Positions 1-64,000 of a stretch of DNA of 64,000 bases are shown piece after piece. The translations under genes were made by a program, and so were the position numbers. The stretch is from Candidatus Woesearchaeota archaeon (GTDB lineage: Archaea; Nanobdellota; Nanobdellia; Woesearchaeales; JACPJR01). The DNA lies in assembly GCA_016187565.1 (NCBI GenBank), contig JACPJR010000013.1:8391-72390 (forward strand). The letters run 5' to 3'. The notes beneath the pieces are model-generated. The model was given only the letters and a program-made list of their open reading frames with translations, was not told the origin of the DNA and did no database searches. Numbering within the stretch: position 1 is the stretch's first letter; each line of letters starts with the position of its first letter.

Positions 1-881
1 ATCTCAGCACTCAGGCCTCTGTTTCAAATTCCAAAGCAGCTGCCTTCTATAAACAATTAGGTATCTCCCGTATTGTTCTTGCACGTGAATGTACCCTAGA
101 ACAAATTATAGCAATCAAGAAAAAAGTAAAAGTAGAGCTTGAGTGTTTTGTTCATGGTGCCATGTGCGTTTCTCTTTCAGGGAGATGTTTCATGTCACAA
201 TTTCTCTATGGAAGGTCAGCAAATAGAGGAGAATGTCTTCAACCATGTCGACGATCCTATGATGCCTGCCTGATTACTGATCAGGAAACAAAAAAAGAGT
301 TACAACTGGAAAACCATTATGTGATGAGTGCAAAAGATCTTTGTACCTTACCCTTTCTTGATAAACTGATTGCCGCTCAGATAGATGTCTTTAAAATTGA
401 AGGCAGAGGAAGAAGTCCTGAATATGTCAAAACCGTTGTTTCGTGTTATCGGGAAGCCATTGATGCCTATGCTCTGGGGAAATTTACACCACGATTGGTT
501 AACAAGTTATTAACAAAAGTAAAAACAGTATATCATCGCGAATTCTCAAATGGGTTCTATATGGGAGTTCCCATAAATGCCTTTACCAATAGCTATGGAA
601 GTAAGGCGACAACAAAAAAAGAATACATCGGAAAGGTATGCAACTATTATAAACAAAAACAAGTAGCTGATATTCTTTTAGAAAGTGGAACACTGGCAAT
701 TGGAGATTCTCTTCTCATTATTGGAGACACAACAGGGGTTGTCGAACAAAACGTAGAGTCAATCCAGATCAATAATGCTCCAACAAAAGCAGCCCAAAAA
801 GGAGAACATATTGGACTGAAAACCGCATCATTAGTTAGGGCAAGAGATAAAGTCTATAAAGTAACACGGTTGAGTGATTAA
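1..881 (+). CDS. Peptidase U32 family protein, 5'-truncated by window edge
   Basis: Frame 3 is open from the window start and reads ...ARECTLEQIIAIKKKVKVELECFVHGAMCVSLSGRCFMSQFLYGRSANRGECLQPCRR, the conserved U32 core. The ORF track only lists the part from internal Met at 162. Confidence 0.8.
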   Translation, partial: LSTQASVSNSKAAAFYKQLGISRIVLARECTLEQIIAIKKKVKVELECFVHGAMCVSLSGRCFMSQFLYGRSANRGECLQPCRRSYDACLITDQETKKELQLENHYVMSAKDLCTLPFLDKLIAAQIDVFKIEGRGRSPEYVKTVVSCYREAIDAYALGKFTPRLVNKLLTKVKTVYHREFSNGFYMGVPINAFTNSYGSKATTKKEYIGKVCNYYKQKQVADILLESGTLAIGDSLLIIGDTTGVVEQNVESIQINNAPTKAAQKGEHIGLKTASLVRARDKVYKVTRLSD

Positions 882-929
882 GGTTATATCGAAAAAAGAA
901 ATAACAAGAAATAACTATAGGAAATAACT

Positions 930-1733
930 TTATTTTTCATTTTCTGTAGCCCTTTTCATTTCTTTAATGAAATCTCCTAGGTTTGAAATCATCAATTGTT
1001 TGTTGTTAATATTTTCATTTATTAGTTCAATAATGGCAGATCCGCATAGAGCACCATCTGCTCCAGTTTCGCAGACCTTACGGACATCTTCAGGATTACT
1101 TATTCCAAAACCTACAAAAAGAGGCAAATCAGTACATTTCTTTAATTTCTGTAGAACTTCTCTGGTAACATCAGGAATACCCATTTTTTTACCAGTAACC
1201 CCAATTTTAGAAACAATATAGATGAATCCTGTAGTCTTGGTTTTTATCTGCTTAAGCCTCTCATCATCAGTAAGCTCTGAAACAATGAACACGGTTTTAA
1301 TTCCATAACTTTCAGCAGCTTTGATAATGTCATCAGATTCTTCAAGTGGCACATCTGCTATTAAAATAGTATTAACTCTGAGATCACTGCATGTTTTATA
1401 GAATATTCTTATTCCATATTGATAAACAAGATTATAATAAAGCAGGAGGCCAATGGGTAACTTTGTGAAACTCCTTATTTCATTCAGTATGCCAAAACAA
1501 GTATCTGTAGTAACCCCTTTTTTTACTGCTTTTGTATTTGCCTCTTGTAATATTGGGCCATCTGCAATAGGATCAGAAAAGGGGAATCCTAATTCAAGCA
1601 TGTCTGAACCGTTTTCTGCCATTGTCCTTATTATTTCTATAGTGGTTTCTTCATCAGGATAGCCCAGAACAGTAAACGGTATGAATGCCTTACCAGATTT
1701 TATTCCAATATTATCAGTTTTTTGCATGATCAT
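930..1733 (-). CDS. trpA: Tryptophan synthase alpha chain
   Basis: 267 aa with [14 protein letters not shown] and GFGIS motifs. Overlaps the trpB stop. Last gene of the trp operon. Confidence 0.93.
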
Positions 1734-2907
1734 TCACTCTATTTCTATTTCTCATTATTTGGGTGACATCTTTATCGCCCCTTCCTGAAAGATTGATGAC
1801 AATTATTTTATTATGACAGGGGTATTTTTTAAGAAAAGCTATAGCATGCGCAGATTCCAATGCAGGTAAGATTCCCTCTTCTTTGCAAAGCAAATCTACT
1901 GCTTCTAGGGCTTCCTCATCGGTTACTGATGTATATGTTGCTCTTTTTATTTCTCTAAGATAGGCGTGTTGAGGGCCAACCGCAGGATAATCCAATCCCG
2001 CTGATATCGAATGAGTATTCTCGATTTGACCATATTTATCCTGAAGAACATAAGATTTTGTCCCGTGTAAAATACCAACCCTTCCTTTTTTCGCATCTGA
2101 GAATCTAGCTGCATGTTTTCCACTTTCAATTCCTAAGCCTCCTGCTTCTACTCCTATCAACTTAACTTTTTCATCATTGATAAATGCTTGAAATATACCA
2201 ATTGCATTGCTTCCACCACCAACACAAGCAATAATAGCCGAGGGCAATTTTTTCTCAAATTCCAATATTTGTTTTTTGGTTTCCTCCCCTATTATCGACT
2301 GAAAGTGAGAGACAATAGTTGGATATGGGTGTGGGCCAAGAGCACTTCCTAACAGATAATGTGTTGTAGGGCTGTTTGCAGTGAAATCTCTAAGTGCTTC
2401 GTTAATGGCATCTTTTAGTGTTTTTGACCCAGTGTCAACAGGAATAACCTCTGCTCCACATAATTTCATCCTAAACACATTCAACTTCTGTCGCTCCATA
2501 TCTTTAGTGCCCATATAAACTTCACACTTTAATCCTAATTTTGCAGCAGCAACTGCTGTAGCAACTCCATGTTGTCCTGCGCCGGTTTCAGCAATGATTC
2601 TCTTTTTGCCCATATATTTTGCAAGAAGTGCTTGTCCAAGGGCATTGTTTATCTTATGGGCTCCTGTGTGAAGAAGATCTTCTCTTTTGAGATAGATTTT
2701 TCCTCCAGATTGCTTGCTCAATCGCTTACAAAAGGTTAATGGTGTTGGCCTTCCTGCATAATTCTTAAGAAGGAAATTAAGCTCGTCAGTAAATTTTTCA
2801 TCGTTTTTATATTTAAGAAAAGCTTCCTCTAACTCCTGTAATGCTGGTACAAGCAATTCAGAGACAAAAATTCCCCCGTAGTTTCCATAATAACCTTTTT
2901 CTATCAT
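1714..2907 (-). CDS. trpB: Tryptophan synthase beta chain
   Basis: 397 aa with the PLP-lysine motif HTGAHKINN and GGGSNAIG. Overlaps trpF and trpA. Confidence 0.96.
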
Positions 2908-3548
2908 TTCAATTCACCATTTATGATGCTAACTATATTCCTTATTTTGTTTTTGTCTTTTTTCCCTATACTTATTTCCACACCCGAGTTAATGTCTACT
3001 CCGAAAGGACGTAATTCTAAAAATTCTTTAACATTTGATTGGTTTATTCCACCTGCAAGTATAATCATTTTTCTTTTAAACGTCTTCATAGCTTTAATGG
3101 CAAGATGTTTATCAAGTGTAATTCCGGTTCCTCCATATTTTTCTGGATGAAAACTATCGAATAGGATATAATTGGCAGGAACACCATTGTGATCTTTGAA
3201 AGAGGACTCATCTTTTAATCTAATTACTTTTATCAACTCTTTTCCTGTTTTCTTTTTTATATTGAACTGATATGATTTCCCTTCATCGCCATGTAGCTGG
3301 ATAATATCAATGCCTGTTTTTTTGCTAATGTGAATAAGTTCTTTTTCTTGCTCATTCTGAAAAACACCAATAATTTTGATTCTTGGAAACTTTTCTTTTG
3401 TCTCATTCACTATAGTCTCTGCTTTCTGTATACCAACAAATCGAGGAGATTGAGGACAGAAGTTGATTCCTAGAAACTCTACTCCTAACCTCCCGCATAT
3501 ATATGCATCCTTAATACTTTTAATCCCACATATTTTTATCATTGTCAT
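2904..3548 (-). CDS. trpF: N-(5'-phosphoribosyl)anthranilate isomerase
   Basis: [11 protein letters not shown]...LAGGIN pattern of PRAI. The track start at 3572 is TTG. The first ATG at 3548 lies 4 nt after the trpC stop. Confidence 0.88.
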
Positions 3549-3552
3549 TTTA

Positions 3553-4353
3553 TCAAACCCTAAGTTCTTCAACTTTCTTTGCGATATTGTTGGATTGTAT
3601 TATGCTTGTACCGACAAGTATGGCATCAGCTCCATCAGCTTTTATTTTAGCAGCATCATGAGAAGATTTTATTCCAGATTCACTCACCACGACTACATTT
3701 TTAGGTATTAATTTTCTCAATTTTGAAAATCTCCCTACATCAACTGAAAACGTTGCTAAATTTCTATTGTTGATTCCTATAATCTCTGCCCCTGATGATA
3801 TTGCTTTATTGATTTCTTCTTTGTTATGACATTCAACGAGACATTGCATGGTAAGCTCTTTTGCAATTCGTAAATAATCCTTAAGTTCTCGAAGAGTTAG
3901 AACAGTGGCGATTAGCAAGATAGCATCAGCTTTGTATAGCTTCGACTCGTATATCTGATAACTATCAATGATGAAATCTTTTCTTAGGAGGGGAACATTG
4001 GTGACTTCCTTAACTTCTCTGATAAAATCAAGACTTCCCTTAAAGAAGCGTCTGTCTGTTAAAACAGATATTGCATCAACGTTAGCTTTATCATATTCTT
4101 TAGCGATGAGGATATGATCAAAGTTAGCTTTTATAATTCCTATTGAAGGTGACGATTTTTTTATCTCTGCAATTATTGATATTCTTCCATTCTTCTTAAG
4201 TGCTTTTTTAAAATTTCTCATGTGAAATATTTCAGATGAAAGTTTATTTTTAATCGTGTCTAATGAAGTCTCTTTCTTTCTGGCTTGCACTTCTTTTCTC
4301 TTATGTTCCAAGATTTCATTAAGAATATTAATTTTCTTCACACAAATCACCAT
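3553..4353 (-). CDS. trpC: Indole-3-glycerol phosphate synthase
   Basis: 266 aa with IIAEIKKSSPS, LRKDFIID, IGINNRNL and VSESGI motifs. Confidence 0.92.
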   Translation of the reverse strand: MVICVKKINILNEILEHKRKEVQARKKETSLDTIKNKLSSEIFHMRNFKKALKKNGRISIIAEIKKSSPSIGIIKANFDHILIAKEYDKANVDAISVLTDRRFFKGSLDFIREVKEVTNVPLLRKDFIIDSYQIYESKLYKADAILLIATVLTLRELKDYLRIAKELTMQCLVECHNKEEINKAISSGAEIIGINNRNLATFSVDVGRFSKLRKLIPKNVVVVSESGIKSSHDAAKIKADGADAILVGTSIIQSNNIAKKVEELRV

Positions 4354-4355
4354 GA

Positions 4356-5366
4356 TTAACCACGATTATTTGTTTCTTCTATCAACGATCTGAGTTTGTG
4401 TAGTGCCTTGCCTGAATCTATGGAATCTTCAGCAATAGCTATCCCCTCTTTAATGGAATGTGACTTGCCACAGATATAAAGCGCAGCAGCTGAATTAAGG
4501 AGTACGACATCTCTTTGTTGTCCTTTCTTGCCATTGAGAATATCTAAAATGATTTTTGCATTTTCCTTTGGAGTTCCTCCTTCAATTTTTTTTAAACGTG
4601 TTTCAGAAATTTCAAAATCACCAGGAGAAATATAATATGAGATTATTTCCCCTTTATTAAGTTCAGTGATCTTAGTTTTTCCGCAGATTGTTATTTCATC
4701 AAGACCATTGCCGTGGACAACCATGGCACGTTTTATTCCTCTTTTTTTAAGAACTTCTGCTAAAGTTTCTGTAAGTTTTTCATCATAAACACCAACCATT
4801 TGATGTGTTGCCCCAGCAGGATTTATCAATGGTCCTAAAATATTGAAGACGGTTCTGATACCTATCTCTTTTCTTGGGCTAGCGATGTTTTTCATAGCTT
4901 GGTGAAATAAAGGAGCAAAAAGAAAGCCAATCCCTATGTTATCAATGCACTTTTCCACATCCTTTGGAGTAATAGCAAGATTTACACCTAAAGCTTCCAA
5001 AACATCAGCACTGCCACATTTGCTTGAAACAGAGCGGTTTCCATGCTTTACTATAGATATGCCTGCTCCTGCAACAACGAATGCAGTTGCAGTTGAAATG
5101 TTGAAGGTATTGCTATTATCCCCTCCTGTGCCACAGGTATCTAAGAGGATTTTACCTTGTAGGTGTATATTGGTAGCTTTATTTATCATAACGTTCACGA
5201 ATCCTGTAATCTCCTGAGACGTTTCGCCCTTCATTCTTAAAGCAGTGAGAAAACTACCTAGCTGAGCATCTGTTACTTTACCCTCCATTATTAAATTCAT
5301 GGCAGTTTCTGCTTCAATTTCAGCTAACGAATCAAAGTTTACCAGTTTTTCTATAATTTGCTGCAT
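4356..5366 (-). CDS. trpD: Anthranilate phosphoribosyltransferase
   Basis: 336 aa with the GTGGDNSNTFNISTA and KHGNRSVSSKCGSAD motifs. Confidence 0.95.
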   Translation of the reverse strand: MQQIIEKLVNFDSLAEIEAETAMNLIMEGKVTDAQLGSFLTALRMKGETSQEITGFVNVMINKATNIHLQGKILLDTCGTGGDNSNTFNISTATAFVVAGAGISIVKHGNRSVSSKCGSADVLEALGVNLAITPKDVEKCIDNIGIGFLFAPLFHQAMKNIASPRKEIGIRTVFNILGPLINPAGATHQMVGVYDEKLTETLAEVLKKRGIKRAMVVHGNGLDEITICGKTKITELNKGEIISYYISPGDFEISETRLKKIEGGTPKENAKIILDILNGKKGQQRDVVLLNSAAALYICGKSHSIKEGIAIAEDSIDSGKALHKLRSLIEETNNRG

Positions 5367-5367
5367 T

Positions 5368-5979
5368 TCAGTTCACCTTGATCTTCTTAATAATATTTTC
5401 AATAAGATTTTCAATTATTTTTCCGCCATGTGTTGTCATTACACTTTCGGGATGGAACTGAAGCCCTTCAAGAAATACTTCCTTATTTTTGCTTCTAATA
5501 GCCATGACAATTCCGCCTCGTGTCTGAGCAATTATTTCAAGCGATTTTGGAGTCTTTACAGCACAAAGAGAATGATATCTTGCTACTATAAACGGGTTCG
5601 GTACATTATTAAATAGCCCCTCTGAATTATGATAAACCAAAGATGTTTTTCCATGCACTACTTCAGGAGCTTTATCTACTTCTCCCCCCAAAGCTTCAAT
5701 GATAGCCTGGTGGCCTAAACATACTCCTAACATTGGAATCTTGCCCATAAATTCTTGTATTAATGGAACACAAATGCCAGCTTGTTTTGGATTTCCTGGG
5801 CCAGGGCTAAGAACAATTAAGTGCGGATCATATTCTTCAACTATTTTTTTCATTACATCTAGCGGGATGTTATTCCTATAAATCCGAACTTGGCACTTCC
5901 GCTTAGCAAATTCATCTACAAGATTATAAGTGAAAGAGTCAAAATTATCTATCACTAAAACTTTTAGATCAGATTTCAT
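5368..5979 (-). CDS. trpG: Anthranilate synthase component II (glutamine amidotransferase)
   Basis: 203 aa class-I GATase with GVCLGHQ and the FHPES triad region. Overlaps the trpE stop. Confidence 0.93.
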   Translation of the reverse strand: MKSDLKVLVIDNFDSFTYNLVDEFAKRKCQVRIYRNNIPLDVMKKIVEEYDPHLIVLSPGPGNPKQAGICVPLIQEFMGKIPMLGVCLGHQAIIEALGGEVDKAPEVVHGKTSLVYHNSEGLFNNVPNPFIVARYHSLCAVKTPKSLEIIAQTRGGIVMAIRSKNKEVFLEGLQFHPESVMTTHGGKIIENLIENIIKKIKVN

Positions 5980-7556
5980 TTTCTTTCACCTGAAATTACT
6001 TTCAAACATGCACTTGCTTTTTGTTCTGTTTCCTGAAATTCCTTTTCTGGAATTGAATCATAGACTATCCCAGCACCTACCCTGATGTACGCGGAATCTT
6101 TTTTAACAACAAGAGAGCGTATCACCAACCCAGAATCAAAATCTCCATTTGGACTAATATAAGCCACAGCCCCCCCATAGTAACCTCTCTTTGATTTCTC
6201 ATTTTTTCTTAGAATCTTCATAGCTTCAACTTTTGGGGCTCCACAAACAGTCCCCATGTTCATAGTTGCCAAGTACGCATGAAGCGCATCAAACTCTTTT
6301 TTTAAAACGCCTGAGACATTAGATACTAAGTGTTGCACATGTGAATATTTTTCTATTATTAGTGGTTGATCAACAACTCTCGTTCCAGACACAGAAATTT
6401 TTGCTATATCATTCCTTGCAAGATCAACGAGCATCATGTGCTCAGCCAACTCTTTTTTATCTGTTTTTAGTTCAACTTCGTACCTACTATCCAAATCACT
6501 GTCAATAACATTATTCTTAAACCCCCTTGGCTTAGTGCCAGCAATTGGTCTTATCTCAATTTTTTTCTCATCTCTTCCCTTTACACGGATAGCTAATTCT
6601 GGTGAAGAACCTACTAACTGATGATCTCCAAAATCAATAAAGAACATGTATGGGGAAGGATTGATTGATCTTAATCGCTCATAAACCTGTAAAGAGTTGA
6701 ATTTGCCTTGAACAATAATTGTTCTTGATGGAACTACTTGGAAAACATCTCCATTGAGGATATGCCTTTTCATTTTTTTAACAATCTTGATATAATCCTG
6801 CTTGGAGGTATCTGTAGATAGAGAATTTATTTTAGTAGTTTCAGGATTGTTTTGGTTTTTTTGCTCAGCCAGCGCATGCATATATTCTTGAATTTTGTTT
6901 AGACATCTTTCATGTATGTATTCTTCATCTTTTCCATTAATTCCTATAGCATTCGCTATAATGTGCATCTTATTCGTACGATTATCAATGATGAACAAAT
7001 TGTCAACATAATAAAAAATGTAATCGGGAACATCTAAAGGGTCATTTTTATTCTTTGGAAGCTCTTCAAATTGGTCAATGAAATCATAAGAAAAAACTCC
7101 AAATAGTCCACAATAGGGGTAATCCGGAATGCTTGTCGGAGGATAAGCAAAAGCTAATGCTCTGAGAATGTCAGTATGATTCTTCTTTTTTAATCTCTCT
7201 AATTCATCACCTGAAGATTGTTTGCTCTTTATTGAAAGCTTGCCAACTATCTTTTTATCTTTGAATTCTATCTTATCACAAAAATGTAGCATACTTTCGA
7301 TGTCTTTTAATAAGAATTCACCAAATTCATTGAGCGCTTCGATTTCAAAGGTTTCAACCTTACCGCTTATCTTTAGACAAGGATCATTAGTTCCTATTGA
7401 GAAATCTCCATAGGTGGGAATCGCTTCTTTTGATTCAAAAAGTAACGTATTTTTGTTTCTCCTCCTGAGGGCCTTAAAGTACTGAATCAAATCATCAGGT
7501 TTGTCAACGGTCTCGATAATAGGGGTCAATTGCCCTTTTGTTATTTTTGTCATCAT
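5976..7556 (-). CDS. trpE: Anthranilate synthase component I
   Basis: Chorismate-binding domain ([33 protein letters not shown]). The track start at 7565 is GTG. The first ATG at 7556 follows the upstream stop. Confidence 0.92.
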
Positions 7557-7561
7557 TTTAT

Positions 7562-8566
7562 TCACCTGGTGAGTTCTATTAATGGCTGGACTTCATTCAT
7601 AAGTTTGCTAAATTCTTCGATATTTAGTTGTTGATCTCCATCAGATAATGCCTTTTCTGGGCTTGTATGAGCTTCTATAATCGCTCCATCTGCACCTGCT
7701 GCTACAATTGCCTTAGTAAGCGGAATGATAAGACTTCTTTTACCGCAACCGTGAGAAGGATCTCCAATTATTGGAAGATGTGTTAACTCTTTTAAGAGAG
7801 GTATCGCATTGATATCAAAAGTATTTCTCGTGGCGGTTTCAAAAGTTCTGATTCCGCGTTCGCAGAGAATAACATTTGGATTACCTTCTGACACTATATA
7901 TTCTGCTGCCAAGAGGAATTCTTCAATAGTTGCTGCAAATCCTCTCTTTAGAATAACGGGCTTTTTGCTTTGTCCCACTTCCTTGAGTAGTTTGAAATTT
8001 TGCATATTTCTAGAACCTATTTGAATTATATCAGTGTGTTCAGAAACAAGTTTGAAATCCCGAGTATCCATTAACTCGGTAACCGTAATAAGTCCTGTCT
8101 TTTCTTTAACTTCTTTCAAAATTTTAAGCCCTTTTTCTTCAAGGCCGGTAAATGAATAAGGAGATGTCCTTGGTTTGTATGCTCCCCCACGCAGAAATTT
8201 TACACCAAGTTTTTTTAATTTTAAAGCTATTTCAAGCAACTGCTGCTTTGACTCTATTGCGCATGGACCAACAACCATAGTAAAATCTTTACTCCCAATC
8301 TTTTCGCCTTCTACTTCAATGACTGTATCTTCTGCTTTAAACTCCCTGCTAACTGCCTTATATGGCTTCAATATGGGAACTACTTTTTCAACAGAGGGTA
8401 ATGACTCTAGATTCAAGCTTCTCAGTACTCTCTCATCTCCAATGGCCCCTATTACTGTTTTCTCTGTCCCTGGTAAGTAGAGGGGTTTAAGCCCTAACTC
8501 TGAAATTTTTTTCATGATGTAATCGATCTGCTTTTTCTGAGTATCTTTTTTTAATACAATTATCAT
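7562..8566 (-). CDS. 3-deoxy-7-phosphoheptulonate (DAHP) synthase, class I-beta, with N-terminal ferredoxin/ACT-like regulatory domain
   Basis: GPCAIES, RGGAYKPRTSPYSF, GSRNMQNF and GDPSHG motifs. A roughly 70-aa N-terminal extra domain. ATG at 8566 is preceded by GGAGG. The longer track ORF adds an unsupported 22-aa extension. Confidence 0.85.
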   Translation of the reverse strand: MIIVLKKDTQKKQIDYIMKKISELGLKPLYLPGTEKTVIGAIGDERVLRSLNLESLPSVEKVVPILKPYKAVSREFKAEDTVIEVEGEKIGSKDFTMVVGPCAIESKQQLLEIALKLKKLGVKFLRGGAYKPRTSPYSFTGLEEKGLKILKEVKEKTGLITVTELMDTRDFKLVSEHTDIIQIGSRNMQNFKLLKEVGQSKKPVILKRGFAATIEEFLLAAEYIVSEGNPNVILCERGIRTFETATRNTFDINAIPLLKELTHLPIIGDPSHGCGKRSLIIPLTKAIVAAGADGAIIEAHTSPEKALSDGDQQLNIEEFSKLMNEVQPLIELTR

Positions 8567-8601
8567 TTTCAACCTCCATAATGAATGGTAGTATTGATGT
8601 A

Positions 8602-8617
8602 TCAGGCACTTGCCTGA
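8602..8617. promoter_or_regulatory. 16-bp palindrome TCAGGCA-CT-TGCCTGA in the aro/trp leader; candidate operator or 5'-UTR hairpin
   Basis: A perfect 7+7 inverted repeat 36-51 nt upstream of the DAHP synthase ATG, inside the divergent intergenic region shared with the ACT-like gene. Confidence 0.3.
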
Positions 8618-8770
8618 ATAAGAGTAAAACAACTATCGAGAACTAGTTCCAACGCCAATTCTGTTTGAATCTGGTTTTCATTGACATACGTTATTGAAAC
8701 GCTCAATGGTATATAAATATTATGTCATAAATCGGAAGATTTATAAAAAAAAGACATTTTTCTTATAAAG

Positions 8771-9412
8771 ATGTCACAAATAGAACAAAATTTTAGGCTA
8801 TTTATCGCTGAAAGGCCAGAGATAGAAAAGTGCTATCAGGAAGGACTTATTAATCGAAGATCACTGGCACGTTATCTTATAGACACAGGAATAGCAAAAA
8901 AATCTCAACTTGAAGCAGTAATTGCAATGCTTCGAAGATTCCCGTTCCAGCAAAAAAGGTTGACTAAGAAAAGTCTTCTTGCTGATATGAGGATGGGTGT
9001 AAAAGACCATATTCTCATTCTTGACTTTGAAAAAGATAAGGAGTTACTGCAAAAATTACAGAATCTTATCTCACATATTAATTATGACAAAGGTGACACT
9101 TTTAAAGTAGTGGTAGGCTCTTCTTGCATTAAGGTTTTTATTGACGAAAAGAAAGAGAAAGAATTGAAAACCTTTTTTGATAGATTTGTATTAAATAATC
9201 GCTATGTTGGAATTTCAGAGCTTAGCCTGATTTTTTCAAGTGATTATTCTAACCAGAAAGGTATTGTTGCTTCAATAACCACAGAACTTGCATTACATGA
9301 TATCTCTCTCGTAGAAATGTTAACTGCCACTCCAGAACTTTTAATCTATGTGAAAGATATTGATGCAATTAAATCCTATGAGATATTAAAGCGCTTTCAA
9401 AACAAAAAGTAA
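8771..9412 (+). CDS. Hypothetical protein with C-terminal ACT-like domain; candidate regulator divergent from the aro/trp operon
   Basis: 213 aa ATG ORF. The C-terminal segment GIVASITTELALHDISLVEMLTATPELLIYV resembles an ACT small-molecule binding fold. Its position is divergent from the trp operon. Confidence 0.55.
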   Translation: MSQIEQNFRLFIAERPEIEKCYQEGLINRRSLARYLIDTGIAKKSQLEAVIAMLRRFPFQQKRLTKKSLLADMRMGVKDHILILDFEKDKELLQKLQNLISHINYDKGDTFKVVVGSSCIKVFIDEKKEKELKTFFDRFVLNNRYVGISELSLIFSSDYSNQKGIVASITTELALHDISLVEMLTATPELLIYVKDIDAIKSYEILKRFQNKK

Positions 9413-9481
9413 AAATTTAAAACCGCAATTGGAGTAGTGGATTTTCTATAATAACGCTCTATTACTGTAAAAGAACGAACA

Positions 9482-9838
9482 CTAAAACTCTTCAAATTCC
9501 TCGAGTTTCTTAAGGTACCCTTTTTTGCGCAAAAAGTCTATCTGGGATGAACGATACTTAAAGATAACGTCTCCTTTTTCTTCGCCACTGAATTCCCACG
9601 GTTCAACAAGAACAAGATCTCCTTCTCTAACCCATAATTTTCGTTTCAGTCTTCCTGGAATACGACAAACCCGTATTTTTCCATCAAGGCAACGAACTCT
9701 ATTACGAGATCCTCCGAGACGTTGTTCAAGAATGCCAAGACTTTGGTTATCTCGAGGCAATTTAACCCTTCGGATCTCTTCCTCAATGCGTTCCTGCTCT
9801 GTCTGCGTACCTTTCTTTGGATTCATATGTGGGTTCAT
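9482..9838 (-). CDS. eif1a: Translation initiation factor aIF-1A
   Basis: S1/OB-fold signature: GILEQRLGGSRNRVRCLDGKIRVCRIPGRLKRKLWVREGDLVLVEPW. Confidence 0.93.
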   Translation of the reverse strand: MNPHMNPKKGTQTEQERIEEEIRRVKLPRDNQSLGILEQRLGGSRNRVRCLDGKIRVCRIPGRLKRKLWVREGDLVLVEPWEFSGEEKGDVIFKYRSSQIDFLRKKGYLKKLEEFEEF

Positions 9839-9880
9839 AGTGAGAGGAAGAACACTCGCTTTTAAATATGTTTCGTATTT

Positions 9881-10921
9881 CTATTTTTTCTTGAGATGAA
9901 CGTCCAATTGCGGGAAAGGAATTCCAATACCTTGTTTACGAAGTGCCTTGTAGATTAAGGTGTTTGCTTCATCAATTGCTCGAAATCGTTCATTATAGGA
10001 TTGCATCCATATATAGACACGGAAGTTAAGTCCTGACTCCCCCAGACTTCTGAACCGTACCATGTTTTCCTGCGTTTCATCCAGTCCTTGGATTTTTTTA
10101 ATCTCCTGCAGGACAATTTTCTTAACCTTTTCTGGATCTGAACCATACGCTACGGAAAAATCAAGCATTGTTCGGGCTGATAAATCAGGTAAGGCATTAT
10201 TTTGAATAGTTGCTTCAGAGAGTTTTCCATTCGGAATGATAACTACTTCATTATTCCATGTCTGGATTTTTGTACTTCGCATTCCTACATCAAGTACCTT
10301 TCCACTAATTTTACCATCAAGTTCGACAACATCACCAACTTTAATGGACCTATCCATGATCATGGAGATTCCACCGAAGATGTTTCCAAGCGTATTTTGC
10401 ATTGCAAAGGCAACAGCAATACCCGCAATACCTAAACTTGCCAAAAGTGGACCTATCTCAATTCCCCAGAGATCCAGAATGATCATGACACCAATAAGGA
10501 AAAAAAGTACGGTTGATGCACGATGAAGCAATTTAATAACTTGTTCGTCAACAGCAGATTTTGTCCGCTTTGCCCACTGCTCTCCCCAATGATCAATAAA
10601 GATCGTCACAACAATGTGGGTAATGTAGATAGAAATAAACACGATGAGAAAATAAATGCTCTTAATAACAATGCTTTCCCACGGCTGGGTAATAGGAAGA
10701 TCAACAATAGATAACCGCAATCCAACCACTATCAGGAGCAATGAGATAGGTCGATCAGTATGTTTGATGATGAGATCATCGAGTGATGTTTGTGTTTTCT
10801 TTGCAAGACGCAAAAGAATATGTTCTGAGAACAGGATGAGTAATTTAGAGATAATAACAAACACTAAGAGAATGAGAATAGATTTGAGATAGATATGGTT
10901 AACGAGCAATTCCTGAGGCAT
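9881..10921 (-). CDS. Small-conductance mechanosensitive channel (MscS family)
   Basis: 346 aa with N-terminal TM helices, then NIFGGISMIMDRSIKVGDVVELDG...GKVLDVGMRSTKIQTWNNEVVIIPNG, typical of MscS. Confidence 0.9.
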   Translation of the reverse strand: MPQELLVNHIYLKSILILLVFVIISKLLILFSEHILLRLAKKTQTSLDDLIIKHTDRPISLLLIVVGLRLSIVDLPITQPWESIVIKSIYFLIVFISIYITHIVVTIFIDHWGEQWAKRTKSAVDEQVIKLLHRASTVLFFLIGVMIILDLWGIEIGPLLASLGIAGIAVAFAMQNTLGNIFGGISMIMDRSIKVGDVVELDGKISGKVLDVGMRSTKIQTWNNEVVIIPNGKLSEATIQNNALPDLSARTMLDFSVAYGSDPEKVKKIVLQEIKKIQGLDETQENMVRFRSLGESGLNFRVYIWMQSYNERFRAIDEANTLIYKALRKQGIGIPFPQLDVHLKKK

Positions 10922-11000
10922 ACTACCATGAAATCCGAGGGTTATTTATAACTTTAGCATAACTCGTAAGGAGTAAAAAACAAAGATGAAGAACAACATT

Positions 11001-11219
11001 TTATTTCTTTGCAGCTAGTCGAATATCTTCTTCATGAATTGTTTTTCGTCCAGAATGCTTTGCAATCTCCCAGGCACGTTTTCCAATATCTTCGGCAATA
11101 TCAGTAACAATACTCGCAAAGACCTCAAGTGATGCTTGGCTTACTCGTTTAGCACCTGCGTTCTGTAAAATCCTTCCCATCGGAGCATAAGGAATAACAT
11201 TTGCACGTTTTTGGGTCAT
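11001..11219 (-). CDS. Archaeal histone (HMf family)
   Basis: 72 aa histone fold (PMGRILQNAGAKRVSQASLEVFASIVTDIAEDIGKRAWEIAKHSGRKTIHEEDIRLA). Strong GGAGGTGG SD upstream. Confidence 0.92.
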   Translation of the reverse strand: MTQKRANVIPYAPMGRILQNAGAKRVSQASLEVFASIVTDIAEDIGKRAWEIAKHSGRKTIHEEDIRLAAKK

Positions 11220-11305
11220 GTAACCACCTCCTGACTCTATAAACGGTTATACGAACATACATAACTGTCTTTTCTTATATAAATAGACTATGCATATAAA
11301 TGTTT

Positions 11306-11971
11306 CTAATAGCCATAGGCACCTTTCAGGGGAACAAAAGAAAAATCTCCTAATGTCTTTTCGTGATACCTGTTTTTTTGCTTGGTAATCTTTAAGAGTA
11401 CCTGGTGAAAGAGGCCGCCGACGGGAATAAGTAATATGCCTTTTTGTGCTAACTGCTCCGTGAGTGGCTGAGGCACGTGGGGCGCTGCTGCAGTGACCAT
11501 AACACGGTCATAGGGCTGTTCTTGCCTATATCCCAATGTTCCATCGCCCTCAATAACCTTTACATTCTTGATACCAGCTTTTTCTAAATTCGCTTTGGCA
11601 AAAGAAACTAAATAAGGAATGCGCTCAATCGTGTAAATCATTCCAGCGTTACCGACCAAAGCACTCAAGAGTGCAGCCTGATAGCCTGATCCTGCACCAA
11701 TCTCAAGAATCTTCTGGCCTTTTTTTACTTCTAATGCCTGGGTCATCATCATGACCGTGGTTGGTTGTGAGATGGTTTGGTCCTGCCCAATGGGTAAGGG
11801 ATAATCTTCATACGAACGATCCTTATGTTCGGGTAAGACAAAAAGCTCACGTCGAACTTTTTGAAACGCGTCTAACACATGCTCATCGGTAATAATATGA
11901 TGGTCCTTCCAATAACGCAACAGTGCTGCTTTCTTGGTTTTCAAATATTCGGTTTTCCGATTCAGATTCAC
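11306..11971 (-). CDS. pcm: Protein-L-isoaspartate O-methyltransferase
   Basis: QTISQPTTVMMM and ILEIGAGSGYQAA SAM-binding motifs. Only a GTG start is available at 11971, so the exact start is uncertain. Confidence 0.88.
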   Translation of the reverse strand: MNLNRKTEYLKTKKAALLRYWKDHHIITDEHVLDAFQKVRRELFVLPEHKDRSYEDYPLPIGQDQTISQPTTVMMMTQALEVKKGQKILEIGAGSGYQAALLSALVGNAGMIYTIERIPYLVSFAKANLEKAGIKNVKVIEGDGTLGYRQEQPYDRVMVTAAAPHVPQPLTEQLAQKGILLIPVGGLFHQVLLKITKQKNRYHEKTLGDFSFVPLKGAYGY

Positions 11972-12045
11972 CTACCGAGATAAGGTAATAAACTATTAAA
12001 AACTTATGTACAAGATTTATATAGAAGCGCTTCTTTGGTAGGGGT

Positions 12046-12591
12046 ATGCAGTATGAACTTGAAGAGGTTAAAGAGTTACGAAAGAAATATGGCCTAACCC
12101 AAGCTTCTTTTGCAAAGCTTGCCGGGGTAAGTCAATCACTCATTGCAAAAATAGAAGCAAAGAGTATTGATCCCACGTACAGTAAAGTACAACAAATATT
12201 CAAAGCGATTGAGGAGCTCCAGAAGCACCATGAATTGGCAGCAGAGGAGGTCATGCAAAAGAAGATTATTCTTGTTCATCCACACGATAGTCTCAAAGAG
12301 ACCATTCAGAAAATGAAAAAATATGAGATTTCACAATTACCGGTTATTGACGAGCAAAAAGTGGTTGGTCTTATCTCAGAAGCATCCATCTTAAGTGCAT
12401 TTGTGGAGGGAAAAGGAGAGGTACCTATCCAAGAAGTCATGGGAGAAGCTCCTCCGATTATTGGAAAGAGATCACCTATTCATATCGTGGTAAGTCTCTT
12501 GAAATACTATCCCCTTATCCTGGTGGCAGACGGAGGAAAGCTTGAAGGACTGATTACCAAAGCTGATGTTATTAGAAATATGTACGCCTAG
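12046..12591 (+). CDS. XRE-type HTH plus CBS-pair domain transcriptional regulator
   Basis: N-terminal LRKKYGLTQASFAKLAGVSQSLIAKIE HTH, followed by two CBS repeats (ISQLPVIDEQKVVGLISE; LVADGGKLEGLITKADV). Confidence 0.85.
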   Translation: MQYELEEVKELRKKYGLTQASFAKLAGVSQSLIAKIEAKSIDPTYSKVQQIFKAIEELQKHHELAAEEVMQKKIILVHPHDSLKETIQKMKKYEISQLPVIDEQKVVGLISEASILSAFVEGKGEVPIQEVMGEAPPIIGKRSPIHIVVSLLKYYPLILVADGGKLEGLITKADVIRNMYA

Positions 12592-12614
12592 TGGATAGAA
12601 TAGTAAGAAAAGAA

Positions 12615-12770
12615 TCAGGAGAACTCTGGTAAATCCTCTTCAAAACCACAATGTGTACAGATGATTTTCTTCCCCGCATACATCAGTGTCAGATTTCCAC
12701 AGCGTGGACATTCTTTGACTACTGAAGTCTTACGGAGTTTTTCAGTAAAGTCTGTCAAGCTGTCTTTCAT
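12615..12770 (-). CDS. Small zinc-ribbon protein (51 aa), not in the ORF track
   Basis: Hand translation gives MKDSLTDFTEKLRKTSVVKECPRCGNLTLMYAGKKIICTHCGFEEDLPEFS, with CPRC-x13-CTHC. It lies 20 nt downstream of polB on the same strand. Confidence 0.5.
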   Translation of the reverse strand: MKDSLTDFTEKLRKTSVVKECPRCGNLTLMYAGKKIICTHCGFEEDLPEFS

Positions 12771-12790
12771 GGTTCATCACCGTTATGAAT

Positions 12791-15253
12791 TTATGGCGCA
12801 AAAAAAACATCAAGCTTTTTTTGTTTGGTTTTTTGGGTAAGTTGATCTTTTTCATAGCCAAGTGCTTCAAATATCCGTTCTACTGAAGGCATAATTTGGT
12901 TATTGATATAGTATTCTGCATCATAATCTTTTGCTTTTGCTTCATGAGGTAACCGTGCTCGATCACGGATTTTTTCTGTTCCTTTTATAATCACATACTG
13001 AATCATAGATCCGGGAGTAACGGGCATTCCCTGTTCTTCCATTCGTCGTGCAGCAGCAACATGTGGGCCAATTTGATCATACGTATGAAGTGGTTTTTGA
13101 ATCTGGGTTCGCATAATCACCTTCTCGAGAGGAATTGCTTTTTTCTGAAGATCATGAATAATACCTTGGACATACTTCAGTGCTTTCTCTGTACTTTTTT
13201 CCTTGAGAATAATAGCAATAACCTTCTCTTGTACTTCCTTTGCGATAGGGCTCCAGTTTCTTCTTACTAGTTCAAAGCCCCTGATTTTAATAGTATTGTC
13301 TTCGCGAAGCAATGCATATTTTTTCTTTGCTCCGGCATCTCCCATCTTTAGGGAAACAAAAATTCCTGCAGGATAATGTCCTTCAAGGTCAAGTTCCATA
13401 ATCCCAGGAAGGTCCTTATTAACAGCATCTTGGAATACCAAAGCGTCCTTGAGTTTTTTACCAGAGAGTGTGAGAAAAATACTATCGGTATCTGAATAAA
13501 TGGTTTGAAATCCATTTTTTGTTGCTGTTTCAATGACCTGGTGGATATAATGCCTTCCATACGCAGCAATACAACGAGAACATTCCAAGCTATACCACCG
13601 TGATGCATAAAAACCAAAATAACCATAGAATGAATTTGCCAAAAGCTTAAGCCCCTGCGAACGGGCCTCAAGGAATTTTTTCCCTTGCTCATCCTTTGTT
13701 TTTTTCATTAGTTCCTTAATATGTGATCTTCTCATAATAATATCCTCAATAACCGTCGAAAGAAATCCCTTACGTTTTTTACAAAACCAGTAATGCTCAT
13801 CAGAGAGAGGAACGGGTTTTGCAGTTTCTTTACAGCATGCACAACAAAATGTTTCTGGGGAAATATTGTGTGAAGCGATAATGGTTGGATACAAACTCCT
13901 GAAATCAAAAACCACAAGGTCATTATGTAATCCTGGTTTTGGTTCGAGGACAAAAGCTCCTTGAAATGTTTTTTTCATGCGTTCCTTGACAAGATCATGC
14001 TCTGGCTTGTTATACGCAATTTCCTGAAACACAAATGCTTGACGAAGAACATACCACTCGACAAGTTGGCTAAAGGACATTCTTGTCACATCATCCATCG
14101 GTTGGCCAATAATTTTAACAAATTCAACCATTGATGGCATTAATTCTTGGGCTAAACGGTAGGTTAGCTGTGCATCATGAAGGTTGTATTCACAATATGC
14201 TTCAATCTGGGAAGATCCCTTATCCCAAATTTCCGCAAATCCCCCAATATCAACTTCTTTTTTTTTATCGCCGAGCAATTCTGCTGCAACAGCGTTGAGA
14301 TCATAGCTATCAGTCTCAAGTGTTGTACGCAAAACATTACGGATAAAGGTAAGGATATCAAGATGAACAATACCCGTTACTTGAACAGTTTCTCTGGTTT
14401 TATCAAGAGATGGAGTAGAGTAATCCAAACCAAGTGTCAGAGGAATTTTGTGTTTTTCAGCACGCTGTAAGATATAAGGAAAATCAAAGCCCTCAGAATA
14501 ATAGCCACAAAGGAGATCTGGCTGAAATTCTTCAATGAGAGCGATAAATCGTTTGAGGAGCTCTGCTTCATCCTTCACAAATTCGATAAAGGAATGCTTG
14601 GTTCTAAACTGTTTCCAGCATAAGACTTTTTGGAAATTGTTGCCATAAAGAGCGATGGTCAAGATAGGATTCTTCTTGGGATCATATCCTGTTCCCTTTG
14701 GCCAATAGGTTTCGATATCAAAAGCAAGGACCTTTGATTCGGTAACTGATTCTCCTTTAGGTTTTAATGAGCTCAGCGTAAACACCGGTACCTTTGCTTT
14801 TTCTTCCCGTGGCTCAACATGAACTTCTACCTCAGTAAGAGGAATGATCCCCTTATCAATACAGTATCGTCGGGTAAAAAGGATATCCGCTTCATGAACT
14901 GAAGTACCCGGTAAGGCAGCAATAGCCTCTCGTAAGGGTGGAACATCAGAGGGAATATGAGTAATAACCTGAAAAACTTTCTGTTTTATTCCTTGATAGT
15001 TCCTTTGTATAGACGTAACCTGTGCAGGCGTAACACTTTTTCCATGCTTGTCTACGGTTAGTGATGCAATCTTTTTTTGAAGAAGTTCGCTTTTTTTCTC
15101 ATCTTTTGGAATGACATAGAAATATGGTTGAAAGTTGGGATCAACGCAACAGATCTGCTTCCCAGTATCAGTTTTACCAAAGAGATAGATCAGCGGCTTG
15201 TTATCAACTACCTTATACGTGATCGTGTAGGGGAAAAAATGAAGGACAGGCAT
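12791..15253 (-). CDS. polB: DNA polymerase, family B
   Basis: 820 aa with Exo I FDIET, Pol motif A DFRSLYPTII, motif B KLLANSFYGYFG and motif C YSDTDSIF. No intein is evident. Confidence 0.96.
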   Translation of the reverse strand: MPVLHFFPYTITYKVVDNKPLIYLFGKTDTGKQICCVDPNFQPYFYVIPKDEKKSELLQKKIASLTVDKHGKSVTPAQVTSIQRNYQGIKQKVFQVITHIPSDVPPLREAIAALPGTSVHEADILFTRRYCIDKGIIPLTEVEVHVEPREEKAKVPVFTLSSLKPKGESVTESKVLAFDIETYWPKGTGYDPKKNPILTIALYGNNFQKVLCWKQFRTKHSFIEFVKDEAELLKRFIALIEEFQPDLLCGYYSEGFDFPYILQRAEKHKIPLTLGLDYSTPSLDKTRETVQVTGIVHLDILTFIRNVLRTTLETDSYDLNAVAAELLGDKKKEVDIGGFAEIWDKGSSQIEAYCEYNLHDAQLTYRLAQELMPSMVEFVKIIGQPMDDVTRMSFSQLVEWYVLRQAFVFQEIAYNKPEHDLVKERMKKTFQGAFVLEPKPGLHNDLVVFDFRSLYPTIIASHNISPETFCCACCKETAKPVPLSDEHYWFCKKRKGFLSTVIEDIIMRRSHIKELMKKTKDEQGKKFLEARSQGLKLLANSFYGYFGFYASRWYSLECSRCIAAYGRHYIHQVIETATKNGFQTIYSDTDSIFLTLSGKKLKDALVFQDAVNKDLPGIMELDLEGHYPAGIFVSLKMGDAGAKKKYALLREDNTIKIRGFELVRRNWSPIAKEVQEKVIAIILKEKSTEKALKYVQGIIHDLQKKAIPLEKVIMRTQIQKPLHTYDQIGPHVAAARRMEEQGMPVTPGSMIQYVIIKGTEKIRDRARLPHEAKAKDYDAEYYINNQIMPSVERIFEALGYEKDQLTQKTKQKKLDVFFAP

Positions 15254-15371
15254 AGCTCACTAAAAAGCTTGAATGTATTTAAACTTTGTTACGAAAAGTG
15301 AAGTAAATCTTTTGTCATTATAGTGCCAGAAAAGCACAATGTTTAAAAAGCAGTGATTGTTTTGCTATTCT

Positions 15372-16784
15372 ATGGTTGAAGAGCTCAATCCTTATGATGC
15401 TATTAGCCCACTTGATTTCCGTTATTACTTACCTAATAAAAAATTGTACGATAAATTACATCCGTATCTTTCTGAGGAAGCCTTTGTGCACTACCAACTA
15501 AAGGTAGAGGTAGCGATTACTAAAGCACTGGCAAAACAAAGAATTTGTAGTCAACAGATTGCTCGTGAAGTAGAGCAAGCAGCACATCAGGTTACGGCAA
15601 AAGAGGTCTATGCAGAAGACGCAAAAATCCATCACTATACCAGAGCATTGGCAAATTGTCTAAGGAACAAGGTTTCTGCTGCAGCAAAGCCCTATGTGCA
15701 TTTCACTGCCACGTCCTTTGATATCTTTGACACTGCAAATGCCTTACGCTATCGTGATGTTGTCCAAAAAGTAGTCATTCCTGACCTTGGAGAGCTTGAA
15801 AAAACATTGATCGATATTGCACGGCGGGAAAAAAATACCTTGCAAATTGGAAGAACTCATGGACAGCATGCCGTACCCATTACCTTTGGATTCGCACTTT
15901 CGGAATATGTCGCTCGTTTCGGGAACAGTATTCTGAAATTACGGGAAGCAAGTAAAAATCTCCGGGGAAAGATGGCAGGTGCAGTTGGCGCATATAACGC
16001 ACAATCATTATTTTTTAGTGATCCATTAGCATTTGAAAAGGAAGTTTTAGCTGAGCTTGATCTCAAACCCGGTTCGTGCGCGACACAGATTGTCGAACCA
16101 GAGTATGTCATGGAACTGATGCATGGCATTATTGCTGCATTTGGTGTTCTTGCAAATCTGGCAGATGATATGCGTCATTTACAACGGAGTGAAATTGCCG
16201 AGGTTGCGGAAAAGTTTGACAGCAAACAGGTCGGTAGTAGTACCATGCCACATAAGCGAAATCCATGGAACTTCGAGAACATTAAAAGTATGTATAAAAC
16301 CTTTATGCCACGGATGATGACCTGTTATTTAGATCAGATCAGCGAGCACCAACGTGACTTAAGCAACAGTGCATCATCACGCTTCTATCCTGAAATGATT
16401 GCTGGTTTTGTGGAATCTGTCAATCGTATGCATGGTCTTATGAACCGTCTTGTTGTTGATATCACAGCTATGGAACGAAATCTGAGTATGCATAAACAAA
16501 TGGTTATTGCAGAGCCATTGTATCTTCTCTTAGCAGCCCATGACCATCCAGATGCTCATGAAGTTGTACGAGAATTAACACTCAAAGCCCAAAAGACAGG
16601 CAAGTCTCTAATGGTTTTGGTGAGAGCAGATCCTTCATTACAACCCTACGTGAAAAAGTTTACCAAAGAGCAAAAGTTACTTTTAGAACATCCAGAACGA
16701 TATGTAGGGATGGCCCCAAAAAAGACAGAACTCGTCTGTAACGAATGGGAACAAAAGTTATTTTTAGCACAGAAAAGCTTATAA
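15372..16784 (+). CDS. purB: Adenylosuccinate lyase
   Basis: Fumarate-lyase signature GSSTMPHKRNP. The track start at 15357 is TTG; the first ATG is at 15372. Confidence 0.93.
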   Translation: MVEELNPYDAISPLDFRYYLPNKKLYDKLHPYLSEEAFVHYQLKVEVAITKALAKQRICSQQIAREVEQAAHQVTAKEVYAEDAKIHHYTRALANCLRNKVSAAAKPYVHFTATSFDIFDTANALRYRDVVQKVVIPDLGELEKTLIDIARREKNTLQIGRTHGQHAVPITFGFALSEYVARFGNSILKLREASKNLRGKMAGAVGAYNAQSLFFSDPLAFEKEVLAELDLKPGSCATQIVEPEYVMELMHGIIAAFGVLANLADDMRHLQRSEIAEVAEKFDSKQVGSSTMPHKRNPWNFENIKSMYKTFMPRMMTCYLDQISEHQRDLSNSASSRFYPEMIAGFVESVNRMHGLMNRLVVDITAMERNLSMHKQMVIAEPLYLLLAAHDHPDAHEVVRELTLKAQKTGKSLMVLVRADPSLQPYVKKFTKEQKLLLEHPERYVGMAPKKTELVCNEWEQKLFLAQKSL

Positions 16785-16810
16785 ACGATCTTGGAATTCT
16801 CCAACCGTAT

Positions 16811-16901
16811 GCCCCGGTAGCTTAGTTGGTAGAGCGTGCGGCTGTTATCCTCGTAAAGGAAAGAAACCGCAAGGTCACCAGTTCGAGTCTGGTCCGGGGC
16901 G
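16811..16901 (+). tRNA. tRNA-Asn (GTT) with an 18-nt canonical intron after position 37
   Basis: Acceptor GCCCCGG/CCGGGGC, D arm GCTTAGTTGGTAGAGC, anticodon stem TGCGG/CCGCA with loop CTGTTA[TCCTCGTAAAGGAAAGAA]A, T arm ACCAGTTCGAGTCTGGT. Confidence 0.9.
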
Positions 16902-16910
16902 CTTTTTTCT
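16902..16910 (+). terminator. Oligo-T tract after tRNA-Asn
   Basis: CTTTTTTCT lies immediately 3' of the tRNA. Archaeal terminators are oligo-T runs. Confidence 0.4.
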
Positions 16911-16911
16911 C

Positions 16912-17244
16912 TCACGCTTTAAGTAAATGCTGGACTTTCTTGAATCCTTCGTCTAAGGCTAGAAACAAATTACGTTCTGTAACTACGACGCTAGAAACCT
17001 TTCCTCTGTTAAGGATACGAAAGTGTAGTTCATAGATCTGCGATTTTTCCCGTTCATGGACATTTTTCTTAGTAATGACTACTTGCTCGAGCGTGTTACA
17101 ATGTTTCACCAGTTTTTTAGTATGGGTAATCGATCTTTTCGTGAGCAGATCAAACTCAGCAGGTTCAAGATCATGAAAACCAACAAGTTCTACCTTTTCT
17201 TCGCTCATTGCTTTTTTTTGATCAACCGCATCTGAAGGAACCAT
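16912..17244 (-). CDS. Hypothetical protein, possible HPF/RaiA-like fold
   Basis: 110 aa with ATG preceded by GAGGTGA. The predicted beta-alpha-beta-beta-beta-alpha layout and the C-terminal ERNLFLALDEGFKKVQHLL resemble the DMYAAID...KLERQL helix of ribosome hibernation factors. The similarity is weak. Confidence 0.6.
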   Translation of the reverse strand: MVPSDAVDQKKAMSEEKVELVGFHDLEPAEFDLLTKRSITHTKKLVKHCNTLEQVVITKKNVHEREKSQIYELHFRILNRGKVSSVVVTERNLFLALDEGFKKVQHLLKA

Positions 17245-17281
17245 AGTCTCACCTCATCCAGATCCCCATTTTCAAGGCAAA

Positions 17282-17376
17282 CTATAATAGAGGACAATAG
17301 TATTTACTATGTTTTTCCTCTATTATATACTAGAAAACCTAACAAATAATATTAAAAATGTAGGTTTTCTATTATA
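17282..17376 (+). repeat. About 95-nt double-hairpin repeat, copy A (MITE/PATE-like)
   Basis: Near-identical to 32702-32797 (one substitution, one T indel). Two 11-bp stems, ATAATAGAGGA/TCCTCTATTAT and TAGAAAACCTA/TAGGTTTTCTA. The ends TATAATAGA...TCTATTATA are inverted. Confidence 0.85.
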
Positions 17377-17473
17377 TTTATCAGGCAGTCACTCTTAATA
17401 AATGTTTTGCATCAAGTTTTTGCTTGAAAGATATCTTTTACAAACATCGAAAATACAAACATCGAATATTTAA

Positions 17474-17482
17474 GAGAAAAAA
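17474..17482 (-). terminator. Oligo-T tract after 5S rRNA
   Basis: On the minus strand the 5S 3' end is followed by TTTTTTCTC. Confidence 0.4.
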
Positions 17483-17598
17483 GGTGACAGCTTCCCATGT
17501 TTCCCGTACGTAAGTACAGTACCACATGGAACGGAGGCCTGCTTGACTGCCGTGTTCGGAATGGGAACGGGTAGAGCCAGACCCCTATGGCCGTCTAA
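17483..17598 (-). rRNA. rrf: 5S ribosomal RNA, unlinked to 16S/23S
   Basis: Minus strand reads TTAGACGGCCATAGGGGTCTGGCTCTACCCGTTCCCATTCCGAACACGGCAGTCAAGC...GGGAAGCTGTCACC. It has the conserved CCCATTCCGAACACGG-AGTCAAGC core and helix I GACGGC/GCTGTC. Ends are accurate to within a few nt. Confidence 0.88.
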
Positions 17599-17616
17599 TA
17601 CGTGGAAAGTACACCC

Positions 17617-17626
17617 TATTTATAAA
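17617..17626 (-). promoter_or_regulatory. TATA box for 5S rRNA
   Basis: Minus strand TTTATAAATA lies about 20-28 nt upstream of the predicted 5S 5' end. Confidence 0.45.
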
Positions 17627-17672
17627 GGTTCTGCTTTCACTGTCCCATACTCGGTGTTAGAGTTCAAGGAAC

Positions 17673-17816
17673 CTATGGTAGCGCTAAAAAGAGCATGATA
17701 AGACCCGATACCATGAGGTAGCCACCGATAAGGAAGCGTAGCAATCCAGGGACAAACAAAATTAATGCACCTGCAATAATGCTTAAAAGTGCAAGTATAA
17801 CTCCTTCTGCAGCCAT
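17673..17816 (-). CDS. Small membrane protein (47 aa), DUF3096-like, not in the ORF track
   Basis: Hand translation gives MAAEGVILALLSIIAGALILFVPGLLRFLIGGYLMVSGLIMLFLALP. Two TM helices. GAGGTGAGAAC SD lies before the ATG. Confidence 0.5.
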   Translation of the reverse strand: MAAEGVILALLSIIAGALILFVPGLLRFLIGGYLMVSGLIMLFLALP

Positions 17817-17982
17817 AGTTCTCACCTCGGTTTTAAATATCTATACTACCAAAGATTAAAGCAAATTCCCCTATAACGGACAAAGGCATTAAACTATATA
17901 AAATAGATGGTTCAAAGGGACATAACCATCACAGAAGCAGACGCCCACAAACTATTTATACCAGTTCTTCCAAGATCATGCC

Positions 17983-18624
17983 ATGAACAATTATCTCATA
18001 ATTTTTCTTGCGGCATTTTCTGCACTTTTCACGATAGTAAGCCCTTTTAGCACAGCCTCGGTATTTTTGACGATTACACGGGGAGACTCAAAGGAAAAAA
18101 GGCTTCACATGGTCAAAAAAGCCTGTATTACCGGTGCCGTCGTGCTTATGGCTTTTGCTATTGCCGGAAGCTCGATTCTTGAGTTTTTCAGCATTACTAT
18201 TGATGCCTTCAAAATAGCAGGAGGTATTATTGTAGGTACGCTCGGCTTTAAGATGGTCTATGCAAAACGAGAACATCTCCATACAGAAAAAGCAAAGAAA
18301 GAGGCTATTGAGAAGGAAGATGTCTCTATTATTCCTTTAGCAATCCCTATGATGACTGGACCAGGAGCAATGACAACGGGAATTGTACTTATGGGAGAAG
18401 CAACAGGACCGGGAGAACAAGGTGCTATTATTTTGGCAATCATTGCCGTGTTCCTCTGTGCTTATCTTATCCTTTCTAAAGCACCATTTGTGGATAAGTA
18501 TCTCGGAGAAACAGGAAGGTTAGTCATTGATAAGATCATGGGTTTAATCGTCCTTGTTGTTGGTGTACAGTTTATCGTTGATGGTATTGGTGCTATTGTT
18601 GGAAGCTGGGCAGCCTTTTGGTAG
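17983..18624 (+). CDS. MarC family (UPF0056) integral membrane protein
   Basis: 213 aa with six hydrophobic segments. The N-terminal FSALFTIVSPFSTASVFL and central IIPLAIPMMTGPGAMTT are typical of MarC. Confidence 0.85.
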   Translation: MNNYLIIFLAAFSALFTIVSPFSTASVFLTITRGDSKEKRLHMVKKACITGAVVLMAFAIAGSSILEFFSITIDAFKIAGGIIVGTLGFKMVYAKREHLHTEKAKKEAIEKEDVSIIPLAIPMMTGPGAMTTGIVLMGEATGPGEQGAIILAIIAVFLCAYLILSKAPFVDKYLGETGRLVIDKIMGLIVLVVGVQFIVDGIGAIVGSWAAFW

Positions 18625-18653
18625 GAGTTCTTTGAGGGTTTTGATTATTTCGA

Positions 18654-21600
18654 TTACAAATACTCATGCCATGCTTTTATCTTCAAATCCGTGAGTTTCT
18701 TAAACGTCAATGCCTCCACGAGTTGATGGAAGATCTGGACATTATTGATTAATGGCACCGAATAATCAACGGTTGCTCGGCGAATAACATAATTCTGGTC
18801 ATCATCAAGCCGTTTTTCTGGATTAGGAATAGACACCACCAGATCTATTTTCTTTTGACGTAACAGTGTTAAAATATTCGGTTCTCCTGTTTCATGGGCC
18901 TTATAGACACGGCGTGCCTCAACACCGTTTTTCATAAGAAACTGATGCGTATGCTCAGTGGCATACAAGACAAACCCAAGCTTTTGTAGTCGTTTGCAGG
19001 TACTGATCAATTTGTACCTTGTTTTGTCACCGCCAATACTCACAAGAACATTCTTCTTTGGCATGACAAAACCCGTAGCAATCATGGCCTTCAAGAATGC
19101 TTCATGAAGGTCATCTCCAAGACAAGCGACTTCACCGGTTGAAGCCATTTCAACATGTAATGTGGGGTCTGCACCCTTTAATCGAGAAAAGGAAAATTGA
19201 GGGGCTTTAACACCAACATAATCGAGCTCAAGTGAAGACCTTGTCAAGGGAACACTTTTCTCACCAAGAATTGCTTTTGTTGCCAGGTCAATAAGGTTGA
19301 GATGAAGCACTTTAGAAACAAAGGGAAAGCTTCGTGATGCCCGCAGATTGCATTCAATCACCTTGATCTCATTTTCCTTGGCAATAAACTGGATATTGAA
19401 TGGGCCGGTAATGTGCAGTGCATGAGCGATCTGTTTTGCAATAGTTTTAATACGGCGGATGGTCTCGATATAGGTTCGTTGTGGAGGTAAGATGATCGTG
19501 GCATCTCCACTGTGGACACCTGCATTTTCAAGATGTTCGCTAATGACTGAAAAAACAATAGCACCACGATATGCTACACCATCAAGCTCAATTTCCCTGG
19601 CATTGGTAATAAACTTTGAAAGTACTACCGGATATTCTGGACTAAGATGGGTTGCTTCAGAGAGGTACTGTTGCAGGTCATTGCGATTAAAGGCAACGTT
19701 CATGGCAGCACCACTTAAGACATACGATGGCCGAACAAGGATAGGGTAACCAACCTCTTCGGAGAACTTCGCAGCATCCTCGAAGGTAGTTAATTCTTTC
19801 CACATGGGCTGATCAATCCTCAAAGAGTCAAGCAACTGTGAGAATTTATGACGATCTTCCGCGCGATCAATGTCAAGGGGAGAGGTCCCTAAAATGTTCA
19901 TACCTGCCTCATGACATTTCAATGCTAAGGTATTGGGGATCTGCCCTCCCATAGAAACAATAAGCCCAAGCGGTTGTTCCTTATCATAGATATCGGCAAC
20001 TGCTTCAAAGCTTAATTCCTCAAAATACAGCTTGTCAACAATGTCATAATCAGTACTGACGGTTTCGGGATTGTAGTTTACCATAATGGTTTCGAAACCA
20101 CGCTTACGTAAGGCATTAACCGTACTGACGCAACACCAGTCAAATTCAACACTTGAACCAATTTTATACGAACCAGATCCAAGGACTATAATCTTCTTTT
20201 TTTTCTTCATATTTTTTGTTTCGTTTTTGTTTTTAGTTCCATTCTCTGAAGAAGTAGTCTCTTGGAAGGTAATATCATCTTCCTGACCATTATAAGTAAG
20301 ATACAAATAATTGGTCTGGGCAGGATATTCAGCAGCTAAGGTATCTATCTGTTTTACGACCGGAAAGATGTTGAGCTGCTTTCGCAATTCTCGTACTTCT
20401 CGTTCTCTTTTATCGAGGATCATACCGATTTGTTTATCTGAAAATCCGTGCTGCTTTGCTTTCATGAAAAGCGAAGAAGAAACAGATGAGGAAATATCAT
20501 TCTTCCTTGTAGCGGCAAGCTCCTGTTCTAAATGAATGATATTTTGGATCTTGTACAAGAACCAGGGATCAATACCACTTAAGCCATGAATCCGTTCAAT
20601 ACTAAATCCATTCTTTAATGCTTCCACAATGGCAAAAATTCTCTCGTCTGTTGGTTCACGGATATCTATGTCAAGTTCACGCACATTGACCGTATTACAG
20701 ACTAAACCATACATCCCTATGTGAAGCATACGAATAGCCTTCTGGAGGGCTTCTTCAAACTTTCTTCCGATGGCCATGACTTCGCCAACACTCTTCATTT
20801 CTGAGCCTATTTTGTTCGAAACGTTGCGGAATTTCTTTAAATCCCATCGTGGAATCTTCACAACAACATAATCCAAGGCAGGCTCGAAACATGCTTTCGT
20901 TACTCTGGTTACCGAATTTTCGAGTTCAGGTAAGGTATAACCAAGTGCTAATTTTGCAGCAACAAATGCAAGAGGGTAACCTGTTGCTTTTGAGGCCAGT
21001 GCTGAACTCCGAGAAAGGCGTGCATTGACTTCGATAATACGATAATCTTCTGAACGAGGATCTAACGCAAATTGGATATTACATTCTCCGACAATACCTA
21101 AATGTCTGATAACCTTAAGGGAGATTTCACGCAGCTTATGATACTCGCTATTCGTAAGGGTTTGTGAAGGCGCAACGACAATACTCTCTCCAGTATGGAT
21201 CCCTAGCGGATCGAAGTTTTCCATATTACAAACCGTAATGCAGTTATCTACACCATCACGAACCACTTCATACTCGATCTCTTTCCATCCACCCAACCAT
21301 TCCTCAATCAGTACCTGAGGTGTGTAGGTAAAGGCTTGGGTAACTACTTCACGTAATGTTTGTTCATCCTTTGCTATACCACTGCCTCTTCCCCCTAATG
21401 CATAGGCGACTCGCGTCATTACTGGATAACCAATGGTTTTTGCTGCAGTAAGTCCATCGTGAACAGAGGTTACCGCTATACTCTGTGGAGTTTTAACTGA
21501 AATTTCATGCAACCGCTTCACAAAGCGATCACGATCTTCAGTATCAATCACCGTTTCAACCGGGGTACCAAGAACACGGACATGGTATTTCTGTAAGGTT

Positions 21601-21917
21601 CCTTGTTTATGGAGAGCGACTCCACAATTAAGTGCGGTTTGTCCACCAAAACTCAAAAGAATACTCTCTGGCTTTTCTTTCCGTATAATCTGTTCAACAA
21701 AATAAGGCGTTACCGGTAGAAAATAAATCTTGTCTGCCATACCTTCACTGGTTTGAATAGTGGCAATATTAGGGTTGATCAAAATAGTGTAGATCCCTTC
21801 TTCTCGTAATGCTTTTAAGCATTGTGATCCCGAGTAGTCAAATTCACCAGCCTCACCTATCTTCAATGCCCCAGATCCTAAGATCAGTGCTGTTTTTGGT
21901 TTTTCTGTTATGCCCAT
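18654..21917 (-). CDS. carB: Carbamoyl-phosphate synthase large subunit
   Basis: 1087 aa with duplicated ATP-grasp halves and a C-terminal MGS-like domain. A Lys/Asn-rich linker lies between the halves. Confidence 0.97.
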   Translation of the reverse strand: MGITEKPKTALILGSGALKIGEAGEFDYSGSQCLKALREEGIYTILINPNIATIQTSEGMADKIYFLPVTPYFVEQIIRKEKPESILLSFGGQTALNCGVALHKQGTLQKYHVRVLGTPVETVIDTEDRDRFVKRLHEISVKTPQSIAVTSVHDGLTAAKTIGYPVMTRVAYALGGRGSGIAKDEQTLREVVTQAFTYTPQVLIEEWLGGWKEIEYEVVRDGVDNCITVCNMENFDPLGIHTGESIVVAPSQTLTNSEYHKLREISLKVIRHLGIVGECNIQFALDPRSEDYRIIEVNARLSRSSALASKATGYPLAFVAAKLALGYTLPELENSVTRVTKACFEPALDYVVVKIPRWDLKKFRNVSNKIGSEMKSVGEVMAIGRKFEEALQKAIRMLHIGMYGLVCNTVNVRELDIDIREPTDERIFAIVEALKNGFSIERIHGLSGIDPWFLYKIQNIIHLEQELAATRKNDISSSVSSSLFMKAKQHGFSDKQIGMILDKREREVRELRKQLNIFPVVKQIDTLAAEYPAQTNYLYLTYNGQEDDITFQETTSSENGTKNKNETKNMKKKKKIIVLGSGSYKIGSSVEFDWCCVSTVNALRKRGFETIMVNYNPETVSTDYDIVDKLYFEELSFEAVADIYDKEQPLGLIVSMGGQIPNTLALKCHEAGMNILGTSPLDIDRAEDRHKFSQLLDSLRIDQPMWKELTTFEDAAKFSEEVGYPILVRPSYVLSGAAMNVAFNRNDLQQYLSEATHLSPEYPVVLSKFITNAREIELDGVAYRGAIVFSVISEHLENAGVHSGDATIILPPQRTYIETIRRIKTIAKQIAHALHITGPFNIQFIAKENEIKVIECNLRASRSFPFVSKVLHLNLIDLATKAILGEKSVPLTRSSLELDYVGVKAPQFSFSRLKGADPTLHVEMASTGEVACLGDDLHEAFLKAMIATGFVMPKKNVLVSIGGDKTRYKLISTCKRLQKLGFVLYATEHTHQFLMKNGVEARRVYKAHETGEPNILTLLRQKKIDLVVSIPNPEKRLDDDQNYVIRRATVDYSVPLINNVQIFHQLVEALTFKKLTDLKIKAWHEYL

Positions 21918-21930
21918 GTTATTTCTCTAG

Positions 21931-23076
21931 TTATTTCCACGCACCTCTATTCTTGATAACCTGAAGGAATTGATCAAAGAGAAAGCCGGTATCTTCTGGC
22001 CCGCAATGGCCCTCAGGATGAAACTGCACACTGCGAAACGGCTTTGTTTTATGTCGAATACCTTCAATGGTGCCATCATTCGTGTTAATAAACCATGGTT
22101 CCCAGTCTTCTGACAAGGTCGAGGCAGCTACTGCAAAGCCATGATTTTGGGAGGTAATGTAACAGCGTTGGGTACCAAGCTCTTGACAAGGTTGATTTTG
22201 ACCTCGATGACCATACTTCAGTTTGTAGGTATCAGCACCTGCTGCTAAGGCAAGAAGCTGATTACCCAGGCAGATACCAAAAATCGGGATGTTCTTCATC
22301 ATAGCTTTTTGCAACAAGAGAATCGTCGTATGACACATCTTGGGATCTCCGGGGCCGTTGGAAACGACAATGCCATCAAAAGATAAGGAGGCATCGGCAA
22401 AGAAATCATAGTCATAAGGAACACGATAAACACTCATAGTTCGCTGAAGTAGTGAACGAATAATGTGGTTCTTACATCCACAATCAATCAAAAGAACACT
22501 TGGTTGTCCATTTTTGTAGAATTTCTTCTCGCCAATACACACTTGTTTGACAAGATCTACGGTATTAGGATCATAAAACGGTGGTGAGATTGAGGTAACT
22601 CTGTTGTTTGGTTGAACATTGGTATGTATCTGTTGATTAGTGCTCTCAAATACAATCGCTCCTAACATCGTGCCTTTTTCACGTAATTTTTTGGTAAGCG
22701 CTCTGGTATCAATGCCTGTAAGTCCTGGAATATGTGAAGCCTCTAGCCATTCTCCCAAACTCTTTTGTGCATGCCAGTGGTTGTGCTGAAAGGCATAGTC
22801 AGCAACAATCAATCCTTGAATATGGATCCTTTCAGACTCAAAAAAACGTTGGATGCCAAAGGAGTCCTGCTCTTCTCCCGGAACACCATAGTTTCCAATG
22901 AGCGGGTATGTTAAGACAAGAATCTGACCTTTGTATGAAGGATCGGTTAAGGATTCAGGATAACCAACCATACCGGTGTTAAAGACAACCTCTCCTGATG
23001 TCAGTGCAGAAGATCCAAATGAAATACCTTGATAGATTGAACCATCCTCAAGAATCAGTTTTGCTTTTTGCTCCAT
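21931..23076 (-). CDS. carA: Carbamoyl-phosphate synthase small subunit
   Basis: GATase triad (GICLGNQ, FHPE). The track start at 23127 is TTG; the first ATG (MEQKAKLILEDGS) is at 23076. Confidence 0.94.
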   Translation of the reverse strand: MEQKAKLILEDGSIYQGISFGSSALTSGEVVFNTGMVGYPESLTDPSYKGQILVLTYPLIGNYGVPGEEQDSFGIQRFFESERIHIQGLIVADYAFQHNHWHAQKSLGEWLEASHIPGLTGIDTRALTKKLREKGTMLGAIVFESTNQQIHTNVQPNNRVTSISPPFYDPNTVDLVKQVCIGEKKFYKNGQPSVLLIDCGCKNHIIRSLLQRTMSVYRVPYDYDFFADASLSFDGIVVSNGPGDPKMCHTTILLLQKAMMKNIPIFGICLGNQLLALAAGADTYKLKYGHRGQNQPCQELGTQRCYITSQNHGFAVAASTLSEDWEPWFINTNDGTIEGIRHKTKPFRSVQFHPEGHCGPEDTGFLFDQFLQVIKNRGAWK

Positions 23077-23242
23077 ACTAAAAAAAGAAGAAACTTTCTC
23101 CTCCTTCTTAAAGATTGTGGTGGTCAACTAGCTAGATGAAGGTCATGTAGTGACTTTACCCAAAAAGGGTAAATTTACTATTGTCTTGTAGTCCAAAAAC
23201 TTTTAATAGTGCATGTCCCTTATCTTTTTTTAAGGTAAGGCT

Positions 23243-24187
23243 ATGGGGTTTATCGACTTTTTAAAAAAGAGGAAAGAATCATCAGGAAGTACCAGTACTT
23301 CACAAATTTCTGCAACCGAGGAAGGGGATGCAGGCTTTAATCTAGATCTCCCTCCAACTCCGGATATAGACAGCTTAGAAGCACCTCAACCGACATCTCC
23401 CTTAACCCCCCCACCACTTCCAGAACCCAAAAGAATATCTAAACCACGTCTACAAGATCAACAACCAATTCCTCATCGAGGGGATATTCCACCGATTTCA
23501 GTGGTCCCACGCCAAGATGTTCGAACTTCTTCTTACCAAACGCAACACCAACCACAACCACGAATAATGCCAACGCAACCACGTAGACAGGAGCCTTCTT
23601 TTCAACCACCTGAACAAGAGATTTCAAGACAAAAAAATGCCCTAGGACCGGAATATCCACAACTTCAAGAAAGCGATCAAGATCCCCTCTCGCTTCCTGA
23701 AAATGCTGAAGACTCATTTATGGAAGAAACTGAAATGATAGATAACCATGAGATACCACAACTCCAAGTTCCGGATCCTCCTCTCCAAGCTCAGAGAGGA
23801 AATGTTCCCTATGTTCTGGTACCCTCTGCAGTTCCGGGCCAGAATCCTATCCCTATAGTTCCACCATCACTCCAGAAAATAAGTGATGTACATCACAAAA
23901 AAGTTGCTCGTCCCTCATCTGAATCGTTAGATGTTTTTTCTAGGGAAGAGGATAAACAAGAACAAAAAGGCCCACAGTTTATCAATGTCAATGAGTTTAG
24001 ATCAGTACTTCAAGGCATTGAAGAAGGAAGTATGCTCTTAACAAAAACAGGTGATACTATTAGTCATATAAAGAACATTGACGCAGCTAAGGAAGGAGCT
24101 ATAGCGTCATTGAAAATGAGTCTTGGAGAAATCCAAAAACGGTTCCTTGTTATTGATGGCATTCTTTTTCGGGAAGGAAATGGATAA
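23243..24187 (+). CDS. Hypothetical protein: N-terminal amphipathic segment, long Pro/Gln-rich linker, C-terminal helical domain (copy 1 of 3)
   Basis: 314 aa. It begins MGFIDFLKKRK, then has about 200 aa of low complexity (PPTPDIDSLEAPQPTSPLTPPPLPEP...). The C-terminal about 70 aa are alignable to the next two ORFs. Confidence 0.75.
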   Translation: MGFIDFLKKRKESSGSTSTSQISATEEGDAGFNLDLPPTPDIDSLEAPQPTSPLTPPPLPEPKRISKPRLQDQQPIPHRGDIPPISVVPRQDVRTSSYQTQHQPQPRIMPTQPRRQEPSFQPPEQEISRQKNALGPEYPQLQESDQDPLSLPENAEDSFMEETEMIDNHEIPQLQVPDPPLQAQRGNVPYVLVPSAVPGQNPIPIVPPSLQKISDVHHKKVARPSSESLDVFSREEDKQEQKGPQFINVNEFRSVLQGIEEGSMLLTKTGDTISHIKNIDAAKEGAIASLKMSLGEIQKRFLVIDGILFREGNG

Positions 24188-24199
24188 AAAGGTGGAAAC

Positions 24200-24421
24200 A
24201 TGGATACACAACCAACGTTATTTGTAAAAATTGATGATTACAACCAAGTAGCTGAGATTCTTGATGAAATCAAAGGGAAGATGGAAGAAGCAAAAAAAGC
24301 AATGGAAACCCTCATGGAGCTAAAAGCCAAAGAAGATGCAGAATTACAGAGTTGGCAAGATGGATTAGATCAGATTAATGAACGAATGCATTTTATCGAA
24401 CAGACTGTTTTCAACCGATAA
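24200..24421 (+). CDS. Hypothetical small coiled-coil protein (helical domain copy 2)
   Basis: 73 aa with AGGTGG SD. LFVKIDDYNQVAEILDEIKGK...LMELKAKEDAELQSWQDGLDQINERMHFIEQTVF aligns to the C-terminus of the upstream ORF. Confidence 0.75.
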   Translation: MDTQPTLFVKIDDYNQVAEILDEIKGKMEEAKKAMETLMELKAKEDAELQSWQDGLDQINERMHFIEQTVFNR

Positions 24422-24450
24422 CATTTTCAACAAAAGAGATGAGGTATAAT

Positions 24451-24849
24451 ATGGGTGAAAAGTCGCCAGAGGAGCAGAAAAGTGTTTTTTATACACCAAT
24501 TCCTCAGAAACGAGAAGTAAGGAAGGCAGTTTTAGAATCAACAAAAGTAAGCATCCAATTTCTGAAACGATTTGAACAGCTGAAGGCATTGCGCCAGCAA
24601 AAGGCTACAGCTTATACCGGGCTTAAGGAAGTTATCACCGAAATATCCTCACAACTTAGCCGATGCAAGGCAATGCTCCCTAAGCAACAGATAAAAGACC
24701 TTCCGGTCATAGAGGGAAGTGTTGCTTCTCCGAATAAAGAGGCAACTGAAAAGAAAAATCAAAGTGAAGCAAAGAAAAAAGCAAGTGAGCTTGAGGCATT
24801 AGAAGCTTCATTGAGCGAAATTGAAGCAAAACTAGGCAATCTTAATTAA
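24451..24849 (+). CDS. Hypothetical coiled-coil protein (divergent helical domain copy 3 plus charged tail)
   Basis: ATG at 24451 has better SD spacing (GAGGT) than 24439. Has an LKALRQQKATAYTGLKEVITEISSQL segment and a Lys/Glu-rich C-terminus. Confidence 0.7.
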   Translation: MGEKSPEEQKSVFYTPIPQKREVRKAVLESTKVSIQFLKRFEQLKALRQQKATAYTGLKEVITEISSQLSRCKAMLPKQQIKDLPVIEGSVASPNKEATEKKNQSEAKKKASELEALEASLSEIEAKLGNLN

Positions 24850-24935
24850 AGCCGATCTTTAGATTTCTATAAGCAAAGGACAAGTTTGAGGAAATAACAA
24901 GATTTATTAATTTCAGGTTATTTTTCCCTCTATTC

Positions 24936-25400
24936 ATGGAAGCCTTTCAAGAGGCGCGTGCCAAAGCTCTTCATCACCTTAAAATTGCAGGACACATGCT
25001 TGAAGTAACGTATCCATTGGTAAAGGATACGAGACTTTTACTAAGGGTATTGCACAACCTCGATACATCGTTGGAATATACGATGAAAGCAATATTAGGA
25101 TACGATCTCTATTATAAGCGTATTCCTCCATTTTCGACCGAATTTCAATCGCTCTTTGCCACCTTCCGAGCAAGGTGCGCAAGAAGATACAACCTCGGTG
25201 AACAACAGTTCAAGGTCATCCAAGAGGTAAGGTTCCTTATTAAAGAACATAAAGAAAGCCCGGTTGCCTTTGCACGAAAAGGTTCATTGGTCATGTGCTC
25301 TGACAGTTACGATGTAACCATCCTGAGCGTGCAAAAACTCCGTACCATGATGCAAGAGACAAAATTCCTCATAGACTTTATGAATAAAAAAATTGAATAA
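24936..25400 (+). CDS. Hypothetical all-alpha protein (tandem paralog 1)
   Basis: 154 aa. The N-terminal ALHHLKIAGHMLEVTYPLVKDTRLLLRVLHNL parallels AIRELKRADHLIFVSLKYTRTVDIFKSIIERL of the next ORF. Confidence 0.75.
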   Translation: MEAFQEARAKALHHLKIAGHMLEVTYPLVKDTRLLLRVLHNLDTSLEYTMKAILGYDLYYKRIPPFSTEFQSLFATFRARCARRYNLGEQQFKVIQEVRFLIKEHKESPVAFARKGSLVMCSDSYDVTILSVQKLRTMMQETKFLIDFMNKKIE

Positions 25401-25421
25401 AAATCGTTTAAGAAAAGAAAA

Positions 25422-25892
25422 ATGGAAGATTCATATGATGATGCAATTCGCGAACTAAAGCGTGCAGACCACCTTATTTTTGTGAGCCTTAAGTATACTC
25501 GAACCGTTGATATCTTTAAGAGTATTATTGAACGATTACTGGCAGCCTTCAACCACACGATTGTGTGGATGCTTGACCAGGCAAAAGAAGAGCAAAAAAT
25601 AGACACTATTCCTAGTTCTCCCGGACTTCAGTGTAATCTTCTCAAATCAGTCTATAAAGAAGATCAGAAACTCTTGGAGTATATAGCATTCTATCTCTAT
25701 TTACGGAAGCTCGATAAGGCAACCTACACTCCCAAAAATGAATTCAGGAGGCATGTTACCATGATGGCTGTTCTCGAATCAAATGAAGTTACCGATATAA
25801 CCATGGAAGATATGCACGAGTATTTCAAAAAAACAAAGGAATATTTTGAATACATTACCGAGCAGTATAAAAAGAAAGAAGGTCATGAATAA
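25422..25892 (+). CDS. Hypothetical all-alpha protein (tandem paralog 2)
   Basis: 156 aa, same length class and motif order as 24936-25400. Its stop abuts the minD-like start. Confidence 0.75.
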   Translation: MEDSYDDAIRELKRADHLIFVSLKYTRTVDIFKSIIERLLAAFNHTIVWMLDQAKEEQKIDTIPSSPGLQCNLLKSVYKEDQKLLEYIAFYLYLRKLDKATYTPKNEFRRHVTMMAVLESNEVTDITMEDMHEYFKKTKEYFEYITEQYKKKEGHE

Positions 25893-26723
25893 ATGGCTCG
25901 TTTTGTTAGTCTGGTCTCTGGAAAAGGTGGCGTCGGAAAGACTTCATCAGCAATTAATCTGGCTGCTGCATTAACTGATTTTGGGAGAGAGGTTATTCTG
26001 GTCGATGCTGATATTAACGCATCAAACATGGGAATTCTTTTAGGATACCATAAACCAGCAGTGAGCTTGCAAGAGTGTTTAGCTGGCAAAAAAAAGATAA
26101 CCAATGCTATCTGTATCCATCCTTCAGGGCTTAAAGTCATTTTTTCAGATGTGGCTTTAGACGCTCATGCCTTTACCTTAGAACATTTAGGAGAGAAACT
26201 TCGCGAGTTACAAAACTTAGCAGAGATCATTCTTATTGATGGCGCAGCTGGCTTAGGTGAGGAGGCAAAAGCGGCCATTAAAGCTGCAGACGATGTGATG
26301 ATTATTACGAATCCAGAATTACCGGCAGTAACCGATGCATTAAAAACCGTGAAGATCGCAAAGGATCTCAAGAAAAATATCCTCGGTGTTGTTATTACGC
26401 GAGTTAAAGGAGACCATCTCGAGATGAGTCCTACGAACATCAACCAGATGCTTCAGCAAAAAGTTATTGCAACCATTCCCGACGATGAAGTAATGCGATC
26501 GCTTCATCGTATTCAGTATCCAACGGTCGTGTCCCATCCAGAATCAAAGGTTGCAAAAGCATATCGAAAATTAGCTGCAAACCTCATTGGAGCAACCTAT
26601 GAAGAAAACTTACCAGAACCAAAAAAAGATCTTCTTTCCACAGTCAAAGATCTCTTCATACGAAAAAACTTACGAAAAGAACGAGAAGAAAGAGCAAAAA
26701 AATATGAAAAAAAGCGTGCATAA
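25893..26723 (+). CDS. MinD/ParA-family P-loop ATPase (archaeal MinD-like) with basic C-terminal tail
   Basis: Deviant Walker A SGKGGVGKTS, Walker B ILIDGAAG, and the archaeal MinD-like ITNPELPAVTDALKT. The tail is KKDLLSTVKDLFIRKNLRKEREERAKKYEKKRA. Confidence 0.9.
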   Translation: MARFVSLVSGKGGVGKTSSAINLAAALTDFGREVILVDADINASNMGILLGYHKPAVSLQECLAGKKKITNAICIHPSGLKVIFSDVALDAHAFTLEHLGEKLRELQNLAEIILIDGAAGLGEEAKAAIKAADDVMIITNPELPAVTDALKTVKIAKDLKKNILGVVITRVKGDHLEMSPTNINQMLQQKVIATIPDDEVMRSLHRIQYPTVVSHPESKVAKAYRKLAANLIGATYEENLPEPKKDLLSTVKDLFIRKNLRKEREERAKKYEKKRA

Positions 26724-27231
26724 GCTTCTGCAAAAGGGTTGGTCACCAGAAGAAATCAAAACAGTCCTCAAGCATTGGAGGGTAGCAGAAGCACGAAAAC
26801 ATCCGAGCGTACGATTCCTGGATGCATCAGCCTATTGGTTTTTCGTTGTTATTCTTTTCTTTGTCCATGTTGGGTTACAGATCCTGTTGTTCCCTTTCCT
26901 TCTCTCGTTTCCCTCTCTTGCAGTTTTGTTAGTGATTCTTGTGTTGGGAATACCGTTTGGTTATCTGACATACACTTGTGTGGAGGAAATGAAACAGTTC
27001 ACCAAAAAAAAGCATGTGGAAAGGATTTATGTCATCCCACTGATTTTTGCCGTTATTACCCTAAGCGCGCTGACCGTTATCGCGAATAAAATAAAATTAC
27101 TGTTACACCTCCAAACATCACCACAGAGTATTGTCATGATTGTGGTAGTCTATGTCGTGAGTTTTATTCTTCCTTTCTTGCTACATGAAATTACCTTACA
27201 AAAGGCAGAAAATACACCATCCAATCTCTGA
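26704..27231 (+). CDS. Hypothetical polytopic membrane protein
   Basis: ATG at 26704 overlaps the minD-like stop by 20 nt. It starts with a short soluble N-terminus (LLQKGWSPEEIKTVL) followed by about 4 TM helices. The longer track ORF from 26587 would overlap minD by 137 nt. Confidence 0.7.
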   Translation: MKKSVHKLLQKGWSPEEIKTVLKHWRVAEARKHPSVRFLDASAYWFFVVILFFVHVGLQILLFPFLLSFPSLAVLLVILVLGIPFGYLTYTCVEEMKQFTKKKHVERIYVIPLIFAVITLSALTVIANKIKLLLHLQTSPQSIVMIVVVYVVSFILPFLLHEITLQKAENTPSNL

Positions 27232-27245
27232 AAAGAATGGTGTAG

Positions 27246-28262
27246 CTATAACGCATGATAAAGAAACGTGCCGTTATGTTCTTCTCTCCTTGCCTGACCA
27301 TTTTCTTCAAACATTTCAAGATTTCCAATGACCTCTGCCAATGCAAGGAAAGATTCATCTGCACTAAAACGGGACTTACCATTAAGCCTCTCAGCAAAAA
27401 GTTCATGCACGATATCAGCAGCTGTTTTTCCGGTACTTCCTCTCAGAAGCCCGATGATAGCATCTGCTCTTTTTGCATGATGCGCTTTTACAAAATCAAT
27501 ATATGCTCTATGATCTTCAATAGGGTCTCCATGCCCCGGAAGAGCTGTTCCTAAATCCCTGCTACAGAGGGTGTCTAAAGTAGCAAGAAACGCCTTTAAT
27601 CCTCTATCGCTGTTTCCACCACTAAAAAAAGGATTTGGTGTTTTGTCCCTCCAAAACGTATCACCACAGAGAAAGTATGGACCAACCAATAATCCAATGG
27701 AATCCTCAGTATGGCCAGGACAATGGATAATTTCTCCACCCAAGGTATCATCATAGCCTTGATTAACTGTTCTTATCCGTGTTGTATCAACCGTAGAACC
27801 ATAGCGAGTATATCCTTCAAAGATACGAGCAACATGACTTACCACCCTTGGAGCGAAACCTGCACCTTTGAAAATAGTTTCATAGGGCGTATAGGCATCT
27901 CCCTGCTCAGTGGGAACCAAATACCTTCTTCCATGACGATGGACAATAACTTTCGGACCAAACTCGTTGACAATGTAGGCTGCCAATCCACGATGATCAA
28001 AATGATGATGGGTCAGAACAAGAGCATCAAGAGAAGTAACTCCCAAGCTTGCTAAGCCCTGGGTAAGGTGTTGTTGTGCTTCCGCATCATTAGGACCAGC
28101 ATCAACTAAGGTCGTATGGTCATTATGCCTTATCAGATAAACATTGACTGGACCAACCCCAAATGGCGTGGGCAGGATTATTCGTGAAACAGAAATGCCA
28201 GTCGAGCTATAGGTTACTATAGTTTCGCTTGCTGAAGTTTGAAAACTGCTTTGATAGCTCAT
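27246..28262 (-). CDS. MBL-fold metallo-hydrolase
   Basis: HHHFDHRG metal motif and downstream GHT/GH residues. Start reset to ATG 28262, because the track ORF start (28361) runs into tRNA-His. Confidence 0.85.
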   Translation of the reverse strand: MSYQSSFQTSASETIVTYSSTGISVSRIILPTPFGVGPVNVYLIRHNDHTTLVDAGPNDAEAQQHLTQGLASLGVTSLDALVLTHHHFDHRGLAAYIVNEFGPKVIVHRHGRRYLVPTEQGDAYTPYETIFKGAGFAPRVVSHVARIFEGYTRYGSTVDTTRIRTVNQGYDDTLGGEIIHCPGHTEDSIGLLVGPYFLCGDTFWRDKTPNPFFSGGNSDRGLKAFLATLDTLCSRDLGTALPGHGDPIEDHRAYIDFVKAHHAKRADAIIGLLRGSTGKTAADIVHELFAERLNGKSRFSADESFLALAEVIGNLEMFEENGQARREEHNGTFLYHAL

Positions 28263-28331
28263 GGTATCCGCCTTTGGAAAAGGTTTTTCATGTGCGTTAA
28301 CATTACTATTGATGAGGTCATAAGAATAGAG

Positions 28332-28425
28332 GGCGGTAAAGGGGAATCGAACCCCTTCCACAGGATTTCTGCAAGATGTAAATGGTTGCCACAGTCCCGT
28401 ATTCTACCATTAAACTACTACCGCC
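28332..28425 (-). tRNA. tRNA-His (GTG) with encoded G-1 and a 22-nt canonical intron
   Basis: Minus strand G-GCGGTAG...CGGGA CTGTGG[CAACCATTTACATCTTGCAGAA]A TCCTG...AGGGGTTCGATTCCCCT TTACCGC C. The extra 5' G opposite discriminator C is the His identity element. Confidence 0.85.
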
Positions 28426-28581
28426 ACTATACGGCATCACAAATGCGAGGCTCTGGAAGGGCAAGATAACTTATAAATCTTTTTGTTTTTCTCTATAACG
28501 GGGCTCATAATCACTCCTGAATAAAAAGGTAAAACCGTTAAAATCAAAATATTTAAGAGTGAGGAGCACTTTTCGTCATGA

Positions 28582-29121
28582 ATGCATGCCAAAGAAGTTG
28601 CCATGGTCATTGCCGTAGCCCTGCTTGGAGCACTTTTTGTCGGGCTTTTCTTCGATGCTATCTATGAATCTCCATCCTATGAAGAATACTGCAAAGAAAC
28701 CTTTGTTCCAAAACCAATGCCGTACCAAGAATGCCAGACCAACACAACACCAGAAGATCAAGCAGCAGCAGAGCAATGTTATCGTGACAATGGCTTTCCA
28801 GAATATAATGATGATGCCCGTGGCTGTCCGAACAGCTTTGCATCATGTAATTTCTGTCAAAAAGAATTTAACCTCGCAAACCAGATCTATAACCGTAACT
28901 TATTCTTGATTATTGCACCGCTCGGCGTCCTTGCTATTGTCGTGGGACTCTTCCTTAGCTATGAGGTTATTGGAACCGGATTTATGTTTAGCGGCATCCT
29001 TTTAGTAGCCTATGCCACCATGCGATACTTTTCAGAGATGAGTAAGCTAATGCGAGCAGTCGTTATTTTCATTGAGTTGCTCATATTAATCGTTATTAGT
29101 ATCAAAAAACTCAAGAAATAG
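28582..29121 (+). CDS. Hypothetical membrane protein with Cys-rich extracytoplasmic loop
   Basis: 179 aa with an N-terminal TM, a 6-Cys loop (YCKE...ECQT...QCYRD...GCPNSFASCNFCQ), and 3 C-terminal TM helices. Confidence 0.7.
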   Translation: MHAKEVAMVIAVALLGALFVGLFFDAIYESPSYEEYCKETFVPKPMPYQECQTNTTPEDQAAAEQCYRDNGFPEYNDDARGCPNSFASCNFCQKEFNLANQIYNRNLFLIIAPLGVLAIVVGLFLSYEVIGTGFMFSGILLVAYATMRYFSEMSKLMRAVVIFIELLILIVISIKKLKK

Positions 29122-29158
29122 TTTATAGAAAGAATAAACGACGCTCTGGAGTGAACCC

Positions 29159-29407
29159 TTATTGTTCATCCTTATGATAAATCTCCAAAAAAATGATTTT
29201 ATCTTGCTCCTTTATAAATACATAGGATAACCGAAATGGAGCAACATAGAGTTCCCTTGTGCCTTTTCTTTCATATCTCATTGGCTTACCGATTTCCGGA
29301 TTATCAATGATCTTCTTGATTTGCTTTTTTATATGATCCTTTAACGAACTATTTCTTATTTTTTGTATTCTTCTCTCAAATAGAATACTAAACTCAACCG
29401 TTACCAT
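29159..29407 (-). CDS. RelE/ParE-family type II toxin
   Basis: 82 aa with IKKQIKKIIDNPEIGKPMRYERKGTRELYVAPFRLSYVF...IIFLEIYHKDE. Overlaps the upstream antitoxin by 7 nt. Confidence 0.8.
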   Translation of the reverse strand: MVTVEFSILFERRIQKIRNSSLKDHIKKQIKKIIDNPEIGKPMRYERKGTRELYVAPFRLSYVFIKEQDKIIFLEIYHKDEQ

Positions 29408-29679
29408 TTTTCAAGTTCTTTTAAGAAATCCTTGGCACTCATACTTCTAAATTCTCCTTTCTCATAAGCCTTCCATGCTTCTTCGGTTCTTCTCGCAAAT
29501 TCTATATCCTCTAATAGATTTTTTTCCAAGGTGCTTACTTTTTTCATAATAAGCTGATCTTTACTTTGAATGATAATCAGTTTTTCACCTTCTTGAATAT
29601 ATCTTCTCATATTGGCAGGTATGACAACCTGACCCTTTGAGCTCATTTTAGTTATAGCAACTTCCACAGGGATCACCAA
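29401..29679 (-). CDS. AbrB/SpoVT-type antitoxin
   Basis: TKMSSKGQVVIPANMRRYI swapped-hairpin motif. The start is ambiguous (TTG 29679, GTG 29676 or ATG 29646). Confidence 0.75.
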   Translation of the reverse strand: MVIPVEVAITKMSSKGQVVIPANMRRYIQEGEKLIIIQSKDQLIMKKVSTLEKNLLEDIEFARRTEEAWKAYEKGEFRSMSAKDFLKELEKW

Positions 29680-29696
29680 CGTAAGAATAGTCTTAC

Positions 29697-30467
29697 TTAT
29701 ATATAAACGTTTCTTTTAGCAAGCGTACACGTTTGATTCCACAATTCACGAATAACTCGTTCTGCTAAGGGCTTTAAATTAAGAACATCTTCTTCATTAT
29801 AACGAATCAAGAGATCAAGATAACGCTCTTCACCAGTAGACTGCCATTGCTGCCACAGAGCAACTGCATCAATACCATGGACACTCATAAGCTCTGGAGG
29901 ACGGGAGATGGCTACTTGTTGCTCAATAGCTTTTAATCCACCAACCAGACCAACTCTGCTACAGACATGACGAAGATCAATGTGGGGTATTGTTGGAATA
30001 ACTTTTCCGAAATAACGATCAAGAACTGGGAGATCAAACGAAGATCCATTGAAAGTAATAAGAAGCTTGTATTGCTGGAGCGTTCTTACAAGCAATTCCT
30101 TGTTGAGGTTACATCCCTTGACCATGGTCTTGGTTTCTTTGCCATCGTACAGGCCAATAACCGTAACATCACCGTAATAGCCAGAAGTTTCAATATCTAA
30201 AAAAAGTGCTTCTCCACGAAATTTTTCGTATAGTCTCCAATAATCCCTCTTTGGAAGATGTTGGGCAAAGAAGCTTATCTCTTCTGCTCTTAATGATTCT
30301 TGTGCTTTAGCTAATCCATGATCCAAGAATTGTTTACGAAGCGGAGAAATCCCTTGAATCTGCTTGGCCTGAAGAAAATCATCCCAGTGTAAGATACCTT
30401 CCTTCCAGAGCTGCTGCTCTTTACGGTAGCCGATGCCATCCAAAAGAATAAAGCTGTGCGTAATCAT
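29697..30467 (-). CDS. RNase H-fold 3'-5' exonuclease-like protein (YprB/COG3359-like)
   Basis: 256 aa with LFLDIETSGYYGD (Exo I-like DxE), ITFNGSSFDLPVL and NEEDVLNL. The ATGA overlap with the upstream DHH gene suggests translational coupling. Confidence 0.75.
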   Translation of the reverse strand: MITHSFILLDGIGYRKEQQLWKEGILHWDDFLQAKQIQGISPLRKQFLDHGLAKAQESLRAEEISFFAQHLPKRDYWRLYEKFRGEALFLDIETSGYYGDVTVIGLYDGKETKTMVKGCNLNKELLVRTLQQYKLLITFNGSSFDLPVLDRYFGKVIPTIPHIDLRHVCSRVGLVGGLKAIEQQVAISRPPELMSVHGIDAVALWQQWQSTGEERYLDLLIRYNEEDVLNLKPLAERVIRELWNQTCTLAKRNVYI

Positions 30468-31789
30468 GAACTAGCAACCTCATACTCCCTTCGCCGTCGC
30501 TTTAATTCTTCCAGAAGGCCTATTTTACGAATGTCAAATTCGAGTTGTATCTGCACAGGAAGCTGTTCTTGAGAAATATTCCTTTCCTGAGTATGGCTCG
30601 TAGCACCAGCTGCTCGTATATGACCTCCACCACCTAAACGCTGCATAAGTTTTCCCACATCAACATCACTACTTCTGGCCTCAATACTGAAAACCAGCTC
30701 TCTATCAACGAGCTTGGGTTGAAAGAAGATAACCGTACCGTTAAAATCCTGAAAATCAGCAACACGACCTTTATGGAGACGGTAAAGAGTCACATAATTC
30801 ACAAACGAGTATGATAAATCTCTGGGAACAATGCCCTCTGTGGAGTCATAGAGCAATCCAAAAACAACCTTCGGAGCAGAGGTACCATTACCAAAAGATT
30901 CCTCACAAAAATACGGCTTATTTCTTTCTCTGTTTCTTCCCTGAAAACGCTGATACCATGACCGCATCATTTGGTCAGCACGCTGGAATTCATCATGAGA
31001 AAAAATCCTTGATGCTGCATCTCCCAAATGACATGCCCTGAGAAGATGCTCTGTTGTATCAACACGGCGCATATTGAGCGCATAGGACAATCGCACCACG
31101 GTTTCACGATTAAATAAAGGATTCCCCATGATCTCACCATAGGGTGTGTCAGGACTACGGGGAAGACCATCACTGTACATCCCTAAGACAAGAAGCCAAC
31201 TATGGGCACGATGCCATGCAGTAACATGCTGCTTTCTCTCATTGAAGTGTTGGTAAAGCATGGCCATGGCAAGTTGATAGGTGAGGACGGCACTACACGT
31301 ACTATAACCAGGAACTTCGTTAACGGTCTCTGGATGGATGACATATGCATGAGGTTTTGCTTCACCACCACGGAGAGGATCATGCTCTTGTAATACCTTA
31401 CCCATTTCTCCGAGAGGATGATGATCAACAAGAATAAGACCCTCAATACCCCCACACTCCGATTGTCCCTGATCAAATAATCGCTGAAGAACTGGATTCC
31501 CATCTCCTGAGAGATAATTATCAAGGCTAACAATAACTGAATGGCGACGCATGTCATCAAAGGAGATGTCTCGTAAAGGACCAAAAGAAAAATGAAGGTT
31601 GCGTGGATTACCCCCTATTGCTTCATAGGCTTTGGTAAAAATACCATACGAGGTTTTACCATCGCCATCAGAATCCGCAACAACAAAAACAGAACCATCA
31701 GTATGAATAGTACGAGCTAAAAGCTCATAGCATCGCGAAGCATACGGCGCTATTTCAGGTTTCATCAACAATAACCAAGGTATTGCCAT
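30464..31789 (-). CDS. DHH/DHHA1-family phosphoesterase (RecJ/GAN-like)
   Basis: 441 aa with motif I VVADSDGDGKTS, motif III LVDHHP and the DHHA1 motif GGGGHIRAAGA. Confidence 0.8.
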   Translation of the reverse strand: MAIPWLLLMKPEIAPYASRCYELLARTIHTDGSVFVVADSDGDGKTSYGIFTKAYEAIGGNPRNLHFSFGPLRDISFDDMRRHSVIVSLDNYLSGDGNPVLQRLFDQGQSECGGIEGLILVDHHPLGEMGKVLQEHDPLRGGEAKPHAYVIHPETVNEVPGYSTCSAVLTYQLAMAMLYQHFNERKQHVTAWHRAHSWLLVLGMYSDGLPRSPDTPYGEIMGNPLFNRETVVRLSYALNMRRVDTTEHLLRACHLGDAASRIFSHDEFQRADQMMRSWYQRFQGRNRERNKPYFCEESFGNGTSAPKVVFGLLYDSTEGIVPRDLSYSFVNYVTLYRLHKGRVADFQDFNGTVIFFQPKLVDRELVFSIEARSSDVDVGKLMQRLGGGGHIRAAGATSHTQERNISQEQLPVQIQLEFDIRKIGLLEELKRRRREYEVASS

Positions 31790-31903
31790 TCTTAATACTC
31801 AAATTTCTCTGTTTCAGGTTATTCATTTGTCGTGCTCATGGTTATGATTCACACCACTTATTCGCCGATCAGAGATGATCCATGACATTATTCGTTCATC
31901 AAA

Positions 31904-32611
31904 TCATTCGACGGTATAATATAATCTCCGGTTGTTTTTTCCTTTGTTTTCAGCCTTCACAAAGGTAATCGTACCAATCTCACGAGTATAGTGAACATGC
32001 GTGCCACCATCTGCCTGGGTATCAACATCCCCTATCTGTACTATTCTCAGTTCTTTAACCATAGGAGGTAAAACTCCTGCAAGTTTTATCATGCTTGGAT
32101 CTTGAAGTGCTTGTTCTCTTTCCATAAAAGTGATAGAAACAGGAACGTCTCGCTTGGTAGCAGCGTCAGCTTCTGCAACATACCGTGCTAGTTTCTCCTT
32201 ATCAAATTCGTCCATATTATAATCAATACGACTCTTATCAATTCCTAATTGATTACCAGTAATCAATGCGCCATGTGTGGTGTGGAGTACAGCACTAATA
32301 ATATGAGCTGCGGTATGCATACGCATGAGTCTATATCGCCTCTCCCAATCAATCTTCCCTGAAATCCTGTCTCCCATCTGTAATCCTGGTTTATCAACCT
32401 GATGGATAATCTGGCCATCTGCTTTGGTAACCAAAACAACACGATAGACTGTTCCATCTGTTGTTGTTAAGGTACCTTCATCATGGGGCTGGCCTCCACT
32501 GTTCGGGTAAAAGGCAGTCTGATCAAGCACGCAAGAGGTTGGATTGTTGAGAGCGGCAACTGTAGCGTGAAATTCCTGAAGATACGCATCAGTCATGTAC
32601 AATGGATTCAT
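31904..32611 (-). CDS. alaX: Alanyl-tRNA editing protein AlaX-M
   Basis: 235 aa with the zinc motifs HTAAHIIS and GGTHV, plus an N-terminal beta-barrel-like region. Confidence 0.9.
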   Translation of the reverse strand: MNPLYMTDAYLQEFHATVAALNNPTSCVLDQTAFYPNSGGQPHDEGTLTTTDGTVYRVVLVTKADGQIIHQVDKPGLQMGDRISGKIDWERRYRLMRMHTAAHIISAVLHTTHGALITGNQLGIDKSRIDYNMDEFDKEKLARYVAEADAATKRDVPVSITFMEREQALQDPSMIKLAGVLPPMVKELRIVQIGDVDTQADGGTHVHYTREIGTITFVKAENKGKNNRRLYYTVE

Positions 32612-32701
32612 GGTTCGGTGGGAAAGAGACTCAGTTTTAATAAGTTTCGCTCAAAAGGCAGAAGGAAAAGAGACGCACATAAACAACCGAGAATAAACCA
32701 T

Positions 32702-32797
32702 CTATAATAGAGGACAATAGTATTTAATATGTTTTTTCCTCTATTATATACTAGAAAACCTAACAAATAATATTAAAAATGTAGGTTTTCTATTATA
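32702..32797 (+). repeat. About 95-nt double-hairpin repeat, copy B
   Basis: Same orientation as, and near-identical to, 17282-17376. Confidence 0.85.
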
Positions 32798-32814
32798 AAA
32801 CAGGGTAGAACGGG

Positions 32815-33873
32815 TTATTTCCCAGCAATACGTTCTTGAACCCCCTGTGGGGCTATGGCATAATGATGATAGTTTCCCCAACAGTATCCTCGTCGGGAAT
32901 CCCATTCAGGACCAAAATCAGCAGTCTGAACCATCCCCTTTTCTAAGATACGAAAATCCATTCCAAAAAGGTCTTTTCCATGTCGGACTGCAGGTGTTGT
33001 TGCAAAGAATGCTTCGACTGCTTCCTTTGCTGCTAAGGGAACACAGTCGCGGATGGTGACCCGCCCATCCGGCCATATTCTCACGTAAGATCCATCTCTG
33101 GAAAGAGAACGGCGTTTTTTCAGATCAGATGAATCCAACATTCCTTCAACATGAGCAACCAAGGCATCAACATCAGGATCTATTGCCCGCCTTCCGTTAA
33201 GAGCAGCATGAGCCACATTGGCACCATACTTCGAGTCACCAGACTTCGGGTCTAATCGTAAGGGGTTTGCTTCAATGAGCGCTAAGATTTCAGGAGAAGA
33301 GCGTGTCTGAACAAACAAAACCGTGTAAAGATCATCGCGACTACTGTCTTTCAACTCAACTCCTTGAGTTCTTGCATACTGGGTAAGACCGTCGGGAAAG
33401 ACATGCCCATAGGTTGGGAATGAATGACAAAAAGGAATAGATCCTGTTTCTCCCCCAGTTCTTCCTGCATTTGGCGTTGCTGCGAGTACGCGGAAATAGT
33501 CCTTGAGGTGATCAAGATCTGTCGACGGTAAACGCAACCTCTCGTCATAACCCCCAAGATCATCAGAACTATCAGGAACTGTATAAACCATCCTTGCAGC
33601 TGAAGACCCATAGACAGGGAGACTTGGAGGAACAATGGAGTGAACAAAGTCAAAAAAAGCACGGGTACGAGCACGGTCTTGTTCAGGAACCGAAGAGAGG
33701 TATGCATTGAAACGATCTGGATCAAAAGATAACGGAGTTTGAGCTACATCAGACAAATCTCCGGCAATAGAGGATCCAGCAACATCAGAAACATCCGTAG
33801 AAGCAAGAACAACAGAGCTTTCTCCAGGCTTAAATAACCGTCCTATACATTCCAAAAGTTTTTCAAGCGCCAT
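32815..33873 (-). CDS. Hypothetical protein (orphan, Ala/Asp/Arg/Gly/Ser-rich)
   Basis: ATG at 33873 is preceded by GAGGAG. The track start at 33975 would overlap nth. No recognisable motif. Confidence 0.7.
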   Translation of the reverse strand: MALEKLLECIGRLFKPGESSVVLASTDVSDVAGSSIAGDLSDVAQTPLSFDPDRFNAYLSSVPEQDRARTRAFFDFVHSIVPPSLPVYGSSAARMVYTVPDSSDDLGGYDERLRLPSTDLDHLKDYFRVLAATPNAGRTGGETGSIPFCHSFPTYGHVFPDGLTQYARTQGVELKDSSRDDLYTVLFVQTRSSPEILALIEANPLRLDPKSGDSKYGANVAHAALNGRRAIDPDVDALVAHVEGMLDSSDLKKRRSLSRDGSYVRIWPDGRVTIRDCVPLAAKEAVEAFFATTPAVRHGKDLFGMDFRILEKGMVQTADFGPEWDSRRGYCWGNYHHYAIAPQGVQERIAGK

Positions 33874-33923
33874 AATCTCCTCAGAAGATGGAGAAACATA
33901 AAAAAGATATAAATGTTTCTGTG

Positions 33924-34583
33924 TTACCTTGATCTTAAAACTCCTTTTCTCGGACAATATACACGGATCATGCATTTACTGCACAAAGGGCTCAGGGGTT
34001 TGCATATACTCTGCCCATGGCGAACCATCAGTTCATTGATATTTTGCCATTGTTCACGTGGAACACATGTTCGTAAAGCAAACTCTGTTTCATGTGGCGT
34101 CCTTGTGTTTACCCATCCTAAACGGTTGGTAATACGATGAACGTGGGTGTCAACGGCTATGCCATCCTTGCCATAACCAAAGGTAATAACGATATTAGCG
34201 GTCTTTCTTCCAACGCCATGAAAAGTGAGGAGCTCTTCAATAGTGTCAGGAACTTTTCCTTGATATTCGTTCATGAGTTTTTGACAAATGCCAAGAATAG
34301 TTTTTGCTTTTGTGCGATAAAAACCAACAGGATAGATAGTTTGTGCAATAGTTTCTTCTAAAAGTTTCAACATTTTCGTAGGGGTCTCTGCTAACTGAAA
34401 AAGAGCAGCAGCTCGTGGATAAGTGACCTCATCTCGTGTTCGCAAACTCATAATGCAGGCAATCAAAACCTTGAAAGGATCTTTATGATGCGCAACACCA
34501 AACCAGTCGGTAGTGTAATGCTTTTTAAGAATTGTAAGAATCTTTGTAATAGTCTCTGGTTGTATGGTTTTTGAGGGTTTCAT
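33924..34583 (-). CDS. nth: Endonuclease III (HhH-GPD DNA glycosylase with 4Fe-4S cluster)
   Basis: HhH LLTFHGVGRKTANIV, catalytic region VDTHVHR, and C-terminal CKPLSPLCSKCMIRVYC. The track start at 34610 is TTG; the ATG is at 34583. Confidence 0.92.
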   Translation of the reverse strand: MKPSKTIQPETITKILTILKKHYTTDWFGVAHHKDPFKVLIACIMSLRTRDEVTYPRAAALFQLAETPTKMLKLLEETIAQTIYPVGFYRTKAKTILGICQKLMNEYQGKVPDTIEELLTFHGVGRKTANIVITFGYGKDGIAVDTHVHRITNRLGWVNTRTPHETEFALRTCVPREQWQNINELMVRHGQSICKPLSPLCSKCMIRVYCPRKGVLRSR

Positions 34584-34606
34584 AACACATTCTTTACGAT
34601 AATTAT

Positions 34607-35260
34607 TCAAAATTCTGATAAACTTTTCTGTTCTTTTGCTTGGACAATGTGCTTATAGGTCTGCCAACTCTTTCTCACAAAATCATACTGATCATGAGAA
34701 TGCTGCAGAAACTGTTGGGTAAGAGGATCACTGGTGTACCCTGAACCAAAATCAACCCCATAATGCTGCTTCAGCTTTTGGATTGCACGGTCTCGAGTAA
34801 CTTTCGCAAGGATAGATGCTGCGCTCACCAAAGGATAGATGAGATCTGCTTTGTGGGCTGTAATGATTTCCATCTCATGGTTATGTTGTTTTTGAAGTTG
34901 GCCATGAATGAGGCGTTGATATGCCTGGAGGTTTGGTGAGGGACAATCAACAATTGCTTTCTGGGGCCTCAAGTGAGCAAGGAGTTCAACGGTTTTCATC
35001 GCTTCAAGATCATTGAGCTGATTTTTCGACACTGCAGCGTCAATTTCTTGAGGACTGACTTCAATAAGATGATAATGAACACGTGCAATGATTTTTGCAA
35101 AAAGCTCTTCCCGTTGCATTGGCCGTAATAACTTTGAATCCTTCACGCCAAGCTCTTGTAACTGTGCAATCTCTTCTTCTGGAATACAAACCCCACAGAT
35201 CACTAAATTCCCGATAATACAACCCCTTCCCGCTTCATCAATCCCACAGATAAGGACCAT
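34607..35260 (-). CDS. rnhB: Ribonuclease HII
   Basis: GIDEAGRGCIIG, VKDSKLL, and HKADLIYPLVSAASILAK motifs. Confidence 0.93.
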   Translation of the reverse strand: MVLICGIDEAGRGCIIGNLVICGVCIPEEEIAQLQELGVKDSKLLRPMQREELFAKIIARVHYHLIEVSPQEIDAAVSKNQLNDLEAMKTVELLAHLRPQKAIVDCPSPNLQAYQRLIHGQLQKQHNHEMEIITAHKADLIYPLVSAASILAKVTRDRAIQKLKQHYGVDFGSGYTSDPLTQQFLQHSHDQYDFVRKSWQTYKHIVQAKEQKSLSEF

Positions 35261-35363
35261 ACCATATGCAACGACGGGGCATTATATAAGATTTCTGTTC
35301 TTAACAACGTGCTACGTCATAAAAATCGTAAGGTTTATATATACAGATACTAGTATACGAAAT

Positions 35364-35993
35364 ATGGCATTCTGGTGGATGGAAGATCCTGCGCAAGAAC
35401 CTGCATCATGGACATTACTAGCTGCAAAATGGAGAGTACGGCATATCGGCATCCTCAATTTGAAGGAATTTTACCGAATGATGCATGACTGGTTTGTGGA
35501 GCTTGAATATGGAACCTTTGAGGATAAAAAGTTTGCCGAAAGCCTTATGTGGGAGGAACGTTCCCAGCAATATGGCAGGACAATTTGGTTTTGGTGGCGT
35601 GGAAAGTTCATACCCCAAAAAAGCAGCTTTCACCGGAGAGCACTTCACATCGAATGTAACTGTGTGAATATCCAGGACAAAGAAATTATTCGCGAAGGGA
35701 AAAAATACAAAGTCCAATCAGGAGAGGTAAATGTCTATTGCAAGTCAATATTAGAATCTGACTACACGGGTGCATGGAAAAAAAATTGGCTCATGAAAAA
35801 CCTCCAAGAGATCTACTGGAGGAGGATGGTCCACAGAACCTTCCAAGAGCACCGTCTCCGTGTCATGGAAGATGCTGATAATTTAAAGGAAACCGTTAAA
35901 CAATTCTTTAACCTTACACTCTGGGAGGAAAGACCCAAAGCATTTTTCCCACCAAAAGCAATTACGAGACTAGGAGATACAGCACGAGAATAA
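35364..35993 (+). CDS. Hypothetical Trp-rich protein (orphan)
   Basis: 209 aa from ATG 35364 (MAFWWMEDPAQEP...). The track ORF start at 35088 lies antisense inside rnhB and is rejected. Confidence 0.6.
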   Translation: MAFWWMEDPAQEPASWTLLAAKWRVRHIGILNLKEFYRMMHDWFVELEYGTFEDKKFAESLMWEERSQQYGRTIWFWWRGKFIPQKSSFHRRALHIECNCVNIQDKEIIREGKKYKVQSGEVNVYCKSILESDYTGAWKKNWLMKNLQEIYWRRMVHRTFQEHRLRVMEDADNLKETVKQFFNLTLWEERPKAFFPPKAITRLGDTARE

Positions 35994-36011
35994 AAAAAGA
36001 TCTTGGGTATT

Positions 36012-36344
36012 TTATCTTTTAAAGATTTCACAAAACTTATTTTCAATGAATTTTATTTTTTCTTGTTTTAAATTTCCAACTTTATAATCAATTCGTGAAT
36101 GATGAATAGTAAACAAGGTTGTTGGCCTGATAAAACTATCATGCTTCAATGCTCCTTTTTGAAAATCGTCTTTGGTTATTGATATTATATCCGGATCTGG
36201 TCTTTTTTTACTTGTTATCTGGCATAGGATTAGATTTTCATCAGTAGTGTTAGCTACCACTAAAGCAGGTCTTTTCTTTGATTCATCCGTATCTGAAAAT
36301 GGAAATTGAAATACTACAATATCGCCTTTTACAAATCCTTCCAT
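36012..36344 (-). CDS. MazF/PemK-family type II toxin endoribonuclease
   Basis: GDIVVFQFPFSDTDESKKRPALVVA...ILCQITSK pattern. Overlaps the upstream antitoxin by 16 nt. Confidence 0.82.
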   Translation of the reverse strand: MEGFVKGDIVVFQFPFSDTDESKKRPALVVANTTDENLILCQITSKKRPDPDIISITKDDFQKGALKHDSFIRPTTLFTIHHSRIDYKVGNLKQEKIKFIENKFCEIFKR

Positions 36345-36586
36345 GCTTCATCTTCTTCTTTTGTGTTCCATTCTTTAGCTAAAACTTCCTCGGAAACCAA
36401 TGCAGGAAATAATTTTTCGCTTACTTGTTCCATAGGTCTCAATTCAACATGATCCGAATATACTAAAATGCCTATTTTTGAGCCTTCTTTAAATCCCTTC
36501 ATAGCTCTAGCTATGTGGGGTATGCAAATCTGACCTTTACTTGTTACCGTTACTGTTTTTATTTCTTTGATTTGATTTGCTAACAT
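36329..36586 (-). CDS. AbrB/MazE-type antitoxin
   Basis: VTVTSKGQICIPHIARAM swapped-hairpin motif. AGGTGG SD upstream. Confidence 0.8.
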   Translation of the reverse strand: MLANQIKEIKTVTVTSKGQICIPHIARAMKGFKEGSKIGILVYSDHVELRPMEQVSEKLFPALVSEEVLAKEWNTKEEDEAWKDL

Positions 36587-36649
36587 GTTCCACCTTATAA
36601 GTAAGATAAGTAAGAAGTTAGATATAAATGTTTCGCTTTATTTCGAAAG

Positions 36650-36937
36650 CTACTTCCGAGCGGTTGATACACAAACATAAGAGATGTTCGTTAATTTTCT
36701 CATTCCCATATGAATATTAGCTGAAGCAAAGAGATTTTTGAGACTATGAAGCGTAAATCGCTCGGATATTAAACCCTCTGTGGTATAAACGCAATTTTCA
36801 TCTTCTTTAGTAACATTAAACCCCAGATTATTATAGAATTGTTCTTGGATTTCTTTTGCATGTTCAGAATAAACGCTAATAATTATTTTACCATTTTTCT
36901 TAAACTTATTTCTTTTCAAATACGATTCGCTTGACAC
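36650..36937 (-). CDS. Hypothetical ORF (weak)
   Basis: Only GTG/TTG starts are available and both overlap the cca stop. No motif recognised. AT-rich. Confidence 0.3.
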   Translation of the reverse strand: MSSESYLKRNKFKKNGKIIISVYSEHAKEIQEQFYNNLGFNVTKEDENCVYTTEGLISERFTLHSLKNLFASANIHMGMRKLTNISYVCVSTARK

Positions 36938-38204
36938 GCTCGGTAATATACGTATCGTGGAGCAGGTGTTTTACCAAATCACTGGCTTTTTTGTATTTTC
37001 GTTGTACATGAGCATAGATTCTATTTCCTCGCACAAACGTTACTGCATGTCGCTGCTTAAATGCTGTAACATTCTGCTGTTGGCTGAGTGGAGGGCCTTG
37101 CTTTTCATAGTATTTTGACAGCGTTTTCTTCGGAATAATGTACCAGAAAGAAGCATTTTTTCCTTTATCCCTTGTTTTATCCCATTTCCATCCTTCATTG
37201 ATAAGTTTAAAATCATGTGCAAGTATATTTTTTTTCAGATATTCGTGTGCTTTCAGCAGTTTACTGCCAACGATATCTTTCTTTCCATCTTTAGGAACAA
37301 CCTTTAAGAGGATGAGTTCGTTCTTTCCTGTCAATCCGCGAATTTCGTCCAAGGTTGTTTCTTTCTTAACAAAAAAAACCTCTGAAGGATTAGTGAGAAA
37401 TGCTGTTGCTGCTTCGATAAATGCCTCAAACTTTTCAATGCTCAGTGCTGCAGACGCATTCCGTTCTGGCTGTAACGGGTCGACGACAATTAAAGGGCTT
37501 TCGGTCTTGGCTCGATTGAGTTGTTCCAAGGCATGACCATTATAGACATTGTTATAATCAACAACTATTTTTGCTTTCCAGTGTTGTGCAGCTTTGAGGA
37601 GAGGAAGAAATCCACCATAAACAATGGTAAGAATATCTAAAACATGACCTGAAAATCCTTTAATATACGACTCTGCACCATACACCTCCTGAGCTTTGCA
37701 AAAAGCCTTGACCAGCCGAATTTCCTGCTGCAATCGTAGATTTTCTTTGCAACGCTCCTTAACCCAAGAAACATGCATGGGGCTTACATCGGTTACATTC
37801 TTTGCCTTTGAAGGTGTAGAAATAGCTAATACCGGAATAACCTCATACATCAGCATACCTTCACGGATCTGAAAGTAATCCCGAGACCCTGGAACTTTCA
37901 GGGGTTTAAACGAGCGTAAGACATTCCCCAAGACTAAAGAAATAATTTGATGTTCATATCGTTCATAGTCGAATAACACAAAAATATCAATATCAAAGTC
38001 ATCCTTCAAATAAGTACCTTTAGCAATAGAACCACCCGCAACTGCTGTTGCTTGGATACGATAGTTTTTGAGTGCAGTATTTAATCGCTGGAGGAAATCA
38101 TCTACACGACGACGCAATGCTTTTTCATCCGGTTGTACTGCTTTACTGACCTTATTCAGGATTGCCTCTATCTTTTCCATGAGCTGGCTTGAGGACTTTA
38201 TCAT
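36906..38204 (-). CDS. cca: CCA-adding enzyme (archaeal class I tRNA nucleotidyltransferase)
   Basis: 432 aa with GGSIAKGTYLKDDFDIDIFVLF, the catalytic carboxylates in a Pol-beta fold, and an archaeal-type body/tail. Confidence 0.92.
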   Translation of the reverse strand: MIKSSSQLMEKIEAILNKVSKAVQPDEKALRRRVDDFLQRLNTALKNYRIQATAVAGGSIAKGTYLKDDFDIDIFVLFDYERYEHQIISLVLGNVLRSFKPLKVPGSRDYFQIREGMLMYEVIPVLAISTPSKAKNVTDVSPMHVSWVKERCKENLRLQQEIRLVKAFCKAQEVYGAESYIKGFSGHVLDILTIVYGGFLPLLKAAQHWKAKIVVDYNNVYNGHALEQLNRAKTESPLIVVDPLQPERNASAALSIEKFEAFIEAATAFLTNPSEVFFVKKETTLDEIRGLTGKNELILLKVVPKDGKKDIVGSKLLKAHEYLKKNILAHDFKLINEGWKWDKTRDKGKNASFWYIIPKKTLSKYYEKQGPPLSQQQNVTAFKQRHAVTFVRGNRIYAHVQRKYKKASDLVKHLLHDTYITERVKRIVFEKK

Positions 38205-38284
38205 ATATAAATGTTCTTCTCAACAAAAGAACAACATCTTTAAATAGGGCGAATCTCACCCAATAATGGTAAACAGGTGGAATC

Positions 38285-39295
38285 ATGAGTTATGATGTGA
38301 TGGGAATCGGAAACCCGCTTATTGATCTTCTTATTCAGGTAGAAGACAATGTTCTTGTAGAACTTAACCTCACCAAAGGGCAAGGTCATCTTGTTTCTGA
38401 AGAACAGCTAAAGCTCATTGAAGACAAAATCAAACATCTGTCTATTATCAAAGCGCCTGGTGATTCCAGTGCAAATACACTTGCAGGAGTTGCTAATCTG
38501 GGAGGGACTGCTATCTTTGTTGGTAAAGTCGGCTTAGATCCTGAAGGCACCTACTATGAAATGTCATTAATCAATCACAACGTCATTGCAAAGTTACGTA
38601 AAGTCGAGGGAATTACCGGAAAGGCATTAACCTTTATTACCCCTGGAGGGGAACGCACATTTGTCGTCCATCTCGGGGTTGCTGATAAACTTCATCGTGA
38701 TGAATTGCTTGAGGAAGACATAGCCAAAAGCAAAATCTTACATCTAACCGGCTATCAACTTGAAGCACCAACACTGAAAGAGACAGCACTCCACGCAATG
38801 CAGATTGCGAAAGCCCATCATAAAAAGATCTCAATAGACCTTGCTGATCCTGCACTTATCGCAAGAAATAAAGAAGAACTTAAAAAGATTGTCCAAGAAT
38901 ATGCATCTATTATTTTTGTCAATGAGACAGAAGCCAAAGCATTTACGGGAAAAGACCCTGAAGAAGCCCTCAATGAATTAGCGCGAGTAGCAGACATCGC
39001 AATAGTTAAGCTCGGTGAACGAGGCTCGCTAATAAAACAAGGAAATACGTTTATCAAAATTAATGTGTTTCCAATAAACTGTGTCGATACAACAGGAGCA
39101 GGTGATATGTACGCAGCCGGTGTTCTTTATGGCATAACGCATGGTCTTGATCTTGAGCTCAGTGGTAATATCGGATCGCTTGCTGCTGCCCATGTTGTTG
39201 CCCAAGTAGGTGCTCGATTACCCTATTCTCTTCGAGATAAAATTCTTCAGTATATTCAAAAAATAGAAGTCAAGGAGGATGGAAGGAATGGATAA
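38285..39295 (+). CDS. PfkB-family ribokinase-like kinase, probably adenosine kinase
   Basis: MGIGNPLIDL N-terminus and DTTGAGDMYAAG signature 2. Its stop overlaps the start of the SAH hydrolase gene immediately downstream. Confidence 0.85.
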   Translation: MSYDVMGIGNPLIDLLIQVEDNVLVELNLTKGQGHLVSEEQLKLIEDKIKHLSIIKAPGDSSANTLAGVANLGGTAIFVGKVGLDPEGTYYEMSLINHNVIAKLRKVEGITGKALTFITPGGERTFVVHLGVADKLHRDELLEEDIAKSKILHLTGYQLEAPTLKETALHAMQIAKAHHKKISIDLADPALIARNKEELKKIVQEYASIIFVNETEAKAFTGKDPEEALNELARVADIAIVKLGERGSLIKQGNTFIKINVFPINCVDTTGAGDMYAAGVLYGITHGLDLELSGNIGSLAAAHVVAQVGARLPYSLRDKILQYIQKIEVKEDGRNG

Positions 39296-40550
39296 CGGGA
39301 AGCATTATGAAGTCAAGGATATGAGCCTTGCACAGCAGGGAGCATTACAGATCGAATTTGCAGAGCATTCTATGGGTTCTTTACTAAAAGTCCGTGAGCG
39401 ATTTCAAAAAGAAAAAACATTGAGAGGTATCCATGTTGGCATGGCCTTACATGTCACCAAAGAAACTGCAGTACTCGTAAGAACGCTTATTGCTGGTGGA
39501 GCAACCGTTGCCATTACCGGTTGTAATCCATTATCAACCCAAGATGATGTGGCTGCAGCACTAGCACAGGAAGGGGTTCATGTTTGGGCGTATAAGGGCG
39601 AGACACATGAAGATTACTATCGGTATCTGAATAATGTTATTGCCACTAAGCCGCAGATTACCATTGACGATGGGTGTGACCTTGTCTCAGAGATTCACAA
39701 AAAGCATTCTGCACTTATTCCAAAGATCATTGGAGGATGTGAAGAAACAACAACAGGAATTATACGGTTAAAAGCTATGGAAAAAGACGGAGCGTTAAAA
39801 TATCCCATGATAGCAGTTAATGACAACAAGACAAAACATCTGCTTGATAATTACTATGGTACTGGTCAATCAACGATTGATGGGATTTTACGCGCAACAA
39901 ATATTCTCTTTGCAGGAAAAGCTGTTGTTATAGCTGGGTATGGAAGCTGTGGGAAAGGAGTAGCATTACGTGCAAAGGGTTTTGGTTCAAATATTATTAT
40001 CACTGAAATTGAGCCTTTCAGAGCACTTCAGGCAAAACTTGATGGTTTCCAGGTTATGCCCATGACCCAAGCAGCTCCCTTAGGAGATGTTTTTATCACG
40101 GTTACAGGAAATAAACATGTCATTCGTATCGAGCATATGAAGACCATGAAAGATGGAGCTATTCTCGCTAATGCAGGTCACTTTGATCTTGAGATCGATG
40201 TCAAGGGACTAAAGGCGGCTGCTACCTCAGAACGAAAAGTACGGCCTTCGTTAGATGAGTACGTTATTAACCGAAAAAAGATCTTTGTTTGTGCAGAGGG
40301 AAGGCTTGTTAATTTAGCAGCGGCAGAGGGACATCCTTCTGAAGTTATGGCAACAAGTTTTTGTGGACAAGCACTTGCTGTTGAGTATTGCGTTAAGAAC
40401 AAAGGGAAACTAGCCAACAACGTTATTACCCTTCCTGGAGAAATAGACATGCACATTGCTAAACTCCAGCTCAGTGCGCTTGGTGTGTCCTTTGATATAC
40501 TTACGCCTGAACAAAAAGAATACCTTGAAAGCTGGGAAGAAGGAACTTGA
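39288..40550 (+). CDS. ahcY: S-adenosyl-L-homocysteine hydrolase
   Basis: GCNPLSTQDDVAAAL, the NAD motif GYGSCGKGVA and HFDLEID. ATG 39288 has better spacing from AAGGAGG than 39279. Confidence 0.94.
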   Translation: MDNGKHYEVKDMSLAQQGALQIEFAEHSMGSLLKVRERFQKEKTLRGIHVGMALHVTKETAVLVRTLIAGGATVAITGCNPLSTQDDVAAALAQEGVHVWAYKGETHEDYYRYLNNVIATKPQITIDDGCDLVSEIHKKHSALIPKIIGGCEETTTGIIRLKAMEKDGALKYPMIAVNDNKTKHLLDNYYGTGQSTIDGILRATNILFAGKAVVIAGYGSCGKGVALRAKGFGSNIIITEIEPFRALQAKLDGFQVMPMTQAAPLGDVFITVTGNKHVIRIEHMKTMKDGAILANAGHFDLEIDVKGLKAAATSERKVRPSLDEYVINRKKIFVCAEGRLVNLAAAEGHPSEVMATSFCGQALAVEYCVKNKGKLANNVITLPGEIDMHIAKLQLSALGVSFDILTPEQKEYLESWEEGT

Positions 40551-40564
40551 TGATAGTTCGTTGA

Positions 40565-40744
40565 TTACAGTTTCTTCAAGAAAATAACAAGGAATATAAT
40601 AAAACCCACAAGGATAATCAGATTCACCATAATAAGACTAGCGACAGCGATAACATACATCTTCTGGGCACGATTTAAGTGAGATAATTGTTCTTTCCAC
40701 TGTTTCCATTTTTTCAACGGGCTAGAGAGACGGATAAACGTCAT
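40565..40744 (-). CDS. Small single-TM protein (59 aa), not in the ORF track
   Basis: Hand translation gives MTFIRLSSPLKKWKQWKEQLSHLNRAQKMYVIAVASLIMVNLIILVGFIIFLVIFLKKL. Confidence 0.35.
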   Translation of the reverse strand: MTFIRLSSPLKKWKQWKEQLSHLNRAQKMYVIAVASLIMVNLIILVGFIIFLVIFLKKL

Positions 40745-40796
40745 AGAAGTGTTGAACGAGAAACAAGTATAAAAAATGTTTCATTCATTAAGGGAT

Positions 40797-41153
40797 CTAT
40801 GTCCTTCTGACAAGATAAGTCGCAAGGCCAGAAACAATCAAGAGCGCCAGTATCGTAACCACAACAAATGGGGCATAAATTGCAACAAGATCTACTCGTG
40901 TAGGAACTTGCGGAGAAAGCTCAAGGCTACCATCAACATTCTTCGTTACAAATCCTGTAGGAATACCCGTCAAAGAAGATTGCAAAGGCGATCCTGTCTT
41001 TTCGAGGTTTTGGAGGAAATACCAGTTTGCTGAGCCTGCAAGAAAGAGCGTTAGGATAATGAGCACATGAATTCCTGCATCAGGAATGGTTTTTTGAGAA
41101 ATAATTGTCATACTTTTTTTGCTCACACGATTGTTCTCGTTTACCTTAGCCAT
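40797..41153 (-). CDS. Hypothetical membrane protein (two TM segments)
   Basis: 118 aa with hydrophobic segments GIHVLIILTLFLAG and IYAPFVVVTILALLIVSGLATYL. Confidence 0.6.
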   Translation of the reverse strand: MAKVNENNRVSKKSMTIISQKTIPDAGIHVLIILTLFLAGSANWYFLQNLEKTGSPLQSSLTGIPTGFVTKNVDGSLELSPQVPTRVDLVAIYAPFVVVTILALLIVSGLATYLVRRT

Positions 41154-41243
41154 ACTAACCTAACCTTCAGGGTCACTCGTATTTAAACGTTTCTATTCAA
41201 GAGAAAAGAAGGGTTTATATATCTCTAACGGATTAAAGGAGCA

Positions 41244-41996
41244 ATGCCCAAAATAAGCCGAGAAAAGTTCAAGACCTTACATAATGTTTTTGATGAGTTT
41301 ACTGAACGAAACATCTTTAAGCTGATGGGACAGAGGCATTTTGAGGGATTCTACAGTGCCATTGGCATGGGCAAGGAAGCCAATGTCTTTGTGGCAAGAA
41401 AACACGATGGTACCTTTGTTGTTGTCAAGATTTATCGATTACACACCTGTGACTTCAACACCATGTATAATCACATTAAGTTCGATGCTCGATATCTTCA
41501 CCTCAAAAAACAACGGAGAAAGGTCATTTTCGCCTGGACGCAGCGAGAATTTAGGAATCTGCTGAAAGCCCGAGAAGCTGGTGTTGCTGTTCCCACACCA
41601 TACACTTTCCTCTACAACATCTTAGTCATGGAAATGATTGGTGGACAAGATCCTGCAGGTAAGCTTATCCATCAACAACCAAAAGATCCTGATGCATTTT
41701 TAGCAACAGTTGTTACCAATATGCAAAAAGTCTACCGTGCTGGGCTGATTCATGGTGATTTATCACCGTTCAATATCCTTAATGATAAAGAACGAGCTGT
41801 GTTTATTGATTTTTCTCAGGCAACACCTCTCGAAAGCGCCAATGCTGAAGAACTGCTGGCTGCGGATATCAAAAATGTGTGTGTGTATTTTCGTAAGTTA
41901 CGGGTGGACATTACCGAAGATGTCTTGCGAAAAAAAATTTTGGAAAATAATGGGAATGGTAAAGGACAACAAACAAAACATCGGAGGAAACAATGA
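41244..41996 (+). CDS. RIO-type serine protein kinase (Rio1-like)
   Basis: [10 protein letters not shown]-loop-like, [12 protein letters not shown] catalytic loop and FIDFSQA metal-binding loop. AAAGGAG SD upstream. Confidence 0.9.
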
Positions 41997-42418
41997 CATC
42001 AACAATACCAACTTCCGAAGAGGAATGGAAAAATAAGCTCACGCCAGAACAGTATGCTATTCTCAGAAAGAAAGGAACAGAGCCTGCCTTTACCGGTAAA
42101 TATAACGACTTCAAGAAGAAAGGATTTTACAAATGTGCAGGTTGTGGCACTGTCTTGTTTGATGCCGATCAAAAGTATGATTCAGGAAGCGGATGGCCAA
42201 GTTTTTGGGCACCAAAAAATAAGAGTGTGGTAGAAACAAAACCAGACCACAGCTTATTGACGAAACGAACAGAGGTTCTCTGTCACAATTGTCAGGGTCA
42301 TTTGGGACATATCTTTGATGATGGACCACAGCCAACAGGAAAGAGATTCTGTATTAATTCAGCATCGCTTGCGTTTGAAGAGAAAAAAGAAAAGAAAGAG
42401 ACGAGCCAAAAAAAGTAG
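41993..42418 (+). CDS. msrB: Peptide-methionine (R)-S-oxide reductase
   Basis: CAGCG...GWPSF...[12 protein letters not shown]...RFCINS motifs. ATGA overlap with the RIO kinase stop. Confidence 0.93.
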
Positions 42419-42479
42419 ACCACTATATCATAATATCATAAGGGGGCGCTGACTCGTCTCTGCCATGATTGCATGAAGC

Positions 42480-42737
42480 TTATCCGGGAAGACCTGGTGG
42501 AAGAACCTCTTCCTTACCAAAAAGATCTAAACCTGGATCAATGGCTTGAGGAGATTCGTTGACCGGTTCCACAGTCTCGTTGTTTTCTTGTATTGTTTCA
42601 TCTACTGGATAACAACCATACACGAAAAAAGGACCAAGAAGTATAATTAAAAAAAGAATGGTTTTAAGTAGTGGCAGTGAACAGTACTGCCGGCATATCC
42701 CGGGAAAAAAGGGACGAGTTTCTTTAGCGTCTGTCAT
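42480..42737 (-). CDS. Small membrane-anchored acidic protein, last gene of the surface-protein operon
   Basis: ATG at 42737 (MTDAKETRPFF...). It has one TM (ILFLIILLGPFFVYG) followed by an acidic Pro-rich tail. The longer track ORF overlaps the upstream gene. Confidence 0.5.
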   Translation of the reverse strand: MTDAKETRPFFPGICRQYCSLPLLKTILFLIILLGPFFVYGCYPVDETIQENNETVEPVNESPQAIDPGLDLFGKEEVLPPGLPG

Positions 42738-42753
42738 GGTCTCACGCTTGATT

Positions 42754-45700
42754 CTATTCTCGAATACCAGAAGCACGTTCTTCTTCAACAGGCATAGGTG
42801 GTGGTAAGAGTGTATACTCTCCCCATTCACAGTAACTTGTTGTCTTCACTAAGAACCCACGCATGAGATCTGCTTCAGTAATAAGTGTTGAAATCTCAGC
42901 GGATAGCCATTGCTGATCTTCTGAATTCCAGCGATAAAGCTTATGGTACTGACAATTGCTTCCCAAATCAATAAATCGCTGACCAATCATATCATAGGTA
43001 ACGGGCATCAAGTTCCAACCTTCAGACAAACTAAGATCACTGTACAAGGTTTCTTTTCCGAGGGTAACGTCTAAAGTACAGGAAGTATAACTGTACATCC
43101 ATAACGCTCGTTCTGAAATGTATTTGAGGAATGCAGAGCCGAGTTGCTTTTGTGCATCCCGGAAGGAAAGATACTTTTGCTCCTCATCATTATACACAAA
43201 TGCCAAGGGTTTTTTATCTTCAGAACAGGTTGAGGTATCAAAGGTAATCAAACGGTTAGGGATACTTACCAAATTCCAGCCGTCGATGAGCTGGATCTGT
43301 TTTGTGTGGCGTTTCTCAACAGAGCTTTGATTACCAATGACAAGGGTACCTGAGGCAACATCATTCTCTGATCCATCTGTAGAGATAACAACAACCGTGA
43401 AATGATACACTTCTCCCTCGGCAACAGTTTTATCCGTAAGTTGTTCTGGAGAGAAAAAAGTTCCAGCTGAAACTGGACGAACAACAACACTCTCAGGAAG
43501 AGCAACTGATTCTGTTGCTGTTGTTGACGATGCTGTTGCTGATACTGCAACATCTGTTGCAGGAAGTGCAACGGTTTCATAAACCACTGATGATTCAGAA
43601 GATTGTACTCTTCGAACAGATGCTGTTACAGATGTTACTGTGGCTTCAGCTTGTGTACTATCATCGCTTATACGTGGACCTGCTGCTCCGCCACCTCCTC
43701 CTGCAGATTCACCAATGTACGGCCATGCTGCACCAACACCACCTTTCTCTTCTTTAGGAGGGACTTCGCCACCACCAGCACCACCTCCGCCACTTGGTGC
43801 AGTGCTACTACCATAACTACTAACGCTCGTGACACTATCCGTAAGTTTTACCTTCTTGGTTTGGATGGTATAAGTAACCTGGTTACCAATCTCGGATGCA
43901 TAACCATAGTAAATCATATTGGTTACACCCAACTCACTACCCTCTTTTAAGAGGTAGGTTTCTCCTTCTTCAAGGTCTCCGATTGATTCTCCGTTAACGG
44001 TGAAATAAGCCTTTGGTCCTGAAGCAACTGCATCAACCGTTATGGCATACTCAACACCGTTTACCGTAACAGTCTTGCTGGTTCCTTCTTTCTGAGTAAA
44101 GGTTCCAACATCGCTACCACCGCCATTGCTCCGACTCTCAACCATAGGTCCTGCTCCTCCAGAACCGCCACTAGAAGTTCCAGTTTCAACAACTACCTCT
44201 TCATCAACGTCATTTAGATGGTCCGTAGTAGTACCACTTGTCTCTTCCTTAACAGAGGAAGAAGAATAAGAGTTACATGCCATTTCGGTACAACTGCCCG
44301 GATAAAGGTTACCATCACTTCCCATTACACAGCTACAGGTATTGCAATCACAACGAACCTCTTGTCCTTCTGAAAGGCCGCTGCAGTAATCTTTGTTGTA
44401 AATATTGCTGTCAGTACATCCCTTGAGAACAAAAACAACTCCTGTTGGTGAGGTAATAGTAACCACTGCAGAATTTGCAAAATTACCATGGTAATTGATA
44501 CTATCTACGGTTAAATTAAAACCACTTCCAAATGTCCATACCTCTCCTTGCTCCAATTGCAGTGAGGATTCTCCATTAACTGAAAAAGAAGCTTCTGTTG
44601 CACTTACTGTCTCAAGCACAAGTTGAAGTAATTCTCCATCCATTTCAATGGTTCTGGTAGTCCCTTGACGCAAAGAAAGGCTGACTGTTTTAGGGACGGT
44701 ATCTCGATCAGTTGCTACTGTTGTACTTGATGCAGTTGTTCCACCAACAATCTGTTTCTGGAGATTAAGACGAGAGGAAGTGTCAACAACAAGAGGAACT
44801 CGTTTTGTCTCACCTGGTCCGAGGGTTATGGTAGAAGGGAAATCCTTTGCAAAAGGTAGACCAACAATATCAAGTGTGTAATTCTGCTCCATTCTACCAT
44901 AATAACCAAAGAAGCGATCATCCTCAACAATAATCTCGTAATAAGCCTTTTCTCCAGCAGTTACCTCAACGCTTCTTGGCTCTAGACCTACATCAACCCA
45001 TGAGACCGTTTGATCATTTCCTTTGGTTAGTTTAAACAATCCCTTATCAGCGTTTAGGGATAAAACGCTAAGCTGTGCACCAAACACACCACGTTGCTTG
45101 CCTTCCGTTAAGGTAATAAACGGCAGAGAAAAATAATTGTCGGCTAAGCGAGCAGTAACATCCATGTGCGCAAAAAAATATAGTAGGCCAGGACAACCCA
45201 TCATACTAAAACAAATATCCTCACCTGACATACTGGATATACTGTTCAAGGTTATTTCCATGTCCCTATAGTCAACGACATGTGCGGTCTGGCCAGCAGA
45301 CAAAACAAACTCATCCCCTAGCATAACATCAATGGTTTTCGGCATAGCTGTTGAAGAAGGTATAATCACCGCAGTTGCAGCCTCTGCAGAGGTTGCAACA
45401 GAACTACGACCACCAGCACCAGAATCAACTGAATCAGTAACAGCAGACGCTGTTTCTGTAGGAGTATCCTGAATCGTCATTGTTCGTGTTGCATCGCTAT
45501 CATGGACATCATTCCAGAGCACCAGATCTATTCGTGTGCCTGTATAGGTTTGGCCAGTGTCCTCAAGCACTACTTTCTTTGGTGTAGGATACGCAAGGAT
45601 GAGATGAGTCTTATCAGTATACTTGACTCCTTGATCTACCCATTTCTCGACAAAGATTTTATTTCCACTCGTGTATGCAGTAAAACGAAGATCTTCCTGG

Positions 45701-47694
45701 TCAAGTAATAAGCTAGGAGAAGCATCTTCAAGATGGGCAATGACCTTATTACCAATTTTTTCGGTATAGGCTCTGTTTGGATCATTCCAATGAACATTAC
45801 CTACCCATGGTTCAGAGGTGATGTAAAAGTCCTCAATACCATAGTAATCATCAAAATAATCACGTGGATCCGTGGTTGTTCGAGGAGCTACAACCGCATC
45901 TGCCATTGATGAGCCTCCCGATACCCTGACATAGCCAGAAAGTTTATTGTTGTGTTCATCGAGCTCATTGATGCTATTCTCTGGATCAATAGTAAATGAA
46001 GGAGTGTACGTCATTGTAGTGGAGGGGGATGAAGTACCGGTGTTATACTGAAAGCTAAGGGTTAATGTTCTTTCCTCTCCTACGGCAAGATTCTCAAGAA
46101 CCCCGTCTTGGTTTCCTCTTGCCCACCCAGCACCAATGCGAGCATTACTACCAATGTCATCAGCAATAGCCTTCCAGGAAACTCGTGCAACAGGCGCATA
46201 GTCATTACGCACGACAACTTTCATGGTAACGTTTTCATTATTCTTTGCTTGGGTTGGACTCAACTCGAGGCTCTTGACAACAAGATCGGGTTTTTTGATA
46301 TCATCATAACCAGTCACATACACCCAATAATCATCCTTGTCAAACCATTGGTAGAGCTCATTTCCTGCTTTATCTCGGACAACTAACCTTCCAAGATGCC
46401 AAGGCCCTATCTCAGAAAACTTAGGAACACTAAACGAGGTCGTATAGGTACTGGTTTGGGAGTCGTACGACCATTGTTGGGAATACTGATACTGCCCTTG
46501 AGCAAAGGACTCAAGCATGGCAAAGAGACTACTCTCATCAATACCTGAAAGATCGTCAGTGAGTTTAACTCGTAATGTTACGGTATTACCATAACGGAGT
46601 TGTTCTGGTGAGAGCTTGATTTCAGAAAAAACTGGCGCTTTCGTGTCATCCTTATTATTATTTGACTTGACATTAAAACCAGCCTCATACTGATTGCCAT
46701 AATACAACACTGCTTTGTTATGAGCATTATCTTCAATTTCAAGTTGGGTTATTTTCCAGTATCCTTGTTCTGCATAATCTTTGATGACAATGGAGGATTG
46801 CCATGTATTTTCGCTAATTAATTGCCACGGGGTAAACAGCTCGTTCTGCTTTCCGGTAGGACTTTTTGCCGTTGCACGTAAGGTCTTGACTCCAGAAAGA
46901 TCATCTCTTGCGACAACGGTCAGCGTAACCGTTTCTCCATAAAAAACTGATTCGGTAACTGCAATGCTCACCAACTCTGGCTCTTGGACATCACTCTGTT
47001 CGCTTACCACACGGAAGGTTTTAGTAAAATCATCAGGATTGTACAGATATTCCTGATTGGCAACAGCATCGATCACCAAAACTTGACTGATCTTCCAAAA
47101 ACCATCTTCTGCGTTTGTTGGCACAGCAACAGGAAAACTATAGGTCGTTTCAGGATTGTGTTGTACGCCACCTCCCGCATAGAGGGTCTGACCACCTGAA
47201 GGGCTCTTTGCATCAATTGCAAGATAACTCACACCAGTAAAATCATCCTCAACAGTTAATATGACCGTAATGGTTTGCCCTGCCTTGACACTGTCTGCAT
47301 CTGTCGTAATTCCCTGAAGAACAGGAGCATGTACGTCTTCAGCTGAGAGGCTCAATTCCACAATATCTGTTGTTCCCTGCTGACTAATTTCAGTAACCAC
47401 CAGTTCGCTACCATCCTTCAGCAGAACATGCTCGCCAAGCGTTGCAGTAATGGTTTCTCCCTCAACCTGGAGCATGGCAGTTTGGGTATCAATCACTTTG
47501 TTGAGTTTCAGTGCATAATTTTTTATGCCTAATTGAACCGTTTTCGACTGCTCTTTTTGAAGGCTCGCATCAACAGAGATCGTTCCGGCATCTACCTCAA
47601 GAGCAACAAGAGGCACTATGCTCATAACCATAAGAAAGGCCATGAATAATGACTGCATTTTTTTTGTTATGGTTCTCAGGGTAGTATTTTCCAT
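42754..47694 (-). CDS. Giant secreted/surface protein (about 1646 aa) with several internally repeated domains
   Basis: ATG 47694 with GGAGG SD (the track start at 47718 is GTG). N-terminal signal/anchor MQSLFMAFLMVMSIVPLVA. It contains 3 Ig-like repeats, a CARDB-like segment and 3 VNGE modules. It also has a Cys-rich knot, Gly-rich linkers, and two GWNL(V/M)(S/P) motifs near the C-terminus. Confidence 0.85.
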   Translation of the reverse strand: MENTTLRTITKKMQSLFMAFLMVMSIVPLVALEVDAGTISVDASLQKEQSKTVQLGIKNYALKLNKVIDTQTAMLQVEGETITATLGEHVLLKDGSELVVTEISQQGTTDIVELSLSAEDVHAPVLQGITTDADSVKAGQTITVILTVEDDFTGVSYLAIDAKSPSGGQTLYAGGGVQHNPETTYSFPVAVPTNAEDGFWKISQVLVIDAVANQEYLYNPDDFTKTFRVVSEQSDVQEPELVSIAVTESVFYGETVTLTVVARDDLSGVKTLRATAKSPTGKQNELFTPWQLISENTWQSSIVIKDYAEQGYWKITQLEIEDNAHNKAVLYYGNQYEAGFNVKSNNNKDDTKAPVFSEIKLSPEQLRYGNTVTLRVKLTDDLSGIDESSLFAMLESFAQGQYQYSQQWSYDSQTSTYTTSFSVPKFSEIGPWHLGRLVVRDKAGNELYQWFDKDDYWVYVTGYDDIKKPDLVVKSLELSPTQAKNNENVTMKVVVRNDYAPVARVSWKAIADDIGSNARIGAGWARGNQDGVLENLAVGEERTLTLSFQYNTGTSSPSTTMTYTPSFTIDPENSINELDEHNNKLSGYVRVSGGSSMADAVVAPRTTTDPRDYFDDYYGIEDFYITSEPWVGNVHWNDPNRAYTEKIGNKVIAHLEDASPSLLLDQEDLRFTAYTSGNKIFVEKWVDQGVKYTDKTHLILAYPTPKKVVLEDTGQTYTGTRIDLVLWNDVHDSDATRTMTIQDTPTETASAVTDSVDSGAGGRSSVATSAEAATAVIIPSSTAMPKTIDVMLGDEFVLSAGQTAHVVDYRDMEITLNSISSMSGEDICFSMMGCPGLLYFFAHMDVTARLADNYFSLPFITLTEGKQRGVFGAQLSVLSLNADKGLFKLTKGNDQTVSWVDVGLEPRSVEVTAGEKAYYEIIVEDDRFFGYYGRMEQNYTLDIVGLPFAKDFPSTITLGPGETKRVPLVVDTSSRLNLQKQIVGGTTASSTTVATDRDTVPKTVSLSLRQGTTRTIEMDGELLQLVLETVSATEASFSVNGESSLQLEQGEVWTFGSGFNLTVDSINYHGNFANSAVVTITSPTGVVFVLKGCTDSNIYNKDYCSGLSEGQEVRCDCNTCSCVMGSDGNLYPGSCTEMACNSYSSSSVKEETSGTTTDHLNDVDEEVVVETGTSSGGSGGAGPMVESRSNGGGSDVGTFTQKEGTSKTVTVNGVEYAITVDAVASGPKAYFTVNGESIGDLEEGETYLLKEGSELGVTNMIYYGYASEIGNQVTYTIQTKKVKLTDSVTSVSSYGSSTAPSGGGGAGGGEVPPKEEKGGVGAAWPYIGESAGGGGGAAGPRISDDSTQAEATVTSVTASVRRVQSSESSVVYETVALPATDVAVSATASSTTATESVALPESVVVRPVSAGTFFSPEQLTDKTVAEGEVYHFTVVVISTDGSENDVASGTLVIGNQSSVEKRHTKQIQLIDGWNLVSIPNRLITFDTSTCSEDKKPLAFVYNDEEQKYLSFRDAQKQLGSAFLKYISERALWMYSYTSCTLDVTLGKETLYSDLSLSEGWNLMPVTYDMIGQRFIDLGSNCQYHKLYRWNSEDQQWLSAEISTLITEADLMRGFLVKTTSYCEWGEYTLLPPPMPVEEERASGIRE

Positions 47695-47721
47695 TGCAGA
47701 CCTCCATATGTCTTTCACAAA

Positions 47722-49344
47722 TCATTCGGAATCTGAGGGCAGATAGGCATAGCCATAATTAACCTCAAGACAGGATCCCGCTCCTTTACCTGACTCACGG
47801 CACACATCATCTTTTGGACAACCACACTGCTGACATTTGGGAATTAATTCTCCATCGTCACAGAAGAGTGGCTTTGTTGCCGAACAGTTACCATACAAGG
47901 TACCGTCACCGCAAACTCTGGCAAGATATCCATAATTAACTGATACACATGTCCCGTTTAAAGGACCACCATACTGGCAACTACCCCCGTCGTTACAACC
48001 ACAAAGATCACAACGGGAAACAATCTCTCCTTCTCCTTCGTCGCAATAGAAGGGTGGATTTGCGGTGCACCGACCAAAGGGAGTACCATCGTCACAGTAG
48101 GGATAGACTGGTGTAGTAAAATTCATCAGTGAACTATTAGAGCATTCTAAAATCGTACAACTTGACACCTTAAAATAATACGTTGTGTCCCCGGTAAGGT
48201 TACGAAGATCTATTTTATGCGACGTAACGTAAAGACTATCACTTACTGACTGATTAAGGTCAGAGGGGTTGGTTGCATAGTAAACCGTTGAGGTAGAATA
48301 GCGATCAGTGTCCCAAACAACTCGCGCTGATATACTGGTTATATAGGTTGCGTTAATTCCAGAAAGATCCGGATAATAATCACTATTACAATCAGGACCA
48401 GAGAACCCATGATACCTGTTTTCTTTCCCATCATAACAATAAATCTTCTCTTCATAACGATCTTCAAACAAGGAATCATACAGATCGTTATCGTAAATAT
48501 AACTCCCAAATCCTATATCACTAACATATTCAAAAAATTGGTTTCCGGTTATATTTTGGAAGTTGCCGGTAAAGGTCATAGGCACAAAAAAATCGTTGTT
48601 AATGATTGCATTGTAGTCTCCTTCTGGTTGAAAGGAATAATAACCAAAAAAAGTATTTTCTTCATAAACATTATACGAAGCATTGTACACATAATAGCCA
48701 AAGTAATCTCCAAAATAATTCTGGTAAAAAAAGTTGCTGTGAGAATTACCCCAAAATCCAACGCTTCGTGATCGTCCACTACTGATACTATTTTGTTCAA
48801 AAGAACTCGCTGACACAGAATAAATATCAATGGCGGTACCACCTATCCATGGGTCAGAACGAAACTGATTATTGACAATACGCAAGTTAGAAGCAGAATT
48901 CAATCGTAAAGGAGAGTAATAATTGTAGAACTCACAGTTTTTGATAGTAACCCCTTCCTGTACGTAAAGAGATATTGCCGTGTAATAATAATCTTGTCCT
49001 TCAAAGAGAGCTCCATTACAGTCAAGTGTTAGATTACTTGCTTCGATCCTAATACCATTGGGCAAGTCAAAAACTCCTGGCTGAAACGTCGTATTTCCGG
49101 TAACAACACAACCATCAGTTGGAAGAGCACCACACTCTCTTCCCATCATAAGAGAAGTAGTCGTTGTCGTTCCTAACAGAACATTATACGCAACTGGTGA
49201 AAAAATATCCTTTGCATCTTTTGCAGGAACACTGCCTACAACAAAAGCAGAAGCATTGTCAACAACAAAAATCATTACCGTCAAGAGTACCACGGTTAGG
49301 ATCGTTAAAATGTATTTCCTATTGTTCACATTATCACCCCTCAT
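47722..49344 (-). CDS. Secreted right-handed beta-helix-like protein with FN3-like domain and duplicated Cys-rich C-terminal module
   Basis: 540 aa with an N-terminal TM/signal and the ECGALPTDGCVVTGNTTFQPGVFDLPNGIRIEASN block. Degenerate N-rich beta-helix repeats follow, then an FN3-like ISARVVWDTD...TTYYFKVSS segment and two CxDGTxxGxC...CxxCGC modules. Confidence 0.85.
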   Translation of the reverse strand: MRGDNVNNRKYILTILTVVLLTVMIFVVDNASAFVVGSVPAKDAKDIFSPVAYNVLLGTTTTTSLMMGRECGALPTDGCVVTGNTTFQPGVFDLPNGIRIEASNLTLDCNGALFEGQDYYYTAISLYVQEGVTIKNCEFYNYYSPLRLNSASNLRIVNNQFRSDPWIGGTAIDIYSVSASSFEQNSISSGRSRSVGFWGNSHSNFFYQNYFGDYFGYYVYNASYNVYEENTFFGYYSFQPEGDYNAIINNDFFVPMTFTGNFQNITGNQFFEYVSDIGFGSYIYDNDLYDSLFEDRYEEKIYCYDGKENRYHGFSGPDCNSDYYPDLSGINATYITSISARVVWDTDRYSTSTVYYATNPSDLNQSVSDSLYVTSHKIDLRNLTGDTTYYFKVSSCTILECSNSSLMNFTTPVYPYCDDGTPFGRCTANPPFYCDEGEGEIVSRCDLCGCNDGGSCQYGGPLNGTCVSVNYGYLARVCGDGTLYGNCSATKPLFCDDGELIPKCQQCGCPKDDVCRESGKGAGSCLEVNYGYAYLPSDSE

Positions 49345-50953
49345 ATCCCATTGACTTTGTTACCGTGCCGTTGAAGATGATTGAAGGAGATTTTCCTTTT
49401 CGATAACCACCAGTTCCTGCAAGAGTCACCATACCTATGCCCTTTGCATAGAATCCATCAACAGTTCCACTCATGGTAACGGTTATATTTTCTCCCTTCA
49501 CAAGGGCAGTACCATCACCAGTGTATTGGTATCCTCCAGGGATAATGGTCATATTCTCAAAGCCATGGATGTCAAGCACCGAGGCATTCCCAAGAACAGT
49601 TAAGGTTCCATTACCATCAACCTCTACTCTTCCATTTGGAACGCCAAAGGTTGTTCCTGCTACGGTAACGTTTCCTACACCCCATGCCTCAATATACCCC
49701 GTACCCTCAAAGGTTTTGTTATCCGGCTCATACGGACTAGCTAAAGTGGTAAAGTTACCTAGCTCACTTTCCGTACAGTTGAGAATCGTACAGCTTCTCG
49801 CTCTATAATAATAGGTGGTACGCTGAGTTAGATTATGAGCGTCCAAATAGTGCGAGGTTACATAGTTATCAGAAAAGGCTTGGGAAGTGAAGTTGTCAGG
49901 GCTTGTTCCATATGATAACCGTGATGTTGCATGGATCTCCGTATCCCAGGTAATTCTTGCTGAGACTGAAGTAATATAGTTAGCTTCCAAAGAACTAATC
50001 TCAGGAGAATAGTCACTCGAACAACCCGGACCCTGAGGACCAAAATACATGTTTTCCCTGTCTTCATAGCAGTAATACACATTTTCATAGACTACATCAA
50101 AGGGGACATAGCCATAGATCAGGTTATCGTAGAAATGGCTCTCTGTTCCACTAACATTAATCTCGCTTGAAAAAGTATTATCTGTTATGCGAGAATCACG
50201 CCCATGAAGGCGAGTTGAAGCTGAAAAATTATTATGTTGGAAAGTATCTGCATAACTATTAATTCCAACAACGCCGTTATAAAGAAAGGTATTCTGTTCA
50301 AAGAGATTTCCCTTACCAGTCCCGTCGTTCACAACAAAGTAACCACGAAAGGTATTATTACTAATAATATTTGAGGAAAAGTTACGAGTAAATTGAGACG
50401 CAAAATCACCAAAATCATTATGATTGAAACTGAATGTTGAGTGTGTAATATTGTTTCCCATTATAAAAGGACCTGGCCAACCATGTTGTACACCGAAAAA
50501 GCTGTTGTTTGAAACAGTAAGACTATAAGCATTCTTTAAATAGATAGGATAGCTATAGCTCGAAAGATTACAATTTTTAATGGCAACATTATGATAACCG
50601 TCAAGTCTAATTCCATAATTGTCTCTACCGTAATATCCTCCGTTGAACCCTTGAAGAAGCGCATTATTACAATCCAAGAAGATGTTATTTGCTTCGATGC
50701 GAATGCCATTGGGCAGATCAAACACTCCAGGTTGAAACGTTGTGTTTTGGGTAACAACGCAACCATCAGTCGGGAGAGCACCACACTCTTGCTCTGTCAT
50801 AAGCCATGGTTTTCCTTGCTCACCAAGAACACGTTGCTTTGAAACTGAAAAAATATCTTTAACATCTTTAACCGAAACAGCAGAGACAGTGCCGATAACA
50901 AGAATAAGTAGAGCTAAACTGACAATAACAAGATTATATTTCATGCCGCCCAT
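49334..50953 (-). CDS. Secreted right-handed beta-helix-like protein with FN3-like domain (tandem paralog)
   Basis: 539 aa with an identical ECGALPTDGCVVT.NTTFQPGVFDLPNGIRIEA.N block and an FN3-like VSARITWDTE...TTYYYRARS segment. The C-terminus differs (Gly/Thr-rich beta repeats). Confidence 0.85.
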   Translation of the reverse strand: MGGMKYNLVIVSLALLILVIGTVSAVSVKDVKDIFSVSKQRVLGEQGKPWLMTEQECGALPTDGCVVTQNTTFQPGVFDLPNGIRIEANNIFLDCNNALLQGFNGGYYGRDNYGIRLDGYHNVAIKNCNLSSYSYPIYLKNAYSLTVSNNSFFGVQHGWPGPFIMGNNITHSTFSFNHNDFGDFASQFTRNFSSNIISNNTFRGYFVVNDGTGKGNLFEQNTFLYNGVVGINSYADTFQHNNFSASTRLHGRDSRITDNTFSSEINVSGTESHFYDNLIYGYVPFDVVYENVYYCYEDRENMYFGPQGPGCSSDYSPEISSLEANYITSVSARITWDTEIHATSRLSYGTSPDNFTSQAFSDNYVTSHYLDAHNLTQRTTYYYRARSCTILNCTESELGNFTTLASPYEPDNKTFEGTGYIEAWGVGNVTVAGTTFGVPNGRVEVDGNGTLTVLGNASVLDIHGFENMTIIPGGYQYTGDGTALVKGENITVTMSGTVDGFYAKGIGMVTLAGTGGYRKGKSPSIIFNGTVTKSMGYEG

Positions 50954-51227
50954 ATTTCCACCTCAAAGCTCTTTTCGAAAACCTTTTTACTGCTTTAAAT
51001 AGTTGTCTATGGCTTTGAACATCTTTGAACTTACCATTTCAACAGAAGAGTGTGAGAGGTACAGATATAAATAACTTGGGCGGTCCAAAAAATAAGGAAA
51101 TGCTAAATTTCGGTCCATTCAACAAAAGAAGGAAAAAAAATAGTCCGTTTGTCAAAAAAAGGCTTTTTGTAAAACAGAAAGAAAAAAGAGATTTAAAAAA
51201 AGAAAATAGTAGTTGTGCTTTCACGGC

Positions 51228-51959
51228 TTACGCTTTTATTTTCAGCAAGTGCCAAAGAACATATTCCTGGTTAACATGGACAATGTGACCAAGATCCCAT
51301 TTAAATTTCGTTACTGCAAGATCTAAGGCAGTGTTCACGAGGATATAGGAACCTGCAATCCCTAAGGCAAAGAGTAAGCGTTCATAGGCAACAACCGGAA
51401 TCAAGCCGATCCATTGCTCTGCAGTCATGGGTACGCTCCAAATCCAAACAGCTCCACCTACTGCATGTGCAGTAAATGTGGCACCTAAACTCTTGAGTCC
51501 TAAGTTTTGAGCATACTTCTGGGGAAGCAAACGGATGATCAGTGGTATGGTCCAGTACAAAGAGAAATACCACACTTGTCTTCCCATGGGATGGAGCATC
51601 CAAACAGCAATGGCCATAATTGGGATAAACGTTGCAAATTTCTTGCTCTTACTCCCAAAGTAATATGCAGCAAAGAGCATTGGCGTTAATCGAATAAGAT
51701 TAATGAACGTTGCTTCTTTACCAACAATAAAAAAATCAACCACCTCTGCACCCAAGACGGTGAGAATACCAACAAACGGTCCTAAGATAGATCCTGCTAT
51801 CGGTCCAAAAAATTGAAAGAGAGTAAAAAACTGGTTTTTAGCTCCAACAAGCGAAGAAAAGTTAATCCGCATGGCCACGAGAGCCATAATTAAAAACAAA
51901 AATATAAACGCGATTTTCTTGGCATGAAAAGAACCATTGTTTTTTTTTGTGCTGTTCAT
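51228..51959 (-). CDS. Polytopic membrane protein, possibly an ECF-type S-component-like transporter subunit
   Basis: ATG 51959 (MNSTKKNNG...). About 6 TM helices. The FFGPIAGSILGPFVG motif is reminiscent of vitamin-capture S components. The functional call is weak. Confidence 0.6.
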   Translation of the reverse strand: MNSTKKNNGSFHAKKIAFIFLFLIMALVAMRINFSSLVGAKNQFFTLFQFFGPIAGSILGPFVGILTVLGAEVVDFFIVGKEATFINLIRLTPMLFAAYYFGSKSKKFATFIPIMAIAVWMLHPMGRQVWYFSLYWTIPLIIRLLPQKYAQNLGLKSLGATFTAHAVGGAVWIWSVPMTAEQWIGLIPVVAYERLLFALGIAGSYILVNTALDLAVTKFKWDLGHIVHVNQEYVLWHLLKIKA

Positions 51960-52127
51960 AAGATCCCACCCCTTCTCCTCAGGACTACGTATGCAATGCG
52001 AGTTAGTCCACATTTAATCACTCATTAAAGTATCAACAAAGTAGAGTAACCTGTGTATTAACCATCGGCCTGAGAAGACCAAGTTCTGGATTCCTTTGTT
52101 CTTTATATTATTTTTGTTTTTCAGCGT

Positions 52128-53360
52128 TTATTTAGATGATTTTCCTAGGAACCATTGAGTTAAGGCAATATTCTTCATCTTACCTAAAGCTTCAACCGTA
52201 ATAATGTTTTTTGCTTCCAAGGAAAGAAAAACTCTTGCCAAGGTTGTTTTTGGAATCCGTATTGCATAACGTATCCGTGCTTGAGTTGAGGGATTCTGAT
52301 TAAGGAGATATGAAACAACTTCTTTCTCTTTAGGATTCAAGGTTGCAAGGATATCATTGATCCGATCATTATGCTGAGAGGTAGATTGCTTTATTTCTTG
52401 GGATGCTCCGGTAGTTTGAGGCACGCTACTCCTATCTCCACCCTGTTCTTGTTCAGTTTCATTGGTCGTAGACACTTTATTTGTTTTCTTTTTTCGCATG
52501 ACCACTAGAAGAATAAAGAGTAGAAAAAAGAGAAGGGGGCCAGCCAAAAGGAAAACAACCGATGAACGTAACTTTCCTTGAACTTCCTTATTCAAAATGA
52601 TTTCAACATCATTCATCTGGCCTTGGGTAACGATACTTGTCGTATATCCAACAGCCTCTCTGTCAGTCGCAGCAATTTTACAAGAGCCTTCAGGAAGCCA
52701 GAGTGCAGAAAATGACCCATACTCATCAGAGATTTGCTCGCTTATGTCTCCAAGAGAAGAGCTACAGAAGAACTGGATAATAGCGCCAACAACGATATTC
52801 CCTTGATTATCAACAACTATGCCACGGATGCTTCCTACCGGATTAAGATAAACCGTTTCATTCAGTTCCTTACGGGTAGTATTGAGAAGAAGAGTGAAAT
52901 TACGGTAATAATCATTGCCTGTACTTTCCGGAGTATTAATTTTTACCATAATCTGCCAGTTTCCTTCTGCCAATGAAAGTAATAATGGCTCATGATTGCG
53001 CACATACTTGAGTGTTTTTACTGTTTCTCCAGTCTGGAGATGGACAAGCTCAAGGTAAACGTGTGCTTTTTCAAGAGGTTGTTCAGTTTCAGGATCTAGG
53101 AGGACAAGACGGAGAGAATAGAATAGCTGCCCAGAACCAGACGATGGAAATTTCTGTTGATCAAATCGACTATTTTCTGGGTTTGCCGGAGGTGAAATAT
53201 CCTCGAGATCAGGCAACGAAAAAATAAACGTGAGATTCTGATCCTGTTGTGCATAACTCGAACTTGTCAGAAAGAAGAAAAAAAGAGCAACACCTGAGGC
53301 CAATAGAAAAGTAGGTAAAAAATGTCTCTTTGCCCTTTTTTGATAGCCCCACCAACCCAT
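52128..53360 (-). CDS. Membrane-anchored winged-helix regulator with extracytoplasmic carboxypeptidase-regulatory-like domain
   Basis: 410 aa with an N-terminal TM and a beta-sandwich-like GSIRGIVVDNQGNIVVGAII...GSFSALWLPEGSCKI segment. A second TM (VVFLLAGPLLFFLLFILLVV) follows, then a cytoplasmic wHTH (LNPKEKEVVSYLL...IPKTTLARVFLSLEAKNII). Confidence 0.75.
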   Translation of the reverse strand: MGWWGYQKRAKRHFLPTFLLASGVALFFFFLTSSSYAQQDQNLTFIFSLPDLEDISPPANPENSRFDQQKFPSSGSGQLFYSLRLVLLDPETEQPLEKAHVYLELVHLQTGETVKTLKYVRNHEPLLLSLAEGNWQIMVKINTPESTGNDYYRNFTLLLNTTRKELNETVYLNPVGSIRGIVVDNQGNIVVGAIIQFFCSSSLGDISEQISDEYGSFSALWLPEGSCKIAATDREAVGYTTSIVTQGQMNDVEIILNKEVQGKLRSSVVFLLAGPLLFFLLFILLVVMRKKKTNKVSTTNETEQEQGGDRSSVPQTTGASQEIKQSTSQHNDRINDILATLNPKEKEVVSYLLNQNPSTQARIRYAIRIPKTTLARVFLSLEAKNIITVEALGKMKNIALTQWFLGKSSK

Positions 53361-53420
53361 GAACCAGTCAGAATAAACAACCTATATAAAGTTTTTTGCT
53401 GTCAGACCTTTATTCGCAGC

Positions 53421-54023
53421 TTATTCCTCAGTAAAGTCTTCTACTGTAGAAGTAAACTCTTCAGGTTTTTTTATCATACCACGATAAGTAAGATACTCTC
53501 GGGCAAGAATATAAAATAAAAGGCCTAAGCTCTTTTTTCCTTTATTATTACAGGGAACAACTAAATCGAGATTGTTAGACTGATTATTGGTATCGCATAA
53601 TGCAATGACTGGGATTCCCATACGAATCGCATCCTGAACAGCATTTCGATCAGGCCATGCATCGGTGACAACAATTAGCCTTACTTCAGTGTAGTTCTTA
53701 AGATTAGAGTTCGTCAAAATCCCCGGAGGATAACGTCCTGCAAAGACCCGTACTCCAGTTACTTTACCAAACGCACTTACTGCTTTCCAGCCATTTTCAC
53801 GACGACTAACAATGATGATTTCTTCGGGAGCGTACTGGGCCATGAAGTGAGCCATAATCCTAATGCGTTCATCAATTTTTGCCAGATTAAGAACAGAAAG
53901 CCCATCTGGTCTGGTCTTATAAATAAATTGATCCATATACTTTGTTTTAAACTTTGTTCCGATATGGATCCCTGTTTTCAGGTACTGTTTGGTAGGAACC
54001 AAAAATTGTTCTTCGGTTGTCAT
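53421..54023 (-). CDS. rps2: 30S ribosomal protein S2 (uS2)
   Basis: 200 aa with YLKTGIHIGT and IVVTDAWPDRNAVQDAIRMGIPVIALCDTNN. Confidence 0.95.
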   Translation of the reverse strand: MTTEEQFLVPTKQYLKTGIHIGTKFKTKYMDQFIYKTRPDGLSVLNLAKIDERIRIMAHFMAQYAPEEIIIVSRRENGWKAVSAFGKVTGVRVFAGRYPPGILTNSNLKNYTEVRLIVVTDAWPDRNAVQDAIRMGIPVIALCDTNNQSNNLDLVVPCNNKGKKSLGLLFYILAREYLTYRGMIKKPEEFTSTVEDFTEE

Positions 54024-54068
54024 TTTGTTGTTGAGGCTTTCTTTTCTACCCAGTTATTTTTGTCTCGT

Positions 54069-54479
54069 TTATCGATAGGACTTCTGTACCTTAGCACGTG
54101 GCTTTGAATGTCTGTTTGGCTTACAGGGCTCATTCATACGAACATCAGCGACTAAGAGGTGACGATCATACTCTAAAAATTTATTCTTGAGCTCCTCATC
54201 TTTCGTATAGGCAACAAGACATTTAGCAATGACAAGCCGGCATGCTTCAGCTTGAGATGCCCATCCTCCTCCACGTACCGTAATCATAACATCAACATTA
54301 TGAGCAAGGTCTCCAGCAAGGAGTAATGGTTCAGTAATACGCAATCTTCCGAGCTGTGGCTCATAATACGCAAGAGCATGATGATTAATAGTTACTCTTC
54401 CCTTTCCTTCACGGAGTGTTGCTCGTGCAAGAGCTTTTTTCCGTTTTCCTGAACAGGTAATCATTCTTTTTGTTACCAT
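54069..54479 (-). CDS. rps9: 30S ribosomal protein S9 (uS9)
   Basis: ATG 54479 (MVTKRMITCSGKRKKALARA...). C-terminal KPNRHSKPRAKVQKSYR. The track ORF N-terminal extension overlaps L13. Confidence 0.93.
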   Translation of the reverse strand: MVTKRMITCSGKRKKALARATLREGKGRVTINHHALAYYEPQLGRLRITEPLLLAGDLAHNVDVMITVRGGGWASQAEACRLVIAKCLVAYTKDEELKNKFLEYDRHLLVADVRMNEPCKPNRHSKPRAKVQKSYR

Positions 54480-54511
54480 GATTATGTCTCCATGCGCAAT
54501 ATTATCGTGTT

Positions 54512-54955
54512 TTATACATTCTTCTGCTGCGGTGTCTTGGCACCAAGTAATTGGCAAATTCGCTCAATCGAGAGATAATGGATATTGGAAAGCTTTGAGA
54601 CATGAGCTCTGGTTACTGTTTCCTTCTCAACCTGTGCAAATTGCTCAGGAACGCCAACGTAACACTTCACTTTTTTATAAGCCTCAAGTCCACGGCCTTT
54701 TTTATAAGGCAACATCCCACGAATAACTCGTCTTACAAGACGATCAGGCATACGGGGGTAAAACGGACCACTAAAAGGATCTCCCCGTGCTCTTCGCTGG
54801 GTATATCGCTTCATGATGATATCTTTACTACCGGTAACAACTGCCTTCTCTGCATTAACAACAGCTACCGTATCACCTAAAAGAGCTACCTTAGCAACAT
54901 GTGTTGCCATTCTTCCTAAAATGAGATCTTTTGCATCAATGACGCGTTCTGTCAT
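54512..54955 (-). CDS. rpl13: 50S ribosomal protein L13 (uL13)
   Basis: 147 aa with IDAKDLILGRMATHVAK and RVIRGMLP. Confidence 0.94.
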   Translation of the reverse strand: MTERVIDAKDLILGRMATHVAKVALLGDTVAVVNAEKAVVTGSKDIIMKRYTQRRARGDPFSGPFYPRMPDRLVRRVIRGMLPYKKGRGLEAYKKVKCYVGVPEQFAQVEKETVTRAHVSKLSNIHYLSIERICQLLGAKTPQQKNV

Positions 54956-54969
54956 GCTTTCTACCCTTT

Positions 54970-55332
54970 CTACCCAATAATTTTGATATCTTTTGGTTGA
55001 GGATTACTTTGGACAAAATCCCAAAGCGCTACTGCTTTTCCTTTTGATTGAGTGATCTTTTCTTTTGCATTCCCTGAAAAATTATAGGCAGCTACGGTAA
55101 CGCTATGATCCAGCGCTCCTTGAGCCAACACTTTTCCTGGAACGAGGATGATTTCATTCTCTTTGGTATAACGATTGATACGTGCTAGATTCACAATTCT
55201 CCGCTGTCTCGTAGGCCGTTCAAGCTCATAGGCTACTCTACGCCACAATGGCACGTTCTCTACGATAGCCTTCTTCTTTAATGCTTCAATAAGCTTCTGT
55301 AATTGAATATTTGTCGGTCCAGTGCGTCTCAT
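54970..55332 (-). CDS. rpl18e: 50S ribosomal protein L18e (eL18)
   Basis: ATG 55332 (MRRTGPTNIQLQKLI...). The track start at 55374 is GTG. Confidence 0.9.
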   Translation of the reverse strand: MRRTGPTNIQLQKLIEALKKKAIVENVPLWRRVAYELERPTRQRRIVNLARINRYTKENEIILVPGKVLAQGALDHSVTVAAYNFSGNAKEKITQSKGKAVALWDFVQSNPQPKDIKIIG

Positions 55333-55410
55333 GGTTGTTGATGATATGTTCGCTGATTTTTTATTTTTCTGCACTCTTTTTGCACTACTTTTCTTGATGG
55401 TAAGGTAAAC

Positions 55411-55497
55411 ATGCGGGGAACGGGATTCGAACCCGCGTAGCCACTAAGGCCTACGGCCCTCAACCGTAGTCGATTGACCAGACTCCGACATCCCCGC
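55411..55497 (-). tRNA. tRNA-Leu (GAG), class II with long variable arm, no intron
   Basis: Minus strand GCGGGGA TG TCGGAGTCTGGTCAATCGAC TACGG TTGAGGG CCGTA GGCCTTAGTGGGCTAC GCGGGTTCGAATCCCGT TCCCCGC A. Confidence 0.9.
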
Positions 55498-55522
55498 ATA
55501 GAGGGATAGTCAGATAAGGGGT

Positions 55523-56320
55523 TTATGCACTCTTTGTGCTCTTTTTCACCAGCTCCATGAACTGGTCAAGGTCTTTGTTCCAGATCTCAACAGCACTTGT
55601 TAAGATCTCTCGAGGGGTAAGCTGGCCCCAGGATTCCATGTAAAAAACAAAGGAAGTAGGGTCATACTCAACCTTGAGGACATCGTCACAAATACCTTCA
55701 CAGGCATCAATGACTGAAGGATCTTGCAAACGATTCTTATCGATTTTGCCTTTTTCATCAAATATTCGTGAGGGATACTTTTCCTTGTATTCGGATAATT
55801 TCGGACTGGCGTTATTAACGGTAATTATTGGTTTGTAGGTAAAATGAACATGAGCAGGAGCCCATTTCATATGACCTTTGCCTTCTCCTAACACCGCAGT
55901 TGCAATAAATTCAAGCTCTTGACCTTTTAAGAGCTTCACCAGCGGAGTTTTAGGATACACGGGCCTGATGTCTTTATCTTTTGCTTTCATCTCAGATGCA
56001 TAGACCGTGCACGGACCTTTTGCACTCAGCGTAAAGGTAGTTTGACACTTTGCACATCCTTCCCCATGACAGGTACATTGCGCAGGAAGATTATATGCCT
56101 TCAAATCCGTTGTTAAAGGTAATAATCCTAAACGATGGGCAATGATCTCATCATAAAGGATAGAGCTATTTTTGCGAAATTCAACTGTCTCAATAGCCAT
56201 CGTCGGCGTCCTTTCAAGGATAAATCGTCGTAAGGTATTAACATAGGTCTGGCTAACGCCCTTGACAACAAAAGAGATCTTGTTTCCCTGCTTGTCCTGA
56301 TCCAATAAGGTAAGTTCCAT
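55523..56320 (-). CDS. rpoD: DNA-directed RNA polymerase subunit D (Rpo3)
   Basis: 265 aa with NTLRRFIL and AHRLGLLPL. Cys clusters CTCHGEGCAKC and ACEGICDD. Confidence 0.94.
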   Translation of the reverse strand: MELTLLDQDKQGNKISFVVKGVSQTYVNTLRRFILERTPTMAIETVEFRKNSSILYDEIIAHRLGLLPLTTDLKAYNLPAQCTCHGEGCAKCQTTFTLSAKGPCTVYASEMKAKDKDIRPVYPKTPLVKLLKGQELEFIATAVLGEGKGHMKWAPAHVHFTYKPIITVNNASPKLSEYKEKYPSRIFDEKGKIDKNRLQDPSVIDACEGICDDVLKVEYDPTSFVFYMESWGQLTPREILTSAVEIWNKDLDQFMELVKKSTKSA

Positions 56321-56322
56321 GG

Positions 56323-56802
56323 TTAGACCCGCCTTCCCCTTTTTCCTCCTTTTTTCCTACACCCATCATGCGGTAGAGGAGTAACATCTTCGATAATACC
56401 AATACGTAATCCCATTCGTGATAAGGCTCGTACGGCTGCTTGTGCACCTGGACCTGGATTATGGGGGCCATTGTGGCCTCCTGGTGCTTTAATTTTCACA
56501 TGAATGGCATTGATACCTTTATCTCGGGCAAGCTCGGCAGCTTTCTTTGCTGCAATCATAGCTGCAGTAGGGCTACTTTCCATACGATCAGCCTTAACGA
56601 CTTGGCCACCCGAAGTTCTTGCCAATGTTTCGGTACCGGTAATATCAGTTATATGAATCATAGTATTATTATAGGAAGTATAGATATGAGCTACACCCCA
56701 ACGAGCTTCAGGTCCTGAACGCGGTGGACCTCTTCTTCTGGTCCGTTCATCTGATTCTTGAACTTGATTTCCTTGATCCTGCGTTTCCTGATTTTCTTCC
56801 AT
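56323..56802 (-). CDS. rps11: 30S ribosomal protein S11 (uS11)
   Basis: [19 protein letters not shown] and [19 protein letters not shown]. Has a Gln/Glu-rich N-terminal extension. Confidence 0.94.
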
Positions 56803-56865
56803 AACTATTGCCTCGATTCATTGATTCCTTGACTTCACGAACGCGAAATATTGAGAATCCTGCAT

Positions 56866-57447
56866 TTATCCATGTCTTCTTTGCCTTACTTGCCGTACTC
56901 GCTTTACTTTTCTTGTAGGTCGTTCTTTACGAACAATAGGCACTCGTTCTGGATGACCTGCATCAGACAACGATGAAACTGCCACAAAGTTAATAGCACC
57001 CTCTTCTTGTGCCTTCACTAAGTACGACGGAACAGTCATTTTATGATCAGCAATTTTAATGTGACCGTGAACGATAAATTGACGTGCCTGTTTAACTGAC
57101 CGTGCTAATCCTTTCCGGTAAACAAGGGTTTGTAACCTTCTCTCGAAGATATCTCGAAGCGTAAGACTAAGGACAGCATCTAGTTCTTGGCCTGGACGTA
57201 TAAGACTTAATGCCTGTAACTTTTCTAAGATCTGTTTTTTTTCTCTATCTGCTTTCTGTCCGGTTAATGCTGCTGCTTTTTTTGTCCGATCTTTAAAGGT
57301 AGATAGTACTGCATTCATCTTCCAGATTTCCTTTTTATTCTTGACCCCATAATCTCTTCGAAGGACTCGTTCTACTTCCATCCTGTCCCGTTCCCACGGA
57401 TGATGGGGAGTTGCATATTTTTTCTTTGATTTTTTTGGGTCTCCCAT
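56866..57447 (-). CDS. rps4: 30S ribosomal protein S4 (uS4)
   Basis: MGDPKKSKKKYATPHHPW start and an S4 RNA-binding domain RLQTLVYRKGLARSVKQARQFIVHGHI. Confidence 0.95.
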   Translation of the reverse strand: MGDPKKSKKKYATPHHPWERDRMEVERVLRRDYGVKNKKEIWKMNAVLSTFKDRTKKAAALTGQKADREKKQILEKLQALSLIRPGQELDAVLSLTLRDIFERRLQTLVYRKGLARSVKQARQFIVHGHIKIADHKMTVPSYLVKAQEEGAINFVAVSSLSDAGHPERVPIVRKERPTRKVKRVRQVRQRRHG

Positions 57448-57491
57448 GGTTGCTAATCTCTAGTATTCTCTAGTATTATAGTTTTCTTTCT

Positions 57492-58001
57492 TTACTTTCC
57501 TTTTTTTGCATCTTTTTCAGGAGCGGCAGCAGCTTTCGCAACTTTGCTGCGATGGACACCTAAAGATGCCTTTCCTTTATTCCTTCTAAAGTTAGATCGT
57601 GTACGTTGCCCTCGTACCGGTAAGCCCCAGGCATGGCGCAATCCTCGGTACGATCTCATTTTCTTAAGCATTTTAACATCATTATCCTGGACAAAATGGA
57701 GTTGGTCAGTAATCAAATGATGATCTTCTCCAGTTATAGAATCTTTACGACGATTGAACATCCAAAAAGGGGCATGAAACTGCTCAGGATGAAGAGCGAC
57801 TTCGCTCAATTTTTTTATCTCAGCGTCCATAAGCATCCCTGTTCTTTTGGTACGATCAACACCTGCAAGATAACAAACCATATGAGAAAACATAAAGCCA
57901 ACTCCCTTAATCTTTCTCATGGCATGGCCAATAGGCTTTTTTCCGTCCAAATCAACATTAGCGATACGGACAATGTACTTGAATCCTTTTTCTTCTTCCA
58001 T
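57492..58001 (-). CDS. rps13: 30S ribosomal protein S13 (uS13)
   Basis: IVRIANVDLDGKKPIGHAMRKIKGVG and SYRGLRHAWGLPVRGQRTRSN. Confidence 0.95.
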   Translation of the reverse strand: MEEEKGFKYIVRIANVDLDGKKPIGHAMRKIKGVGFMFSHMVCYLAGVDRTKRTGMLMDAEIKKLSEVALHPEQFHAPFWMFNRRKDSITGEDHHLITDQLHFVQDNDVKMLKKMRSYRGLRHAWGLPVRGQRTRSNFRRNKGKASLGVHRSKVAKAAAAPEKDAKKGK

Positions 58002-58238
58002 GGTTTTGATGAGTTTTGGTTAGATTTTGATTTTGATTAAGGGTATAGTTCCAAGGTATCGTTCTTATGTATAATTATGTATAATCCCTATATTCCTCGA
58101 GAAATAGCCAATGACAACCACACTGAAGCCCTGAAAACGCTCACCAGGTGAACTCGGGCTATATCGTCGAGATTCACGAAGGAAATATGGTGTTATTTAA
58201 AAATGTTTTGAAATTGTTGGCTTCATCCAAAAAAAGGG

Positions 58239-58352
58239 TTAGCAGCTCAAGTCAAAGTCCCATCACATTATTGAATCCAACCGACAAGGGGGATGTCCCT
58301 TACGGGGAATGTCGGCGATCATACACAACAGAGAGGACTTTGAAGCTGCTAA
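58239..58352 (+). ncRNA. Candidate structured non-coding RNA (identity and strand unknown)
   Basis: Long-range pairing of TTAGCAGCT (58239-47) with AGCTGCTAA (58344-52), and of CAAAGTCC (58253-60) with GGACTTTG (58335-42). These enclose the hairpin CCGACA (58281-86)/TGTCGG (58310-15), which carries a GGGG/CCC/GGGG core. The region lies in a 400-nt gap with no convincing ORF. Confidence 0.4.
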
Positions 58353-58408
58353 CTTGAGCAACCAGAAACCGATAACTTTAAATATCAACTGATATTGTAT
58401 AGTATCAA

Positions 58409-58942
58409 ATGAAACGAAAAAACATCAAGGTGATCCTTCAAGAGTATTTTTTCCTTAACCCTACTGCCAAACTGAGGGTAAGAGAGATAGAAAGAATCCT
58501 AAAGCTTCCTCTACCCTCCGTAATTAGATACTGCAAGGAATTAGAAAACGAAGGAATTCTGAAAACAATACGAACAGGAAATGTTATTTTTTATACTGCT
58601 GACAGGACAAACACTAGATACTCATTGGAAAAAAGGCTTTACAACCTAAAACAAATTCATGTCTCCGGTATTCTGGATTACCTCAAAGAATCCTTAAGTA
58701 ATCCAGTTATCGTTATATTTGGCTCGTATGCTAAGGGAGAAGATACAGAAACAAGCGATATAGACCTCTATATAGAAACCCCAACTAAAAAAAATATGGG
58801 TCTCGAAAAATTTGAAAATTTTCTTCAAAGGAAAATTCAAATATTCACTTATAACGATATAAAAAAAATCCCAAATAAACACCTTGCCAATAACATCATA
58901 AATGGCATAATCATAAATAATCATATAGAGGTGTTCAAATGA
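58409..58942 (+). CDS. Nucleotidyltransferase (MNT-type) with N-terminal winged-helix domain
   Basis: VIVIFGSYAKGEDTETSDIDLYIE, the Pol-beta NTase GS...D.D motif. N-terminal wHTH LRVREIERILKLPLPSVIRYCKELENEGIL. Confidence 0.85.
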   Translation: MKRKNIKVILQEYFFLNPTAKLRVREIERILKLPLPSVIRYCKELENEGILKTIRTGNVIFYTADRTNTRYSLEKRLYNLKQIHVSGILDYLKESLSNPVIVIFGSYAKGEDTETSDIDLYIETPTKKNMGLEKFENFLQRKIQIFTYNDIKKIPNKHLANNIINGIIINNHIEVFK

Positions 58943-59346
58943 AAGAAGCATCGTGGGATGATTGCATTGAGAATTACTCTGCAAAAAAAGTGTCTCCAGA
59001 CTTGGAAAGGGGAAAATCTTTAATTGAAACAGCAGAAGAAAGAATAAAGATAATAGGGGAAATAGACGAGAAAAACTGCAATTTTGTATTTGAAGATTAT
59101 TACACTTCCTTGTTGGAATTATTACAGGCTCTAGTAATCAAGAACGGATATAATGTATTGAACCACCTCTGTTTGGGATATTTCATCAGTGATGTCCTCA
59201 AAAGGGATGACTTATACATTCTCTTTGATGATGTAAGATATAAAAGAAATTCATTAACTTATTATGGCAACAGAATGGATTTTAAGACAGCAATGCAGGC
59301 GATAAACAAATGCAAAAAGTTAATCAAAGAGATTAAGATATGCTGA
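58939..59346 (+). CDS. HEPN domain protein (partner of the MNT)
   Basis: 135 aa all-alpha protein. The VRYKRNSLTYYG motif is typical of NTase-associated HEPN. 4-nt overlap with the MNT gene. Confidence 0.8.
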   Translation: MKEASWDDCIENYSAKKVSPDLERGKSLIETAEERIKIIGEIDEKNCNFVFEDYYTSLLELLQALVIKNGYNVLNHLCLGYFISDVLKRDDLYILFDDVRYKRNSLTYYGNRMDFKTAMQAINKCKKLIKEIKIC

Positions 59347-59410
59347 CTGTGTTAATACCAAGAATGCTTTCCGGCTTATTCAGTCTATGCCTCCAAGAAC
59401 GAGGAAACTC

Positions 59411-60907
59411 CTAACCCTGAGGAAGCACGGGTGCTTGCTGGCGAAGATCATAGACATCCCCATTATAAGGATTGATCTCCATGCGATGAACAGGCAGGTC
59501 AAAGGTGCCACGAGAAAGCTCTAATGTAGAAATGCTTGACTCTATCACACTGAGTTTCCCCAAACTCCGATCGGAAAGGTAACCTTCGCTCGTTAGTACT
59601 CCTTGTATCAGTTGAGCATATCCGCTTATAGACGTAGTTACATTATTCACATGGTGATTGAGTGATCCCAATAGTTTTTCTCTTACCCAATGCTCAAAAT
59701 CTGCTGTTGCAACGCCTTCTCTTACCCGTTGGTAAAGCGTTTCTCCGCCGGTAGAGCAAGGAAATATGTCATAGAGCACTGGCCAAGCTTTCTGGAGTTT
59801 ATCCATGCTCTTTTCAGTAAGTTCTCCAAGAATGATAACCCGCCCACGATATCCAGTCTGCGCAAGGGAAACAACCTCATCAAGAAGCGACGATGCTCCA
59901 TTATGGCTATGATAGCTACCGGCATCTTTCACAACAACCACTGCATTGGGATTTAGGTCTTGTGCTGTATGAGAACGAAGATGAGGAGCAAAGGTTACGT
60001 CATACTGAGGCAGTCGTGAGCTAAAAGCGTTGTGTTCAACAGTATCATACCCAACAACCAGTACTTTTGGTTTTCCAGCAACAGTCTGACCAGATCTATA
60101 CATCTGGATTGACCTATTAACAACCCCATACAGTAATGCGGTAAACTCAGATAATGTCTGAAGGTGAAGTGAAAGATGACCAACAATCTCGTCTGTTAAG
60201 ACTCCATGGTGATAACCACGAAGCATAGTGCACGTTCTCTTGGCTGCATTGGTTACTTCTGCGATCGAAGGAGAAAACAATTCTCTAAAATCACGCATCA
60301 CTTTTCTCTGAGTTTTTTGTCTCTCTGCACCGTCATGTGCAGCAGATCGCACAACTAAGGCAAGATCTCCTGGCTCAATCTGTGGAGAAAGATGGGCATA
60401 ATCTCCATGAGACAGTGCAGTTCGTGCACTCGCAAATGTACCATCACTTACCGTTACTACCTGTGTTGCAGGATACAAGAGATGTATGTAACGGCTGAGA
60501 GGGATCGAGCCATCTTTGTTACCGTAGCTATCGGGAAACCGAGCAATCCTTGCCCATACATTCGCCGTAATCGTTGGATCTACAATCAGAACTGCATGAT
60601 ACGTTGTTTTGCCATGGTACGCCTGATCAAACAGCAAAGCAACTTGATCTCCTAAACTCTCCCCATCCTGATGGTCAACAACGTATTCAAGAGAAAATGC
60701 AGGGTCATCTAATGCTTGTCTCAGATTCTCAACTGACCATTTGGGATGAGAACCAACAACAAGAATACGGGATGGAGCATCAGACTGAGAAGGAGACTGA
60801 ACATTATTTGTGCTCTGACCCTGTTGAGCAATATGACTTCCAAGTCCTGAAACACTACTATTGATTCTACCAAACTGTTGAGTAAGCTCATCCCCCAGAT
60901 CTACCAT
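59411..60907 (-). CDS. Hypothetical signalling-like protein: two degenerate receiver-like domains plus a C-terminal DHp/HisKA-like helix, no ATPase domain
   Basis: ATG 60907. RILVVGSHPKW...AVLIVD and KVLVVGYDTVEH...VVVVKD resemble CheY-like folds lacking the acidic pocket. LNHHVNNVTTSISGYAQLIQ resembles an H-box. Confidence 0.65.
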   Translation of the reverse strand: MVDLGDELTQQFGRINSSVSGLGSHIAQQGQSTNNVQSPSQSDAPSRILVVGSHPKWSVENLRQALDDPAFSLEYVVDHQDGESLGDQVALLFDQAYHGKTTYHAVLIVDPTITANVWARIARFPDSYGNKDGSIPLSRYIHLLYPATQVVTVSDGTFASARTALSHGDYAHLSPQIEPGDLALVVRSAAHDGAERQKTQRKVMRDFRELFSPSIAEVTNAAKRTCTMLRGYHHGVLTDEIVGHLSLHLQTLSEFTALLYGVVNRSIQMYRSGQTVAGKPKVLVVGYDTVEHNAFSSRLPQYDVTFAPHLRSHTAQDLNPNAVVVVKDAGSYHSHNGASSLLDEVVSLAQTGYRGRVIILGELTEKSMDKLQKAWPVLYDIFPCSTGGETLYQRVREGVATADFEHWVREKLLGSLNHHVNNVTTSISGYAQLIQGVLTSEGYLSDRSLGKLSVIESSISTLELSRGTFDLPVHRMEINPYNGDVYDLRQQAPVLPQG

Positions 60908-61028
60908 AGGAACGTGAATGCGCCTGCCGTATTTAAACGTTTCTATAATTGTATCTGCATGGTGACAAAAATACATTTTTATGGGCTAAGGTTTTCTTAA
61001 CCTCATGAACCTCTGTATAGACTCGCGT

Positions 61029-61259
61029 ATGGAACGAATAACCGTCATTGCCAAACCAAATGCTCCAAAAACCGAGCTTCTGAGTTATGATGCTGAAAGA
61101 AATGCTTATCGGATTGCAGTTCACGCACCACCGGAAAAGGGCAAGGCAAACCATGAGCTCATCAAATTCTTGGGCAAGCTCACGAAAAGGAATGTTATAC
61201 TGGTCTCAGGAAAAACTGCAAAAGAAAAAGTGTTCAAACTCATCGACAAAGCTCGGTAA
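61029..61259 (+). CDS. DUF167 (YggU/UPF0235) family protein
   Basis: MERITVIAKPNAPKTELLSYDAERNAYRIAVHAPPEKGKANHELIKFLGKL...VSGKTAKEKVFKL matches the family pattern. An upstream ATG at 61005 is also possible. Confidence 0.82.
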   Translation: MERITVIAKPNAPKTELLSYDAERNAYRIAVHAPPEKGKANHELIKFLGKLTKRNVILVSGKTAKEKVFKLIDKAR

Positions 61260-61341
61260 AGAATTGGCTCAATAACGAAAAGATATAAAAAAGCAAGAGA
61301 AGATAAAGAGAGAAAAAGAAATAAAAAAATGCTTCGTAAGC

Positions 61342-64000
61342 TTACTTTTTCTTGAGTGTTTCAGCAGTTGTCTGTTGCTTCTGCCGTGTTGCCATGATTT
61401 TTTCTTTGGCCTTTCGCAAGTTATGGCGGATGCCAAAGATTGACAACACTAACATCCCAACAAGGGCTACACCCACTGCAAGATCAGGGTAGAGGAGTAA
61501 GAGATCTGGTTTCTCTTTCACTGCTCGTTTTTGAGCTGGTCGTTTTACCTCCTGCGTAACTTGTGGCTGTTCCTGTGGTGTTATTATTTCTTGTGGTGAT
61601 TCCTGTACAGGCTCAACAGGAGCAGGAGCTACTACACAACTCTGGCTTACCACCGGCTTACTCTTCGTGGTATTACACTTATTCGCATCAGTACATGATC
61701 GTATCTGCTGTCCACCAGCACAGGCTGACCATGAGCTACAGGACCAATTCTCTGCACATTTGGCAATACCTCCACCACCTCCTCCACTACTACTTCCACC
61801 ACCACCACCACCGGAAGGAGTACTACCATCGCTATCGGTTGAGGACGTCCCTGGCTGGCCACCTGCCCAGGTTGAGAACTCACAAGGGATTTGCCAGATA
61901 CAGTAATCAGCTCCAGTCGTGTTGAGAACTGCCTCTGAAGTTCTGTTCAGACATCGTGTCCGGTTATCATTACAATGCCAGAGCTCACTACAGGTTCCAT
62001 CTCCGGGTACTTTAAGGAAACATTCCTGCGGATCAAGGTTATTAACGATCTTGTCTCTGGTTTCTGTAACCATTCCTGCATACCCAATGGTGTCTCCGCT
62101 CGTATCTGTTGTCGTACCTGTTGCCAAGGAACCATTGTCATCAATGTCTCTTGTCTTTGATCCTAACCCGGTCTTGGTTAAACGAACATCCTTAAACTCA
62201 AACCAGGTGCTGTTGTCGGTTGACACAATGCGAATGTCAGCCCGTCTTCCAGAACTGTAGTTCGTCTTCATTCCAGCATTGGTTCCACATTCCTGGCCTT
62301 GGTCATGTTCATACGTTCCATCCTGGTTAAGGTCATAGCTGACATTATAGCCCGTCGGAGCCTGAATCTTGGTAACGAAATCACAGATTCTACAGGACGT
62401 GTTCAGTTCAGTCTTGAGTGAGGAACACTTACTAATCCCACACCTGGCATCATCATCACAGATCTTGAGCTTATAATAATAGGTGGTATTCTGCGCTAAT
62501 TCAGACGAAAGTGATGCTGCACCACCATCATTGTAAGCTTCTGCTGCGTGCGATAAGCGGTAATTTTCAGTGAAGTTGCTGAGGATGGCATAATCATAGA
62601 TACTTGTTACATTCAGCGTACATGTGCTGTCAGTACCGTACCAGAGCAGGGTTCCATTTGAGGGCTTTTGTGTCCAGTATTTAATCAAAACACTGTTTGG
62701 ATAGCTCTCAGTAACTACTGCCTCAATACGAGGTGTTGTAGTATCGACAAAGCTTGCAGCATGAACTCCCAGGGAATTCTCCATACAGTACGTTTGGTTC
62801 ATACAGGCATAGTTTGCACATCCTTCTGCGGTAAAGCAATCAACATCAAACTGCACATACCCTTCCTGTGCATTATTCTGTCCATAGTTATTCGTGCCAT
62901 TTCCTTCGACCTTGTAGACATCATAAAGTCCTAAGTCAAAGTCAACACTGTCAGCACTCACATATCCTGCACCAGAAACCGTATCAGTAGGATTACTCGC
63001 ATCTCCTGCTCCAGTTGCAGAAACAATGGTCACTCTCATACTCTCTCCGGCAGTATAGAGGTCGGGATATTTCAAGAGATCCGCCTCCTCTACACCAATC
63101 ATAGGACCGCCTAAATCCTGGCACATCATACTTCGTGAACCACTAAGCTTGATTTCGGCAACAGTAAAGTTACCACTGTTACAACGGAAGGCTGTCCACT
63201 TCTCATTAACGCTGCCTGAAGAATAGCTTACATTATACTTGAAATAAAACTCAAATCCTGTCGCAGAGCTATTATGCTTCAAGGCACAATGGTTCGTTCG
63301 GTTGCCATCAGTGTCCAGGTACCAGTAGAAGATAGTCGTGTTTTTTCCGCTGCCCATTCCTCCAGTGATAAGATTTTCACCATTACAGAGCGCAGCATTA
63401 CTTAAACTGCTGACACTCATGCCAAACCCAAAGGAAGACCCCATATTTTTCATGCCATAGCCAAGAAGATCTACTTCACTCACATTCACATCTCCCGCAG
63501 CATCTGTTCCAAGCATCATGGGTTCTCCTCCTTCCATATTCCTAAATTGGCTTGCCGACGCTGCATCCTCACAGATACCGCTCACAAAACGACAGGCGCT
63601 GATGTTTGTTCCGTTAAGCTTATAGGAAGCACAGGTCGATGCATTGGTTTGTGATCCAGAGATATCGCCACTAAAACAGTTAGATTCACAGCGCTGCCAG
63701 TCAGGTGCCCAGGTACAATGTTCCAAGGCACTACAACTTACATTATCTTGCTGTTGGAAACAGTTTAAGGCAATTTCGTCACAAAAACCCATTACGGCAT
63801 TCCACTGGCATCGTGGTTGTGCATTACAGGTTGTCTGATCAAAGCTATATTGAGGACATTGTGACTGGAAGTCAACCTGACAGAATCCACCACCTTGTTC
63901 TTCAATCCAGCCACAGCCATTTTGATTTTGACAACCCGTCTGGTTTCCATCATAGATGAAACATTCAGAGCCCTTGCCACCTTTACCTTCTTCACCCATA
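61342..64000 (-). CDS. Large Cys-rich surface protein with FN3-like domain, Gly-rich linker and C-terminal TM anchor; N-terminus probably beyond the window
   Basis: At least 885 aa. No signal peptide at the first Met (63999), and the frame is open to the window edge. It contains SGGGGGGSSSGGGGGG, a CxxxC-rich stalk, the TM segment LAVGVALVGMLVLSIFGI and a basic tail. N-x-S/T sequons are abundant. Confidence 0.85.
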   Translation of the reverse strand, partial: MGEEGKGGKGSECFIYDGNQTGCQNQNGCGWIEEQGGGFCQVDFQSQCPQYSFDQTTCNAQPRCQWNAVMGFCDEIALNCFQQQDNVSCSALEHCTWAPDWQRCESNCFSGDISGSQTNASTCASYKLNGTNISACRFVSGICEDAASASQFRNMEGGEPMMLGTDAAGDVNVSEVDLLGYGMKNMGSSFGFGMSVSSLSNAALCNGENLITGGMGSGKNTTIFYWYLDTDGNRTNHCALKHNSSATGFEFYFKYNVSYSSGSVNEKWTAFRCNSGNFTVAEIKLSGSRSMMCQDLGGPMIGVEEADLLKYPDLYTAGESMRVTIVSATGAGDASNPTDTVSGAGYVSADSVDFDLGLYDVYKVEGNGTNNYGQNNAQEGYVQFDVDCFTAEGCANYACMNQTYCMENSLGVHAASFVDTTTPRIEAVVTESYPNSVLIKYWTQKPSNGTLLWYGTDSTCTLNVTSIYDYAILSNFTENYRLSHAAEAYNDGGAASLSSELAQNTTYYYKLKICDDDARCGISKCSSLKTELNTSCRICDFVTKIQAPTGYNVSYDLNQDGTYEHDQGQECGTNAGMKTNYSSGRRADIRIVSTDNSTWFEFKDVRLTKTGLGSKTRDIDDNGSLATGTTTDTSGDTIGYAGMVTETRDKIVNNLDPQECFLKVPGDGTCSELWHCNDNRTRCLNRTSEAVLNTTGADYCIWQIPCEFSTWAGGQPGTSSTDSDGSTPSGGGGGGSSSGGGGGGIAKCAENWSCSSWSACAGGQQIRSCTDANKCNTTKSKPVVSQSCVVAPAPVEPVQESPQEIITPQEQPQVTQEVKRPAQKRAVKEKPDLLLLYPDLAVGVALVGMLVLSIFGIRHNLRKAKEKIMATRQKQQTTAETLKKK

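Follow-up and report, generated by a model that had tools for sequence, protein, structure and literature searches.

A seven-gene cluster with an archaeal-type MinD in a Woesearchaeota archaeon: possible juxtaposition of two separate modules

Gene organization of the cluster

Seven co-oriented genes, one of them encoding a MinD-type ATPase, raise the question of whether a single cellular machine is encoded here. The initial annotation of the window (the whole stretch of 64,000 nucleotides that was analysed) took them for a single machine centred on MinD, serving positioning, division or membrane remodelling, in which g1–g3 would be membrane-tethered scaffolds, g4 and g5 adaptors, MinD the switch and g7 a membrane partner. 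We consider this improbable. Our tentative preference is that the cluster consists of two independent, uncharacterised modules specific to Woesearchaeota/Nanoarchaeota, A (g1–g3) and B (g4–g7), which were set head-to-tail by a rearrangement in the window lineage and which work as proposed below. The ORF list of the window gives the following genes at 23243–27231:

23243..24187, + strand: g1, 314 aa
~23960–24169, + strand: C-terminal g2-like domain of g1 (aa ~240–309), homologous to g2
24200..24421, + strand: g2, 73 aa
24439/24451–24849, + strand: g3, 136/132 aa
24936..25400, + strand: g4, 154 aa
25422..25892, + strand: g5, 156 aa
25893..26723, + strand: g6 (MinD), 276 aa
26704..27231, + strand: g7, 175 aa from ATG, or 214 aa from a TTG at 26587

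The co-oriented set is real. The seven ORFs and the spacings first reported were reproduced exactly (12, 29, 86, 21 and 0 nt in order, then a 20-nt overlap, the 29-nt gap between g2 and g3 being counted from the 24451 start of g3), and the same genes were called independently on four metagenome contigs. The 24451 start is preceded by a GAGGT Shine-Dalgarno sequence. Common orientation and tight spacing speak for one machine. The stops and starts of g5, MinD and g7 abut or overlap, in the window as well as in other loci, which gives module B the character of an operon. It had also been stated that the partners of the ATPase fit no known family, and this was upheld: profile and PDB sequence searches (Pfam, NCBIfam, PADLOC, PHROGs, PDB) gave no family match for any of the six proteins other than g6.

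Two conserved elements are candidate promoters:

23175..23200, + strand: TATA-like block with CCAAAAACTTTTAATAGTG before g1, possibly the promoter of module A
24891..24927, + strand: 37-nt block with ATTTATTAAT, ~29 nt before the ATG of g4, which would be leaderless; possible internal promoter of archaeal type

The first block is identical in the relative L169 (84% identity), with flanks that differ. The second shows 100% identity to its counterpart in L169, while the 86-nt spacer has diverged in its 5' half, with indels; no Shine-Dalgarno sequence was found before g4. Conservation between these two genomes only suggests a separate promoter for g4–g7 in the 86-nt gap, and each module probably has its own. 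This conserved TATA-like block, separating g3 from g4, argues against one seven-part machine and suggests that g1–g7 are not read as one uninterrupted transcript.

Module A: the g1-g2-g3 trio

The N-terminus of g1 is formed by the hydrophobic and polybasic motif MGFIDFLKKRK (aa 1–11), whose hydrophobic moment of 0.29 is modest. It is followed by a linker (aa 13–235) with 18% Pro, 11% Ser and 11% Gln. This layout, recognized already in the initial annotation, is kept as a tether architecture in the g1 family: a MGLFxKKKK-type start is found in 42 of its 49 long members, together with Pro-rich linkers. Both jackhmmer and hhalign (99.7%, E 3.7e-25) show homology of the C-terminal domain to g2, the latter being its stand-alone 73-aa copy with the consensus PVFVKIDEYKxVL...ED.EL..W...L.EIE.K...ID..LFEP. 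Homologues of g2 amount to 1618 cluster representatives at E<=1e-3 and belong to no consistent Pfam family. The helical domain of g1 had been thought to recur in both g2 and g3; the recurrence holds for g2, and g3 was rejected as a g2-type repeat, hhalign giving only 24% and 5%. Instead, g3 is built of a helical N-domain, a Lys-rich linker and a near-invariant C-terminal helix, ELExLExxLSEIExKLxxL, the motif of which occurs in 66 of 68 cases.

The order g1-g2-g3 is fixed in nearly all of 80 g2-anchored loci, and where a locus extends far enough, g3 almost always follows g2. The usual neighbours of the trio are an RNase J-like MBL gene, PCNA and ScpB. Assignment of module A to ESCRT-III, PspA or Vipp1 was rejected: neither Snf7 nor PspA_IM30 matched g1–g3 or 51 g2 homologues, and no AAA ATPase gene was present in the 80 trio loci.

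The three-part layout of g1 is common to haloarchaeal CdpC, in which a membrane-binding motif at the N-terminus is connected by a long, disordered linker rich in Pro to a small domain at the C-terminus that binds a partner (10.64898/2026.07.16.738847). The anchors SepF and bacterial ZipA (amphipathic helix, IDR and CTD) are like g1 in layout only, and sequence similarity of g1 to SepF, ZipA or CdpC was not found. In contrast to CdpC, g1 is devoid of zinc ribbons and of any Cys, and its C-terminal domain, unlike those of all three proteins, represents a distinct ~70-aa family with the stand-alone paralog g2. The assignment of g1 as an FtsZ anchor of the SepF/CdpC/ZipA type was rejected on account of the missing family match and cysteines, with layout alone in common; no link to FtsZ was seen in any neighbourhood examined.

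Module A would be a membrane-tethered helical complex. The N-terminal motif of g1 may bind the membrane, with the C-terminal domain carried on the long flexible Pro-rich linker. This domain would pair with its paralog g2 and with g3, and g3 may use its conserved C-terminal helix, carried on a Lys-rich linker, to dock a further partner.

Module B: g4 and g5 have a predicted HEPN-like fold

The description of g4 and g5 as tandem all-alpha paralogs proved half right. Their paralogy is evident from profile-profile comparison (hhalign 97.2%, E 4.7e-11), although it is invisible to BLASTP, and a three-stranded beta-meander in both AF2 models (g4: pLDDT 87, pTM 0.84; g5: pLDDT 84, pTM 0.80) contradicts the all-alpha character. 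The models also give HEPN-fold bundles in place of the coiled-coil scaffolds suggested at first. In Foldseek, HEPN proteins lead for g4 (2hsb with prob 1.00 and TM 0.65/0.77; also 4nqf, 1wol and HepT), and HepT/HEPN proteins lead, weakly, for g5 (7bxo_G with prob 0.98 and TM 0.47/0.55); the E-values are weak, 8e-3 at best, and helical bundles match easily. Since the two independent models retrieve almost only HEPN proteins on top, a HEPN-like fold of g4 and g5 appears probable in spite of these E-values.

The predicted bundle, of the four/five-helix up-down type, is the one found in AF_0298 (2HSB), ST0689 (1WOL) and the HepT of MntA-HepT. The g4 and g5 models differ from these HEPN proteins by the extra beta-meander. 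The sequences match no HEPN Pfam model: over 32 g5 and 14 g4 members no consistent match appeared, HEPN_AbiU2 having hit one member (E 0.073), and neither protein has a PDB sequence match. Another difference concerns the canonical Rx4-6H motif, which g4 lacks (17% have R-x5-H before the invariant His) and to which g5 conforms only approximately. HEPN proteins typically dimerise, which fits g4 and g5 as a paralog pair.

Could g4/g5 be a housekeeping HEPN RNA-binding protein or RNase of translation or RNA processing, co-expressed with NAC and ribosomal genes, with MinD and g7 as neighbours that share no mechanism with it? The fold of the models agrees with this, as do the invariant basic and His residues of g5 (KRADH, KYTRT and E[FY]RRH, within the motifs ELKRADH..SLKYTRTVD and E[FY]RRHVTM) and the R-x6-H spacing present at the E[FY]RRH site in 85% of 120 g5 homologues. 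The g5 of the window, however, has Pro/Lys at this site and lacks the first Arg, g4 is without the motif, and the model of g5 is at its least confident where the E[FY]RRH motif lies (pLDDT about 61–65). The genomic position is in favour of such a function: NAC lies immediately 5' of module B, often with a 4-nt overlap, and on the same strand in 79 g5-anchored loci, and the S13-S4-S11-RpoD operon lies downstream. Against it, the most constant partner is the membrane protein g7, which stands beside g5 or MinD in 70 of 84 g5-centred loci and is often translationally coupled, and the MinD gene fits exactly between g5 and g7, with codons that overlap. The constancy of g7 and this placement of MinD argue for a shared membrane-linked role, and a purely RNA-related function of the pair with unconnected neighbours seems to us rather unlikely.

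An anti-phage or toxin-antitoxin HEPN system was rejected. PADLOC gave no defence match for g4, g5 or g7, the housekeeping position is fixed in the 79 loci mentioned, and, as distinct from MntA-HepT, no MNT antitoxin partner is encoded. Unlike defence or TA islands, the locus is a housekeeping one and vertically inherited.

Module B: MinD (g6) and g7

The recognition of the sixth gene as a MinD-like ATPase with a deviant Walker A motif was correct. On the archaeal MinD model TIGR01969 g6 scores 217.8 bits (cut-off 201.75), and on the bacterial MinD model only 114 (cut-off 212.9). Its best PDB matches are the MinD proteins of A. fulgidus (MinD-1, 1HYQ), P. furiosus and P. horikoshii (Pyrococcus entries 1G3Q/1ION), with which it has the deviant Walker A in common: GKGGVGKT, in SGKGGVGKTS at aa 9–18, fits xKGGxGK[ST] with the signature lysine. 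By these sequence criteria g6 is a genuine archaeal-type MinD. Its C-terminus consists of the LLSTVKDLFIRKNL segment and a basic tail. The amphipathic helix proposed for this tail is moderate in character (muH up to 0.46 in DLLSTVKDLFIRKNL); a clearer helix of FFxxLLKKLGL type was found in 12 of 25 MinD homologues at the locus, the others being without it. The membrane-targeting appearance of both this C-terminus and the g1 N-terminus is a point in favour of a common machine.

As proposed, g7 is polytopic and coupled to the ATPase gene: it has about four hydrophobic segments, predicted as four TM helices after a ~35-aa cytosolic N-domain (LLQKGWSPEEI), and its reading frame begins within the last 20 nt of that of MinD. 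It has no family match.

H. volcanii MinD4 and MinD2 also belong to the closest known proteins. The C-terminal segment of g6, a candidate amphipathic helix, resembles the MTS of MinD4 (10.1101/2020.04.03.021790). In this survey of 2020 MinD was confined to Euryarchaeota, whereas the host of g6 is a DPANN archaeon. Haloarchaeal MinDs position the motility machinery and have no link to division (PMC11588486; 10.64898/2026.07.23.738820). The neighbours of g6, a HEPN-like pair and a 4-TM protein, are unrelated to the described MinD partners, HVO_0596 included. The Arco oscillator (ArcoABC) of FtsZ-using archaea, the only self-organising positioning system described in archaea, relies on amphipathic-helix membrane binding (10.64898/2026.07.23.738820); none of its components is homologous to g1–g7.

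Bacterial MinCDE is like module B in combining a MinD-type ATPase, presumably membrane-binding in module B as well, with small partner proteins in one operon, and the N-terminus of g1, judged by eye, presumably resembles the MinE membrane-targeting sequence. A bacterial Min system was nevertheless rejected for the cluster, since neither MinC nor MinE is encoded with MinD: MinE has no Pfam or NCBIfam match in the cluster, and the MinC model hits g2 only, at E 0.038 and with 13 bits where the cut-off is 183. A further difference from MinCDE is that in most genomes the locus can do without MinD.

Conservation of the two modules

Matches to g5 were found in at least 595 stretches of GTDB species genomes. 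The usual site has NAC on its 5' side and the S13 ribosomal operon on its 3' side, within a syntenic region that runs from Sec61beta and NAC to S13-S4-S11-RpoD-L18e-L13-S9-RpoN. In the loci compared, which are the best-scoring matches (80+80) and are not phylogenetically balanced, linkage is conserved within each module. It is not conserved for the seven genes together, as had been expected: the modules are kept separately, usually far apart, and abut only in the window lineage and one relative. The seven-gene order occurs only in near-identical contigs and in this relative from another sample (84% identity for g4). Its retention there favours one machine, and so does the distance of 8 kb or less between modules A and B in 5 of 84 further loci; the modules are adjacent in none of the five, and in no other locus examined does a g1–g3 homologue adjoin MinD. 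Besides, g4 is present in about half (46) of the 84 g5-centred loci and MinD in 26. Missing from ~70% of them, MinD is facultative and is not the hub it had been taken for. With the modules side by side only in this lineage, the cluster is not yet one proven seven-part machine.

The synteny of the whole Sec61beta/NAC to RpoN region, in which g4 and MinD come and go, would also be expected if the genes simply rode in a housekeeping super-operon of small, rarely rearranged genomes and their proteins acted independently. We find this doubtful: the 4-nt start/stop overlaps g4-g5, g5-MinD and MinD-g7 recur across divergent genomes, and in the window lineage g4–g7 left NAC as one block and remained together.

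Proposed mechanism of module B

On the favoured two-module reading, module B would be a HEPN-fold dimer in complex with the four-TM protein g7. In loci with g4 the dimer may be formed by g4 and g5, in the others by two copies of g5. MinD would be an accessory ATPase of some lineages: its ATP-bound dimers would use the C-terminal amphipathic helix to attach to the membrane and would control the site of assembly of the g4/g5-g7 complex, or whether it assembles at all. The absence of MinD from most g5 loci means that g5 and g7 work there without a locus-encoded MinD. The link of MinD to module B may be loose, and the conserved position between NAC and the ribosomal genes may instead indicate a role connected with translation or RNA.

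A bolder reading, to which as a whole we give little credence, would make module B a previously unrecognised DPANN MinD system, with the HEPN-fold heterodimer as regulator or cargo of MinD and the 4-TM protein as its dedicated membrane receptor. Module A would then be a filament or scaffold of a new kind, tethered to the membrane and functionally analogous to CdpC/SepF, with a MIM-like docking helix on g3. The joining of the two in the window lineage would be due to their cooperation at the division site of these very small cells, in its placement or its constriction.

The two modules represent unexplored archaeal cell biology. Within the g5-centred loci MinD and g4 tend to occur together: MinD is present in 21 of the 46 loci with g4 and in 5 of the 38 without it (p=0.0018, kinship ignored).

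Two modules in the seven-gene cluster

The cluster at 23243-27231 on the forward strand is formed by seven co-oriented genes, g1–g7, g6 encoding MinD. It is best described as two juxtaposed modules: module A (g1-g2-g3) and module B (g4-g5-MinD-g7). The initial annotation treated the same genes as one MinD-centred operon, a candidate module for positioning, division or membrane remodelling. Its gene arrangement is reproduced by the ORF listing: the seven ORFs are separated by 12, 29, 86, 21 and 0 nt and end with a 20-nt overlap. The start of g3 at 24451 is preferred on account of its GAGGT Shine-Dalgarno sequence and was also chosen by independent gene calls, and the start of g7 at 26704 is backed by the alignment of its family. 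According to gene calls, four metagenome contigs carry the same seven genes, and so does a contig from a different sample, with protein identity of 76–91%. The cluster as observed is real, and the description of the partners as uncharacterised stands too. Searches of Pfam, NCBIfam, PADLOC, PHROGs and PDB sequences with the non-MinD window proteins and all members of their family alignments gave only inconsistent low-score matches, with scattered noise of coiled-coil or membrane type (e.g. MtrG, Phage_scaffold, DUF2070). By sequence comparison, the partner families are truly uncharacterised, and their conservation is wide.

The modules are seldom neighbors. Of 84 loci anchored on g5, only 5 have module A at a distance of up to 8 kb from module B, and the two are adjacent in none; in the metagenome loci anchored on g2, the g1-g3 trio is not adjoined by module B. 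The g3-g4 spacer of 86 nt contains no Shine-Dalgarno sequence before g4 and harbors ATTTATTAAT ~29 nt before the g4 ATG. A 37-nt block around this element is identical in a relative with 84% identity in g4, the remaining spacer having diverged with indels, and a comparable conserved block is located upstream of g1. The two blocks fit two candidate promoters. A less likely alternative is that all seven proteins form one seven-part machine, as their shared orientation and tight spacing in the window could suggest. Such a machine with MinD as its hub was not borne out as a general unit, since MinD is optional and the cluster is made up of two parts.

Module B across genomes

In GTDB species genomes at least 595 stretches match the g5 profile; module B was counted in 84 loci, namely the 80 best of these matches and four metagenome loci. 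Presence of g7 (70/84), g4 (46/84) and MinD (26/84) in these loci shows a stable core of g5 and g7 with g4 and MinD as lineage-variable additions. Whenever a locus includes MinD, this is the gene that directly separates g5 from g7, and stop and start codons commonly overlap. Presence of g4 and presence of MinD are correlated (21/46 loci with g4 vs 5/38 without it; Fisher p=0.0018, uncorrected for phylogeny). Less probably, such an arrangement would reflect synteny without functional coupling. In the two-module description, module B would be a HEPN-fold dimer coupled to a small 4-TM protein, and MinD would serve as an optional membrane-binding ATPase.

A NAC gene is located upstream on the same strand in 79 g5 loci, an overlap of 4 nt or a gap of <20 nt being frequent, and the S13-S4-S11-RpoD-L18e-L13-S9-RpoN operon lies downstream of the g5 block. 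The setting of NAC, Sec61beta and the S13 operon is a possible hint at a translation- or membrane-targeting-linked role of this block. There is no NAC gene in the window; therefore the g4-g7 block has moved as a unit in the lineage of the window. Hundreds of DPANN species have preserved this gene set, in which MinD is optional and three families (g4, g5 and g7) are unannotated, in a housekeeping position adjoining NAC and ribosomal protein genes.

In most Woesearchaeota-type genomes g5 directly follows NAC, with Sec61beta further upstream. Many GTDB records with this Woesearchaeota-type locus are TPA assemblies titled "uncultured Methanosarcinales archaeon"; the titles seem to reflect mislabelling rather than true taxonomic breadth.

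Because of the NAC and Sec61beta neighbors, an Oxa1/Get-type insertase formed by g7 and MinD was considered and rejected: g7 has four TM segments, no coiled-coil hairpin and no EMC3/DUF106 match. Of 25 g7 homologues, 7 match Pfam DUF2070 weakly (E>=0.002); the members of this family are archaeal membrane proteins of unknown function. Most g7 proteins have a conserved cytosolic loop, FGLLFELVIRSIEHLEKKHH, which is degenerate in g7 of the window (26704-27231).

Predicted fold of g4 and g5

Pairwise BLASTP among g1-g5 gave nothing significant, and their relationships were seen only with profile methods. By hhalign g4 and g5 are paralogs (97.2%, E 4.7e-11), sharing an A-D-H motif in helix 1, the residues at the hairpin tip and an EF.R motif. 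The AlphaFold2 models of g4 (pLDDT 87, pTM 0.84) and g5 (pLDDT 84, pTM 0.80) share one topology, made up of a long hairpin of helices, two shorter helices, a meander of three strands and a long helix at the C-terminus. In Foldseek comparison with the PDB the top of both lists is occupied almost only by HEPN proteins. The best matches of the g4 model are AF_0298 (2hsb; prob 1.00, TM 0.65/0.77, E 8e-3), 4nqf, ST0689 and HepT toxins; g5 matches HepT/SO_3166 and 2hsb, more weakly than g4.

The models suggest a HEPN fold for g4 and g5. Retention of the canonical Rx4-6H motif is doubtful: in 85% of g5 homologues an R-x6-H pattern is found at the invariant E[FY]RRH site, but the first Arg is absent from g5 of the window, and g4 has no such motif. 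Since the models are HEPN-like and Rx4-6H is unclear, we assign g4 and g5 to a new family of HEPN-fold proteins and do not regard them as demonstrated HEPN nucleases. A housekeeping HEPN RNase with a link to translation is a less likely alternative; an active g5 of this kind would be unusual for archaea. A role of the HEPN pair in defence or as a toxin-antitoxin system was rejected, its housekeeping position being fixed and a PADLOC match being absent.

The MinD ATPase

The recognition of g6 as MinD-like was correct: it scores 217.8 bits on TIGR01969 (cut-off 201.75), i.e. it is a MinD of the archaeal type. Among PDB sequences, g6 is closest to A. fulgidus MinD-1 (E 3.6e-43) and the Pyrococcus MinDs; FleN/FlhG and bacterial MinD rank lower. 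The C-terminal segment of g6 is only moderately amphipathic; a C-terminal helix of FFxxLLKKLGL type is present in about half of the MinDs from the equivalent locus elsewhere.

To our knowledge, archaeal MinD proteins have no established partners, and the haloarchaeal ones are the only characterised examples. Published work gives the latter a role in positioning the motility machinery rather than in division (10.1101/2020.04.03.021790; PMC11588486), and placement of the division site in haloarchaea was recently assigned to the Arco GTPase oscillator, which is unrelated to MinD (10.64898/2026.07.23.738820). A division role of g6 therefore cannot be assumed. No FtsZ signature was found in the window.

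Module A

According to profile comparison, the C-terminal domain of g1 (g1C, aa ~240-309) is homologous to g2. The helical domain common to g1 and g2 had been reported in g3 as well, but g3 is not demonstrably related to either g1C or g2. The g2/g1C profile retrieved 1618 cluster representatives in an exhaustive HMMER search; those that carry a name are without exception hypothetical proteins, from Woesearchaeota or Nanoarchaeota. The family occurs as stand-alone proteins of ~75 aa and as the C-terminal domain of proteins of 130-364 aa with a Pro-rich linker; in 42 of 49 long proteins this linker is preceded by an N-terminal motif of the MGLFxKKKK type.

In 80 metagenome loci anchored on g2 (scanned with an eight-sequence g2 subset) the order g1-like, g2, g3 is kept nearly everywhere the contig is long enough. 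Downstream of the trio in these loci the usual neighbors are genes for an RNase J-like MBL protein and for PCNA; those upstream encode a lamin-tail-domain protein, a radical-SAM protein and ScpB. The g3 family was gathered from the same loci, a word-index search with g3 having matched only g3 itself and one close relative. A near-invariant C-terminal helix, ELEKLESELSxIExKLxxL[RK] (66/68; 24775-24846 in the window), preceded by a Lys-rich linker, characterizes this family.

By eye this helix resembles MIM1-type docking helices of ESCRT-III proteins, and together with the MGLFGKKK-like N-termini it led to an ESCRT-III reading of g1-g3. This reading is unsupported: a Snf7 match is absent, and no Vps4-like AAA gene lies nearby. 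The layout of module A is reminiscent of membrane anchors, for example haloarchaeal CdpC, which has an amphipathic N-terminus, a long disordered linker and a small C-terminal binding domain (10.64898/2026.07.16.738847); in contrast to CdpC, module A has no zinc ribbons, and there is no sequence similarity.

The locus is that of a MinD/ParA-type ATPase with new partner families, beside a new membrane-tether trio, g1-g3 being the second, strictly conserved gene set with a membrane-anchor layout. Both sets offer concrete candidate partners of MinD and candidate factors of the envelope or of division, in organisms about whose cell biology almost nothing is known; the small size of all these proteins would allow heterologous expression, liposome assays and complex prediction.

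Surrounding genes

The window is archaeal, with ~40% GC and three tRNA genes presumably bearing introns, and the named homologues of its genes belong to Candidatus Woesearchaeota and Nanoarchaeota. The RNA genes are as follows.

RNA genes of the window
16811-16902 (+), tRNA Asn-GTT (tRNA genes 88-94 nt, presumably with introns)
17482-17598 (-), 5S rRNA, stand-alone, no other rRNA genes adjoining
28331-28424 (-), tRNA Cys-GCA
55411-55498 (-), tRNA Leu-GAG

The MBL-fold (Lactamase_B) ORF at 27246-28361 (-) overlaps tRNA-Cys when read from its GTG start, and gene callers give a shorter product of 338 aa; it is distinct from the RNase J-like MBL protein usually encoded after g1-g3 in other genomes. 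A pair resembling ParE toxin and MazE antitoxin (82 and 92 aa; 29159-29679 (-)) is located just downstream of the cluster. The large subunit of carbamoyl-phosphate synthase (18654-21917 (-)) carries a Lys/Asn-rich insert (..ENGTKNKNETKNMKKKKK..) between its halves, and a very large ORF of 1654 aa occupies 42754-47718 (-).
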